DNA from: Spirochaetota bacterium
GTDB taxonomy: Bacteria > Spirochaetota > UBA4802 > UBA5550
Direction: 5' to 3'
Length of the DNA stretch: 49,196 bases
Assembly (NCBI GenBank): GCA_050298055.1
Contig: JBNKTL010000038.1
Span: forward strand, 1 to 49,196
The notes under the pieces were generated by a model. The model saw nothing but the letters and a program-made list of their open reading frames with translations, ran no database searches and was not told the origin of the DNA. The translations under genes were made by a program, and so were the position numbers. This document shows, piece after piece, positions 1 to 49,196 of the stretch (position 1 is the stretch's first letter; each line of letters starts with the position of its first letter).

Positions 1-221
1 TAGTAAATGATTTGAATCATTCAGGAAATAGTGCAAAAAATCTGGATAACTATACAGGAGATTATGTTTATATTTCTAAAATGGTAGGTGGTATTCTCGT
101 ATTTATCACAATGATGGAAACACAAAGCAAAAAAACCTGAAAAAACCTGAGGAAAGCAAATAGTTCGAAATTTTTATCAATATCAGGCATCCGGTTCTTG
201 CTCCGGTATTTCAGTCACGCC

Positions 222-320
222 CTGCTCAGCTGTATGAATAAAATTTTAAAATATGTTCCCGCTGTCCGGGGCAGCGGAGACATATTCCTTCTGTTTTGCT
301 AAAGAGAAATATTTTTAATA
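222..320. repeat. Degenerate copy of a MITE-like element (left end CTGCTCAGCTGT plus internal hairpin)
   Basis: CTGCTCAGCTGT at 222-233 and hairpin AATATGTTCCCGCTG...CAGCGGAGACATATT at 250-286 match the element at 21360-21497; no right end seen. Confidence 0.55.
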
Positions 321-355
321 AAATTACCCTATGCCTAAAAAAATACATTTTTTCC

Positions 356-440
356 TTGACAATTATGTCTCATTGTGTGAAAAATGGGGATAAGTGGGGA
401 TTATTGTTGAAATAGTCCTCAAAGTGGTAGGGAAAGGGTG
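356..440 (+). promoter_or_regulatory. dcw promoter region with MraZ-box-like direct repeats
   Basis: TTGACA at 356-361; TGGGGA (385-390), GTGGGGA (394-400) and GTGG (424-427) lie in 10-bp phase upstream of mraZ, resembling known MraZ TGGG/GTGG repeats. Confidence 0.65.
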
Positions 441-448
441 ATAAAAGC

Positions 449-886
449 ATGTTTATGGGTGAGTACCATCCGAACCTCGACGAGAAGGGAAGGGTGGCAA
501 TTCCGGCAAAACTCAGGAAAGCGTTCAGCGGTAGTGCTGTGATCGATAAGCTCATCATCACTCATGGGTTTGACAGGTGCCTCATGGCCTTCAGGGAAGA
601 GGACTGGAAGGAGTTCATTGAAAAGAAGATTGTTCCCCTGAGCCAGTCAGATCCGAAGAACAGGAATATTATGAGAAGGCTTTTCGGGGGAGCCCATGAG
701 TGTGACCTCGACAAGCAGGGCCGTATCCTTATCCCGTCGTATCTTATCGAGGACGCGGGGATAGAGAAGGATATTACCATACTGGGCCTCTATAAGAGAA
801 TAGAGATCTGGTCCAGTGACATATACGGCGAATACCGGCCCGGTGATGATTCAATAAACATGTTTGCAAGCGACCTGGGGTTCTAA
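449..886 (+). CDS. mraZ: Division/cell wall cluster transcriptional repressor MraZ
   Basis: MFMGEY..LDEKGRVAIP and DLDKQGRILIP duplicated SpoVT-AbrB motifs; first gene of the dcw cluster. Confidence 0.96.
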   Translation: MFMGEYHPNLDEKGRVAIPAKLRKAFSGSAVIDKLIITHGFDRCLMAFREEDWKEFIEKKIVPLSQSDPKNRNIMRRLFGGAHECDLDKQGRILIPSYLIEDAGIEKDITILGLYKRIEIWSSDIYGEYRPGDDSINMFASDLGF

Positions 887-928
887 CCGGGAGTAAGTCT
901 ATTTATGCGGGTAAAGATATAAATTCTA

Positions 929-1897
929 ATGAGACATAATCTTGAAGATGCTTCGGACAATGGCTATGCCCATATACCTGTTTTGTGGAGAGAGATACTT
1001 GATTTTATCAGTGCTTCAGATCATACGGGAAAAGGAAAATGTGTTGACGCCACAGTGGGAGAAGGGGGGCACAGCAGGCTCATCCTTGAAAGCAATCCCC
1101 GTATGGAAATCATCGGTTTTGAGAGGGACCCGGAGATCATGAAGAGGGCAGAGAAGAGACTTGAGGAATATAAAAGCAGGGTGAAAATCCATAACAGAAA
1201 CTTTTCCGGTATGGAAGAAGTCCTCGGAGAGAGTGCGGGGGATATCAGTTGCTTTCTCTTCGATTTTGGAATTTCATCCTACCATATAGATGACAGCGGA
1301 AGGGGATTTGCTTTCAGCAGGGAAGAACCCCTGGATATGAGACTTGACGGAAATACGGGAAATGACGCGGCTTATATTGTGAACAACTATACTGAGAAGC
1401 AGCTTGCGGATCTCATATACAAATTTGGCGAGGAGCGCTGGTCCAGGAAAATTGCGGCCTATATATGCAGGGCCAGAAAAGAAAAACCAATTGAAAAAAC
1501 CGGCGAGCTTTCAAAAATTGTACTCAGCGCAATACCCCGGAGGTTCCATGTAAAGAACATCCATCCAGCCACACGGGTATTCCAGGCGTTGAGAATTGAG
1601 GTCAACAGGGAACTGGAAGCCATTGAGAAGGGACTCTCCGGTGCATGCAGGCTGCTGAAAAAGGGAGGGCTCATCATGGCCATCTCTTTTCATTCTCTTG
1701 AGGACAGGATCGTGAAGACGAAGTTCAGACAATTTGCCCGGGGCTGTACCTGCGGCAATGAACCGGGGCACTGTCTCTGCACCGGGAAACCCTTTGCCAG
1801 GATACTGACAAAAAAGCCCGTGCAGCCCCGGCAGGACGAGATCGATTTTAACAACAGGTCAAGAAGCGCTAAGCTTCGGGTCTGCGAAAAACTTTAA
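929..1897 (+). CDS. rsmH: 16S rRNA m4C1402 methyltransferase RsmH (MraW)
   Basis: HIPVL, DATVGEGGHS, PLDMRL, HPATRVFQALRIEVN, ISFHSLEDRIVK, RSRSAKLR. Confidence 0.97.
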   Translation: MRHNLEDASDNGYAHIPVLWREILDFISASDHTGKGKCVDATVGEGGHSRLILESNPRMEIIGFERDPEIMKRAEKRLEEYKSRVKIHNRNFSGMEEVLGESAGDISCFLFDFGISSYHIDDSGRGFAFSREEPLDMRLDGNTGNDAAYIVNNYTEKQLADLIYKFGEERWSRKIAAYICRARKEKPIEKTGELSKIVLSAIPRRFHVKNIHPATRVFQALRIEVNRELEAIEKGLSGACRLLKKGGLIMAISFHSLEDRIVKTKFRQFARGCTCGNEPGHCLCTGKPFARILTKKPVQPRQDEIDFNNRSRSAKLRVCEKL

Positions 1898-1913
1898 GGA
1901 GAGGAGTGAAGTC

Positions 1914-2195
1914 ATCAAATATTTTGGTACGGCATTTGCTATTGTTGTTTTCGTCATCTTCTCCGTATGGCAGAATATCGAGGTGATGAAAATAAGGATA
2001 GATGTAGAGGGCCTTGAAAGGGCCGAAAGAGAGATTATCAAGAAGAACGACTCCATCCTGTACAGAATTGAAAAGATGAAAAGGATAGATAAGATCAGCA
2101 GTGAGGCGGAAGAGAGAAATATTAAAAAGATCACTCCCGGTGATTTAATCGTCCTGAAGATAAAGAGTAACGGTAATAATGAAAAAAAGAAGTAA
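1914..2195 (+). CDS. ftsL: Cell division protein FtsL-like (single TM plus coiled coil); probable non-canonical ATC start
   Basis: Lies between rsmH and murE. The in-frame hydrophobic segment KYFGTAFAIVVFVIFSVWQN lies upstream of the track start (GTG 1983); GAGGAG RBS 7 nt before ATC 1914. Confidence 0.7.
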   Translation: MKYFGTAFAIVVFVIFSVWQNIEVMKIRIDVEGLERAEREIIKKNDSILYRIEKMKRIDKISSEAEERNIKKITPGDLIVLKIKSNGNNEKKK

Positions 2196-2196
2196 C

Positions 2197-3705
2197 ATGA
2201 AAGCATCATGGCTTGTTGAAGCCGCAGGCGGATTGTTGAAACTTATCCGGGGTGACGACCGGGTTGAGTTTACCTCCGTTGAATACGATTCCCGGAAGGT
2301 CTGTAAGGGGAGCCTCTTTGTGGCCGTGGAAGGATACGAGACCGACGGCCACAGCTTCATCAGAAAGGCTGTTGATGCCGGGGCGGCTGCCCTCATCATA
2401 TCCGAAAACCGGGTAGATGAATTTCATGAATCCGATTACCCGGAAATTGTGCTCATGTCTGCCGAAAGCACCCGGAAAGCCCTCTCCAGGGTCTCATCTC
2501 TCTATTACGGAAATCCTTCTTCGGAGATGACCGTGATCGGAATAACCGGGACAAACGGCAAGACCTCAATTACCTATATGATTGAATCCGTGCTGAAACA
2601 TGCGGGCCGTGTGCCCGGTGTGATCGGCACCATTAACTACAGGTGGAAGGACACACTGCGCAGGGCCGATAACACCACACCCGAATCAAAAGACCTCCAG
2701 GAGGTCCTTGCTGAGATGCGAGATGACAACGTTGAGGTTGCAGTCATGGAGGTCTCCTCCCACGGCCTTTTCCTCAACAGGGCCGATGACATTGAGTTTG
2801 ACGCCGCAGTCTTTACCAACCTGACCCGGGACCACCTGGATTTTCATTCGGACTTCGAAGACTATTTTAACGCGAAGATGATACTCTTTCAACTGTTGGA
2901 GAAGAGCAGCAAGAAGAAGAGGGTGGCAGTGATAAATATCGACGACGAATATGGGAGGAGAATAGCAGAGGCCTCAAAGGAGTTCTCCTTCTCAACAAGG
3001 ACACTGGGGTTCAATGAAAAAGCGGACTTTCGCCCCGATCCCGAAAGTGTTGTGAACAGGATAACCGGCCTCTCCTATATTCTGGAGAGTCCCGAGAAGG
3101 GTCTTGAAGTCAACCTTTCCCTCTCGGGGAAATTCCATATATACAACTCTCTTACCGCAGCGGCAGTTCTCTCTTCAACCGGGTACTCATTTCCCGCCAT
3201 ACAGGAGGGGCTTCGGGAGCTTAAAACCGTACCCGGCAGGTTTGATGTTCTGGACTCCGGTTCCGGTTTTTATGTTATTGTGGATTACGCGCACACAAGC
3301 GATGCCCTGCTGAAGCTCCTGACCTCGGTAAATGAACTCAAGCCCCGGAGGCTTATCACGGTATTCGGCTGCGGAGGAGACAGGGACAGGACAAAGAGAC
3401 CGGAGATGGGACGGATCGCCGTGGAGAACTCTGACATGGTCATCGTTACAAGTGACAATCCCCGGACAGAGAAGCCGGAAAGTATCATTGAAGATATCAC
3501 CGTCGGACTCCGGGAGGGGGCTTACCGTGTGGTTGTAGAGAGGGAAACGGCAATAAGGGAAGCGGTGTCAATGGCCGGGAACGGCGATATTGTGGTCATT
3601 GCCGGCAAGGGCCATGAGGATTACCAGATAATCGGCAAAACAAAGATCCACTTTGATGACAGGGAACTTGCCGCGAAATACCTTGCGGAGAAGAGAGCGG
3701 GATGA
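2197..3705 (+). CDS. murE: UDP-MurNAc-dipeptide--meso-DAP ligase MurE
   Basis: GITGTNGKTS, NTTPES, MEVSSHG, FTNLTRDHLDFH, VDYAHT, SDNPR, AGKGHEDYQ; ATG 2197 (just after the ftsL stop) preferred over 2179. Confidence 0.96.
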   Translation: MKASWLVEAAGGLLKLIRGDDRVEFTSVEYDSRKVCKGSLFVAVEGYETDGHSFIRKAVDAGAAALIISENRVDEFHESDYPEIVLMSAESTRKALSRVSSLYYGNPSSEMTVIGITGTNGKTSITYMIESVLKHAGRVPGVIGTINYRWKDTLRRADNTTPESKDLQEVLAEMRDDNVEVAVMEVSSHGLFLNRADDIEFDAAVFTNLTRDHLDFHSDFEDYFNAKMILFQLLEKSSKKKRVAVINIDDEYGRRIAEASKEFSFSTRTLGFNEKADFRPDPESVVNRITGLSYILESPEKGLEVNLSLSGKFHIYNSLTAAAVLSSTGYSFPAIQEGLRELKTVPGRFDVLDSGSGFYVIVDYAHTSDALLKLLTSVNELKPRRLITVFGCGGDRDRTKRPEMGRIAVENSDMVIVTSDNPRTEKPESIIEDITVGLREGAYRVVVERETAIREAVSMAGNGDIVVIAGKGHEDYQIIGKTKIHFDDRELAAKYLAEKRAG

Positions 3706-5096
3706 TCGTTGAATTCAGATCGGACATCGGTTCCATTGCGGATATATGCGGGGGAGAACTCCTCGCGGGAAGACCGGAATCTGTCATCGAGACCATAACA
3801 TCCGACTCCCGGGAGCTTGGCCGAAAAAACCTCTTTGTCCCCCTGGAAGGGGAGAGATTTGACGGTCATAAATTTATCCGGCCGCTTGCGGAGAAGGGGA
3901 GCATCGACTGCTACCTGACCATGAAGGAGACCGGCGGAGTGATGGCGGAATATCCGGATACGGGATGCATTAAATGTGATGACACGCTCACTGCCCTGGG
4001 ACGGCTCGGGGCATTCAGGAGAGATGAAGTCAACCCGAGGATTGTGGGGATCACGGGGACCAACGGGAAGACAACCGTTAAAGAACTTATCTCCGCGATT
4101 TCAGCGGGACGTTTCGAAACACTGAAAAACGAAAAAAATTATAATAATGAGATCGGGGTCCCCTTTACCCTTTTAAACCTGAGGGAAAACCATGAGGTGG
4201 CTGTCATCGAGATGGGAATGAACCACCCGGGTGAGATCGGCAGACTGGCCGGGATGACGCGTCCCGACGCTGCCGTAATAACCAGTATCGGTGAAGGACA
4301 CCTTGAGTTCCTGGGGAGCACTGAAGGTGTTGCCCTGTCCAAGATTGAGATCCTCCGGGGAATGGAGGAGGGTTCGCAGCTTTTCCTCAACAGTGATTCT
4401 CTTCACCTTGATCTTTTGAGGAGAAGAGCCGAAGAGAAGGGGGTCCGGGTAAAGACCTTTGGGATTGACAGGAAGGCGGATTACATGCCGGAAACATATT
4501 CCCTTTCCGGTGAGGGTGTACGGCTCCGGTTTATGGGTGAAGAGATCACGGTGCCTCTTTACGGGGTCCATAACCTCTCAAATATTATGGCCGCCCTGGC
4601 TGTCTCCCTCTGGCTCGGTATAGACGTTCCTTCTGCGGGAAAGGCCCTTGCGGGTTTTGAGAACGTGGGGGGGAGAAGCCAGGTTATCAATCTCAGATTT
4701 ACCCTGATAGATGATACCTATAATTCAAATCCCCTCTCATCACGGAGCGCCCTGGAATCAGTAAGCAGGACCTGGCCCCGCAGGCGAAAGATCGCGGTCC
4801 TTTCAGACATGAAGGAACTTGGTGAAGAGTCAGCGGCACTGCACCGGGAAACGGGAAATTTTGCGGCCCAAAAAGGATTTGATCTCCTGCTGGTCTGGGG
4901 GGAGATGTCAGCCTCCTACAGAGAGGGCGCCCTTGAAGCGGGTATGGAAGATGAAAGTGTAATTGTTTTCGAGAGCAAAGAGGAGCTGTCAGACCGCCTC
5001 AACTCCATGCTGAGAGATAAGGATGTTGTCCTGGTCAAGGGTTCCCGGTCAATGAAGATGGAAGATGTTGTAAATTCACTTAAGGAAAGAGCGTAG
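3702..5096 (+). CDS. murF: UDP-MurNAc-tripeptide--D-Ala-D-Ala ligase MurF
   Basis: GITGTNGKTTVKE, NYNNEIGVP, EMGMNHPGEI, DDTYNSNP, LVKGSRSMKME; ATGA overlap with murE. Confidence 0.96.
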   Translation: MIVEFRSDIGSIADICGGELLAGRPESVIETITSDSRELGRKNLFVPLEGERFDGHKFIRPLAEKGSIDCYLTMKETGGVMAEYPDTGCIKCDDTLTALGRLGAFRRDEVNPRIVGITGTNGKTTVKELISAISAGRFETLKNEKNYNNEIGVPFTLLNLRENHEVAVIEMGMNHPGEIGRLAGMTRPDAAVITSIGEGHLEFLGSTEGVALSKIEILRGMEEGSQLFLNSDSLHLDLLRRRAEEKGVRVKTFGIDRKADYMPETYSLSGEGVRLRFMGEEITVPLYGVHNLSNIMAALAVSLWLGIDVPSAGKALAGFENVGGRSQVINLRFTLIDDTYNSNPLSSRSALESVSRTWPRRRKIAVLSDMKELGEESAALHRETGNFAAQKGFDLLLVWGEMSASYREGALEAGMEDESVIVFESKEELSDRLNSMLRDKDVVLVKGSRSMKMEDVVNSLKERA

Positions 5097-5112
5097 TTTA
5101 AAGGACACGAAT

Positions 5113-6198
5113 ATGTTTTATCATTTTATACTGCCATTAAAGGAATATGTTTCGTTTTTGAGACTCTTCCAGTATATAACCTTCAGGTCGGCTTACGCGG
5201 CCCTTACGGCCCTTCTCTTTGTCCTGATCTTCGGGAAGGTCCTTATTCTCCTTCTCCAGAAAATAAAGTTCAGGGAGGAGATCAGGGAGCTGGGCCCGGA
5301 GAGCCACCAGGCAAAGGCGGGGACCCCCACAATGGGAGGTATTATTATCCTGGGATCAATCATCACATCTACGATCCTCTGGGGCAACTTCAACAGCTTT
5401 TACCTCATCCTTCTGCTGGGGGCCACTTTTCTCCTGGGGCTTCTCGGTTTTATTGATGACTACATTAAAGCCGTTAAGAAAAAAAAGGACGGTCTTCCCG
5501 CGAGGGCCAAGCTCGTTTCACAGATTGCAATAGCAACGGCAGTCTCAGTGGCAATATTCATCTACCCTTCCAGCGCGGAGCAGGCTTCAAAGCTCTATGT
5601 CCCTTTCATGAATGAAGCCCTGGCAGACCTGGGCTGGGCATCGGTTCTCTTTGCCGTTATTGTCATCATCGGGACTTCAAATGCGGTCAACCTGACGGAC
5701 GGTCTTGACGGCCTGGCAATAGGATCGGTCCTGATCGTTGCGGTGAGCCTGGGTATCATGTCATATCTTACCGGGCACATGAAGATAGCGGAATACCTCC
5801 GGATACCCTATATCCCTGACGGTGCCGAGCTCACGGTCTTTATATCCGCCCTGATCGGCGCGTCACTGGGCTTCCTCTGGTTTAACAGTAATCCCGCATC
5901 GGTGTTCATGGGGGACACGGGGTCCCTTGCCCTGGGAGGGATAATCGGGATCGTTGCCGTTATGATAAAGAAGGAGATCTTTCTCTTCATTGTGGGAGGA
6001 GTATTCGTGCTGGAAGCAGTGTCAGTGATCCTGCAGGTGGTATCATACAAGCTCAGGAAAAAGAGAATATTCAGGATGGCGCCCATACACCACCACTTCG
6101 AACTTTCCGGCTGGCCGGAACAGAAGGTGGTGGTGAGAATGTGGATACTGGGACTGATACTGGCCATACTGGGACTCAGTTCATTAAAGATATTGTAG
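5113..6198 (+). CDS. mraY: Phospho-N-acetylmuramoyl-pentapeptide transferase MraY
   Basis: KAGTPTMGG, NAVNLTDGLDGLA, FMGDTGSLALG, MAPIHHHFEL; polytopic membrane protein. Confidence 0.97.
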   Translation: MFYHFILPLKEYVSFLRLFQYITFRSAYAALTALLFVLIFGKVLILLLQKIKFREEIRELGPESHQAKAGTPTMGGIIILGSIITSTILWGNFNSFYLILLLGATFLLGLLGFIDDYIKAVKKKKDGLPARAKLVSQIAIATAVSVAIFIYPSSAEQASKLYVPFMNEALADLGWASVLFAVIVIIGTSNAVNLTDGLDGLAIGSVLIVAVSLGIMSYLTGHMKIAEYLRIPYIPDGAELTVFISALIGASLGFLWFNSNPASVFMGDTGSLALGGIIGIVAVMIKKEIFLFIVGGVFVLEAVSVILQVVSYKLRKKRIFRMAPIHHHFELSGWPEQKVVVRMWILGLILAILGLSSLKIL

Positions 6199-6219
6199 AG
6201 AGGGAAAAGAGCGGTTTAA

Positions 6220-7608
6220 ATGAACATAGCTGATATACATAAGGCTCTTGTTGTGGGACTGGGAGAAAGGACCGGGCTCACCGTTTCAAACTTCCTCCGG
6301 GAGAGGGGTGTGGACACCTTTGTCTCTGACGCTAAGAGCGAGAGTGAACTCTCCGGGACCATCTCCCGGTTGAAACCGGGAATAAAACTTCTCCTGGGCC
6401 GCCAGGAACCGGAAATCCTCCGGGAAGAGTTTGACGCCATCATACTGAGTCCCGGTGTTCCCGTAAGCATACCTCTCATCGTTGAGGCCAACAGGAGAAA
6501 TATCCCGGTCATCTCGGAGATCGAACTGGCATACGGGTTCATTAAGGGAAAGATCATTGCCATTACCGGAACAGACGGGAAGACCACAACCACCTCCCTC
6601 ACCGGTCATATACTGAAAAGCCTGGGCCATAAGACCTTTGTGGGAGGAAACATCGGGACCCCGGTCCTCTCCTTCGCCGGGGAGACAGACCGGTCTTCTT
6701 TCACGGTCATGGAGCTCTCATCATTTCAGCTTGAGACCATCAGGGAGTTCAGGCCCCACGTGGCATCAATCCTCAATGTGACCCCCGATCATATGGACAG
6801 GTATGATGATATGGAGGATTACTACAACACGAAGCTCCGCATAGCCATGAACCAGGAGAAAAGCGATACATACATCTACAACCTGGATGATACCATCTCA
6901 ACAGAGGGCCACCATCACCTTGAATCGGAGAAGCTCTGTTTTTCCCTGGAGAAACAAGAAGCCGACGCCTGGTACAGTGACGGGTTCATCTTTCTCCGGG
7001 AAGGGAAAAAAAGCATTAACCTCCTGGAAACAGGGAGGCTGCAGATACTGGGCGTCCATAACATCCAGAACACCCTTGCCGCGCTTCTCATGGTCAAAGC
7101 GGCCCTTGAGAAAAGCGGTCTTGAGCCGTCTTACACTGCAATAGCAGAAGCCTGTTATGCGTTTCCTCCCCTTGAGCACAGGATGGAGAGAATCGGGGAG
7201 TATAAGGGACGGATATTTATAAACGATTCCAAGGCCACAACAGTGGGAGCGGTGGAAATGGCCCTCCGGAGTCTTCCCGGGAAGGGTGTGATCATTCTGG
7301 GGGGAAGGTCCAAGGGTGACGATTATTCACGGCTCGCGAATACCCTGAGGGGAAGAATCAGCGGCATGGTGCTCATGGGTGAGACCAGGGAGGAGTTCAC
7401 GGGACTTTTCGATGAATTCGAACCGGTTTGCGTGGAGGACATGGACCGGGCTGTTGCGGAAGCAATGAGGCTCAGCAGTGAGAATGAAGTTATCCTTCTC
7501 TCCCCGGGGTGTGCCTCATTTGATATGTTCAGGAACTATGAAGTCCGGGGAGAAGAATTCAGGAAATCTTTTGAGAGGATCAGCAGAGGGGAGATAGCGT
7601 GGACCTGA
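6220..7608 (+). CDS. murD: UDP-MurNAc-L-Ala--D-Glu ligase MurD
   Basis: LSPGVP, ITGTDGKTTTT, GGNIG, ELSSFQLE, NDSKAT, LSPGCASFDMF. Confidence 0.96.
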   Translation: MNIADIHKALVVGLGERTGLTVSNFLRERGVDTFVSDAKSESELSGTISRLKPGIKLLLGRQEPEILREEFDAIILSPGVPVSIPLIVEANRRNIPVISEIELAYGFIKGKIIAITGTDGKTTTTSLTGHILKSLGHKTFVGGNIGTPVLSFAGETDRSSFTVMELSSFQLETIREFRPHVASILNVTPDHMDRYDDMEDYYNTKLRIAMNQEKSDTYIYNLDDTISTEGHHHLESEKLCFSLEKQEADAWYSDGFIFLREGKKSINLLETGRLQILGVHNIQNTLAALLMVKAALEKSGLEPSYTAIAEACYAFPPLEHRMERIGEYKGRIFINDSKATTVGAVEMALRSLPGKGVIILGGRSKGDDYSRLANTLRGRISGMVLMGETREEFTGLFDEFEPVCVEDMDRAVAEAMRLSSENEVILLSPGCASFDMFRNYEVRGEEFRKSFERISRGEIAWT

Positions 7609-8753
7609 AATCGGTTATAGATACACGGAGAAAAAATGATCCGGACCTGACCCTCTTTGTCACGGTCTTCCTGCTGGCAGGGATCGGGCTGGCCATGAGT
7701 TACAGCGCCAGCGCCGTCTACGCGTACAGGGTTTTTGGTGACTCATTCTATTTCCTCAAGCGCCAGCTCCTCTGGTTTTCCATTGGTTTTATCGCACTTC
7801 TCATATTCCAGGAGATAGACTACCGGGTCTACAAAAAGTTCACCAGGCTTTTACTGCTGTGCTCATTTCTCCTCCTTGCCATTGTACTGATCCCGGGAGT
7901 GGGAAAAAGCGTAAAGGGGTCCGCCCGGTGGATCAGCCTGGGGGGATTTTCCCTCCAGCCGTCGGAGTTTATCAAGGTTTTCGTGGTCATCTACCTGGTG
8001 AAGATATTTTCACAGGAGAGAAGGGAAAACTATGTGGCCCGGCTCCTGGTTCCGGTACTGATTACCGCAGTGATCTTTGTCCTTATCCTCATGCAGCCCG
8101 ATTTCGGGACCGCGGTTGATCTTCTCATCGTGACGGTCTTTATCCTCTTCGTATCCGGCTTCCCCCTGCTTTATATACTGGGGCTTTTTGTTGTGAGTAT
8201 ACCGATGTTTTACCTGTTGATCTACCAGGTGGATTACCGGAAGGAGAGGATCCTGGCCTATTTAAATCCCTGGGAAGACAGGTACGGTATCGGATACCAT
8301 ATCCTTCAGTCGTTTATCGCCTTCAAGAAAGGGGGCTTTTTCGGTTTGGGTCTGGGTAACGGAACACAGAAGATTGCACGGCTTCCGGAACCGCATACCG
8401 ATTTTATCTTTGCGGTCATCGCGGAAGAGGTGGGAATTATCGGAACACTTGTTGTTATCATACTCTTTTTTATGGTTTTCTGGAGGGGGATCGTTATCTC
8501 TGCCGGTGCACCGGACCGGTTCGGAAGGCTTCTTGCAATCGGACTGAGCATGCTGATTATCGTTCAGGCCTATATAAACATAGCCGTTGCAAGCGGGAGC
8601 CTTCCCACAACGGGCATAACCCTTCCCTTTATCAGCTACGGGGGGTCTTCCCTGGTATCGAGCATGGCGGCAGCGGGGATTCTTCTGAACATCTCACGGT
8701 ACAGGGAGACTGTTATGCATGGAACAAAGATGGGGGAGGAAGTATGGCAGTAG
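7599..8753 (+). CDS. ftsW: Peptidoglycan glycosyltransferase FtsW (SEDS family)
   Basis: RWI..GFSLQPSEF, QPDFGT, LPEPHTDFIFAVIAEE, TGITLPFISYGGSS; GTG start. Confidence 0.96.
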   Translation: MDLKSVIDTRRKNDPDLTLFVTVFLLAGIGLAMSYSASAVYAYRVFGDSFYFLKRQLLWFSIGFIALLIFQEIDYRVYKKFTRLLLLCSFLLLAIVLIPGVGKSVKGSARWISLGGFSLQPSEFIKVFVVIYLVKIFSQERRENYVARLLVPVLITAVIFVLILMQPDFGTAVDLLIVTVFILFVSGFPLLYILGLFVVSIPMFYLLIYQVDYRKERILAYLNPWEDRYGIGYHILQSFIAFKKGGFFGLGLGNGTQKIARLPEPHTDFIFAVIAEEVGIIGTLVVIILFFMVFWRGIVISAGAPDRFGRLLAIGLSMLIIVQAYINIAVASGSLPTTGITLPFISYGGSSLVSSMAAAGILLNISRYRETVMHGTKMGEEVWQ

Positions 8754-9871
8754 AAGGATGCAGGGTCCTCATCATAGGCGGCGGTACAGGAGGGCATATC
8801 AGCCCCGGAATAGCCCTCTACCATGAATTTATCCGGAAAGGCGCCCGGGCTTTTTTTCTTACGGGAACCAGGGACAGGAGATTTTCCCTCCTTGAAAGTA
8901 TCAGGGAAGATGAGCTGTTTCTCTACAGGGCGCCGGCACTTACCCGGAACATCCTCAAGATGCCGCTTTTTCTCCTGCTTTTCAGTGCGGCAGTTTTCAG
9001 GGCAAGGAGAATTATGAACAAAATGAATATAAATGCTGTTGTGGGGATGGGGGGATATGTATCGGCACCCGCGCTCCTTGCTGCAAGAATGCTGAAACTG
9101 CCCCTTTATCTCTGCGAGCAGAACTCGGTCCCGGGAAAGGTAACCCTTCTCTTCGAGAAGTATTCAAAGAGGGTATTCGGGACCTTTGATGTTTCCAAAA
9201 ACTATATTAAATTTCCGGAAAGATATCTGCCGGCGGGGAACCCGGTGAGAAGGGAACTCCTTGAGGAGGTCAGCAGGACCGAGGCAAAGAAGGCATTTCA
9301 CCTCAGCCACGCGGGAAAGATCATCCTCCTCATCGGGGGCAGCCAGGGCGCGAAAAGGCTCAACGAACTTATCCTCTGCCTGAAAAAAGAATATCCCCAG
9401 GACTTTGAAGACACGGGTATCATCTGGAGTACGGGAAGCCTTTCCTATGATAAACTGAAAGAGCTTGTCCACAGTGAAATGGATGAGGGATCAATTTATC
9501 TCTCGCCCTATATTAAGGATGTGGGAAAAGCCTACAGGGCGGCTGATATTGCCATCAGCAGGGCAGGGGCCGGTGTTATGATGGAGCTGGCGGCAACGGG
9601 AATACCCTCGATCCTGGTCCCCTATCCCTTTGCCGCTTCAAACCACCAGGAGATAAACGCCGATGAATTTGTCAGGGCGGGAGCGGCCGTGAAGATACTT
9701 GACAGTGACGCCGTGGCGGAAAAAGTCGCACCTGTTCTCAGGGAGCTCCTGGGGAACCGGAGAAACCTCGGCAGGATGTCAGAAAAAGCATCGGCCGTTT
9801 CACGGAAAAATGCCGCGGAAATAATCGTAAAAGAAATAATGGAGGCGGGAGCTTGTTCAGAAAGTCAATAA
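8744..9871 (+). CDS. murG: Undecaprenyl-PP-MurNAc-pentapeptide GlcNAc transferase MurG
   Basis: GGGTGGH, GGYVS, EQNSVPG, GNPVR, GGSQGA, SRAGA, HQEINA. Confidence 0.96.
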   Translation: MAVEGCRVLIIGGGTGGHISPGIALYHEFIRKGARAFFLTGTRDRRFSLLESIREDELFLYRAPALTRNILKMPLFLLLFSAAVFRARRIMNKMNINAVVGMGGYVSAPALLAARMLKLPLYLCEQNSVPGKVTLLFEKYSKRVFGTFDVSKNYIKFPERYLPAGNPVRRELLEEVSRTEAKKAFHLSHAGKIILLIGGSQGAKRLNELILCLKKEYPQDFEDTGIIWSTGSLSYDKLKELVHSEMDEGSIYLSPYIKDVGKAYRAADIAISRAGAGVMMELAATGIPSILVPYPFAASNHQEINADEFVRAGAAVKILDSDAVAEKVAPVLRELLGNRRNLGRMSEKASAVSRKNAAEIIVKEIMEAGACSESQ

Positions 9872-11226
9872 AAATGCATTTTATCGGTATCGGCGGTATC
9901 GGGATGAGCGGAATTGCCGAGATACTGATTAATCTCGGCTACGAGGTGTCCGGTTCCGACCTGCATCTTTCCGATCAGACAAAGAGGATGGAGTCCCTGG
10001 GGGCAAAGGTGTATATCGGTCACTCTTCATCGAATATAAAGGACTACTCTGTTGTTATAACTTCCACGGCAATCGATCCCAGCAACCCGGAGATTGTTGA
10101 GGCCAGGAAAAAGAAGATCCCCATTATCCACCGATCGGAGATGCTCGCGGAGCTTGTGAGGCTCAAGCATGGTATCGGTGTTGCGGGGACGCACGGGAAG
10201 ACCACAACATCGTCCATCCTCTCCTATGTGCTTTACCACGGGGGGATTAATCCTACTGCTGTGATCGGCGGGAAGGTCTTCAATTTCGGGTCCAATGCCC
10301 GGACAGGAGAGGGGGAGTACCTGGTGTTTGAGGCCGATGAATCTGACGGGACATTTCTCAACCTGATGCCCACAATCGGGATCGTGACCAATATCGATGC
10401 GGACCACCTTGACCACTACAGGTATTTTGAAAATATTAAGGAAGCCTTTTTGAAGTATATGAACAGCATTCCCTTTTACGGGTACTCGGTCATCTGCATA
10501 GACGATGTTACGGTGCGTGAACTTATCCCCCGCATTGAAAGGCCGTTCTCCACCTACGGATTTTCAGAGGATGCCGATTTCCGGGCAACGGATGTTGAAG
10601 TTTCTGATGGGATTACAAGCTTCAATTGTTACTCTCACGGGAAGGACACCGGAAGGTATTCAATACGGCTCCTCGGCAGCCATAACGTAGTGAACGCGGT
10701 ATCGGTTATCGCGGTGGCAAGTGAACTGGGGCTGGATTATGAGGTTATCAAGGAAGGACTTTACGAATTCAGCGGTGTGGGCAGAAGGCTTGAGGTCATC
10801 GGCGAGGTAAACGGGATCAGGGTCTATGATGATTACGGCCATCACCCCACGGAGATAAGGGCGACACTGAAGGCGCTGAAGGATCTGGGAAGAAGGCTTG
10901 TTGTGGTCTTTCAGCCCCACAGGTATACGCGGACCGAACTTCTCTGGGATGAATTCGGACAGAGCTTCCCCAACGCCGACGTTCTTTTCATAACCGGTAT
11001 TTACCCGGCGGGAGAGAAACCCATCGAGGGTGTGAGTTCGGAACTTATCCGGGAATCGGTCATGAAGCATGAAAACCGGGATGTTAAGATCATACAGGCC
11101 CTTGAAGAGATACCGGAGAGTGTGGGGAAAATTCTGGAGGCGGGAGACATTGTCATTACCCTGGGTGCGGGGGATATCCATAAGTCGGGAAAGATGATCC
11201 TTGATTATTTGAGGGACAACGGATGA
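9853..11226 (+). CDS. murC: UDP-MurNAc--L-Ala ligase MurC
   Basis: HFIGIGGIGMSGIA, AGTHGKTTTS, EADESDG, DDYGHHPTEI, FQPHRYTRT; TTG start (ATG 9874 alternative). Confidence 0.96.
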   Translation: MFRKSIKMHFIGIGGIGMSGIAEILINLGYEVSGSDLHLSDQTKRMESLGAKVYIGHSSSNIKDYSVVITSTAIDPSNPEIVEARKKKIPIIHRSEMLAELVRLKHGIGVAGTHGKTTTSSILSYVLYHGGINPTAVIGGKVFNFGSNARTGEGEYLVFEADESDGTFLNLMPTIGIVTNIDADHLDHYRYFENIKEAFLKYMNSIPFYGYSVICIDDVTVRELIPRIERPFSTYGFSEDADFRATDVEVSDGITSFNCYSHGKDTGRYSIRLLGSHNVVNAVSVIAVASELGLDYEVIKEGLYEFSGVGRRLEVIGEVNGIRVYDDYGHHPTEIRATLKALKDLGRRLVVVFQPHRYTRTELLWDEFGQSFPNADVLFITGIYPAGEKPIEGVSSELIRESVMKHENRDVKIIQALEEIPESVGKILEAGDIVITLGAGDIHKSGKMILDYLRDNG

Positions 11227-11936
11227 GGATTCTCCTGAACATACTGCTTTCAGTTGCAGCTGTCTCTTTCGCGGTTGACACGGCCTTCTGCCTGGGCAAG
11301 AGACTGGTTGTGAAAGAGATTGAGTTCAGGGGCCTTGAAAATCTCTCAAAGTATGATCTGTTCAGAAATGTAAAAACAGAAGCGGTTTCCGGCGGGATAT
11401 CCCTGGATATCAGCGCCCTGGAAAAGAGCCTGGAATCAAATCCCCTGATAATAAGCCACGGGGTTGAACTGAAAGATAAAAGACTGGTCATTGCGGTTGT
11501 TGAGAAAAAACTTCTGACTCCTGTTGTGATAAAAGGAAAAGGGGAGTCCGTTCTCTACCTCCTGGACCATGAGTTCAGGAAGGTGGCCCGGAACAGGCTC
11601 TATTCGGTCCGGGGACCGGTCTTGGTTATTGATGAGAACTTAACCGGTAAATCGGGAATGTCAGGCTCCATACAAGAAATACTGGTTGTCCTGAATCGTT
11701 TGAGAATCCGGGAAAAAAATCTTTTCAGCCAGATATCGGAAATAAGCGTAATGAGAGACAGGACAGCCCGTGTGATAATGAAGGGGAGAAGGACCTGTTT
11801 CAGGATAAGGCCCGATTACAGGACATTCTCTCTGCTCGGGAAGATTACAGGATACCTTGACAGGACAGGTTCCTATCCTGAAAAAATGAAGATAATCGGT
11901 AACAGGGTTTTTTTCAGGCCCGAAAGGAAAAACTGA
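11223..11936 (+). CDS. ftsQ: Cell division protein FtsQ/DivIB-like (POTRA domain), divergent
   Basis: Lies between murC and ftsA; N-terminal hydrophobic segment followed by POTRA-like VKEIEFRGLENLS...LEKSLESNPLI...LVIAVVEK. Confidence 0.7.
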   Translation: MRILLNILLSVAAVSFAVDTAFCLGKRLVVKEIEFRGLENLSKYDLFRNVKTEAVSGGISLDISALEKSLESNPLIISHGVELKDKRLVIAVVEKKLLTPVVIKGKGESVLYLLDHEFRKVARNRLYSVRGPVLVIDENLTGKSGMSGSIQEILVVLNRLRIREKNLFSQISEISVMRDRTARVIMKGRRTCFRIRPDYRTFSLLGKITGYLDRTGSYPEKMKIIGNRVFFRPERKN

Positions 11937-11954
11937 TACTACCTGGAGAATGAT

Positions 11955-13178
11955 ATGGATGAGATCGTAGTAGGACTTGATATAGGAACAACAAAAACAT
12001 GCGCTGTTATCGGTTTTGAGAACGAGAACGGCCAGATCGAAATTGCCGGTGTGGGTGTGGCTCCATCCAGGGGAATGAAGAACGGCATCATTGTAAATAT
12101 TGATAATACTGTTTCATCAATTGAGAAGGCAATTGAAAACGCGGAATCCATGGCCCTGAGAGAAGTTACCTCCGTTGTTGCCGGGATAAGCGGAGAGCAT
12201 ATCCAGGGACAGAACTCCCGGGGGATTGTGGCAGTCACCAACCGCAACCGGACAATAGGAAGCTATGAAGTCAAAAAGGTCATCGAAGGGGCACAGGCCG
12301 TGGTGATACCGGTGGACAGGGAGATCATTCATGTTCTTTCCACCGACTTCGCGGTGGACGGTCAGTGGGGGATCAATGATCCCGTGGGAATGAGCGGTGT
12401 GAGGCTGGAAGCCGAAGTCCATATCGTTACCGCTTCTTCCACAAGCATACAGAACACCCTCAAGTCTATCAACAAGGGAGGATACCAGTGTGACGAGATA
12501 GTCTTTAATCCCCTTGCGTCCTCCGACGCGGTGCTGAGCAAGGAGGAGAAGGAGCTTGGGGTTGTTCTCGTCGATATTGGAAGCGGGACTACCGACATAG
12601 TGGTATTCATGAACGGCGGTGTTGTCTACACCAATGTACTCAAGGTGGGCGGAATGCACGTGACCAATGATATTTCCGAGGGACTCAAATGCCCTCTGGA
12701 TTCGGCTGAAATGATCAAGAGGAAGCATGGATGCGCGGTAATCGACCTGGTTGATCCTTCGGAGATGATCGAGGTCCCCTCGGTGGGAGGAAGGGCTCCC
12801 CGGAGTCTCTTCAAACAGGAACTGACACAGATTATTGAACCGAGGATGACCGAGATCATGGATATGGTTGACCAGGAACTTATGAAGAGCGGGGTCAAGG
12901 GAAGGCTCAGGGCGGGGGTGGTCCTCTCGGGTGGGGGATGCATGATAGAAGGATGCATCGAGGTAACAGAGAAGGTTATCAATGTTCCCGTTAAGATCGG
13001 TGTGCCCGGGGATATAACAGGTCTTGATAAGGAGGTTGCGACACCGCAGTACGCCACCGGTGTGGGACTCCTTAAGTATGGTATAAGGTTAAAGAGATTC
13101 CGGGATTCATCACGGTACAGCAGAAAAGGTCCGGGTGTAATTGCCAGGATCAAAAAATGGCTGGAAGATTACCTTTAA
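11955..13178 (+). CDS. ftsA: Cell division protein FtsA
   Basis: GLDIGTTK, PVGMSGVRLEAEVHIVT, VDIGSGTTD, VVLSGGG, YATGVGL, C-terminal amphipathic helix IKKWLEDYL. Confidence 0.97.
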   Translation: MDEIVVGLDIGTTKTCAVIGFENENGQIEIAGVGVAPSRGMKNGIIVNIDNTVSSIEKAIENAESMALREVTSVVAGISGEHIQGQNSRGIVAVTNRNRTIGSYEVKKVIEGAQAVVIPVDREIIHVLSTDFAVDGQWGINDPVGMSGVRLEAEVHIVTASSTSIQNTLKSINKGGYQCDEIVFNPLASSDAVLSKEEKELGVVLVDIGSGTTDIVVFMNGGVVYTNVLKVGGMHVTNDISEGLKCPLDSAEMIKRKHGCAVIDLVDPSEMIEVPSVGGRAPRSLFKQELTQIIEPRMTEIMDMVDQELMKSGVKGRLRAGVVLSGGGCMIEGCIEVTEKVINVPVKIGVPGDITGLDKEVATPQYATGVGLLKYGIRLKRFRDSSRYSRKGPGVIARIKKWLEDYL

Positions 13179-13206
13179 GATAATCTTCCGGTATATAAAA
13201 AAGTTG

Positions 13207-13244
13207 TTGCTAATGCGACATAATATATTATAATGCGACATAAT
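13207..13244 (+). promoter_or_regulatory. Putative sigma70 promoter for ftsZ overlapped by a 14-bp direct repeat
   Basis: TTGCTA (13207-13212), 16 nt, TATAAT (13229-13234); TAATGCGACATAAT at 13211-13224 and 13231-13244. Confidence 0.6.
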
Positions 13245-13259
13245 TAGACAGGGGGGAAT

Positions 13260-14417
13260 ATGTTTCGATTAGAAGAAGAAAGGCCTATGTCTACCGTAAT
13301 TAAGGTAGTTGGTGTTGGAGGAGCCGGAACCAACGCCGTGAACAGAATGATTGCAACCGGTATGGAGGGAGTGGAGTTTATCGTAGTAAATACCGACAGC
13401 CAGCAGCTTGCTGACAGCCTTGCTCCCGTGAAGATCCAGATCGGCAACAAGCTCACAAGGGGGCTCGGGGCCGGCGCCAATCCGGACATTGGAAGAGAGG
13501 CCGCAAATGAGGACAGGGACAAGATCCAGAAAGCACTGAAGGGAGCGGACATGGTCTTCATTACCGCGGGTATGGGCGGAGGCACCGGGACCGGCGCAGC
13601 GCCTGTTGTTGCCGATGCCGCCAAAGAGCAGAAGGCGCTCACCGTGGGCGTAGTCACAAAGCCGTTCCGGGCCGAGGGAAAGAGAAGAATGAACCAGGCA
13701 CTGGACGGGATAACAAACATGAAGGACAAAGTTGATACGCTGATCACTATCCCCAATGACCTTCTCCTGAAGATCATTGACAGGAAGACACCCATCGATG
13801 AGGCCTTCAAGCTCGCCGATGACATCCTGAGACAGGGTGTGCAGGGGATAGCGGATCTTATCATGGTTACCGGGCTGGTGAATGTTGACTTTGCCGATGT
13901 AAGAACTGTGATGAAGGAGACGGGTGACGCCCTTATGGGAGTGGGTCTGGGTATCGGCGAGAACAAGGCCATGGAGGCCACAGAGATGGCCATTAACAGC
14001 CCTCTCCTGGAAGAGTGCAGTATTGAAGGATCAAAGGCGGTCCTGATAAATATAGCGGGAGGGAATGACCTTTCTCTCCATGAGGTCCATGAGGTAACCG
14101 ATAAGATCACCCAGCAGGTTGATCCCGACGCAAATATTATCTTTGGTACCACAATTGATGCCGCCCTTGATGACAAGGTACGGGTCACTGTTATTGCAAC
14201 CGGGTTTGACAAGAAGAGGAACATGCTCGCAAAGCACAGCGCGGGTATAAGTGAACCGGACCAGAATACAGGTCCCTCTGTGACCCTTATAGAAGGCAAC
14301 CGGGAAGAGTCTCATGAAAAACAGTCGAGAAAATCACAGGTCTTTACACTGAAGCGTAAAGACTATGCGAATGTTGATCTTAATATACCCACATTCCTGA
14401 GAGAAGGAATGGAGTAG
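13260..14417 (+). CDS. ftsZ: Cell division protein FtsZ
   Basis: [22 protein letters not shown] tubulin signature, NVDFADV, C-terminal core DLNIPTFLR. Confidence 0.98.
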
Positions 14418-14439
14418 CGGAACAACCTCCCTGTTCCCC

Positions 14440-14476
14440 CCGGGGTACACACTGCTGTACCCCGGAACTGTTTTTC
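14440..14476 (+). terminator. Putative intrinsic terminator after ftsZ
   Basis: Stem CCGGGGTACA / TGTACCCCGG (14440-14465) with 6-nt loop, followed by AACTGTTTTT. Confidence 0.55.
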
Positions 14477-14501
14477 TCAGGGAAGCAGGTTCCCGGCTGT
14501 T

Positions 14502-15521
14502 ATGAACAGAGAAGATATTCCCCGGGAGTTTCTCGATTTTGTCGAGGGGTTTGCCGGACATGAATGTGATATTCAGAAACTTGCGGGTGACGCGTCCAAC
14601 AGGATCTACTACCGTGTTGATGCGGGAAAGAAAAGATGGATACTCTGCCACGATGAATCATACGGTTCCCTCACTGAAAAAAACTACTCCTTTCTTATCC
14701 TCCACAGATTATTTAAAGAGAAGGGCATCCCGGTGCCGGAAATATCCGCCGCTGACCCGGAACGGGGACTCCTGCTTCTGGAAGACCTGGGTGACAAACT
14801 TCTTCAGTACCTGGTTTCCGGACTTTCTCCTTCCGGGAAAAGAGAAATCTATGAAAAAACAATCGATTTCCTGATAAAAATCCAGAGCATCAGGGGAAAA
14901 GGAGAAATCCCTTTCGGACTGGCGTTTGATGCTGAAAAGCTTATGTATGAATTCCGGTTCTTTGTTACCCATACCCTTGCAGGATATATGGGGGTGGATC
15001 TCCCGGAAACTCTCCGCGGGGAACTCCTCTCCGAGTTTGAAAAGATATCAGGTATACTGAACAGGCCGGACTACTTTGTCCTCAACCACAGGGACTTCCA
15101 TTCCCGGAACATCATTCACTTCAATGAAGGTCTTTACTTTATCGACTTCCAGGACGCCCGGATGGGGCTGCCCCAGTACGACCTGGCCTCGCTCCTCAGG
15201 GACTCCTATACGGTCCTTGAAACCAGCGAGGTTGAACATCTGAAGGAATACTATTACACGCAAAGCAAAGCTGCCGGTATACAGAATATGGAGCGGGATG
15301 AATTTAACTTCCTCTTTGACCTCTCTTCTTTCCAGAGAAATGTAAAGGCCATGGGGAGTTTCGGGTTCCATGCCCATGTAAATGGCAAGAAGTTCTATGC
15401 GGATTTTATTACTCCCGCTCTTAAATATATTGAGGATTCTGTACACAGGCGGGATGAACTGAAAACTGCCGGGAAGATACTGAAAGATCTAATACCCTCA
15501 AAATATTATATTGTAAGATGA
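14502..15521 (+). CDS. APH-family phosphotransferase, AmgK-like anomeric MurNAc/GlcNAc kinase
   Basis: LAGDASNRIYYRV, LLLEDLGD, HRDFHSRNI, IDFQDARMG..YDLASLLRD, QRNVKAMG. Confidence 0.8.
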   Translation: MNREDIPREFLDFVEGFAGHECDIQKLAGDASNRIYYRVDAGKKRWILCHDESYGSLTEKNYSFLILHRLFKEKGIPVPEISAADPERGLLLLEDLGDKLLQYLVSGLSPSGKREIYEKTIDFLIKIQSIRGKGEIPFGLAFDAEKLMYEFRFFVTHTLAGYMGVDLPETLRGELLSEFEKISGILNRPDYFVLNHRDFHSRNIIHFNEGLYFIDFQDARMGLPQYDLASLLRDSYTVLETSEVEHLKEYYYTQSKAAGIQNMERDEFNFLFDLSSFQRNVKAMGSFGFHAHVNGKKFYADFITPALKYIEDSVHRRDELKTAGKILKDLIPSKYYIVR

Positions 15522-15534
15522 GATGAAAAATTGT

Positions 15535-15777
15535 TCATGATGCTTTGATATCATAGGGAAAACTTTCGAAGTTGGATAGCTGACTTCCCAATGAAAGGGC
15601 TGCTAATACATCTTCTTTAGTAATATTTGGGTAATCCTCTAATACATTGTCTATGGATTCACCTGAAGCAAGTGAACCTAATATATTGATTACCAGTACC
15701 CGTGTTCCTTTTATTACCGGTTTCCCATGACAAATGTTCGGGTCTATTTGAATTCTTTCTATCATTATTACCTGCAT
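15535..15777 (-). CDS. DUF433 family protein (putative antitoxin), orphan
   Basis: RIQIDPNICHGKPVIKGTRV...LEDYPNITKEDVLAAL; AT-rich; start could be ATG 15765. Confidence 0.88.
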   Translation of the reverse strand: MQVIMIERIQIDPNICHGKPVIKGTRVLVINILGSLASGESIDNVLEDYPNITKEDVLAALSLGSQLSNFESFPYDIKAS

Positions 15778-15944
15778 TAATTTTTTATTATTAATATAGT
15801 AATTTTAACAAAGTGTTTTGTCAATAATTAATTTTAACAACACATACTGTAAAGTACCTTCATGAGGGGGTCTTGATGAGACTTTTTGTTATGAATTATC
15901 ATATTCATTAAAAACTTTAGTAAACAGGTTATTGAGAGCCATAT

Positions 15945-15958
15945 AGCTGAGCAGTAAC
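15945..15958. repeat. Isolated terminal repeat AGCTGAGCAGTAAC of the MITE-like family
   Basis: Its reverse complement matches TTACTGCTCAGCT at 21360-21372 over 13 bp. Confidence 0.45.
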
Positions 15959-16098
15959 GAAAAAAAAATTGATTTCTCATGATATAATTTTCCAAATAAA
16001 ACCTTGAAATAATTACCCTATAAAAATAAAAAATAATTTGCGAATAATCAGGCCATGCAGGTGCAGATAGAGAGAAAGGTAATTATTGGGAGTATTTC

Positions 16099-17892
16099 AT
16101 GAATAGCAAGAAAATATCAATTTTACAATTTACACTTTCATTGGAGATTATCGCCCATGCTTTTCCTGTGGTACTGCTGGTATATTATATCCTCATTGCC
16201 GGAAATTATTTTGACGCATTACCTGTTTATTTAACCGGTGTATCAATTGGCGCAGTGGCAAACATATTCGCGGCTGTTGTTATGAGATGGCTTAAACTGA
16301 ATAATGTAATAGCCGCATTAAAGAGTGATGAAAAACTTGATGACGAAACATTAAGGGATTACAAATTAAAATTACTCTTACAGCCCCGTTTTGAAGCTAA
16401 ATCCATGCTGCTGCGTTATCCCGTAGGTGTTGGTGTTGCCACACTGGTAATAGCAGTTTTTGGAGAAATGACTCAATTGAGGCTTATCATTGCGGCAATT
16501 GGCGGGCTTATGCTTATCCCCATTACTGCCGCTTTTTTTATGTTCCAGTCTGAACTCTTTTTGTCAAAATTTCTCAAAGAGCCCCGCCTGGCATCGGTTT
16601 TAATTGAAAAAAATTTATATCGTCCTGTTCATATTTTCCCCAAGCTGGTTTTTGCTCTCATTTCAATACTCATTCCACCGCTTACAATTTTTATATCTTT
16701 TCTTGTTTTGACAGACGCAGGTCTTTTGCATCTTGGAAACCAGGTTTTTCACTTTGCGATAATTGTTTTTATAACTCTGGGAACATGTGTTATGACCGCG
16801 TATTTTTTAGCTCAATCAATAAAAAGGACCGTGTCGGACATTGAGACATCCCTTGACTCTCTAGCCCGGGGAGATTTGAGAACAGAATTTATCCCCATGA
16901 CAACTACAGACGAGATGGCGTCAATGAGTGTATCAATGAATTTGCTTATGGTCCGCATTCGTTCAGTTTTATCATTGATTCAGGGCATGTCCTCCGAATT
17001 AAGTTATTCTTCTAAAGAAATGGCAGGTGCGGCGGATAATTTTTCCATTCAGAGCCAGACAACTGCGGCAACAGTGGAACAGATTTCCACTTCCCTTGAA
17101 GCGATATTTTCCGGTATTGATAAGATATATGAAAATATTGAATATCAGCATCGACGCACTCAAGTCCTTATTGATAATATAAAAAAACTTTATGCTATTG
17201 TTGAAGAAGAGGGAAGTGAAATGCTCAAGGCAATGAGTGTGAAAGATGGATTGGATACCAATATCGAAGATGTAAAAAAGAAGATAAGTGAGACTATGCA
17301 ATTAATGAAGACCGCGGCAGCTGACGCGGGGCACATGCTGGATTATACGGGCCTGATAAATGATATTTCTGAAAGGACTAACCTCCTGAGCCTGAATGCG
17401 GCAATCGAGGCTGCCCGGGCAGGTGAGTCTGGCAGAGGTTTTGCTGTGGTTGCGGACGAGATAGGCAAATTGGCGGAACAAGCAGGGGAAAATACAAAGA
17501 GTATATCAGAACTCATCAAGGTAACCGACACAAGTATGGATAAATCTTCAGTTTCCCTGAATGAGGCAATTGTGGGTATTGAAATGTTCTTTGAGGGGCT
17601 CAATGTCTTCGCCGGTTCTGTCGGCCGTGTTGGTGAGCTGACCCGTAAAAACAGGGAAATCAATAATGTTCTTAAAGATGATGCGGAACATTTTTTACAG
17701 AGGGCCGATGAAATTCTGGTATCTATGGAGGAACAGAAAAAAGCTGTTACCGAAATTGTTACATCAATTGCTAATATCAATGATGCTGCCCAGAATACAT
17801 CTGCCTCAAGTGAAGAATTATCAGCATCCACCGAAAATATCGCAGATAATGCTGATAAATTGAGAAGTGAAGTGGAATTCTTTAAGTTTTAG
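16099..17892 (+). CDS. Methyl-accepting chemotaxis protein with multi-TM N-terminus and HAMP domain
   Basis: [33 protein letters not shown] signalling hairpin; about 6 hydrophobic segments; HAMP-like LARGDL...DEMASM. Confidence 0.95.
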
Positions 17893-17898
17893 TTCATT

Positions 17899-17929
17899 AA
17901 AAAAGCGGCTGCAAAAAAAGCCGCTTTTT
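17899..17929 (+). terminator. Bidirectional intrinsic terminator
   Basis: AAAAAAGCGGCT-gcaaaaaa-AGCCGCTTTTT just after the MCP stop. Confidence 0.85.
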
Positions 17930-18022
17930 CTCAAAAAATAATGCTCTGAGCAACTAAATTTCACCTCAAAACTCATTGCCCAGAGCAACCTGTAAATAAC
18001 AAAAATATTCTCGTGCTGAGCC

Positions 18023-18102
18023 CGCGTGATTTTGTACTAATAAGATTTTCTTAATACTGGGATATTCCAGCAGTTAACCAATCATGATTAGTAAAAATCA
18101 CG
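18023..18102. repeat. About 80-bp imperfect nested palindrome
   Basis: Outer arms GCGTGATTTTGTACTAAT / ATTAGTAAAAATCACGC; inner arms TTAATACTGGGATATTCCAGCAGTTAA. Confidence 0.6.
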
Positions 18103-18113
18103 CAGTCGAAGTA

Positions 18114-20285
18114 CTAGTTACAATTACCCGGGGTCTTCTCAAGCCTCAGGTATAAAAGCTCACTGGCCGCAAAACCTTCGCTATCAAAATTTGTATCAAT
18201 ACCGGAAAGGGTCCAATCAAACCATATATCCACACACTGTTCACTATTAAAATCAGTGAGTTTGTTTCTTTCCGATAAGAAGAGGTTCAGATCCTGGCCT
18301 GATAAACTCATTGAACATTCACTCAGACCGTTACAGGATGAAGAGACCCCGGCATTCCAGCAGTCACCATTACAGAACCTTTCCTCCTCCATTCCATAGA
18401 GACTGTAAACCAGGCCGGTAATATCCTCACCCTGAGCTGTACCGTCCAGATAATCTACATACAGAGTAAAAACCGTATCCGTGGAGCTGATATCAACAGT
18501 ATAGATCTGTCCCTCTGAAGACGGCTGACCTGCCCAGCCGTCTCCAACCTTGTTTATAAGGTTGTCAGACCAGCAGTTCCCATACCAGTTACCGAGAAGA
18601 TCACCTGCAAAAGGCTCGAATGGTAAACCTATCTCACCGCCGCCAAGAGAAGAGCCTATATTCCATTCATCCTCTCCGCCGCCGCCATCAGTGCCGTTGT
18701 CCCAGAAAATCCAGTAATCATTGACAGCATGCTTGTAATAATCATGGCCATTAAAGGTGCCTGTAAGGAGATAGGTACCCATAACATCCGCCGGCAGAGA
18801 TGGCCCAACAGGAGAAAGGACAATATCTGTTCCCGTACCGGGAGCTGCTGTTGCCACAACCTCACAGTTGTTGTTATCTCCGTAACAAATGCTGCAGAAC
18901 TCAACCGCCCCTGCAATCTCCGTACTGCTGACTCTCTGAAATGTTACCTGCATATTATCAAAAGTTGCTTCAAGGATATCTCCTGTAAGGGTATAGGTAA
19001 CTATTGTGGTTCCATCGGGCTGTATCAATGTAACCTGGTTGCCGTTAACGGTATATGTTCCATTTCTACCGGAACAATAGTATAAACCGTCAGTTTCCGG
19101 TAAACATTCACAATTATTGTTAACAATATTTGTTAAGTCCATATACTCCCTGAAAACATTGTCAGATGTCAATTCCCAGTAGGGGGTTTCAGACCATGAA
19201 GCCCCGTCACCGCATCCGGTATCATTATTGTCCCATGGTGTGTTTTCACAATCTATACCGTTTTCACACGCTGAAACCGCCTTCCATACACCAATCAGCC
19301 CCGCATCCACAGCCTCGGTTACAGTAAACATATGGGAAGCGGAACCTGCACGGCTGCCATCTGTTGTAAATGCCGTTACATCCAGTCTGTAAATGCCCTG
19401 TTCCATATTATTTATTGTATATGATGCGCCGGTTGCTGCCGATTCACCGTTTATATACCATACATAAACAACGTTGCCTGTTTCAGGCGGAACAGATGCT
19501 GTCACTGTCATAGATTCATTTGATGCTATTTCATTTAACTGGCCGGAAATAGTAACATCAATGGGATCTGCCATTTGCAGATCAATATTCACCTGAATAT
19601 TGCCGCCCGGCTTGTTAATATCATAGAACTCAAAAGTTCCCTCTGTTGTTTCCTCATAGACAATTCTCACAACCTCTACTGCTCCCATTGTGAGTATGCC
19701 GTTGTCAAGCAGTTTGACTATAAGTGTATAATAACCTGTTGGGAGAGAACTACCCTGGTACATCCCTGTGTTCCCTGTGACCTGAAAAGGGAGGTCCATG
19801 GGTGTACCTGATGCCGATATCAACTGGGCCTCTATAGACGGGTTCTCCAGGTCTTCTGCGTTCCAGAGTACTGTTAAATCAAGAGAGCCGACACCGTCCA
19901 GAGGGGTAACCGTAATATTTACTACAGTGGTTTGCCCTACAGAGACTGTTGCGGTAGCCGTTCCCCTTCCGATAATTGTACCTTCAGTATTGAGAGCATC
20001 CACAATGATACTCCAATCCCCGAAATCCAGACCGGAGATTTCCGCCGTTTCCTGGTCGGTACTCATATTAAAGGTAGCCCCATTTGGCCCATTGCCCGTA
20101 ATATTGTAACCGGCAGGGTCCATGTCAATATCCGGGAGAAGTGTCCTGCTCAGATTCTGAGTCATGAACAAATTCATAAATATTGTCCCGCCGGATTCAT
20201 CTCCCGTATCAGGCGGAACAAAACAACCTGAAAACATGACTGCTGATAGAAGAGCTGTTAGAAGAATAGAATAAATCTGTTTCAT
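18114..20285 (-). CDS. Large surface lipoprotein (Ig-like beta domains, lipocalin-like barrel, Cys/Asp-rich C-terminus)
   Basis: Signal peptide with lipobox MFSG-C; Thr/Gly/Asn-rich beta repeats; LIGVWKAVS...GTYTVNGNQVTL lipocalin-like segment; GGAGG RBS. Confidence 0.75.
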   Translation of the reverse strand: MKQIYSILLTALLSAVMFSGCFVPPDTGDESGGTIFMNLFMTQNLSRTLLPDIDMDPAGYNITGNGPNGATFNMSTDQETAEISGLDFGDWSIIVDALNTEGTIIGRGTATATVSVGQTTVVNITVTPLDGVGSLDLTVLWNAEDLENPSIEAQLISASGTPMDLPFQVTGNTGMYQGSSLPTGYYTLIVKLLDNGILTMGAVEVVRIVYEETTEGTFEFYDINKPGGNIQVNIDLQMADPIDVTISGQLNEIASNESMTVTASVPPETGNVVYVWYINGESAATGASYTINNMEQGIYRLDVTAFTTDGSRAGSASHMFTVTEAVDAGLIGVWKAVSACENGIDCENTPWDNNDTGCGDGASWSETPYWELTSDNVFREYMDLTNIVNNNCECLPETDGLYYCSGRNGTYTVNGNQVTLIQPDGTTIVTYTLTGDILEATFDNMQVTFQRVSSTEIAGAVEFCSICYGDNNNCEVVATAAPGTGTDIVLSPVGPSLPADVMGTYLLTGTFNGHDYYKHAVNDYWIFWDNGTDGGGGEDEWNIGSSLGGGEIGLPFEPFAGDLLGNWYGNCWSDNLINKVGDGWAGQPSSEGQIYTVDISSTDTVFTLYVDYLDGTAQGEDITGLVYSLYGMEEERFCNGDCWNAGVSSSCNGLSECSMSLSGQDLNLFLSERNKLTDFNSEQCVDIWFDWTLSGIDTNFDSEGFAASELLYLRLEKTPGNCN

Positions 20286-20492
20286 ACTAAAACCTCCTGG
20301 AAAATTTTGGGAAAGACATCATGATAGAGAAGAAAAAAAAGAAGTCAATATTATTATCCCCTGAGAGGGAAAAATGTACAAAATCTATCATTTATTTATT
20401 TAAATGTTTATTAAAAACAAAAAATAAGGCTCATTCTGAAATGCTGAGAAATTTATAATTTGACAAGAGAGAAAGAAACACTTCTATCCGCA

Positions 20493-20523
20493 AAGTCCCC
20501 CTAAATCCCCCGGAAGGGGACTT
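20493..20523. repeat. REP-like palindrome (single unit)
   Basis: AAGTCCCCCTAAATCCCCCGGAAGGGGACTT; same family as the units at 26213 and 26805. Confidence 0.7.
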
Positions 20524-20673
20524 AAGATTGAAATTGATAATTTACAATATGCTATCAAGTCAAACTTGCAAATGGAATTGATGGAGATTTTTATAAAAAA
20601 GAAATAACTGTAATAATCAGAGGAATGAATTTTGAAAATTTTGGAGTAGAGGAAAGAGCAAAAAAGAATTAAT

Positions 20674-20706
20674 AAAAAAAGCGGCTGCTAAAAAACAGCC
20701 GCTTTT
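20674..20706 (-). terminator. Intrinsic terminator of the peroxiredoxin gene (bidirectional form)
   Basis: AAAAAAAGCGGCTG-ctaaaaaa-CAGCCGCTTTT about 20 nt beyond the prx stop. Confidence 0.85.
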
Positions 20707-20728
20707 CATTATCAGGAAAAGGGAATGT

Positions 20729-21331
20729 CTAGTTGTGGCTCTTGAAGTATTCCTTTGAACCTTCGGGGTCACCCTTCATTGTGTCACCGCCTTCACTCCA
20801 GTTTGCAGGACAGACTTCTCCTGTTTTGGATACGGTCTGGATGGCTTTGAGAACTCTCAGTGTTTCATCGACATTTCTTCCAATACCGAGATCATGAACA
20901 ACCTGGTACTGGACAACGCCTTCGGGATTGATGATGAAAAGACCTCTTAAGGCCATACCCGCATCGAGGAGAACGCCATAGTCAGCGGAAATGGATTTTG
21001 TGATATCCGCTACCAGGGGATAATCGATGCTCCCCAGTCCTCCCTCCTTCCGGGGAGTGTTTTTCCATGCAAGATGTGAAAACTGACTGTCAACGGATAC
21101 GCCGATAACTTCAGCGTCAAGGCCCATAAAGTCGCCGTACCTGTCATTCAGTGCCGTTATCTCCGTGGGGCAGACAAAAGTAAAATCCAGAGGGTAAAAG
21201 AAGAGAACGACCCACTTTCCCCTGTAGTCTGATAGTTTAACTTCTTTGAAGCTGTTGTCTTTCATCACAGCGACGGCTGAAAAATCAGGTGCCGGCAGTT
21301 GGACTAATGATTTTGTCGAGTATTCACTCAT
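20729..21331 (-). CDS. ahpC: 2-Cys peroxiredoxin (AhpC/TSA family)
   Basis: [34 protein letters not shown]. Confidence 0.95.
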
Positions 21332-21359
21332 AATGTATCACCTCAATTAAAGAATAAAT

Positions 21360-21497
21360 TTACTGCTCAGCTGTGTATAAGAATAATTATATCTGTTGAA
21401 AACTTGACTGATATGTCTCCGCCTCCTTCGGCGGCGGAGACATATTGTTGAGATTTTATTAAATATGTATATTTTACAAACAGAGCTGAACAGTTAC
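21360..21497. mobile_element. MITE-like non-autonomous element with terminal inverted repeats and central hairpin
   Basis: Ends TTACTGCTCAGCT ... AGCTGAACAGTTAC; central ATATGTCTCCGCC-tccttc-GGCGGCGGAGACATAT (21411-21445); related copies elsewhere in the window. Confidence 0.6.
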
Positions 21498-21602
21498 AGA
21501 ATAAAATTATTTACCTTTCATAATGTAAATATAAAATACAGGTTGCAAAAATGGGTTATTATGTCAATAAAATTATTAGTATAAATATGAAATCATTACA
21601 AA

Positions 21603-23531
21603 TTATCTATTTTTCCCCGGGTCATTTTCATTTTCTTCCAGTTTAAACTTCCGGACGATATTCATCATTCGGTCTGCTTCTGCATTGAGTTCTTCGGAAG
21701 ATCCTGCTATTTCTTCGGAACCACTGGCTACAGACTGCGTGATTTCGTTAATCTGAGTAATGGCTTTGATTATTTCGTTGCTGGTAGTGCTCTGCTCCTC
21801 CATCATGGTTGAGATCTCTTCTGACATGCTGTTGACCAGGTGGACCTCATCTTTGACTTTGCTGCTCATTTCATTAAGATCGATTGAGGACCTGGCAATA
21901 CTCTCCATGAGATAAGCTGTCTTTTTGACGTTTTCAATAATGCTCCGAAGAGCTTTTGATGTCCGCTCCACGTACTGGGAACCGGTCTTGACCTTGGTAT
22001 TAGTTTCATCAATGAGCTTGTTGATCTCCTGGGAACTGGAAGCAGTCTGCTCGGCAAGCTTTGAAATTTCCTCGGCAACAACCGCGAAACCTCTTCCCTG
22101 CTCTCCCGCCCTGGCTGCCTCAATAGACGCGTTAAGTGACAGGAGATTTATCTGGTCCGATATTTCTGAAATAATGGTTACGATATCGGTGATCCTCCGG
22201 GAACTCTCTGTGATTTCCTTCATGCTGTTAACGGTACTCACAAGGACTTTTTCACCATCCATTGCGTAGTTGTGTGTTTCATCGGCCATTCCATTGGCTT
22301 CCTGGGCGTTTTTGTTGATTTTCTCAATAGACTCCGCCAGGAATTCCATTGATGACCAGGTCGTATCGGCTTTCTGTGCCTGGTTCTTCGCGTTCTGGGA
22401 AACATGATCAATGGTCGCTTTGATTTCTTCAAGGGCAGCGGAGGTCTCTTCAATAGAAGAAGCCTGGTCCTGGGCCACATTGGCGAGACTTTCGCTGGAT
22501 TGTGTCATTTCTTTTGATGACGAGGTCACATGTACGGAAGAATTTCTGATAATGATTATCATGCCCTTTAACTGGTCAATGAAGGCGTTAAAAAGGTCTG
22601 CGACTTTTCCTACCTCATCTTTGCTGAGTATCTGGATCTTCTGAGTCAGGTCTCCGGCTCCCTTATTAATATCCTCAAGATGACCGGCAATCTGGTCAAG
22701 GGGGTCCAGCGCGCGCTTTACTATTATCCTGACGATAATAGAAGCAGTAAGGAGAATGATAAGGCTCGCAAACACAGCAAGGAAAATCGTCTGCCGGCGT
22801 TCTGCAATGAAGTCTTCCAGGGAATAGATGAGCTCAAAGGCCCCATGTATTTCTCCTTCCTTCCAGTTTTCCATGGTCCCGCCGGTTGGGTCCTTGCCGT
22901 CATTGCGGTTCCAGAGTTTCCGGGACTGGACGGGGTCACCGTGACAGATAAGACAGTCCTTTGTAAGCCGCACTGACCGGAAGTATCTCAATTCCCTGTA
23001 AAAGCCCAGGTCAACTTCATAGTATTCGTCAAGATTTTCTTTTTTGAGTTTCTCAAGGAAAAATTTTTCCATAAGGTCAGGGGCGTTCTTTTTGTTTCTC
23101 GGATTGATCTTGGGGACCCTGAACCGGAATCCCAACTCCTTTGCTTTTTTTCTCATGGTAGCTATTGATGAAAAAACGGGGACGGCATAGAGAAACCTGC
23201 CCTTGATATCGGCCTTGAGATGGTCCACATCAAAAACATTTCTCCCCCAGTTGTCAGCCTGGTACTGGCGAATGGCCTCACCCATGGTAGTAATAGCCCT
23301 GGCTTTTTCAATAACATTCCTCTCCATGATACCTTCAAGACGATTCCAGTAATAGAGATTACTTACAACCATCAGTAAAACCAGTACAAGAATGACACCC
23401 AGAGTGACCTTTTTCTTAATGGTCAAACCGCCGCTCTTATTTTTTTCATCAGCTCCGGGACGTTTTTCATCAGTATGAGAAAGTTTTTCATCAGCATCTG
23501 GACGTTTTTCATCTGTTTCCGGGGACAACAT
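21603..23531 (-). CDS. Methyl-accepting chemotaxis protein with periplasmic heme-c (DUF3365/Tll0287-like) sensor
   Basis: Two TMs; [15 protein letters not shown] (CxxCH), [44 protein letters not shown]. Confidence 0.93.
23442..23513 (-). repeat. 21-bp tandem repeat (x4) encoding DEKxxxx heptapeptides at the MCP N-terminus
   Basis: TTTTTCATC at 23442, 23463, 23484 and 23505; protein [28 protein letters not shown]. Confidence 0.85.
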
Positions 23532-23971
23532 TACTCACCTCAAATGTTTTGTTTCTGGATGCATCTATATAATTATCTCTCATATTTGGAAAAAATATGA
23601 GAGAAAGTTCCAAAAAAAGTAAGGAGTTATAACTATTCTCCTGGTAATGTAATTGACGTTCGTGCCTTTATATTCGAAAAACCTGTATTTGAAAATATTT
23701 ATCTTTGCGGGTTTTTTAAGGATTTTTTTATCAAAGTTAATCATCTCCTTACCCCTGTTACACACTGTTGAATATAACGGACAACATGCAACGCATAACT
23801 AATATAAGCATCTATTTCAAATCCGTCAACAGAAAGTCGATTTATCCTTATAAGCCCGCCTGTATTCATCATCGGTTCCAAACCATAAAATGTATTGCCA
23901 TAAATAATGCCTTTTGCTAAGATGTGAACGGTCAAGTGTTTTACCCGGAAGTAATTTCAAGAAGGTGAGTT

Positions 23972-26209
23972 ATGTCATTAAACAGCTACCCTGTGAAAGG
24001 CCTTATCAACAAGCTGAAGCATATACCTTATTTCAGCAATATGGATGTGGAATCCATACTGAAAAGTATTGATTTTTTCAGCGATGTTGATGAAAAAATC
24101 ATAAAAGAAATATCGGAATCCATCCTCTTCTTTGAATATGACACAGATGATATCATCTGCCGCCACGGAAAATTTGATGACTACTTTTATGTGATCCTCT
24201 CCGGGAGTGTCAGGGCGGTGATTCCCACCGAGGAGAACCCGAAATTTGAGCTTTTTACCCTGAAGGAGGGGGACTTTTTCGGTGAGGAGATCATCTTCTC
24301 TACCATGCCCCGGGAAAACAGCATCATTGTGAATGAAAGTCTCCTGACCCTTTCACTGGACCGTGAGGCCCTGAAGCATCTCATGAACAGCTCTGCGCGG
24401 ATAAAGTCCCTTATCGACAAACAGTATATCGACAGGAAGCTCCGCAATGACCTGAGAAAGGTCCCGATCTTTACCAATCTCAGCGAGAAGCTCTTCCATG
24501 AGGTCCTTGACAGGGTTGAGCTTTACTCGGTACCGGAGAACACCGTAATATTTGATGAAGGAGACGAGGGTGACAGCTTCTACCTTATTCGAAACGGCGA
24601 GGTCAGGGTCTACCGGAATGTTGAGAAGAAACAGCGGATCATCGCCATTCTCAGCGAGGGTGAGTTCTTCGGTGAAATGGCGCTGGTCTCCGATGAGAAG
24701 AGAAACGCTTCCGTGGAGATAGCAAAAAATGCCGACCTGGTCAAACTCTCCAAGGAGGACTTCGAGGAGATCACAAGCAAGGACAGCAATCTCATGAAAG
24801 ACCTTGCCGCCGTTACCGCGGAGAGGAAGAAACACCAGAATAATGTCCTGAAAAATCCAAACCTCGCGTTCATAACACGGATGCTCATCGACCTCAACAG
24901 GGACATCAACAGGCACCTGAATATAATCTCCCAGTGTACCGTTGATACCGAAAAGGGGAGCGCGCTCCTTGCGACACTTCCCGGTTCGCGGTATCCCTAT
25001 GTCTATCCCCGTGACAGCGCGTGTGCCTCCCGGCTCCTCTACAAGCTCTCAAACAGCGACCTGAAATCAGGTGACATCGCTTTCAGGCTGCTCGGTGAAA
25101 TTTCACGTTTTATCTACAACTGCCAGAGGGAGGACGGTTACTGGGGTCAGAGGTATGGCATTAACGGCGAGGACAAGGGGATATACAGGCAGGAAGATAA
25201 TGTAGCCCACGGTGTGAGCATCCTCTGCCGGTACCTCCTTGCCGCGGGGAAAAGGAATGTCAGCCTCCCGAATCTCCACAGGCTGATTGGCGCCATAGAC
25301 AGGGGAGCGGAGTACGCGGTGAAAAACTTTTACCGGAATGAGATCCACCTCTTCTACTCCACGACCTCCATCCATGAATCTGCAATAGAGGAGGGGTATA
25401 CAATATGGGTCAACTATGCCTACCTGATGATGCTTCGCCTGATTGAAGGCATTGCCGATATGTATGGTGAGGCCGGCAGGTTCGCAAAGGAGCTTGAGCT
25501 CAAAAGCGGTTTTGAGCAGACCATTGATAACATCTTCTCCATTTCGGGACGCTACGTGAGGAGGCTGAAGCCTGACGGCGTGGCGGACCTGCGGCCGGAT
25601 ATCACCCTTCTCAGTCCCTATTTCTTCGGGACCGGGATGGAGAACGATGCGTTTCAAAACAACGAGTTTTTTGAAAACTCAATTCATTTTATCATGGATA
25701 ATCTCTGGGACCCGGACCTGGGGATGCTCCAGAGGTACCTTCCCTTTATCGAAGACCCTGAAACACATATCCATGCCGGAAACGGGCCCTGGATACAGTA
25801 TACGGCAATGCTGGCCCAGTACTTCTTCTATACGGGGAACATCGAGAGGGGCAATGAAATCATGACGGTCATAGACGGCTACATGTCAAAGGAGGGACAT
25901 CTCTGCGAACACCTGACAACACCGGAAAGGTTCTACGAGTTCCTCAAGCTTGAGTGGGAGCCGGGAAGGGATTACGATAAGGAATTTGCTCCCCATATCC
26001 TTGTTCCGGATATGCCTTACGATAATATCGTTGAAGAGATAAGCCACATGAAAAAATCTTACATTGATGTTGCGGAGCAGTGCAGGAGGGTGGGTGATTC
26101 CGGTTATATAACCTTTGCCACGCCCCTCATGTGGTCCCATGCGGAGTACTCAATGGCCCTGATGATGAGGACCGACGCTGAGCTGAAGAAGCTTGAGGTG
26201 AAGGAATAG
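23972..26209 (+). CDS. Tandem cyclic-nucleotide-binding domains fused to a GH15-like (glucoamylase-like six-hairpin) glycosidase
   Basis: GDFFGEE..PRENS and GEFFGEMAL..KRNASV cNMP cassettes; YPYVYPRD, WGQRY, QEDN, IEEG, LCEHL, ATPLMWSHAEY resemble GH15 motifs. Confidence 0.8.
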   Translation: MSLNSYPVKGLINKLKHIPYFSNMDVESILKSIDFFSDVDEKIIKEISESILFFEYDTDDIICRHGKFDDYFYVILSGSVRAVIPTEENPKFELFTLKEGDFFGEEIIFSTMPRENSIIVNESLLTLSLDREALKHLMNSSARIKSLIDKQYIDRKLRNDLRKVPIFTNLSEKLFHEVLDRVELYSVPENTVIFDEGDEGDSFYLIRNGEVRVYRNVEKKQRIIAILSEGEFFGEMALVSDEKRNASVEIAKNADLVKLSKEDFEEITSKDSNLMKDLAAVTAERKKHQNNVLKNPNLAFITRMLIDLNRDINRHLNIISQCTVDTEKGSALLATLPGSRYPYVYPRDSACASRLLYKLSNSDLKSGDIAFRLLGEISRFIYNCQREDGYWGQRYGINGEDKGIYRQEDNVAHGVSILCRYLLAAGKRNVSLPNLHRLIGAIDRGAEYAVKNFYRNEIHLFYSTTSIHESAIEEGYTIWVNYAYLMMLRLIEGIADMYGEAGRFAKELELKSGFEQTIDNIFSISGRYVRRLKPDGVADLRPDITLLSPYFFGTGMENDAFQNNEFFENSIHFIMDNLWDPDLGMLQRYLPFIEDPETHIHAGNGPWIQYTAMLAQYFFYTGNIERGNEIMTVIDGYMSKEGHLCEHLTTPERFYEFLKLEWEPGRDYDKEFAPHILVPDMPYDNIVEEISHMKKSYIDVAEQCRRVGDSGYITFATPLMWSHAEYSMALMMRTDAELKKLEVKE

Positions 26210-26212
26210 GAA

Positions 26213-26288
26213 GACCCCCTTACCCCCAGTGGGGGCATAAGAAAGTTTGGGGAAAAAATCTTACGCCCCCTTTGGGGGATGGGGGGCT
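26213..26288. repeat. REP-like composite palindromic repeat, copy 1
   Basis: GACCCCCTTACCCCCAGTGGGGGCA...AAAATCTTACGCCCCCTTTGGGGGATGGGGGG. Confidence 0.8.
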
Positions 26289-26370
26289 CTGGGTGACAGA
26301 AAAAAATTTTAAGTTGTAAATAAAGTCTTAAAAATAATACTGATTAAGAATAAAAAACCGGAGGGGATAT

Positions 26371-26796
26371 ATGATTTGTCCAAGTTGTAAAAGTGAACTT
26401 GTCACGGAGAGTGTGGAAGGTGAGGAGATTGAAGTCTGCAAAAAATGCAGCGGGATGTGGCTCCATAAACACCAGCTTGACAGAATGTTCAAGGAGACCG
26501 GGGGTGAAGTTGAACTGAGTTCCCTTGACAACGATCTTCAGAAGGAGAGCAAGCCGGCAATACAGTGCAGGGAATGTACCGGTGTGACCATGGAAAAGAT
26601 CAATTTTCTCCACTATTCCGATATCATCATTGACCACTGCCCGTCATGCGGAAGTTTCTGGGTTGATAAGGGGGAACTGGATAACATGCATAAGTATATT
26701 GAAAAGGTGGAGAAGGAGAGCCATGAGGCTGATAATGCCTCTGCATATAACTTTCTCCAGAAGCTGAGCAGGATCGCGTATAATATTTTTCACTGA
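26371..26796 (+). CDS. Double zf-TFIIB-type zinc ribbon protein
   Basis: CPSC..CKKCSGMWL and CREC..IDHCPSCGSFWVDKGEL; GGAGG RBS. Confidence 0.85.
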   Translation: MICPSCKSELVTESVEGEEIEVCKKCSGMWLHKHQLDRMFKETGGEVELSSLDNDLQKESKPAIQCRECTGVTMEKINFLHYSDIIIDHCPSCGSFWVDKGELDNMHKYIEKVEKESHEADNASAYNFLQKLSRIAYNIFH

Positions 26797-26804
26797 AATC
26801 CATT

Positions 26805-26880
26805 GGCCCCTAATCCCCAAAGGGGGCACAAGAGAATATTTATCATAAAATCTTACGCCCCCTCCGGGGGATGGGGGGTC
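26805..26880. repeat. REP-like composite palindromic repeat, copy 2
   Basis: GGCCCCTAATCCCCAAAGGGGGCA...AAAATCTTACGCCCCCTCCGGGGGATGGGGGGTC; same orientation as copy 1. Confidence 0.8.
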
Positions 26881-26890
26881 GTAGGATAAA

Positions 26891-27658
26891 TTAAAGATCC
26901 CTGGCGAGAATAGCTGCCCCGATAGCCCCGTTGATCTGGGCATGGGGAGATACGATAATATCCGTACCCAGCTTCTTTTCAAGGGCCTTAACCACACCCC
27001 TGTTGCGTGCCACTCCTCCTGTCATCATAACAGGGGGCGCTACGTTGACCCTTCTGGCAAGGGCCGTTACCCGGGAGGCCACCGATTCATTGATCCCGGC
27101 GATGATGTTTTCCCGCGACTCACCCTTTGATATGAGGGAGACAACTTCCGATTCCGCGAAAACTGTGCAGATGCTGCTTATCTTCGAGGGAGTTTCCGTG
27201 TTGAGGGCTATTGATCCCATCTGGTCGAGGTCCAGGTGAAGGGCCCGGGCCATGACCTCGAGGAACCTCCCGGTCCCCGCCGCGCATTTGTCATTCATGG
27301 CGAAGTCCCGGACCTTGCCTCCTTCAAAAAGGAGAAGGGCCTTGCTGTCCTGGCCTCCCACGTCAATGATGGACCTGACGCTCCGGTCAAGGAAATATGC
27401 CCCCGCGGCATGGCAGGTGATCTCGGTGACTGCTTTATGGGCAAAATCAACGGCATTTCTTCCGTAGCCTGTTGAGACAATTTTACTGACAGAGCCCTCG
27501 TCAAGGCCTGTTTTGGAAAGGAGCTTCTCGAAAATGTTCCGTCCCGCCTTGCCGGCATTGTAGCCGGTAAAGTCCACCATTTCACCGATAATCTTCTCAT
27601 CATCAAGGATGGCAACCTTCGCGGTTATGGAACCGATATCTATCCCAGCGGTAATCAT
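26891..27658 (-). CDS. 2-hydroxyacyl-CoA dehydratase activase (HgdC/BcrAD-type ATPase)
   Basis: GIDIGSITAK, TGYGR, EITCHA, IDVGGQDSK, MNDKCAAGTGRFLE, CTVFAESEV; ATG 27658 with GAGGAG RBS. Confidence 0.93.
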   Translation of the reverse strand: MITAGIDIGSITAKVAILDDEKIIGEMVDFTGYNAGKAGRNIFEKLLSKTGLDEGSVSKIVSTGYGRNAVDFAHKAVTEITCHAAGAYFLDRSVRSIIDVGGQDSKALLLFEGGKVRDFAMNDKCAAGTGRFLEVMARALHLDLDQMGSIALNTETPSKISSICTVFAESEVVSLISKGESRENIIAGINESVASRVTALARRVNVAPPVMMTGGVARNRGVVKALEKKLGTDIIVSPHAQINGAIGAAILARDL

Positions 27659-27673
27659 CTCTTTTCTCCTCAC

Positions 27674-28918
27674 TCACTTCCTGTGTTTCATTGTTTCCAT
27701 GAAGGCATCGATCCTTGTCCCGATCTGGCTCTCGCTGAATGAGCGCTCATCAACCATGTCCGCCTCAATGATCAGCACGGGGAGGTCAAGGTCTTTAGCT
27801 ATCATTCTCCGGAGATCATACTGGCCGAAGGAGTAGGGCTTGCAGCTCCTGTTGGAGTGCATGACGATACCGTCGGTGCTGTATTTTTTCACCAGTTTCT
27901 TTATTGTCTCATACATCCTGTCGATTGAGAGGTTCAGGTAGACACTGGAGTAGGCTATGGCCATGGATTCCAGGATCTTCTTCTCATCCAGGAGATGAAG
28001 GGTCCCGGTCCACGCGGTGGTGTATGTGTCCGCAACAAGGCAGGCGTTATGGGAGGCAAAGGTGTCGGAGAGCCACCGTGTCTTATACCAGAGGGGCAGG
28101 TTGTCCCAGAGGAGCCTGTACTCTTCCTTTGGGACGGCGCCGATCCCATCTTTGATCCTCTGGTTCATTTCTGCCTTAAGGCCGGCGTAGTAATCGATTA
28201 CCTGCTGCTGACCCCTGAGGGTCACGATAAGCGCAAGGTGGAAGAAGGCGTCAAAGGCGGACATGGGCGCCGGTCTGTGCATGGTTGTCTCCAGCACCTC
28301 CTGCCAGAGCTTCTGTCCTTCAATGGAGAGCCTCCCCGTCTCTTCCATCCTGTCCATGTCCATCTTCTTCCCGCAGACTTTTTCCAGGAACAGGATATAC
28401 TCTTTAATCTGGCTTATGACGTACTCCTTTGCCTCTTCACTGAATTCCGTATGGATAAAGGGTGTGTCGAAGATAAAGAGGGGGATATCATAATGCCGGG
28501 CCTGTACCTCGTACCATTTCATGACAGTGCCGCAGATGTTGTTGCTGCAGACGAGGAAGTCGGGTTTCGGCAGCCCCCCGATAGGGCCCCCGTTGACGGT
28601 GGAAGCGGCAATATCGGCCCGGGCGTATGAGCAGATCTCCCGGGAATACCCCATCTCCTCGGCCTTTTCGCAGAGGTCCACCCCCATCTTGCTGGCGCCG
28701 ATCATGGCCCCGTGGTTTTCCGGGTAGACCGGTATCACGTCCATTGCGATAAGGGGCTCTACGGGACCGCCACTGGTTATCCAGGCGACTTTTTTGTTCT
28801 GCTGTTCGGCGGTCTTTGCCTCGATATAGTAGGCCGTCATGATCTCTTTCATCTTTTTGACGGACTTGATCTTTCTCTTTTCCCTTTCGGGGTCTCTTGG
28901 TTTTGTTTCCGCGGTCAT
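27674..28918 (-). CDS. 2-hydroxyacyl-CoA dehydratase subunit (HgdA/BcrB-like)
   Basis: YPENHGA, EICSYAR, PKPDFLVCSNNICGTVMKWYE, NRSCKPYSFGQ, TRIDAFME. Confidence 0.9.
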   Translation of the reverse strand: MTAETKPRDPEREKRKIKSVKKMKEIMTAYYIEAKTAEQQNKKVAWITSGGPVEPLIAMDVIPVYPENHGAMIGASKMGVDLCEKAEEMGYSREICSYARADIAASTVNGGPIGGLPKPDFLVCSNNICGTVMKWYEVQARHYDIPLFIFDTPFIHTEFSEEAKEYVISQIKEYILFLEKVCGKKMDMDRMEETGRLSIEGQKLWQEVLETTMHRPAPMSAFDAFFHLALIVTLRGQQQVIDYYAGLKAEMNQRIKDGIGAVPKEEYRLLWDNLPLWYKTRWLSDTFASHNACLVADTYTTAWTGTLHLLDEKKILESMAIAYSSVYLNLSIDRMYETIKKLVKKYSTDGIVMHSNRSCKPYSFGQYDLRRMIAKDLDLPVLIIEADMVDERSFSESQIGTRIDAFMETMKHRK

Positions 28919-30057
28919 TCTTTCTCACTCCTTTCGTCCGAGAGCATCTCTACGAATGTCTCAAAGCGTGTTTTCAGCTGCCCGAAGGACTGGTTCTGTT
29001 CATCAATCTCAAGGAGGAGTGTGGGGACACCAAGCTTCTCCATGGATTCCTTCAGGTAGGGATAATCGAACGCCTGGGGGTCGCAGAACTTCAGGTAGAT
29101 GAATATCACACCCGCGGCGTTCTTTTCCTTTACCAGCTTTACCAGGTTCTCTCCCCGGGATGTTGACGTCATGTGTTTTGCCGGGCAGACATTTCTCTCG
29201 ATATACCGGTACGCGATCCCCTCAATAGGGTCCCTGGTCTCATGGATCATCCCGGTGAAGAACCGGGTCCCCGTGCAGAGATCATCCCAGATGACTGCTC
29301 CACCGGAGTCCTCCAGGAGCGAATAGATGTCGGGATGGCTGCATAGTCCCCCTGCAAGGAGTATCCTCTTATAACTTTTTCCGCTTTCATCAATCTTTTT
29401 CTCAAGGGCCTCAAGGAGCTCTTTAAGTTTCAGGAGATACTCGTTTCTCTCCATGATCATCCCCGCCTTTATGACCCGGTATATGTCCTGCCCGGATACC
29501 AGGCCCGGGCTGCCGCTTTTCAGGGTGTAGATATCTGTCAAAAGCTTTCGGATGCTGTTGTAGAGCCTGATACTATCCGTAAGCTTCTCATCACTTATTG
29601 TTATACCGAAACTTTTTTCAATATCCCTCCTGAACTTTTTGAAGACATCAACGGCATATTTTCGTGAACTCTCCGTGTCAAGCTTCACCGGGAGGACAAT
29701 GTCCAGGTGGACGGGGAAGCCGGCATTGATCCTCCAGATGTCCGAGAGCCTCTGGATGGAATCGCAGGTATGGGGAAAGACCGTTCCCGAGAGGAACGAA
29801 AGCCTTCCCGCAAGGGCCTCCTCAAGCCCGCCCCTCACAAGGGAACAGCAGTAGCTCTGCAGGTATGAGTCCGCCAGGGTGATATTCTCCTCTGTCCCGA
29901 ATATCCTGAAGGGGAGAAAATCCGCCGCGTGGAGTATCTCTTCCGGAGTATATGTGCAGAAATACCCAACGGCTTTTTTCCCCGTCTCTTCGGCGGTTTT
30001 TATTGCGTAGCCGTAGGGGTCTTCGGTGACTTCTCTGAAAATTTCCAGTTCTTTCAT
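28915..30057 (-). CDS. 2-hydroxyacyl-CoA dehydratase subunit (HgdB/BcrC-like)
   Basis: GYFCTYTPEEILHAA, HTCDSIQR, DDLCTGTR, LKFCDP, QLKTRFETFVEM. Confidence 0.9.
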   Translation of the reverse strand: MKELEIFREVTEDPYGYAIKTAEETGKKAVGYFCTYTPEEILHAADFLPFRIFGTEENITLADSYLQSYCCSLVRGGLEEALAGRLSFLSGTVFPHTCDSIQRLSDIWRINAGFPVHLDIVLPVKLDTESSRKYAVDVFKKFRRDIEKSFGITISDEKLTDSIRLYNSIRKLLTDIYTLKSGSPGLVSGQDIYRVIKAGMIMERNEYLLKLKELLEALEKKIDESGKSYKRILLAGGLCSHPDIYSLLEDSGGAVIWDDLCTGTRFFTGMIHETRDPIEGIAYRYIERNVCPAKHMTSTSRGENLVKLVKEKNAAGVIFIYLKFCDPQAFDYPYLKESMEKLGVPTLLLEIDEQNQSFGQLKTRFETFVEMLSDERSEKE

Positions 30058-30078
30058 CTTTTCCTCTGTTATATGCGG

Positions 30079-30669
30079 TTATTTAAGCGAGGCCTCACCC
30101 CACCAGTCGGGGGTGGCGGATCTTACACTGGGGTCTTTTCCCAGCTTCTCTGCCATGTGGAGGCTTTCCCTGCCGGGAGGGGATTTGATGAGATAGATAT
30201 TACCGAAAGCGGAAATCTGCCTGAGGATCACCAGCTTGTTTCCCCCTGCCCAGCTCTTAACATCCTCCCTTGACATCTCCTTTGCCATGACAACGATGAT
30301 GCCTCCCTTCAGGATGCGCCTGCTTCCCGTAATGGTCCTGAGAACCGGGAGATATTTTCCCTTCAGTTCAGGGGGGATCACTCCCTTTGCGAGGCTTTTT
30401 CTTAAGCCGCTGTTTTTCACCCTGAAGATCCGTACCTCCGGTGATTTTTTAACAAGCTGTGAATTTGCGTACCTTCTTTTCAGTGTTCCCGGAAACCCGG
30501 TATCCTCTGTTTTCAGCTCCGCGATCTCATCACCGGAGAAGGTGAGCCTGATCTTGCTCCTGCCGTCCTTCATGACGATATAATCCGTTTCCTGGGAAAA
30601 GATAAGCGCCGGTATGAATACTGCCAGCATGGACAGGATAAGGATATATTTTTTTAATTTTATGTTCAT
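30079..30669 (-). CDS. Exported protein, putative external chaperone/propeptide of the adjacent S8 protease
   Basis: Sec signal MNIKLKKYILILSMLAVFIPALIFS (ATG 30669, GGAG RBS, 4 nt after the protease stop); C-terminal propeptide-like pattern GGIIVV..NIYLIKSP..SLHMAEKL..VRSATPDWW. Confidence 0.65.
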   Translation of the reverse strand: MNIKLKKYILILSMLAVFIPALIFSQETDYIVMKDGRSKIRLTFSGDEIAELKTEDTGFPGTLKRRYANSQLVKKSPEVRIFRVKNSGLRKSLAKGVIPPELKGKYLPVLRTITGSRRILKGGIIVVMAKEMSREDVKSWAGGNKLVILRQISAFGNIYLIKSPPGRESLHMAEKLGKDPSVRSATPDWWGEASLK

Positions 30670-30673
30670 GATG

Positions 30674-32236
30674 TTATCTCCCGTAGAATGTGAGGCTCCA
30701 GTCATCAAGGGTGCCTGTGGTTCCATTATTCAGGTCCTTCACCGTAAGTTCCCAGGTCCCATCGGCGGATTCACCCAGGTGACGGGCGGAACCGAAGGGG
30801 AAGGTGTTCCCGCCGTTGAAGTAAGTACAAGCCGTCTGAGTGCCGTAATAACAGGCCCCGTTCCGGGTGCTGACCCAGCAGGTATGGGATTCCGCCAGGA
30901 TACTTTCAGTCCCGGCAGGTGAGGTGAGGGTGATCTCAATGTCCCCGGCGTCAGCGTGGGTGATTGATGTTGTAATAACAACGTATTCTATGCTGTTCAC
31001 GTTTGAGCCGGATATGGTGATGTTGTTGCTTATCCCGGTGGGGTTATTGTCGGGTATTGTGGTGCCGAGAGGTCCCGATGAGTATTCCGGTGTCGTTATC
31101 ATGGTACCCACATTGCTCCAGATCTTGGCAAGCTCAACTGCGGCATAGGCGTCGATGACCCCGAAACCGTACTTGTAGTTGATCCAATAACCTGTCCCTC
31201 CCTGGTTCTGAACCCATTCGGAGTCACCGGGGTCTATCTGCCGGGCGGATTGCACCAGGATGAGTTTTACATCCCTCCAGGTAAGGTCAGGGTTGGCTTC
31301 CAGGATAAGGGCAATGACCCCCGAGACCAGCGGTGTGGCGGAAGAAGTTCCCCCGAAATCATCAGTGTAATTGGTATTGGTGTCTCCATAGAACCCGGTT
31401 ATATCGGTGGTAGTGATCCCCTTGGAGCCTCCGTCGGAATGGGCAGAGATCCAGATATTGGCCCCCCTTTCCGAGTAGTATGACCTTATCCCGGTGTTGG
31501 TGACGGCGGCAACGGCTATCACCCCGTGGTGATTGGCATACCCGTCGTAGTTTGAGTTGTCAACCTCCGCGCTGCAGCTTCCGTTGCCCCCCGCCCAGGT
31601 ATAGATTATTCCCTTTCCTCCCCGACCGGTGGAAAGCCCCTCTTCTATGCCTAACTTCCAGGCGGAAGTGGAGTCTTCAATCTGCCCGGTGTAGTCCACG
31701 GGGCCCCAGCTGTTACTGGATATATCAACAATCTCCTTCTTTCGGGTCATGGCGTCCAGCTGGTTAAGAGAAGTATATGCGAGCAGGAGGTTGTAGTTAA
31801 AGATACTGGCCTCGGGAGCGGCCCCTCTCCCGCCGTAGGGGTTGTTATGCACGGCGGCGGCCACACCCGCTACCGAGGTCCCGTGCTCACCGGGATAGAC
31901 AAAAATTCCCCCGGTAAGGTAGTTGTAGTTAAGATTTTGAACAACATTTGCATGAAGGTCCTCATGGTCCGTATCGAGACCGTCGTCAATGATGGCAATA
32001 GAGACGCCGCTTCCGTAGTAGCCGTCATTCCATACCGGCTCCACGTTGATATCCTCGCCTGCGGTGCCCCCTCCCTGCCCGGTGTTATTCAGGTGCCACT
32101 GGTCTGTGTAGAGAGGATCGGGGTTGAAATTATCCACTGCTGGGGGATCTACCGGGTTTTCCTTTATGCAGCCCGGGAGAAGCAGTCCCAGGAGAAGGAG
32201 GACCGGGATATATGATTTGATGTTTGATTTTTTCAA
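30674..32236 (-). CDS. Kexin/furin-like S8 serine protease lipoprotein with P-domain, no N-terminal propeptide
   Basis: Lipobox LPG-C; DPLYTDQWHL; catalytic motifs IIDDG, HGTSVAG, GGTSSATP; oxyanion AGGNG; P-domain HADAGDIEITLTSPAGT...GTWELTVKD. Confidence 0.92.
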   Translation of the reverse strand: MKKSNIKSYIPVLLLLGLLLPGCIKENPVDPPAVDNFNPDPLYTDQWHLNNTGQGGGTAGEDINVEPVWNDGYYGSGVSIAIIDDGLDTDHEDLHANVVQNLNYNYLTGGIFVYPGEHGTSVAGVAAAVHNNPYGGRGAAPEASIFNYNLLLAYTSLNQLDAMTRKKEIVDISSNSWGPVDYTGQIEDSTSAWKLGIEEGLSTGRGGKGIIYTWAGGNGSCSAEVDNSNYDGYANHHGVIAVAAVTNTGIRSYYSERGANIWISAHSDGGSKGITTTDITGFYGDTNTNYTDDFGGTSSATPLVSGVIALILEANPDLTWRDVKLILVQSARQIDPGDSEWVQNQGGTGYWINYKYGFGVIDAYAAVELAKIWSNVGTMITTPEYSSGPLGTTIPDNNPTGISNNITISGSNVNSIEYVVITTSITHADAGDIEITLTSPAGTESILAESHTCWVSTRNGACYYGTQTACTYFNGGNTFPFGSARHLGESADGTWELTVKDLNNGTTGTLDDWSLTFYGR

Positions 32237-32582
32237 TAGAGACTCATCCTTGAAGTATTAAAAAAGATACAGGAGTAGGATTCACTGATAATCGTTTTCA
32301 TAAAATTTTATTCATGTTGTTGGCTATTTACCAAAATTAATCAATATGTAGTATTATATCAACTATCTTTTAAAAAGAGCTAATAATATTCACTATGGGC
32401 GTGAATTAAATTCCAGGAAATTATGGTATAATTGTACTTTTTGCAAAAAGTTTTAATTAATCCTGGTCCTCAATCGTATTAATATTTGGGAAGAATATTG
32501 CTATTCCCGCTTTTTACAATGAGAGGATGGATAATATGAAAACAACTATTAATGCAGCTCTTCAGTATTTATTTCTGAAAAC

Positions 32583-33071
32583 TCATAATTCCCATTTCCC
32601 AATTTTATGATTAGAGATAGTAATCCTGCCTGTTGATACTTCAAATTCAACGGTCCTGCTTATATTTTTTCCTGTGTCCTCTTTGGATATTCTTATTCCG
32701 ATCTCATTGAGAAGCTTCTTCGTGTTTTTTATGTTATTTTCCCCGATCTTGAAAAAGTCCTGGTCTTCGCATATTGACGCGCCGCCTATGATATATGCCT
32801 TGAGTTTTTTCCTCTCAATTCCGGGGGAACATTTCTGTATTTTTTTAAGAATTTCCGGAACACATGTATCAACAAAATATCCCGGTTTTTTTATACTCTT
32901 TTCCCTGTTGACCTTTGAGTTTGAGAGGGCAATATGGGCCATCCCGCCGGTTTCGGTTTTTTCATCATAGAGAATCAACGCAATGCATGAGCCGAGGGCA
33001 TAGGTCTTCAGGATCGCGTTTTTTTGGTTTGTGACGCTGATATCGCCAATTCCTACATTGATTAAAGACAT
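32583..33071 (-). CDS. cheD: Chemoreceptor glutamine deamidase CheD
   Basis: YALGSCIAL, GGMAHI, IIGGA, IGENN, EDTGKNISRTV. Confidence 0.9.
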   Translation of the reverse strand: MSLINVGIGDISVTNQKNAILKTYALGSCIALILYDEKTETGGMAHIALSNSKVNREKSIKKPGYFVDTCVPEILKKIQKCSPGIERKKLKAYIIGGASICEDQDFFKIGENNIKNTKKLLNEIGIRISKEDTGKNISRTVEFEVSTGRITISNHKIGKWEL

Positions 33072-33083
33072 TACACCGTTTCC

Positions 33084-33770
33084 TTATATCTTTTTATTGG
33101 CTTCTTCAATAATTTTATCAATCAAATCGTTTGATATTCCCTTCCGGGAGAAAGAATCTTTAAGCTCCTCCGAATAGCGGGCTATGTTCGAGAGTAACTC
33201 ACGCTGCCGGATAATGACATTCTCCCAGTTCTTTTGACTCTTAAAAAAGATGTCGATCTTCAGATCTATTGATTTCAGGAGTTTGTGCCTTTCATCCTCT
33301 GTATAGACGTCACTGTTATCAAGAAAGTCCAGCAGTTCGTTGTGGAAGTCCTTGTATATGGTTATGGTGTTTTCAGGATTTAAATATGTCTTGTATTCCA
33401 GCAGCCGGTTAACGGTGCTTATGAATTCATCTCGTGTAAAGGGTTTCGTGAGATAATCGAATGCGCCCATTTTCATGGCCCTGATTGAGGTTTCTACCGT
33501 AGCATAGCCTGTCATCATTATCGTCTCGGTACAGGGGAGGTTCTTCTGTATATACTCCAGTAGTATCATGCCTCCTTCATGGTCCTCCAGGTCAATTCCG
33601 GGCATGTTTTTATCGGTTATAACAATTTCATAGTTTTTTGATTCCAGAAGTTTGATTGCGGACGTAACGTCTTCCGCGCTGTCAACTTCATACTCGAAAT
33701 CGGAAAGGTAGGCGATCAGGAGATCTCTTGTTGTATCAGAGTCATCTACTATGAGAAATCTTTCAGCCAT
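33084..33770 (-). CDS. Response regulator receiver protein with helical C-terminal extension
   Basis: LIVDD, ITDKNMP, MMTGY, GAFDYLTKPF; no recognisable DNA-binding domain. Confidence 0.88.
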   Translation of the reverse strand: MAERFLIVDDSDTTRDLLIAYLSDFEYEVDSAEDVTSAIKLLESKNYEIVITDKNMPGIDLEDHEGGMILLEYIQKNLPCTETIMMTGYATVETSIRAMKMGAFDYLTKPFTRDEFISTVNRLLEYKTYLNPENTITIYKDFHNELLDFLDNSDVYTEDERHKLLKSIDLKIDIFFKSQKNWENVIIRQRELLSNIARYSEELKDSFSRKGISNDLIDKIIEEANKKI

Positions 33771-33990
33771 TGTATTCCCCCTGAAGTCTGGATTGTGAGA
33801 TATGCATTAATCTCTCTAATACTTAATTAAAAACTGTAATAATTCAAGCTAAAAATATTTTTAAGCAGATTTAAAAATTTTGAGAATAAATTGCGCTGAA
33901 TTGTTATAAATAAAAAAAACTGGTTGCACGGTATCCTGATTTTCATATTATGATCCGATAATTATAATAAATTATAGAGGGAGTTTTTTC

Positions 33991-34350
33991 ATGACAGATG
34001 GAAATATCCAGAACAGAAGAAGGGGCCCTGACGTCCTGGTCAAGGCTATTCAGTTTTTCTCAATTCTTTCCTGGCTTTTTATTTTCGTTTTACTGATTTT
34101 CTTTTCACTGGCCAAACCGAAATTCCAGGGATTTGGAAAAGGAATGTCAGCGGTACAGTCGGGAAGCTGGAACACATTTTTTCTCGATTCAATTCTCTAT
34201 GTTTTGATCGCGCAATTTCTTGTCTGTTTTTTTGGGCTGCTGTTTAATGCCAACAGGGTGAAAAGGAAAACCGATCAATTCAGCAAGTCTCTTATATTCT
34301 TTTCCGTTATGTCGTTAATTGGTGCCGTGCTGTTCGGTCTCTTAAGATAA
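33991..34350 (+). CDS. Hypothetical 3-TM membrane protein
   Basis: GAGGGAG RBS; NRRRGPD followed by three hydrophobic segments. Confidence 0.75.
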   Translation: MTDGNIQNRRRGPDVLVKAIQFFSILSWLFIFVLLIFFSLAKPKFQGFGKGMSAVQSGSWNTFFLDSILYVLIAQFLVCFFGLLFNANRVKRKTDQFSKSLIFFSVMSLIGAVLFGLLR

Positions 34351-34503
34351 CAGTCTCCCTGGCGGATATTTACAGGGGGCAGAACTTCCCGGGTATTATC
34401 GCCGGCCGTCGGGAGCCCTGCTAAAACGGGGAAGAAAGATGACAATGCTGTTTTAATCTCTCTCTTCAGGCATGATTATCGGGAAGCTGATAAAAGAAAA
34501 GTG

Positions 34504-34698
34504 CTATTTATCATTTCCATTATTTATAGTTGCTGCCTTTGTAAAATCTATGTATTCTCCGCATGACGAACACTTTTTCTTCTTATCAAATTCATCGGAG
34601 AAGATCTCATTTACCTTGTTGCACCTGGGACATTTACAGGTAAATGACTGCAGATGTTTAAATTGTTCAAAACCGGGACAGTGCTGTGGTGTTATCAT
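34504..34698 (-). CDS. Small Cys-rich (zinc-ribbon-like) protein
   Basis: HCPG, CKCPRC..EIFSDE..CSSCG; GAGGAGG RBS upstream. Confidence 0.75.
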   Translation of the reverse strand: MITPQHCPGFEQFKHLQSFTCKCPRCNKVNEIFSDEFDKKKKCSSCGEYIDFTKAATINNGNDK

Positions 34699-35007
34699 AA
34701 TCGATACCTCCTCTCAATTTACTCCGGAAGAAATAACTGCTTTGAATTAATATAGTGAATAATCCCGGAACATGTCAAAGAAAATGAAGTGTAAAAAGTC
34801 TTTCACTTTTTTACCAGAACTTTACACGGATGTTCAGTAATTAGTTCTTTTTTTTAAATCATTACCGCTAATCTTCTTTACTTTACCGCTGTTTTCCGGT
34901 ATATATTAATGTGTGGAATATTAAAATTTGAAGAAAGTTTTTAAGATTGTAACCGGGAGAGGAAAAGCTCTTTAAAATTTTGAAATGATTTAAAACAGGA
35001 TGATAGA

Positions 35008-35418
35008 ATGGCCACTGTAAATGATATCTGGAACGAGAAATTTAATGTGGGGATCGACCTTATTGATGAACATCACAAAAACCTTCTGGGAATTATCCTG
35101 GATCTTCAGAGGTCTCTGAGGTCGGAAAGGATCAACCACAAGGTGATCAAAGACACGCTCAACGAACTGGTAAGCTATACCAAGTATCACTTCTCCGCGG
35201 AAGAGAAGCTCATGAGGAAGTTTAAGTATCCGGAATTTGATACACATGTGAAAGAGCACCTGAAGTTTGTTGAGGAAGTAGAGTGGCTTATTGTGAAGTA
35301 TGAACAGAACCAGGAGGATATCAATATTGAGATGCTCAATTTTCTCAAGGAGTGGCTGGTGAAGCATATCCTGGTTACGGACAAGGGGTACAGCAGTCTC
35401 TTGCAGGGAAAAGTCTAA
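35008..35418 (+). CDS. Bacteriohemerythrin
   Basis: IDEHHKNL, HFSAEEKLM, HVKEH, WLVKHILVTD di-iron ligands. Confidence 0.93.
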   Translation: MATVNDIWNEKFNVGIDLIDEHHKNLLGIILDLQRSLRSERINHKVIKDTLNELVSYTKYHFSAEEKLMRKFKYPEFDTHVKEHLKFVEEVEWLIVKYEQNQEDINIEMLNFLKEWLVKHILVTDKGYSSLLQGKV

Positions 35419-35464
35419 ACACTCTATTCAGCCACGGATCTTCACGGATTGTAAGTTTTTACGG

Positions 35465-36199
35465 TTACTTTTTGCCTACAGCTGCAATATAGAGAACAAA
35501 GCGTTTTTCACCATCCAGTTCAAGCACCCTGTTAAGGTATTCGTCTGAGAATGCGGCTATGGCGCACGCTCCGCACCCCACGGCCTCCGCTCCGAGGTAG
35601 AGGTTCTGGCATACATGTCCCGCGTCCAGAAAGATATACCTGTAACCTCTTTCTCCATATCTCCATGTCATCCTGTAGATATCCGCGACCCAGATAAATG
35701 TACACCCGCTCCTGCTCACCATTGTCTGCCCCAGGCAGCTTTCGGTGATAAGGAGTGAAATGTCACTTGCCATGTTTACCGGAACCAGCGCATGTTCGAG
35801 GGCAAGGTACCTGTAAAGACCGGGCTCGATCCCCTTCACCCTGTTGATGAGAAGGAAGGTCTCCAGTGCGTGACGTGCCCCCGCGGAAGGGACAGTCCTC
35901 AGTGTGGCGCTCCCCGGAATGACCTCCTTGACGCCCTGTGTTATCCAGAGGAGATATGCCAGCTCTTCCAGGGAAAGGGGGGTGTCTGTATACTGCCTGA
36001 CGCTTCTTCGACGGTTTATGGCCTCCGTGAGGTCAATGACCGGTATCTCTTTACCGGCTGCATCCGGGAGGCCGATAAGCCGGGCACCCTGTTCAGCCGG
36101 TATTTCAAAGGGAGGAATTCTCTTCCCCTTTGACTGGTCAGATTGCTTGAGATACTTGAAGCTGGTTTTTTCAATAAATTCCTTTCCCGTACCTGTCAT
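35465..36199 (-). CDS. SagB/ThcOx-type nitroreductase family protein
   Basis: RRSVRQY, RTVPSAGARHALE, PGLYRY, YGERGYRY..LDAGHVCQNLYL. Confidence 0.9.
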   Translation of the reverse strand: MTGTGKEFIEKTSFKYLKQSDQSKGKRIPPFEIPAEQGARLIGLPDAAGKEIPVIDLTEAINRRRSVRQYTDTPLSLEELAYLLWITQGVKEVIPGSATLRTVPSAGARHALETFLLINRVKGIEPGLYRYLALEHALVPVNMASDISLLITESCLGQTMVSRSGCTFIWVADIYRMTWRYGERGYRYIFLDAGHVCQNLYLGAEAVGCGACAIAAFSDEYLNRVLELDGEKRFVLYIAAVGKK

Positions 36200-36211
36200 C
36201 GTATTTTTCCT

Positions 36212-39200
36212 TTATTTATTTTTTCCCCTTATCTCTCTGATTAGGTCCTTCTTTATCTCTTTTTTGATTTTTTTTCTGAAGTCTGACTTTATATGATCTT
36301 CGATCTCTTGTTTAAGAAGATCTTTTTCGTCATCTGCAGGCATCTGTTTACTGTTTTCAGGGTGTTCATTATCTGAATAAAATCTCCGGAAGATCTTCCT
36401 CCTGGCATCGGCAAATATGTTGTAGAGTATCGGTGTGGCAAAGAGGGTAATCAGTGTGCCGAAAGCCAGTCCCCATGACATTGAAATTGCCATGGGTTTG
36501 AGAAAGGGATCATACCCGCCCAGGCCGTAGGCTGTAGGTATCAGTCCGGAAAAAGTCGTAATGGTTGTAAGATAAACCGGCCGCAGCCTGTTTGAACAGG
36601 CCATTATTGTGGCGTCCGGGGTCCTGAGACCGGAACCCCGGTATTTCCTGATGAAATCCACCAGGACAATTGAATCGTTCACAACAACCCCCGCGAGACC
36701 TACAATCCCCATAAGCGCCAGAAAAGAGAGAGGCATTCCGTGAAAATAGAATGCCCAGATGACACCGGTGAATGTAAGGGGTATGACACTCATGATAATC
36801 AGCGGATGGGACAGTGACCTGAAAAGGCCCACGAGAATGATATAGATAACGAGCAGGGCAATGAGAAATGACCGTGAAAGATTTTCTATGGATTCCCGTG
36901 TGTCCTTGAACTCACCCAGGTAATCCACAATGAGGCCGGGATACTTTTTATCAATGTCTTTGAACTTCTTCTGTAAAAGGCCGTTTACATAAACCGATGT
37001 AACATCCCTGGCCTTTTCATCAATATCGGCGGTTACCTTCAGTGCCCGTTTCCAGGAGTTCCTGTTGATCAGTGATATCCCGGTGGTTTGTCTGAAGTTC
37101 GCGACCTTTGAGAGGGGGATAAGGTCCCCGTTACTGTTTGCTATTTTTACCCTGTTGAGGGTCTCTGTCCTGTTCCTGAGCCTTTCGGGAAATATCACCC
37201 TCAGGTCGATCTCCTCATCGGATTTCTTTATCTTTGTGGGCACGTCCCCGTTAAAACATGTCCTTACCGTGGACGCAATATCAAACACACTGATTTCCGC
37301 TATGGACGCGGTCTTCTCATCAATAAAAATCCTCAGCTCCGATTTTCCCTCCTCGTAGTTGTCCTTGATGTCCTTGACCCCTTCAATCTTTTTCAAAAAG
37401 CCCTTCACATCCGCCGCGGCACTTCGCAGGATTTTGAAATTGTCCCCCTTGAGTGTCACGTTTACCGCCTTTCCCACCGGGGGGCCGTGCCTGATGTATG
37501 CAAACTCAAGCTTTTCAAATTCACTCATAATTCCCGAACTCTTTCTCCTGATCGATTCGATGATCTCGTCGGCTTTTCTCTTCCTGTTACTTTCAGGTGT
37601 GAGGTTGACCATTACGATCCCGTAATTCGATCCCCTCTTGGTATCGGGGTCCATGGGGTGCTCCTGCATGAGGCCTGTTGTTGAGATGAAGTTGTCCAGT
37701 TCATCCCCAGGGAGCTGTGCCACGATCTTTTCAATGAGGGCAATTTTTTTGCTCATCATCTTCATGCCGGTCCCTTTTTTCGCCTCTGCCTTTATCACGA
37801 AGCGCTCGATGACACCCTGGGGAAAGAGTATCAGTTTGAGGTTATTCCCGGCAAAGAGAAGTGTACCCATAAAGATAAGTGCTATGAGAAGGGCGAACCG
37901 GTATTTATACTTCAGGACAAAGGTGATCATCAGGGTGTAGGTCTCCCGGATCTTCCGGTAGGTCCCTTTCTTCAGTTTTTTCTGATGATAAACAGAAACC
38001 GTTCTCCCTTTCTCCAGGTCCATGATATGACAGGGAAGGATAAACATCGACTCTCCCCATGACATCAGGAGCGCCACCGTTACAATTGCGGGGAGGGTCC
38101 ACATGAACTTGCCCATAATTCCCGACATGAACATGAGGGGACTGAATGCGGCAATAGTGGTCATAATGGTCCCCGCAACAGGAGTGATGACCTCGGAGGT
38201 CCCCCGTATCACGGCCTCCCGGGGACTCCGGCCCTCTTCAAGATGCCTGTAAACATTTTCGGAAACAATGATGGCATCATCCACGAGCATCCCCAGCACC
38301 ACAATAAGCCCGAACATGGACATCAGGTTAATGCTCACATCATAGTTATGCATCCAGATTATTGTCCCGCTGAACGCAAGAGGAATGCCCAGCGCGGTCA
38401 CAATGGATATCCGCCAACCCAGTGTGGCAAGGAGGAGCAGGACCACCAGAACAAGGCCCACAATGCCGTTATTGTTGAGAACTTTCAGCCTTCTTCTTAC
38501 AAAGTAGGAGAGATCATTGGAGCTGCGTATCCTGTATCCTTCCCCGTAGCTCTCCCGGAAATCCTTTACCTTTTCAATGACCCGGTCAACCAGGGTGATG
38601 ATATCCATTTTCTCTTTCTTGATGACCGTAAGGGTGATGGATTTTTTCCCTGAGGTTTTATTCAGAACGCTCTCCTCTTCAAAGGAGTCCCTTACCGTCG
38701 CCACATCCCCAATGCTTACCCAGTTTCCCATATCATTGGCCCTGACCAGGACATTTTCTATATCCTTTGAATGAGTGACTTCCCCGATGATCCTGATCAT
38801 GACCTCGGTTTTTTCCCGTTTCATGAAACCGGCAGGGTGGTTGAGGTTTTTCCTGCCGAGAGCGCCGGAAATTTCATTTATTCCTATGTGAAAGTGCTCA
38901 AGCCTGCCCGGGTCCGCTTCCACGATGAATTCCCTGTCACGGTATCCTCTTTTGTCTATCCTGGCGACTCCCGGCAGTTCCAGGAGACTGTCTTCAAGCA
39001 TATCGGCAAGCCTTCTCAGTTCTCTTTCGTCGGCATCGTTTTTTATGGCGTTTTTGTTGATCAGGGAGATCTCGATTACGGGAAAGAGGGCGGAGTTCAG
39101 TTCCATCACCAGGGGGTCTTCCGTGTCCTCCGGCAGGTCGGTGACCCTCTCCAGGGAGAGCTTAATGTCGTTGATTGTCTTGTCCTTGTTTGTTATGTCC

Positions 39201-39493
39201 GGGTCCAGTTTGATGGATATAACGGAGCGGGACTCAAGTGAGGTTGAGTAGATCTCTTCAATGCCGTCAATCTCCCGGAGCTGGTTTTCAAGGGGGATAG
39301 AGATATGCTTTTCAATATCTTCCGGTGTTGCTCCCGGGTAAGCTGTTGTTATGACTATCCACTCGTAGTCTATCCTGGGGAATGCTTCCCTGTTGGTGTT
39401 GATCAGGAGGAGTGTCCCTGCCAGGATGAGGCCGACAGAGATGATATTAACCAGCAGGGACCTTTCAATAAAGTATGTAACAAGTCTTTTCAT
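36212..39493 (-). CDS. RND family efflux transporter permease (AcrB-like)
   Basis: REAFP, YPGATPEDIE, GMLVDDAIIVSEN, GVVVNDSIVLVD, RLRPVYLTT; about 12 TMs. Confidence 0.93.
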   Translation of the reverse strand: MKRLVTYFIERSLLVNIISVGLILAGTLLLINTNREAFPRIDYEWIVITTAYPGATPEDIEKHISIPLENQLREIDGIEEIYSTSLESRSVISIKLDPDITNKDKTINDIKLSLERVTDLPEDTEDPLVMELNSALFPVIEISLINKNAIKNDADERELRRLADMLEDSLLELPGVARIDKRGYRDREFIVEADPGRLEHFHIGINEISGALGRKNLNHPAGFMKREKTEVMIRIIGEVTHSKDIENVLVRANDMGNWVSIGDVATVRDSFEEESVLNKTSGKKSITLTVIKKEKMDIITLVDRVIEKVKDFRESYGEGYRIRSSNDLSYFVRRRLKVLNNNGIVGLVLVVLLLLATLGWRISIVTALGIPLAFSGTIIWMHNYDVSINLMSMFGLIVVLGMLVDDAIIVSENVYRHLEEGRSPREAVIRGTSEVITPVAGTIMTTIAAFSPLMFMSGIMGKFMWTLPAIVTVALLMSWGESMFILPCHIMDLEKGRTVSVYHQKKLKKGTYRKIRETYTLMITFVLKYKYRFALLIALIFMGTLLFAGNNLKLILFPQGVIERFVIKAEAKKGTGMKMMSKKIALIEKIVAQLPGDELDNFISTTGLMQEHPMDPDTKRGSNYGIVMVNLTPESNRKRKADEIIESIRRKSSGIMSEFEKLEFAYIRHGPPVGKAVNVTLKGDNFKILRSAAADVKGFLKKIEGVKDIKDNYEEGKSELRIFIDEKTASIAEISVFDIASTVRTCFNGDVPTKIKKSDEEIDLRVIFPERLRNRTETLNRVKIANSNGDLIPLSKVANFRQTTGISLINRNSWKRALKVTADIDEKARDVTSVYVNGLLQKKFKDIDKKYPGLIVDYLGEFKDTRESIENLSRSFLIALLVIYIILVGLFRSLSHPLIIMSVIPLTFTGVIWAFYFHGMPLSFLALMGIVGLAGVVVNDSIVLVDFIRKYRGSGLRTPDATIMACSNRLRPVYLTTITTFSGLIPTAYGLGGYDPFLKPMAISMSWGLAFGTLITLFATPILYNIFADARRKIFRRFYSDNEHPENSKQMPADDEKDLLKQEIEDHIKSDFRKKIKKEIKKDLIREIRGKNK

Positions 39494-39757
39494 CTTTCCC
39501 GTGACCCGGTTACAGTTTATCTATAATATAGTGTCTATTCAATTAATCTGCAAATGTCAATCCATTGTTTTTATCTTTTACTCATAATGTAAAAAACATC
39601 ATGCTTAATGAAATTATTATAATTTTTATTTTCTCCAAAATGTATTGTTGATGAGATGTGTAAAAAGGGGGATAATGATTTGCTCTGCAAATTTGAACTT
39701 GACGAATAATTACCGGTATATAGAGTTTTTCATTATCAGAGAGATGGCGGTGATGTA

Positions 39758-41884
39758 ATGAGCAAAGATCAAATCCCCGATGATAATCGCGGATATACCG
39801 ATGAACAGCTTAAACTGGCAGAGCATATTGCCCGTGTGGAAGAGCTGAAAGAATCATACGCGTTTACCCGGGAGCTTCTGAAAAAAGTTACCGAGGGCCT
39901 TATTATCTATGACAGTGAGGATGAAATAATCTATGCCAATCTCTTTATAATAGAGATGCTGGGGCTGGAAATTGATGAAATATATGGTGAAAAGATCCAT
40001 GAATTTATCTCCGAAGAATATCGCTCCCTTCTTGATGAGAAGAAGTTATCGGGGAGGGGCAGGGGGATCGAAATTTGCTGTATCAATAAAAGCGGTAAGC
40101 AGATACCCGTAAGAATTAAAAATGGAGAATTGCCCTATAAGAATGATATGTTGAGTTTTCTCTTTATTGAAGATCTCTCCCGTTTACACAATTACAGAAA
40201 GGCGCTTAAAGAGAGCGGGCAGCTTTTCAGGCTTATGACCGGGAAAAGCTCCGAAGTTATTTCTGTTATAAACAGGGAAGGAGAGATCCAGTATGTGAGC
40301 GAACCTTCGGAGAGGATATTCGGGTATTCCCCCTATGAACTTGCAGGTTCTTCTTTTTACGATTTTATTCACCCTGAAGACAGGAGCAACCTGGAAAAAA
40401 AGATCAGGAACTGGATAAACAACAATGTCGAATGTACCAATACGGACTACCGTTTCAGAAGCAGTGACGGCAGTTTCATTGATGTGGAATCCACCGTGTG
40501 CAATATCGTTCACGATCCCCTGATAAACGGGTTGCTTTTACACACACGGGACATTACCGACCGGAAGAAAGCTGAGGAGCAGGCGGCCCATTCCCAGCTT
40601 TATGATACTCTCATTACGAAGCTCCCCAATATCAGTCTCCTGAAAACGCGCCTTCAGCTTGAGATTGTCAAGGTGCAGGAGAGAAGCCAGAAGAACATGT
40701 TCGCTGTGATGAGTGTGGGTATTGATCACTTTAAAAAGATCAATAACCTCTACGGGACCGATACCGGGGACCTCATCCTTTATAAAATCGGTCAGAGGCT
40801 TAAGAACTCCTTCAGGGGTGATGACCTTGTGGCCCATTACAGCGGTGATTCCTTTGTTGTCCTTCTTTCCTATATCGCGCGGTCATATGACTTCAAGGAC
40901 ATCATCAGGAAAACCATGGGCAGGCTTTCGGAGCCTTTCGAGATGGATGGGAAAAAAATCGATATTACCGCATCTATCGGCATCGCTGTTTTCCCCAACG
41001 ACGGTGAGTCTGTGGAACAGCTTATCAATAACAGCCAGGCGGCCATGTACAGGGCAAAGGAGGAAGGTCACGGGAATTATCATCTCTTCGATTCCCTGAT
41101 GCACCGGGAGCTTATTGAAAGCCTGCAGCTTGAAGATGAGCTCAAAGACGCGGTTGTCAATGGCGAATTCGTGGCGTATTACCAGCCTATCTTTGACTCT
41201 CATGGGGAGATTGCAGGTGCGGAGACACTGATCAGGTGGGAATCCCCTAAAAGGGGACTCATCCCCCCGGGCAGCTTTGTTCCGCTTATTGAGAAAAACG
41301 GCATGATTGTTGAGATAGGCTATATGATACTGAAAATGGCCTGTGAAGATATTAAGAGATGGAATGACAGGGGATTTAAAAAGACCGTGGCAATTAATTT
41401 TGCGCCGAACCAGTTTAAAGATCCTGACCTTATAGAAAATGTGGAGAGGATAATCCTTGAATCAGGAGTCAATACCGATTACCTTGAGTTTGAGATCACC
41501 GAGAGCGGCATCATGGAGAACGCGAAAGAGGGGCTGCTTAAACTCTTCAAGATCCATACCATGGGAATCAGCATAGCCATGGATGATTTCGGGACCGGCC
41601 TTTCGTCCCTCAGCAATCTGATATTGTATCCCATTGATGTTTTAAAAATTGATAAGTCCTTTGTAGACAAGCTCCCTTCCAATGAAGAAGCGAAGATCGT
41701 GGTCAACTCAATTATCAGTCTTGCGGATAACCTCGGTTATGATGTGATTGCCGAAGGGATTGAGACCGAGAGCCAGCTGAATTATCTCAAGGACCTGAAA
41801 TGCGGCATGTTCCAGGGCTACTATTTTGAAAGACCCATGCCCGCGGATGAATTTGAAAAGAAGTATGTTGATAAGTCAGAGTAA
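39758..41884 (+). CDS. PAS-PAS-GGDEF(degenerate)-EAL protein, probable c-di-GMP phosphodiesterase
   Basis: PAS motifs (FIHPEDR, RDITDRK); GGDEF position reads SGDSF; YYQP, AETLIRW, EITES, DDFGTG, KIDKSF, AEGIET, QGYYF. Confidence 0.92.
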   Translation: MSKDQIPDDNRGYTDEQLKLAEHIARVEELKESYAFTRELLKKVTEGLIIYDSEDEIIYANLFIIEMLGLEIDEIYGEKIHEFISEEYRSLLDEKKLSGRGRGIEICCINKSGKQIPVRIKNGELPYKNDMLSFLFIEDLSRLHNYRKALKESGQLFRLMTGKSSEVISVINREGEIQYVSEPSERIFGYSPYELAGSSFYDFIHPEDRSNLEKKIRNWINNNVECTNTDYRFRSSDGSFIDVESTVCNIVHDPLINGLLLHTRDITDRKKAEEQAAHSQLYDTLITKLPNISLLKTRLQLEIVKVQERSQKNMFAVMSVGIDHFKKINNLYGTDTGDLILYKIGQRLKNSFRGDDLVAHYSGDSFVVLLSYIARSYDFKDIIRKTMGRLSEPFEMDGKKIDITASIGIAVFPNDGESVEQLINNSQAAMYRAKEEGHGNYHLFDSLMHRELIESLQLEDELKDAVVNGEFVAYYQPIFDSHGEIAGAETLIRWESPKRGLIPPGSFVPLIEKNGMIVEIGYMILKMACEDIKRWNDRGFKKTVAINFAPNQFKDPDLIENVERIILESGVNTDYLEFEITESGIMENAKEGLLKLFKIHTMGISIAMDDFGTGLSSLSNLILYPIDVLKIDKSFVDKLPSNEEAKIVVNSIISLADNLGYDVIAEGIETESQLNYLKDLKCGMFQGYYFERPMPADEFEKKYVDKSE

Positions 41885-42181
41885 TCTCTCATTACTCCGG
41901 ATATAGTCCCTCACGTAAAAGGGTATTGTTCCGCTTTCCAGGTAGGCCCTGAAATCACTGTTAAGCCTCTCTTTGGAGATATCCCACTTTTCACCACTTA
42001 TCTCAAAAATATCAAATTCACCCTTTCCGCTCATTCTGGCCAGTATGAAAAGTTTTTCATATTCGCTGACGTTTTTCTTTTTGTAGTGCCGTGTTCTGAA
42101 ATAGAGGTATGTATAGTAGAGAAGGAGGAAGACCACTATCCAGAAAATTTTTGAGCTTAAGATGTTTGTGATGTTGTTCAT
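41876..42181 (-). CDS. Hypothetical membrane-anchored protein
   Basis: AAGGAG RBS; N-terminal TM; IPFYVRDYIR C-terminus. Confidence 0.65.
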   Translation of the reverse strand: MNNITNILSSKIFWIVVFLLLYYTYLYFRTRHYKKKNVSEYEKLFILARMSGKGEFDIFEISGEKWDISKERLNSDFRAYLESGTIPFYVRDYIRSNERLL

Positions 42182-42500
42182 ATCTCCTTTCTTACACTCT
42201 TCTAAAATCTTTTCTGCGCATTTTGACTCTGTGGCAAATTTTTATTAGTGTGAAATATCTTATTATTTTCATAGTATTCATAACTTTTCCTGAAGTGCAA
42301 GCTGTTTAAGAAGTATTATTGTCCCTGTTATGGATTTGCGGTCAATTTTCAATAGACTTATAAAAATTTATATATTTTATTCTCTTGACATTGCATTTTA
42401 TGGTTTATATTGTTATTTAAAAATAAAATACGTATCGGTGTAAGCAATTTTACAAGTTGTTGTGTATTTATATATACTCATTTAATGTAAGGGGTAACCT

Positions 42501-43424
42501 GTGAAAGATGTAACATTTGAATTGAAAAATCTCATAACTCCATTGATCATTTTTTTGTCATTTTGGATCATAGCAGTTGTATTATGGCGGTCTACGGGAA
42601 ACATATTTCTTTTGTTTAACTTTGGTTATATTGGTACCGCCGTTGGAGTGGGAATCGGCCTCTATACGTTCCTTCCCAAAAAAAAGAAACCATCAGGCAG
42701 ACGCTTTGCTCAATTACTTGTGGGTATCTATTTGCTGATTTTCCTCGGGATGATTAAAAAGGAAAACATGCAGATAGAAGGTTTCTTTTTCTATTTGCTA
42801 TCCGGATTTTTTTCAGGTTCGCTCATTCATTATCTGGTAGCAAAAATTTTCGGACCAATTATCTATGGAAGAGGCTACTGCGGCTGGGCTTGCTGGACCG
42901 CAATGGTTCTCGATTACCTTCCTTATAAAATAAACAAAAAAGGGAGAATTGCCTCAAAATGGGAATTATTAAGATATGCCCATTTTTTTATCAGCCTTGT
43001 ACTGGTTCTCCTCTTTTGGTTTATTTTCCAAAATCAGTCCGTCCCAAAGGGAGAATCAGCGTTGATATGGCTTATTACCGGTAATATATTTTATTATGCT
43101 TCCGCGATTATACTTGCGTTTACGCTAAAAGACAACAGGGCGTTTTGCAAATATCTCTGCCCAATAACTGTAATACTCAAGATTACAATAAGATTTTCTT
43201 TTCTTAAGATTGAGGGAGATAAGGAAAAATGTACTGAGTGCGGCGCATGTAACAGGGTATGCCCCATGAATATTGATATAATAGAGTATATAAATAATGG
43301 TGAAAGAGTACTCTCTACCGAATGTATTTCCTGTATGACCTGTACAACAGTGTGCCCCAACGGAATACTTAATGAAACGTTTAAAATGGATATTGGGGGA
43401 AAAGAATATATACAAAGGAGATGA
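42501..43424 (+). CDS. Membrane-bound 4Fe-4S binding protein (NapH/MauN-like polyferredoxin)
   Basis: Several TMs; GRGYCGWACW, FCKYLCP, two CxxCxxCxxxCP motifs; GTG start; AT-rich. Confidence 0.88.
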   Translation: MKDVTFELKNLITPLIIFLSFWIIAVVLWRSTGNIFLLFNFGYIGTAVGVGIGLYTFLPKKKKPSGRRFAQLLVGIYLLIFLGMIKKENMQIEGFFFYLLSGFFSGSLIHYLVAKIFGPIIYGRGYCGWACWTAMVLDYLPYKINKKGRIASKWELLRYAHFFISLVLVLLFWFIFQNQSVPKGESALIWLITGNIFYYASAIILAFTLKDNRAFCKYLCPITVILKITIRFSFLKIEGDKEKCTECGACNRVCPMNIDIIEYINNGERVLSTECISCMTCTTVCPNGILNETFKMDIGGKEYIQRR

Positions 43425-43647
43425 AATGGCTGTGTTCAACTTTGGAGGAAAAAATATTAATGGGAGTCTAAAATCAAAAACTGCCACAAAAATTATAAGA
43501 AAATGAATAGATCTTTATCGGGGTTATATGTATAAAGATAAAAAAGTCAATTTGTAATACTGATTACATCAAAACAGACAGCAAAACAACAGGAAACCGA
43601 ACAACCTCATGCAGGCGGTGTCCAAAAGACAGTGCCTGAATAGTAAC

Positions 43648-44679
43648 CTATCTGATTTTTAAATATTTCAGCAATCTATAACGGTCAGTGAGTATGTTAT
43701 CACTCACTTTTTTTAGTTTAATTTTGCCAATATCAATAAAGTCATTATGAGGTCCTTCAGGCTTTTTTGAAGTCCCTCTTCTGTCTCCGGTATTGAAAAT
43801 TCTGGAGACACCGATAGTACCGTCTTCAGTGATGATAAAAATGATCGTTTTCGTATTTTTCAGGAAATTTATCTTAAAACTGTTATCTTCAAACCATTGT
43901 GACATACTGCCCATCCTGCTCAGTCCAATAGCAAAAACCTGGTATATTTTCTCTTTGGGGTAATCAACAGATCCCGTAATGCAGCAGTAGGAATCCTCAG
44001 GATAATCAAAGTTCCATGGTGTAAATTTATTAATTGAATATATTCTTGTTTTCTTTTTTACTTTGTATATTTTCGCAAGGGCCTTGTTTCTTTTTTCTCT
44101 TTTTCTTATTTCTTCTTCACTTATTACAAAGGGTTTTTCTTGAACAGATGTCCTCTTCTCCACAATTCCCATTTCCTGGTTATGACCGTCATATTCCCAG
44201 TAACCGTCTTTGTTTATTTTATAGACATTGAATTTATCTCCCGGAACAATATCCGGAAAATGAACATCTATTTTTTTATCTTCTCTTAATTCAATACTTT
44301 TGCCGTTAAATTTTGCGTTTATCTTAAACATGCCTGCTGATTCAAATATCTCTTCTTTTCCTTTATCATTTATATAAATAAGATTTATGCCGGACGTGGC
44401 GAGAGCGAATGAGTCGACATATTCGGTAAGTTCAATATTAATGTTGTCATTTTCAGCTAAATCTTCATAATCAAGATCCAACGCATTTTCAGGAATTATC
44501 AGCTTTGTACCATGTTTGGCTTTTATTACATTTCTTTTGTGAGGATTTATTCTATAGGTCTGTGTCTTCTCGGCGAGTTTCTCCATAACAGGGTGAAGTT
44601 TTACTGCGTCCATTCTCTCTTTACCGCAAGAGATAAGAGTCATTAAACTAATAATTACAGATAAATATAATGTTTTCAT
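43648..44679 (-). CDS. Hypothetical lipoprotein
   Basis: MKTLYLSVIISLMTLIS-C lipobox at ATG 44679 (track start 44736 unlikely); GTKLIIPENAL, FESAGMFKI, WNFD; AT-rich. Confidence 0.75.
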   Translation of the reverse strand: MKTLYLSVIISLMTLISCGKERMDAVKLHPVMEKLAEKTQTYRINPHKRNVIKAKHGTKLIIPENALDLDYEDLAENDNINIELTEYVDSFALATSGINLIYINDKGKEEIFESAGMFKINAKFNGKSIELREDKKIDVHFPDIVPGDKFNVYKINKDGYWEYDGHNQEMGIVEKRTSVQEKPFVISEEEIRKREKRNKALAKIYKVKKKTRIYSINKFTPWNFDYPEDSYCCITGSVDYPKEKIYQVFAIGLSRMGSMSQWFEDNSFKINFLKNTKTIIFIITEDGTIGVSRIFNTGDRRGTSKKPEGPHNDFIDIGKIKLKKVSDNILTDRYRLLKYLKIR

Positions 44680-44734
44680 TCTAATATATGCATCCTCTTC
44701 AAAATGCTGAATAAAATTGAATGCACTCTCTCCC

Positions 44735-44922
44735 ATCAGCGTCTATCTGCGGTTCAAAACTCTTCCCGCCAATTTAAAATTCAACACTTGAAATTTAACA
44801 TTAAAAAATTCTTCTCTGCCTCCGCACCTCTGTGGCAAATCTCTCTCTTCCTTCTCTTCCTTCGTGAACTTCGTGTGAACTCTTCCTCTTTAACTCGGAA
44901 CCCGGAACACGAAACTCGAAAC
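44735..44922. repeat. Stack of five different short tandem-repeat blocks (periods 10, 7, about 8, 9 and 7)
   Basis: ATCAGCGTCT/ATCTGCGGTT; AATTTAA AATTCAA CACTTGA AATTTAA; CTCCGCAC CTCTGTGG; CTTCGTGAA CTTCGTGTG; AACTCGG AACCCGG AACACGA AACTCGA. Confidence 0.75.
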
Positions 44923-45452
44923 TATTCCTTAATAAGCGAAAGTATCAACTCAACATTCTCCTCAGAATCCCACCTTTCGGGCCCCAGCTTTACTTTTCTG
45001 ATAATTCCCTTCTTGTCCACGATGAAGGTCTCCGGGACCCCGGTGATCCCGAACTGCGTGGCGGCCCTGTTCAGGGGATCGGAAATGACCGGTATGTTGT
45101 ACCCCATTTTTCTTATAAACTTGAGACAGTTTTTAGAATTATCATTAAAGACAAGGGGCAGCATTTTGAAACCTGGATTGTCTTTCATTGCCTTATAGAG
45201 CCTGTCAACATTGGGCATCTCCTCAATGCAGGACCTGCACCAGCTGGCCCAGAAATTTATAAAGAGGACTTTTCCCTTGAGATCAGCCGGGTTGATTTCA
45301 AGCTGTGTCTCCACGTCACTGATCTGCATTTCCGGTATGGGGGCGCCAACAGGGAGCCTGTTATCTTTTCTGATGCCGGTCATGAGGTTGTAAACAAGGA
45401 CAACAGCGCCCATGAGGATGATGGCCACCGGGAATATCTGGGTCTTCTTCAT
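44922..45452 (-). CDS. TlpA/ResA-like thiol-disulfide oxidoreductase
   Basis: N-terminal TM; NFWASWCRSC, GITGVPETFIVDKKG; ATG 45452 with GGAAGG RBS. Confidence 0.92.
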   Translation of the reverse strand: MKKTQIFPVAIILMGAVVLVYNLMTGIRKDNRLPVGAPIPEMQISDVETQLEINPADLKGKVLFINFWASWCRSCIEEMPNVDRLYKAMKDNPGFKMLPLVFNDNSKNCLKFIRKMGYNIPVISDPLNRAATQFGITGVPETFIVDKKGIIRKVKLGPERWDSEENVELILSLIKE

Positions 45453-45898
45453 TTTCACCTTCCGATTTTTTTTCAGTGATTCTGTTTTACCGGGTCTTTC
45501 TGTCAAGAATTATCTCTTACCCCGGAAAACAGGCTATTATTCTCCTTGACATAATTTTAAACGTGTATAATAGATTGTTGAGTAGCAGTTCTGGGAAAAT
45601 TGGCAGTCAGATTTCAATTCTTTTGGATGACGCCGTGGTGTTTTTTTATCCATATTATTCTTGACAAAACGTTAAATTTCATGATCTATTCCAATTTCGT
45701 TTAATTGAAATATACAAAGGTGTAATAATAATAGACAAAAAGAGTTCAAAAGTTCAAATGTAATTGTTAAGGAAATAAACATTAATCTGCGTTAAAATCT
45801 CATTACGAGACAGATCTGGATTTCAGATTAACAGATTTTATTCTGTTGGAATAAGTCTTGTACCCGGTTTTGCCACAGGTTTACAGGAGGCCACTTGC

Positions 45899-48800
45899 AT
45901 GGAAGAAGGAATTGCGATAATTGGAATTGGTTGCCGGTATCCGAAAGCTGATAACAGGGAGATGTTCTGGAAGAACATCCTTAACAGGGTGGATGCAATA
46001 ACCGAGGTTCCCAAATCGAAGTGGGATCCTGAGATCTATTATCATCCCGACAGGGAGATGCCCGATAAAACCTATTCCAAAATAGGCGGTTTTGTAAATG
46101 ATATCGATAAAACCGCAATGGCCCTGCAGTTTAAAATACCCCCCAGGATATTTGATTCAATGGACATGGCGCAGACCTATGCAATCGCCGCTACTGGGGA
46201 GGCCCTTGAGGACTCGGGATATGATAAGAAGGACTTCCACAGGGAGAGGACCGCCGTAATCATCGGTAACTCCATGGGCGGTGATATGATCGACTACACC
46301 AACCTGAGGATCTTTTACGGTGACATTGAGGAGTCCCTGAACCGGAGTGATTTCTTTTCCAGCCTTGATGACAATCTTAAAAAAAAGATCCTTGCGGATT
46401 TTGAAAAATCCTTCAAGGGAGAGCTCCCTGAAATTACCGAAGATTCCATGCCGGGGGAGCTTGCAAATGTCATATCGGGGAGGATCGCCAATGTCTTCAA
46501 CCTCAACGGCCCTAATTTCTCCGTTGATGCCGCGTGCGCCTCTTCCATGGCTTCACTTTCCGAATCCATCAAGGGACTCCGGATGAGGGAGTTCGACATG
46601 GTCATTACCGGGGGCACCGACTACATGATGGGGCCCGGCCCCTATGTGAAGTTCTGCAAGATCGGGGCCCTTTCTCCCGACGGAAGCAGGCCCTTCGACG
46701 CGGATGCCAACGGGTTTGTCATGGGCGAGGGAACAGGTATCTACATCCTCAAGCGTGTCAGTGACGCGCGAAGGGACGGTGATAAAATATACGCTGTCAT
46801 AAGGGGCGTGGGCGCTTCAAGTGACGGGAAGGGAAAAGGAATAACCGCCCCGAACCAGAAGGGGCAGATGTTTGCAATAAAAAGAGGGCTTGAGAGCGGG
46901 GGATTCACGCAGGAAAGTGTCCAGTATGTTGAGGCCCACGGCACATCAACAACCGTAGGGGATTATACGGAGCTCCAGAGTCTTTCAAAGGTCTGGGAGA
47001 ACACCGGCATGAAGGCGGGCTCTATAGGGTTGACCTCGGTGAAGTCCATGATCGGCCACCTGAAGGCCGCGTCCGGTTCCGCCTCTATCATAAAAACGGC
47101 ACTTGCCCTCCATAATAAGACCTTCGGGCCCTCAATAAATTATCTCAATCCAAATCCCGGTGTGGATTTCGGCTCCATTCCATTCAGGGTGATTACCGAT
47201 CCGGAGAAGTGGCCGGAAGGAGTTAACGGCAATCCGAGACGCGCGGGAGTGAGCGCATTCGGTTTCGGAGGGACAAACTTCCATGTGGCAATTGAGGAGG
47301 ACGCAGGGTATAACGGTATGCCGGAAGTCCGGAGAATGTATGCTCCCGGTTTTGAGGTAAGGGGAGAACAGGCCCCCCTGCAGGCGCCGGACAGGGAAGA
47401 GATTTATCCCCTTACGGAGAGCATGAGGGAAAAGCTTGAGGGGGAAGCTGTTGTCATCGGGGGCGACTCATGGGCTGAAGTTTCCGCAACCATTGACGGC
47501 ATCAACAGCGCCATGAACGAGGCGGGAGGAAACGGCGGGAGCAGCATCAGGCTTATTGACATAGCGTCAAAACAGAACCCCCTGAGCAACGGCAAAGATT
47601 TCAAGGTGGCTGTGTCCGCGGAGTCCCTGGACGATCTCCGGGAGAAACTGGAGACCGCGAGGAAATCCTTCGGTGAGGAGAAGAAGTGGCAGTTTCTCGG
47701 CAACAAGGGGATCTTCTTCGGGGCTAATCTCAGGGAGAAGGAGGGGAACCTTGGCAGGATGGCGTTCCTCTTTCCCGGACAGGGGACACAGTATATCAAT
47801 ATGCTCCGGGAGCTCTATCACAAGTACCAGGTGGTCAGGGACACCTTTGATGAGGGTGATGAGATCATGATGGATATCCTTGGTGAGAGAATATCCGGCC
47901 TCATCTTCCAGGATGAAAACGCTCCGGACCTGGAAAAAATGGCGGCGGCTGAGAGACTGCGGCAGACAGAGGTGACACAGCCCTCTATCCTCATATGCGA
48001 TACCGCCCTTTACAGGCTGGTTTCCAGCTTCGGCATCAAGCCCCATGTAACCGCCGGTCATTCACTGGGGGAATACGGCGCCCTCATCGCCTCAGGTGTC
48101 ATAGACTTCAAAGACGCTCTTCACGCGGTGGCCGCCCGGGGAAAGGAGATTGCAAGCGTACAGATAGACGATGTGGGGAAGATGGCCAGTATATCCGAGG
48201 ACATCGGGAAGGTCCAGGAGGTCATCGACAAGGTTGACGGTTATGTGATAGCCGCCAACAAGAACTGTCACATGCAGACGGTCATATCGGGCAGCTCGGA
48301 CGCGGTAACACAGGCGGTAGCTAAATTTACCGAAATGGGAATACAGGCCATAGAGATCCCTGTTTCCCACGCTTTTCATTCGGAGATCGTTGCCCCTGCG
48401 TGCGAGGCCTACGGAAGGGTCCTCCGGAAAATTAAAATCAATCCGCCGAAGATCGACATTATCGGCAATATTGATGCCGAATACTATCCCAAAGACAAAA
48501 AGGCCCCGGAGAAGATCGTTGAGAAGCTGGTGGCCCATATCGCCAGTCCCGTTGAGTTTGTGTCCCAGATAGAGAGGATGTACTCTGACGGTGTAAGGAT
48601 GTATATGGAGCTCGGTCCAAAAAGGGCGCTTACTTCCTATGTGCACAACATAAACGAGAACAGGGAGTATTTTGCAACGGCAACCAATCATCCCAAGAAG
48701 GGAGGCATTCCTACATTTAACGAAGCCATGGCGTCGCTTGCGGCATACGGCTACCCTGTAGACTGGAACGGTACTGTTTCAGGCAGGGGAAAAATGGAGA

Positions 48801-49196
48801 GTCCCGCCTGGCGTTTTACGCAAAATTTTCTGGGTAAGGACGTCCCGCCTCTTTATCCCAATGAACCGGTCCTGAACCGGGAACATCTTCCATCCACAGG
48901 TAAGGTTGTCTTTGATGATCTTTCCGCAAATATGCCCGCGGGCTTTGAGGGCGGTACCTCTTCTGAAGGGACGTTTAACAGGTTCCTTGAAAAACAGGAT
49001 ATGCTGATGAAGGATATGCTCACGGTCTATTCCCAGCGGAGCAGGGAACTCCTGCAAGCGGAGCTCCAGGGGGCCCTGTTCCATAAGCGGGCAATGGACC
49101 TCTACAATATCAACTTGGACAAGGTTGTCATATCGGGGGTCTCGCTGGGGCTTCCGGGCCTGGGCGGCTCTGTCTTTTCGGACGACAACTTCGAGA
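45899..49196 (+). CDS. Type I polyketide/fatty-acid synthase, 5' partial (KS-AT-linker-start of a second KS-like domain)
   Basis: AGGAGG RBS, ATG 45899; MEEGIAIIGIGCRYP, DKTYSKIGGF, DAACASS (46526), EAHGTST, KSMIGHLK, FPGQG, GHSLGEY (48056), HAFHS; same frame at the window end (KVVISGVSLGLPG); absent from the ORF track because there is no stop. Confidence 0.93.
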   Translation, partial: MEEGIAIIGIGCRYPKADNREMFWKNILNRVDAITEVPKSKWDPEIYYHPDREMPDKTYSKIGGFVNDIDKTAMALQFKIPPRIFDSMDMAQTYAIAATGEALEDSGYDKKDFHRERTAVIIGNSMGGDMIDYTNLRIFYGDIEESLNRSDFFSSLDDNLKKKILADFEKSFKGELPEITEDSMPGELANVISGRIANVFNLNGPNFSVDAACASSMASLSESIKGLRMREFDMVITGGTDYMMGPGPYVKFCKIGALSPDGSRPFDADANGFVMGEGTGIYILKRVSDARRDGDKIYAVIRGVGASSDGKGKGITAPNQKGQMFAIKRGLESGGFTQESVQYVEAHGTSTTVGDYTELQSLSKVWENTGMKAGSIGLTSVKSMIGHLKAASGSASIIKTALALHNKTFGPSINYLNPNPGVDFGSIPFRVITDPEKWPEGVNGNPRRAGVSAFGFGGTNFHVAIEEDAGYNGMPEVRRMYAPGFEVRGEQAPLQAPDREEIYPLTESMREKLEGEAVVIGGDSWAEVSATIDGINSAMNEAGGNGGSSIRLIDIASKQNPLSNGKDFKVAVSAESLDDLREKLETARKSFGEEKKWQFLGNKGIFFGANLREKEGNLGRMAFLFPGQGTQYINMLRELYHKYQVVRDTFDEGDEIMMDILGERISGLIFQDENAPDLEKMAAAERLRQTEVTQPSILICDTALYRLVSSFGIKPHVTAGHSLGEYGALIASGVIDFKDALHAVAARGKEIASVQIDDVGKMASISEDIGKVQEVIDKVDGYVIAANKNCHMQTVISGSSDAVTQAVAKFTEMGIQAIEIPVSHAFHSEIVAPACEAYGRVLRKIKINPPKIDIIGNIDAEYYPKDKKAPEKIVEKLVAHIASPVEFVSQIERMYSDGVRMYMELGPKRALTSYVHNINENREYFATATNHPKKGGIPTFNEAMASLAAYGYPVDWNGTVSGRGKMESPAWRFTQNFLGKDVPPLYPNEPVLNREHLPSTGKVVFDDLSANMPAGFEGGTSSEGTFNRFLEKQDMLMKDMLTVYSQRSRELLQAELQGALFHKRAMDLYNINLDKVVISGVSLGLPGLGGSVFSDDNFE

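Follow-up and report, generated by a model that had tools for sequence, protein, structure and literature searches.

A soluble fusion of tandem cNMP-binding domains with a GH15-like barrel in spirochaetes, a likely glucosylglycerate hydrolase with a predicted cAMP/cGMP switch

The gene at positions 23972-26209 of the window (the whole stretch of 49,196 nucleotides of Spirochaetota DNA that was analyzed) encodes a glycosidase-like barrel joined to two cyclic-nucleotide-binding (cNMP) domains. This raises the question of which substrate such an enzyme hydrolyses and whether a cyclic nucleotide controls it. The forward strand yields a stop-free translation of 745 amino acids, homologues being mostly 740-770 amino acids long, and all motifs quoted in the first-pass annotation were found in this translation. 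The cytoplasmic location proposed there was borne out: the maximum hydropathy over 19 residues is 1.07 (0.45 for segments starting within the first 25 residues), which indicates that the protein has no signal peptide or membrane helix and is soluble. A full-length model reached a pLDDT of 86.8 and a pTM of 0.84. Our overall reading, held with just over even confidence, is that of a soluble tandem-cNMP/GH15-like fusion that likely hydrolyses glucosylglycerate and that cAMP or cGMP is predicted to switch through the second cNMP domain. The features of the gene are as follows.

23972..26209, + strand: whole gene (745 amino acids) with CNB-A, CNB-B, linker helix and GH15-like barrel
24044..24436, + strand: CNB-A, residues ~25-155, conserved non-canonical cassette FFGEEIIFSTMPRENS
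24437..24841, + strand: CNB-B, residues ~156-290, canonical cassette F233-GEMALVSDEKRNA-246
24857..26206, + strand: GH15-like (alpha/alpha)6 catalytic barrel, residues 296-745
24992..25015, + strand: YPYVYPRD subsite -1 motif with Y341, Y345, R347 and D348, corresponding to Y535, W540, R542 and D543 of dextran dextrinase
25376..25378, + strand: E469, predicted general acid (IHES), corresponding to Glu671 of dextran dextrinase
25907..25909, + strand: E646, predicted general base (C-E-H), corresponding to P334-E335-Q336 of isomaltose glucohydrolase

The gene is divergent from a chemoreceptor gene, no carbohydrate gene was present among the neighbours scanned, and promoter and terminator scans gave results at chance level. 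A GC-rich hairpin repeat of ~75 bp (-48 kcal/mol as RNA) lies directly 3' of the stop codon at 26209-26292 and again at 26807-26878; it is REP/MITE-like, with 66 copies of at least 55 bp on 43 contigs of the genome. Downstream, positions 26891-30057 of the opposite strand carry 2-hydroxyacyl-CoA dehydratase-type alpha, beta and activator genes, which likewise occur near the gene in one relative (L009).

In the survey of architectures that the first-pass annotation had suggested, the fusion proved to be conserved. With the barrel as query, 398 matches were obtained, and the best 120 of these comprised 85 long cNMP fusions, 80 of them with both cassette motifs, and 35 short proteins. Among named records the fusion occurs in Spirochaetota/Leptospirales MAGs and the unfused barrel mostly in Scalindua, while haloarchaeal plasmids carry unfused copies with 36-38% identity. 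Matches were obtained in 24 of 61 related genomes: 22 full-length fusions, one fusion divided between the ends of two contigs, and a remnant with an internal deletion of which residues 1-39 and 634-742 are left (L150, G043:C16). With the remnant left out, 23 of the 61 relatives count as carriers. In a sample of 251 genomes of the phylum all 19 fusion carriers belong to the order of the query, and the fusion was also found in one Scalinduaceae genome. The fused barrels form a single clade with 100/100 support in a tree of 43 of 102 rows, from which redundant rows, long-branched sequences and the remote GH15 outgroups were omitted. Genome G063 harbors three barrel paralogues, one of which carries cNMP domains, falls within the fused clade and was possibly acquired sideways. 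Other fusions of the barrel family (P0121, P0145, P0175, P0209) involve FHA, within the core family, DUF218 and MPGP-type phosphatase domains; in P0175 and P0209 an MPGP-family phosphatase scoring above cut-off is fused to more distant barrels.

The proposed Pfam scan confirmed two cNMP_binding stretches (E 1.5e-38), but the expected Glyco_hydro_15 domain was not recovered: PF00723 gave no match to the protein at E 0.01, and the C-terminal 450 residues were without any Pfam match. NCBIfam returned a weak match to the oligosaccharide-amylase model TIGR01577 (E 0.0013). A narrow profile of the barrel found no match in the PDB; a profile built from 62 family sequences matched dextran dextrinase (E 2e-23), isomaltose glucohydrolase (1e-14) and the glucoamylase 1LF6 (1e-12). 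Since the matches listed for the full-length fold were cNMP proteins only, the barrel was folded separately (pLDDT 96.4, pTM 0.95). The glycosidase-like domain that had been noticed from about residue 340 is thereby recognized as an (alpha/alpha)6 barrel of GH15 type. Its four best structural matches among 48,161 chains are all GH15 enzymes (rmsd 2.7-3.3 A, 332-350 residues aligned), namely Kribbella isomaltose glucohydrolase (5Z3A, Z 33.5), Thermoanaerobacterium glucoamylase (1LF6, Z 33.0), dextran dextrinase (9JU0, Z 32.2) and glucodextranase (1ULV, Z 31.3), and KfIG occupies ranks 1-7 in Foldseek. Phosphorylase kinase subunits share the fold with a Z of 25.2. The barrel differs from the GH15 set in sequence, with only 16-18% identity, and its family has an invariant HxHxGNG motif and, past the base Glu, a typical helical insert of ~65 residues. 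Bacterial glucoamylases carry an N-terminal beta-sandwich, whereas the fusion has cNMP domains.

On alignment, both catalytic glutamates of GH15 enzymes are kept, the acid in the alpha5-alpha6 loop and the second Glu in the alpha11-alpha12 loop. Their positions derive from HMM-based sequence alignment with 9JU0 and 5Z3D, combined with published numbering. SIHES lies opposite SIWED of dextran dextrinase in the profile alignment, and a constant offset of 19 residues was counted against the numbering in the available text of the dextran dextrinase paper, which gives Glu671 as the proton donor (PMC12446779); the acid is thus predicted to be E469, which is present in 111/111 aligned homologues. E646, the glutamate of LCEH, aligns with the base of isomaltose glucohydrolase and is kept in 110/111. 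The choice of the IEEG glutamate as acid catalyst in the first-pass annotation was rejected: this residue, E474, occurs in 65/78 fused homologues but is absent from all 33 unfused ones.

The residues of subsite -1 agree with glucose-binding GH15 enzymes, and the Y..(W/Y).RD motif, the two glutamates and the +1 arginine (R588, equivalent to R791 of dextran dextrinase) are shared with GH15 alpha-glucoside hydrolases. The acidic +1 residue of glucosidases (D672 in dextran dextrinase) is replaced by serine in 111/111 homologues; together with the retained R588, this substitution would suit an anionic aglycone. In place of W-E-(E/D) the fusion has H-E-S, and in place of E-Q it has E-H. Due to the H-E-S motif and the lack of a PF00723 match, the protein is filed as GH15-like and not as a glucoamylase. 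The residue preceding the base Glu is Cys or Ser in 78/78 fused homologues and Pro in 33/33 unfused ones of the first alignment, and the dextran dextrinase paper, in its available part, links this position to the placement of the second Glu (PMC12446779). All fused proteins come from a single clade, and Ala stands here in a few distant unfused barrels, so this difference is a lead only.

Gene context in the barrel family points to glucosylglycerate. Unfused relatives that are 39-50% identical and have near-identical active-site residues are located beside gpgS, gpgP, ggs or glycerate kinase genes. At three loci (L045, L046, L048) gpgS, above the NCBIfam cut-off, lies directly or two genes upstream, and an MggS-like GT4 gene lies downstream; at two others (L049, L114) an MPGP-family phosphatase above cut-off precedes the unfused hydrolase. 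Four loci of anammox-class genomes (L260-L263) show the same-direction order gpgP-gpgS-(flavodiiron)-glycerate kinase-(ggs)-hydrolase without a GT4, with gpgS and kinase matches below the equivalog cut-offs and a broken hydrolase in L262. The anammox-class operon set as a whole comprises L260-L264 in G150, G143, G141 and G063. In a systematic count, glucosylglycerate-pathway genes occur in the flanks of 8 of 118 loci (7 distinct). Eight operon members are spread over four branches with separate support, and a topology that unites them as one group is rejected (p-AU 3.5e-8), which shows that the link to glucosylglycerate recurs across the barrel family. Five of them differ from the fusion at no more than 3 of 40 chosen active-site or conserved positions. 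None of 38 fused loci is flanked by a glucosylglycerate or glycogen gene, and the substrate is therefore carried over from unfused barrels that are 39-50% identical. In the clades that branch closest to the fusion, among them the Scalindua copies beside an Amt sensor, the flanks likewise showed no glucosylglycerate genes.

At 21 loci, including L025:9396-12038, the neighbourhood of unfused Scalindua-type copies contains a response regulator and an ammonium transporter-histidine kinase. This arrangement may only reflect synteny between closely related genomes, though nitrogen stress is a condition linked to glucosylglycerate. Two haloarchaeal copies are preceded by a sugar ABC transporter and followed by a D-2-hydroxyacid dehydrogenase-like gene, and two others come after a tartronate-semialdehyde-reductase-like gene (all matches below cut-off). 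Such neighbours would fit glycerate as a product.

The query genome was also analyzed for pathway genes. It encodes an enzyme of 402 amino acids with profile similarity to GpgS and, along the greater part of the chain, to mannosylglycerate synthase; a homologue is situated directly upstream of gpgS in G023. Curated models leave this enzyme unnamed, and from its profile matches and gene order we call it Ggs-like, a label by resemblance only, as it could make mannosylglycerate. Neither of two GpgS models gave a match above cut-off in the 61 relatives and the query genome. The genome further contains a DUF4147 glycerate kinase and two GH13_18 proteins with TETN and the loop-A Glu, which form the signature of glucosylglycerate phosphorylase (PMC7178133, available text).

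The Ggs-like synthase is present in 26 of the 61 relatives. Intact fusion and synthase occur together in 19 genomes, the fusion alone in four, the synthase alone in seven and neither in 31 (Fisher p 1e-6). When kinship was corrected for with a single-gene proxy tree, which covered the 58 genomes that have the marker (three lack it), 4.8 of 12 independent pairs were concordant and none opposite; the association is suggestive and not significant (median p 0.0625). Of the four carriers in which this query found no synthase, two possess the phosphorylase, and one genome is 65% complete. Among 81 anammox-class genomes the synthase occurs in 6/6 hydrolase carriers versus 15/81 overall, these genomes being kin and not independent. 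Gene context, co-occurrence and the shared pocket thus make glucosylglycerate the likely substrate.

The reaction proposed here, and the (alpha/alpha)6 fold class, would be shared with the GH63 glucosylglycerate and mannosylglycerate hydrolases (GgH/MgH). However, GgH (5OHC) ranks only 38th among the structural matches, with a Z of 21.8 versus 33.5 for GH15, and PF22422, the GH63 GgH/MgH model, matches neither the fusion nor any other protein of the query genome and is found in 1/61 relatives. This lowers the case that the fusion is a GgH, not that it works like one. According to the available text of PMC5381378, GgH drains glucosylglycerate once nitrogen stress ends and is controlled by up-regulation of its mRNA; a sensor domain is not mentioned in that text.

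A different reaction in the same pathway is unlikely but not negligible. The cNMP-gated barrel might cleave a related heteroside (mannosylglycerate, glucosyl-glucosylglycerate or mannosyl-glucosylglycerate) or work as a retaining transglucosylase in the manner of dextran dextrinase, to which the family profile has its best sequence match; the mechanism of GH15 enzymes is unreadable from sequence, as stated in the available part of PMC12446779. The MggS-like GT4 genes behind three of the hydrolases and the match of the synthase profile to mannosylglycerate synthase are consistent with a heteroside, but the glucose-binding type of subsite -1 argues against it, and the anammox-class operons combine gpgS, gpgP, ggs and glycerate kinase with no GT4. 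A retaining mechanism is disfavoured by the proline before the second Glu of unfused members, which they share with the inverting KfIG and AgGD.

The two tandem cNMP domains that had been assigned to residues ~25-290 agree with the Pfam stretches. In sequence as well as in fold, the N-terminal part has its highest-ranking matches among PKA/PKG regulatory subunits, which share the CNB-A/CNB-B arrangement; tandem-CNB domains of PKA/PKG also lead its matches among solved structures. The second cassette is canonical, as was noted on first inspection: CNB-B follows the pattern G-E-x-(A/S)-L...R-x-A with a C-helix cap arginine, and among fused homologues G234, E235, L238 and the cap R285 are kept in 78/78 and R244 in 76/78. 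Its spacing equals that of the cAMP-binding cassette FGEMALIDNQNRSA of Bdellovibrio Bd1971, and its cap arginine lies 41 residues past the phosphate arginine, as in Bd1971 (PMC6717892, available text). The sequence does not discriminate between cAMP and cGMP. Co-folding runs of the cNMP module and barrel with two cAMP gave 0.40, 0.00 and 0.00. Ten class III cyclase domains are encoded in the genome. CNB-A retains the FGE and R reported in the first-pass annotation (G104 78/78, E105 72/78, R114 76/78, invariant cap R155). A small residue is usual in canonical cassettes at the position after GEE, whereas position 107 of CNB-A is bulky, mostly I, V or L, and position 115, after the arginine, is Glu in 56/78. 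Due to these two differences CNB-A may have another mode of binding or lack binding altogether.

These deviations of CNB-A, and the nucleoside-binding trypanosome PKA-R domains among the fold matches, would also suit a glucosylglycerate hydrolase whose cNMP domains sense another ligand or serve only structure or oligomerisation. We regard this as improbable, as CNB-B keeps all cAMP-contact positions of Bd1971 in 76-78 of 78 homologues and the cyclases are at hand. Bd1971 (cNMP-EAL) and the mycobacterial Pat acetyltransferase, whose NCBIfam model matches the protein, are bacterial one-component enzymes with a cNMP domain fused directly to the enzyme. Both have a single CNB, unlike the fusion with its tandem CNB and glycosidase output. 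In some relatives a metallo-beta-lactamase-fold protein with two cNMP domains is encoded 3' of the fusion (L018:9944-12112, L020:9069-11306).

The first-pass annotation had proposed glycogen, maltodextrin or trehalose as substrate. A cAMP-gated exo-glucosidase for glycogen or maltodextrin is improbable to a similar and perhaps slightly greater degree than a different ligand. The GH15 fold belongs to a family that includes glucoamylases, and the query genome contains GlgX, two glucan phosphorylases and a GH13-like/GT5 fusion of 1630 amino acids. Part of this frame (G000:C35:20012-22129; L174, L183) shows a weak GH13-like region and a GT5 glycogen-synthase domain, and the conclusion from a TIGR02095 search that the genome lacks a glycogen synthase was wrong. 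A canonical GH15 of 653 amino acids is located directly behind a GT4 glycosyltransferase (G000:C17; L152:172-2130, L170:979-2124). The glycogen-synthase-like fusion occurs in 58/61 relatives versus 23 for the cNMP-barrel gene; with the separate canonical GH15, this indicates that glycogen does not explain the patchy distribution of the latter. Moreover, four queries found glycogen synthase, phosphorylase or GlgX in the flanks of 0/118 loci, the W-E-E motif is changed to H-E-S, and among the 61 genomes the fusion tracks the Ggs-like synthase and not GlgA (p 0.59). A cNMP-gated trehalase is very improbable: some unfused relatives match archaeal GH15 trehalase models very weakly (E ~1e-4), but the fusion is not associated with OtsA (6 genomes with both, 17 with the fusion only, 14 with OtsA only and 24 with neither; p 0.42), and OtsA was not found in the query genome. 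What stands of the earlier interpretation is the conserved, cytoplasmic one-component fusion with a GH15-like barrel that keeps both catalytic glutamates; its substrates are not supported as the likely ones. The fusion involves no kinase cascade, unlike PKA and phosphorylase kinase, and the parallel to cAMP-driven glycogenolysis is an analogy only.

For the preferred reading, a switched glucosylglycerate hydrolase, the following mechanism is conceivable. The Ggs-like synthase would make glucosylglycerate (alpha-glucosyl-glycerate), a compatible solute, and the barrel would cleave it into glucose and glycerate. From what is known of the family, the enzyme should be exo-acting and probably inverting, with E469 and E646 as the catalytic pair. 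By analogy with Bd1971-type sensors, cAMP or cGMP would bind CNB-B and shift its C-helix, which runs into the first helix of the barrel; in the full-length model the signal could pass from helix 272-294 to barrel helix 298-321. The effect would most likely be activation, for which we have a modest preference, so that a rising cyclic-nucleotide signal would drain the solute.

For the family as a whole, we consider it an even chance that these barrels form an unrecognised GH15-like family that represents a second, widespread type of glucosylglycerate hydrolase in spirochaetes, marine anammox bacteria, clostridia and haloarchaea. One spirochaete order would have gained the PKA-like tandem cNMP module, by which cAMP or cGMP could directly switch a glycosidase and with it the compatible-solute pool, and the FHA and phosphatase fusions would be other controls on the same barrel. 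In the literature searched, which covered few subscription journals, no description of a cNMP-GH15-like fusion or of a GH15-type glucosylglycerate hydrolase was found, in agreement with the earlier statement that no characterised example is known, and in full-text searches no glycoside hydrolase under direct cAMP or cGMP control was found. Thus, if the proposed function is true, bacterial one-component cNMP signalling would extend to carbohydrate turnover. In many producers the phosphorylase is the only known sink of glucosylglycerate (PMC7178133, available text), and the existence of a non-homologous hydrolase was left open (PMC5381378, available text); the fusion is a candidate for this missing sink. 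No paper linking Scalindua and glucosylglycerate was found in the literature searched, and the present results point to glucosylglycerate metabolism in marine anammox bacteria.
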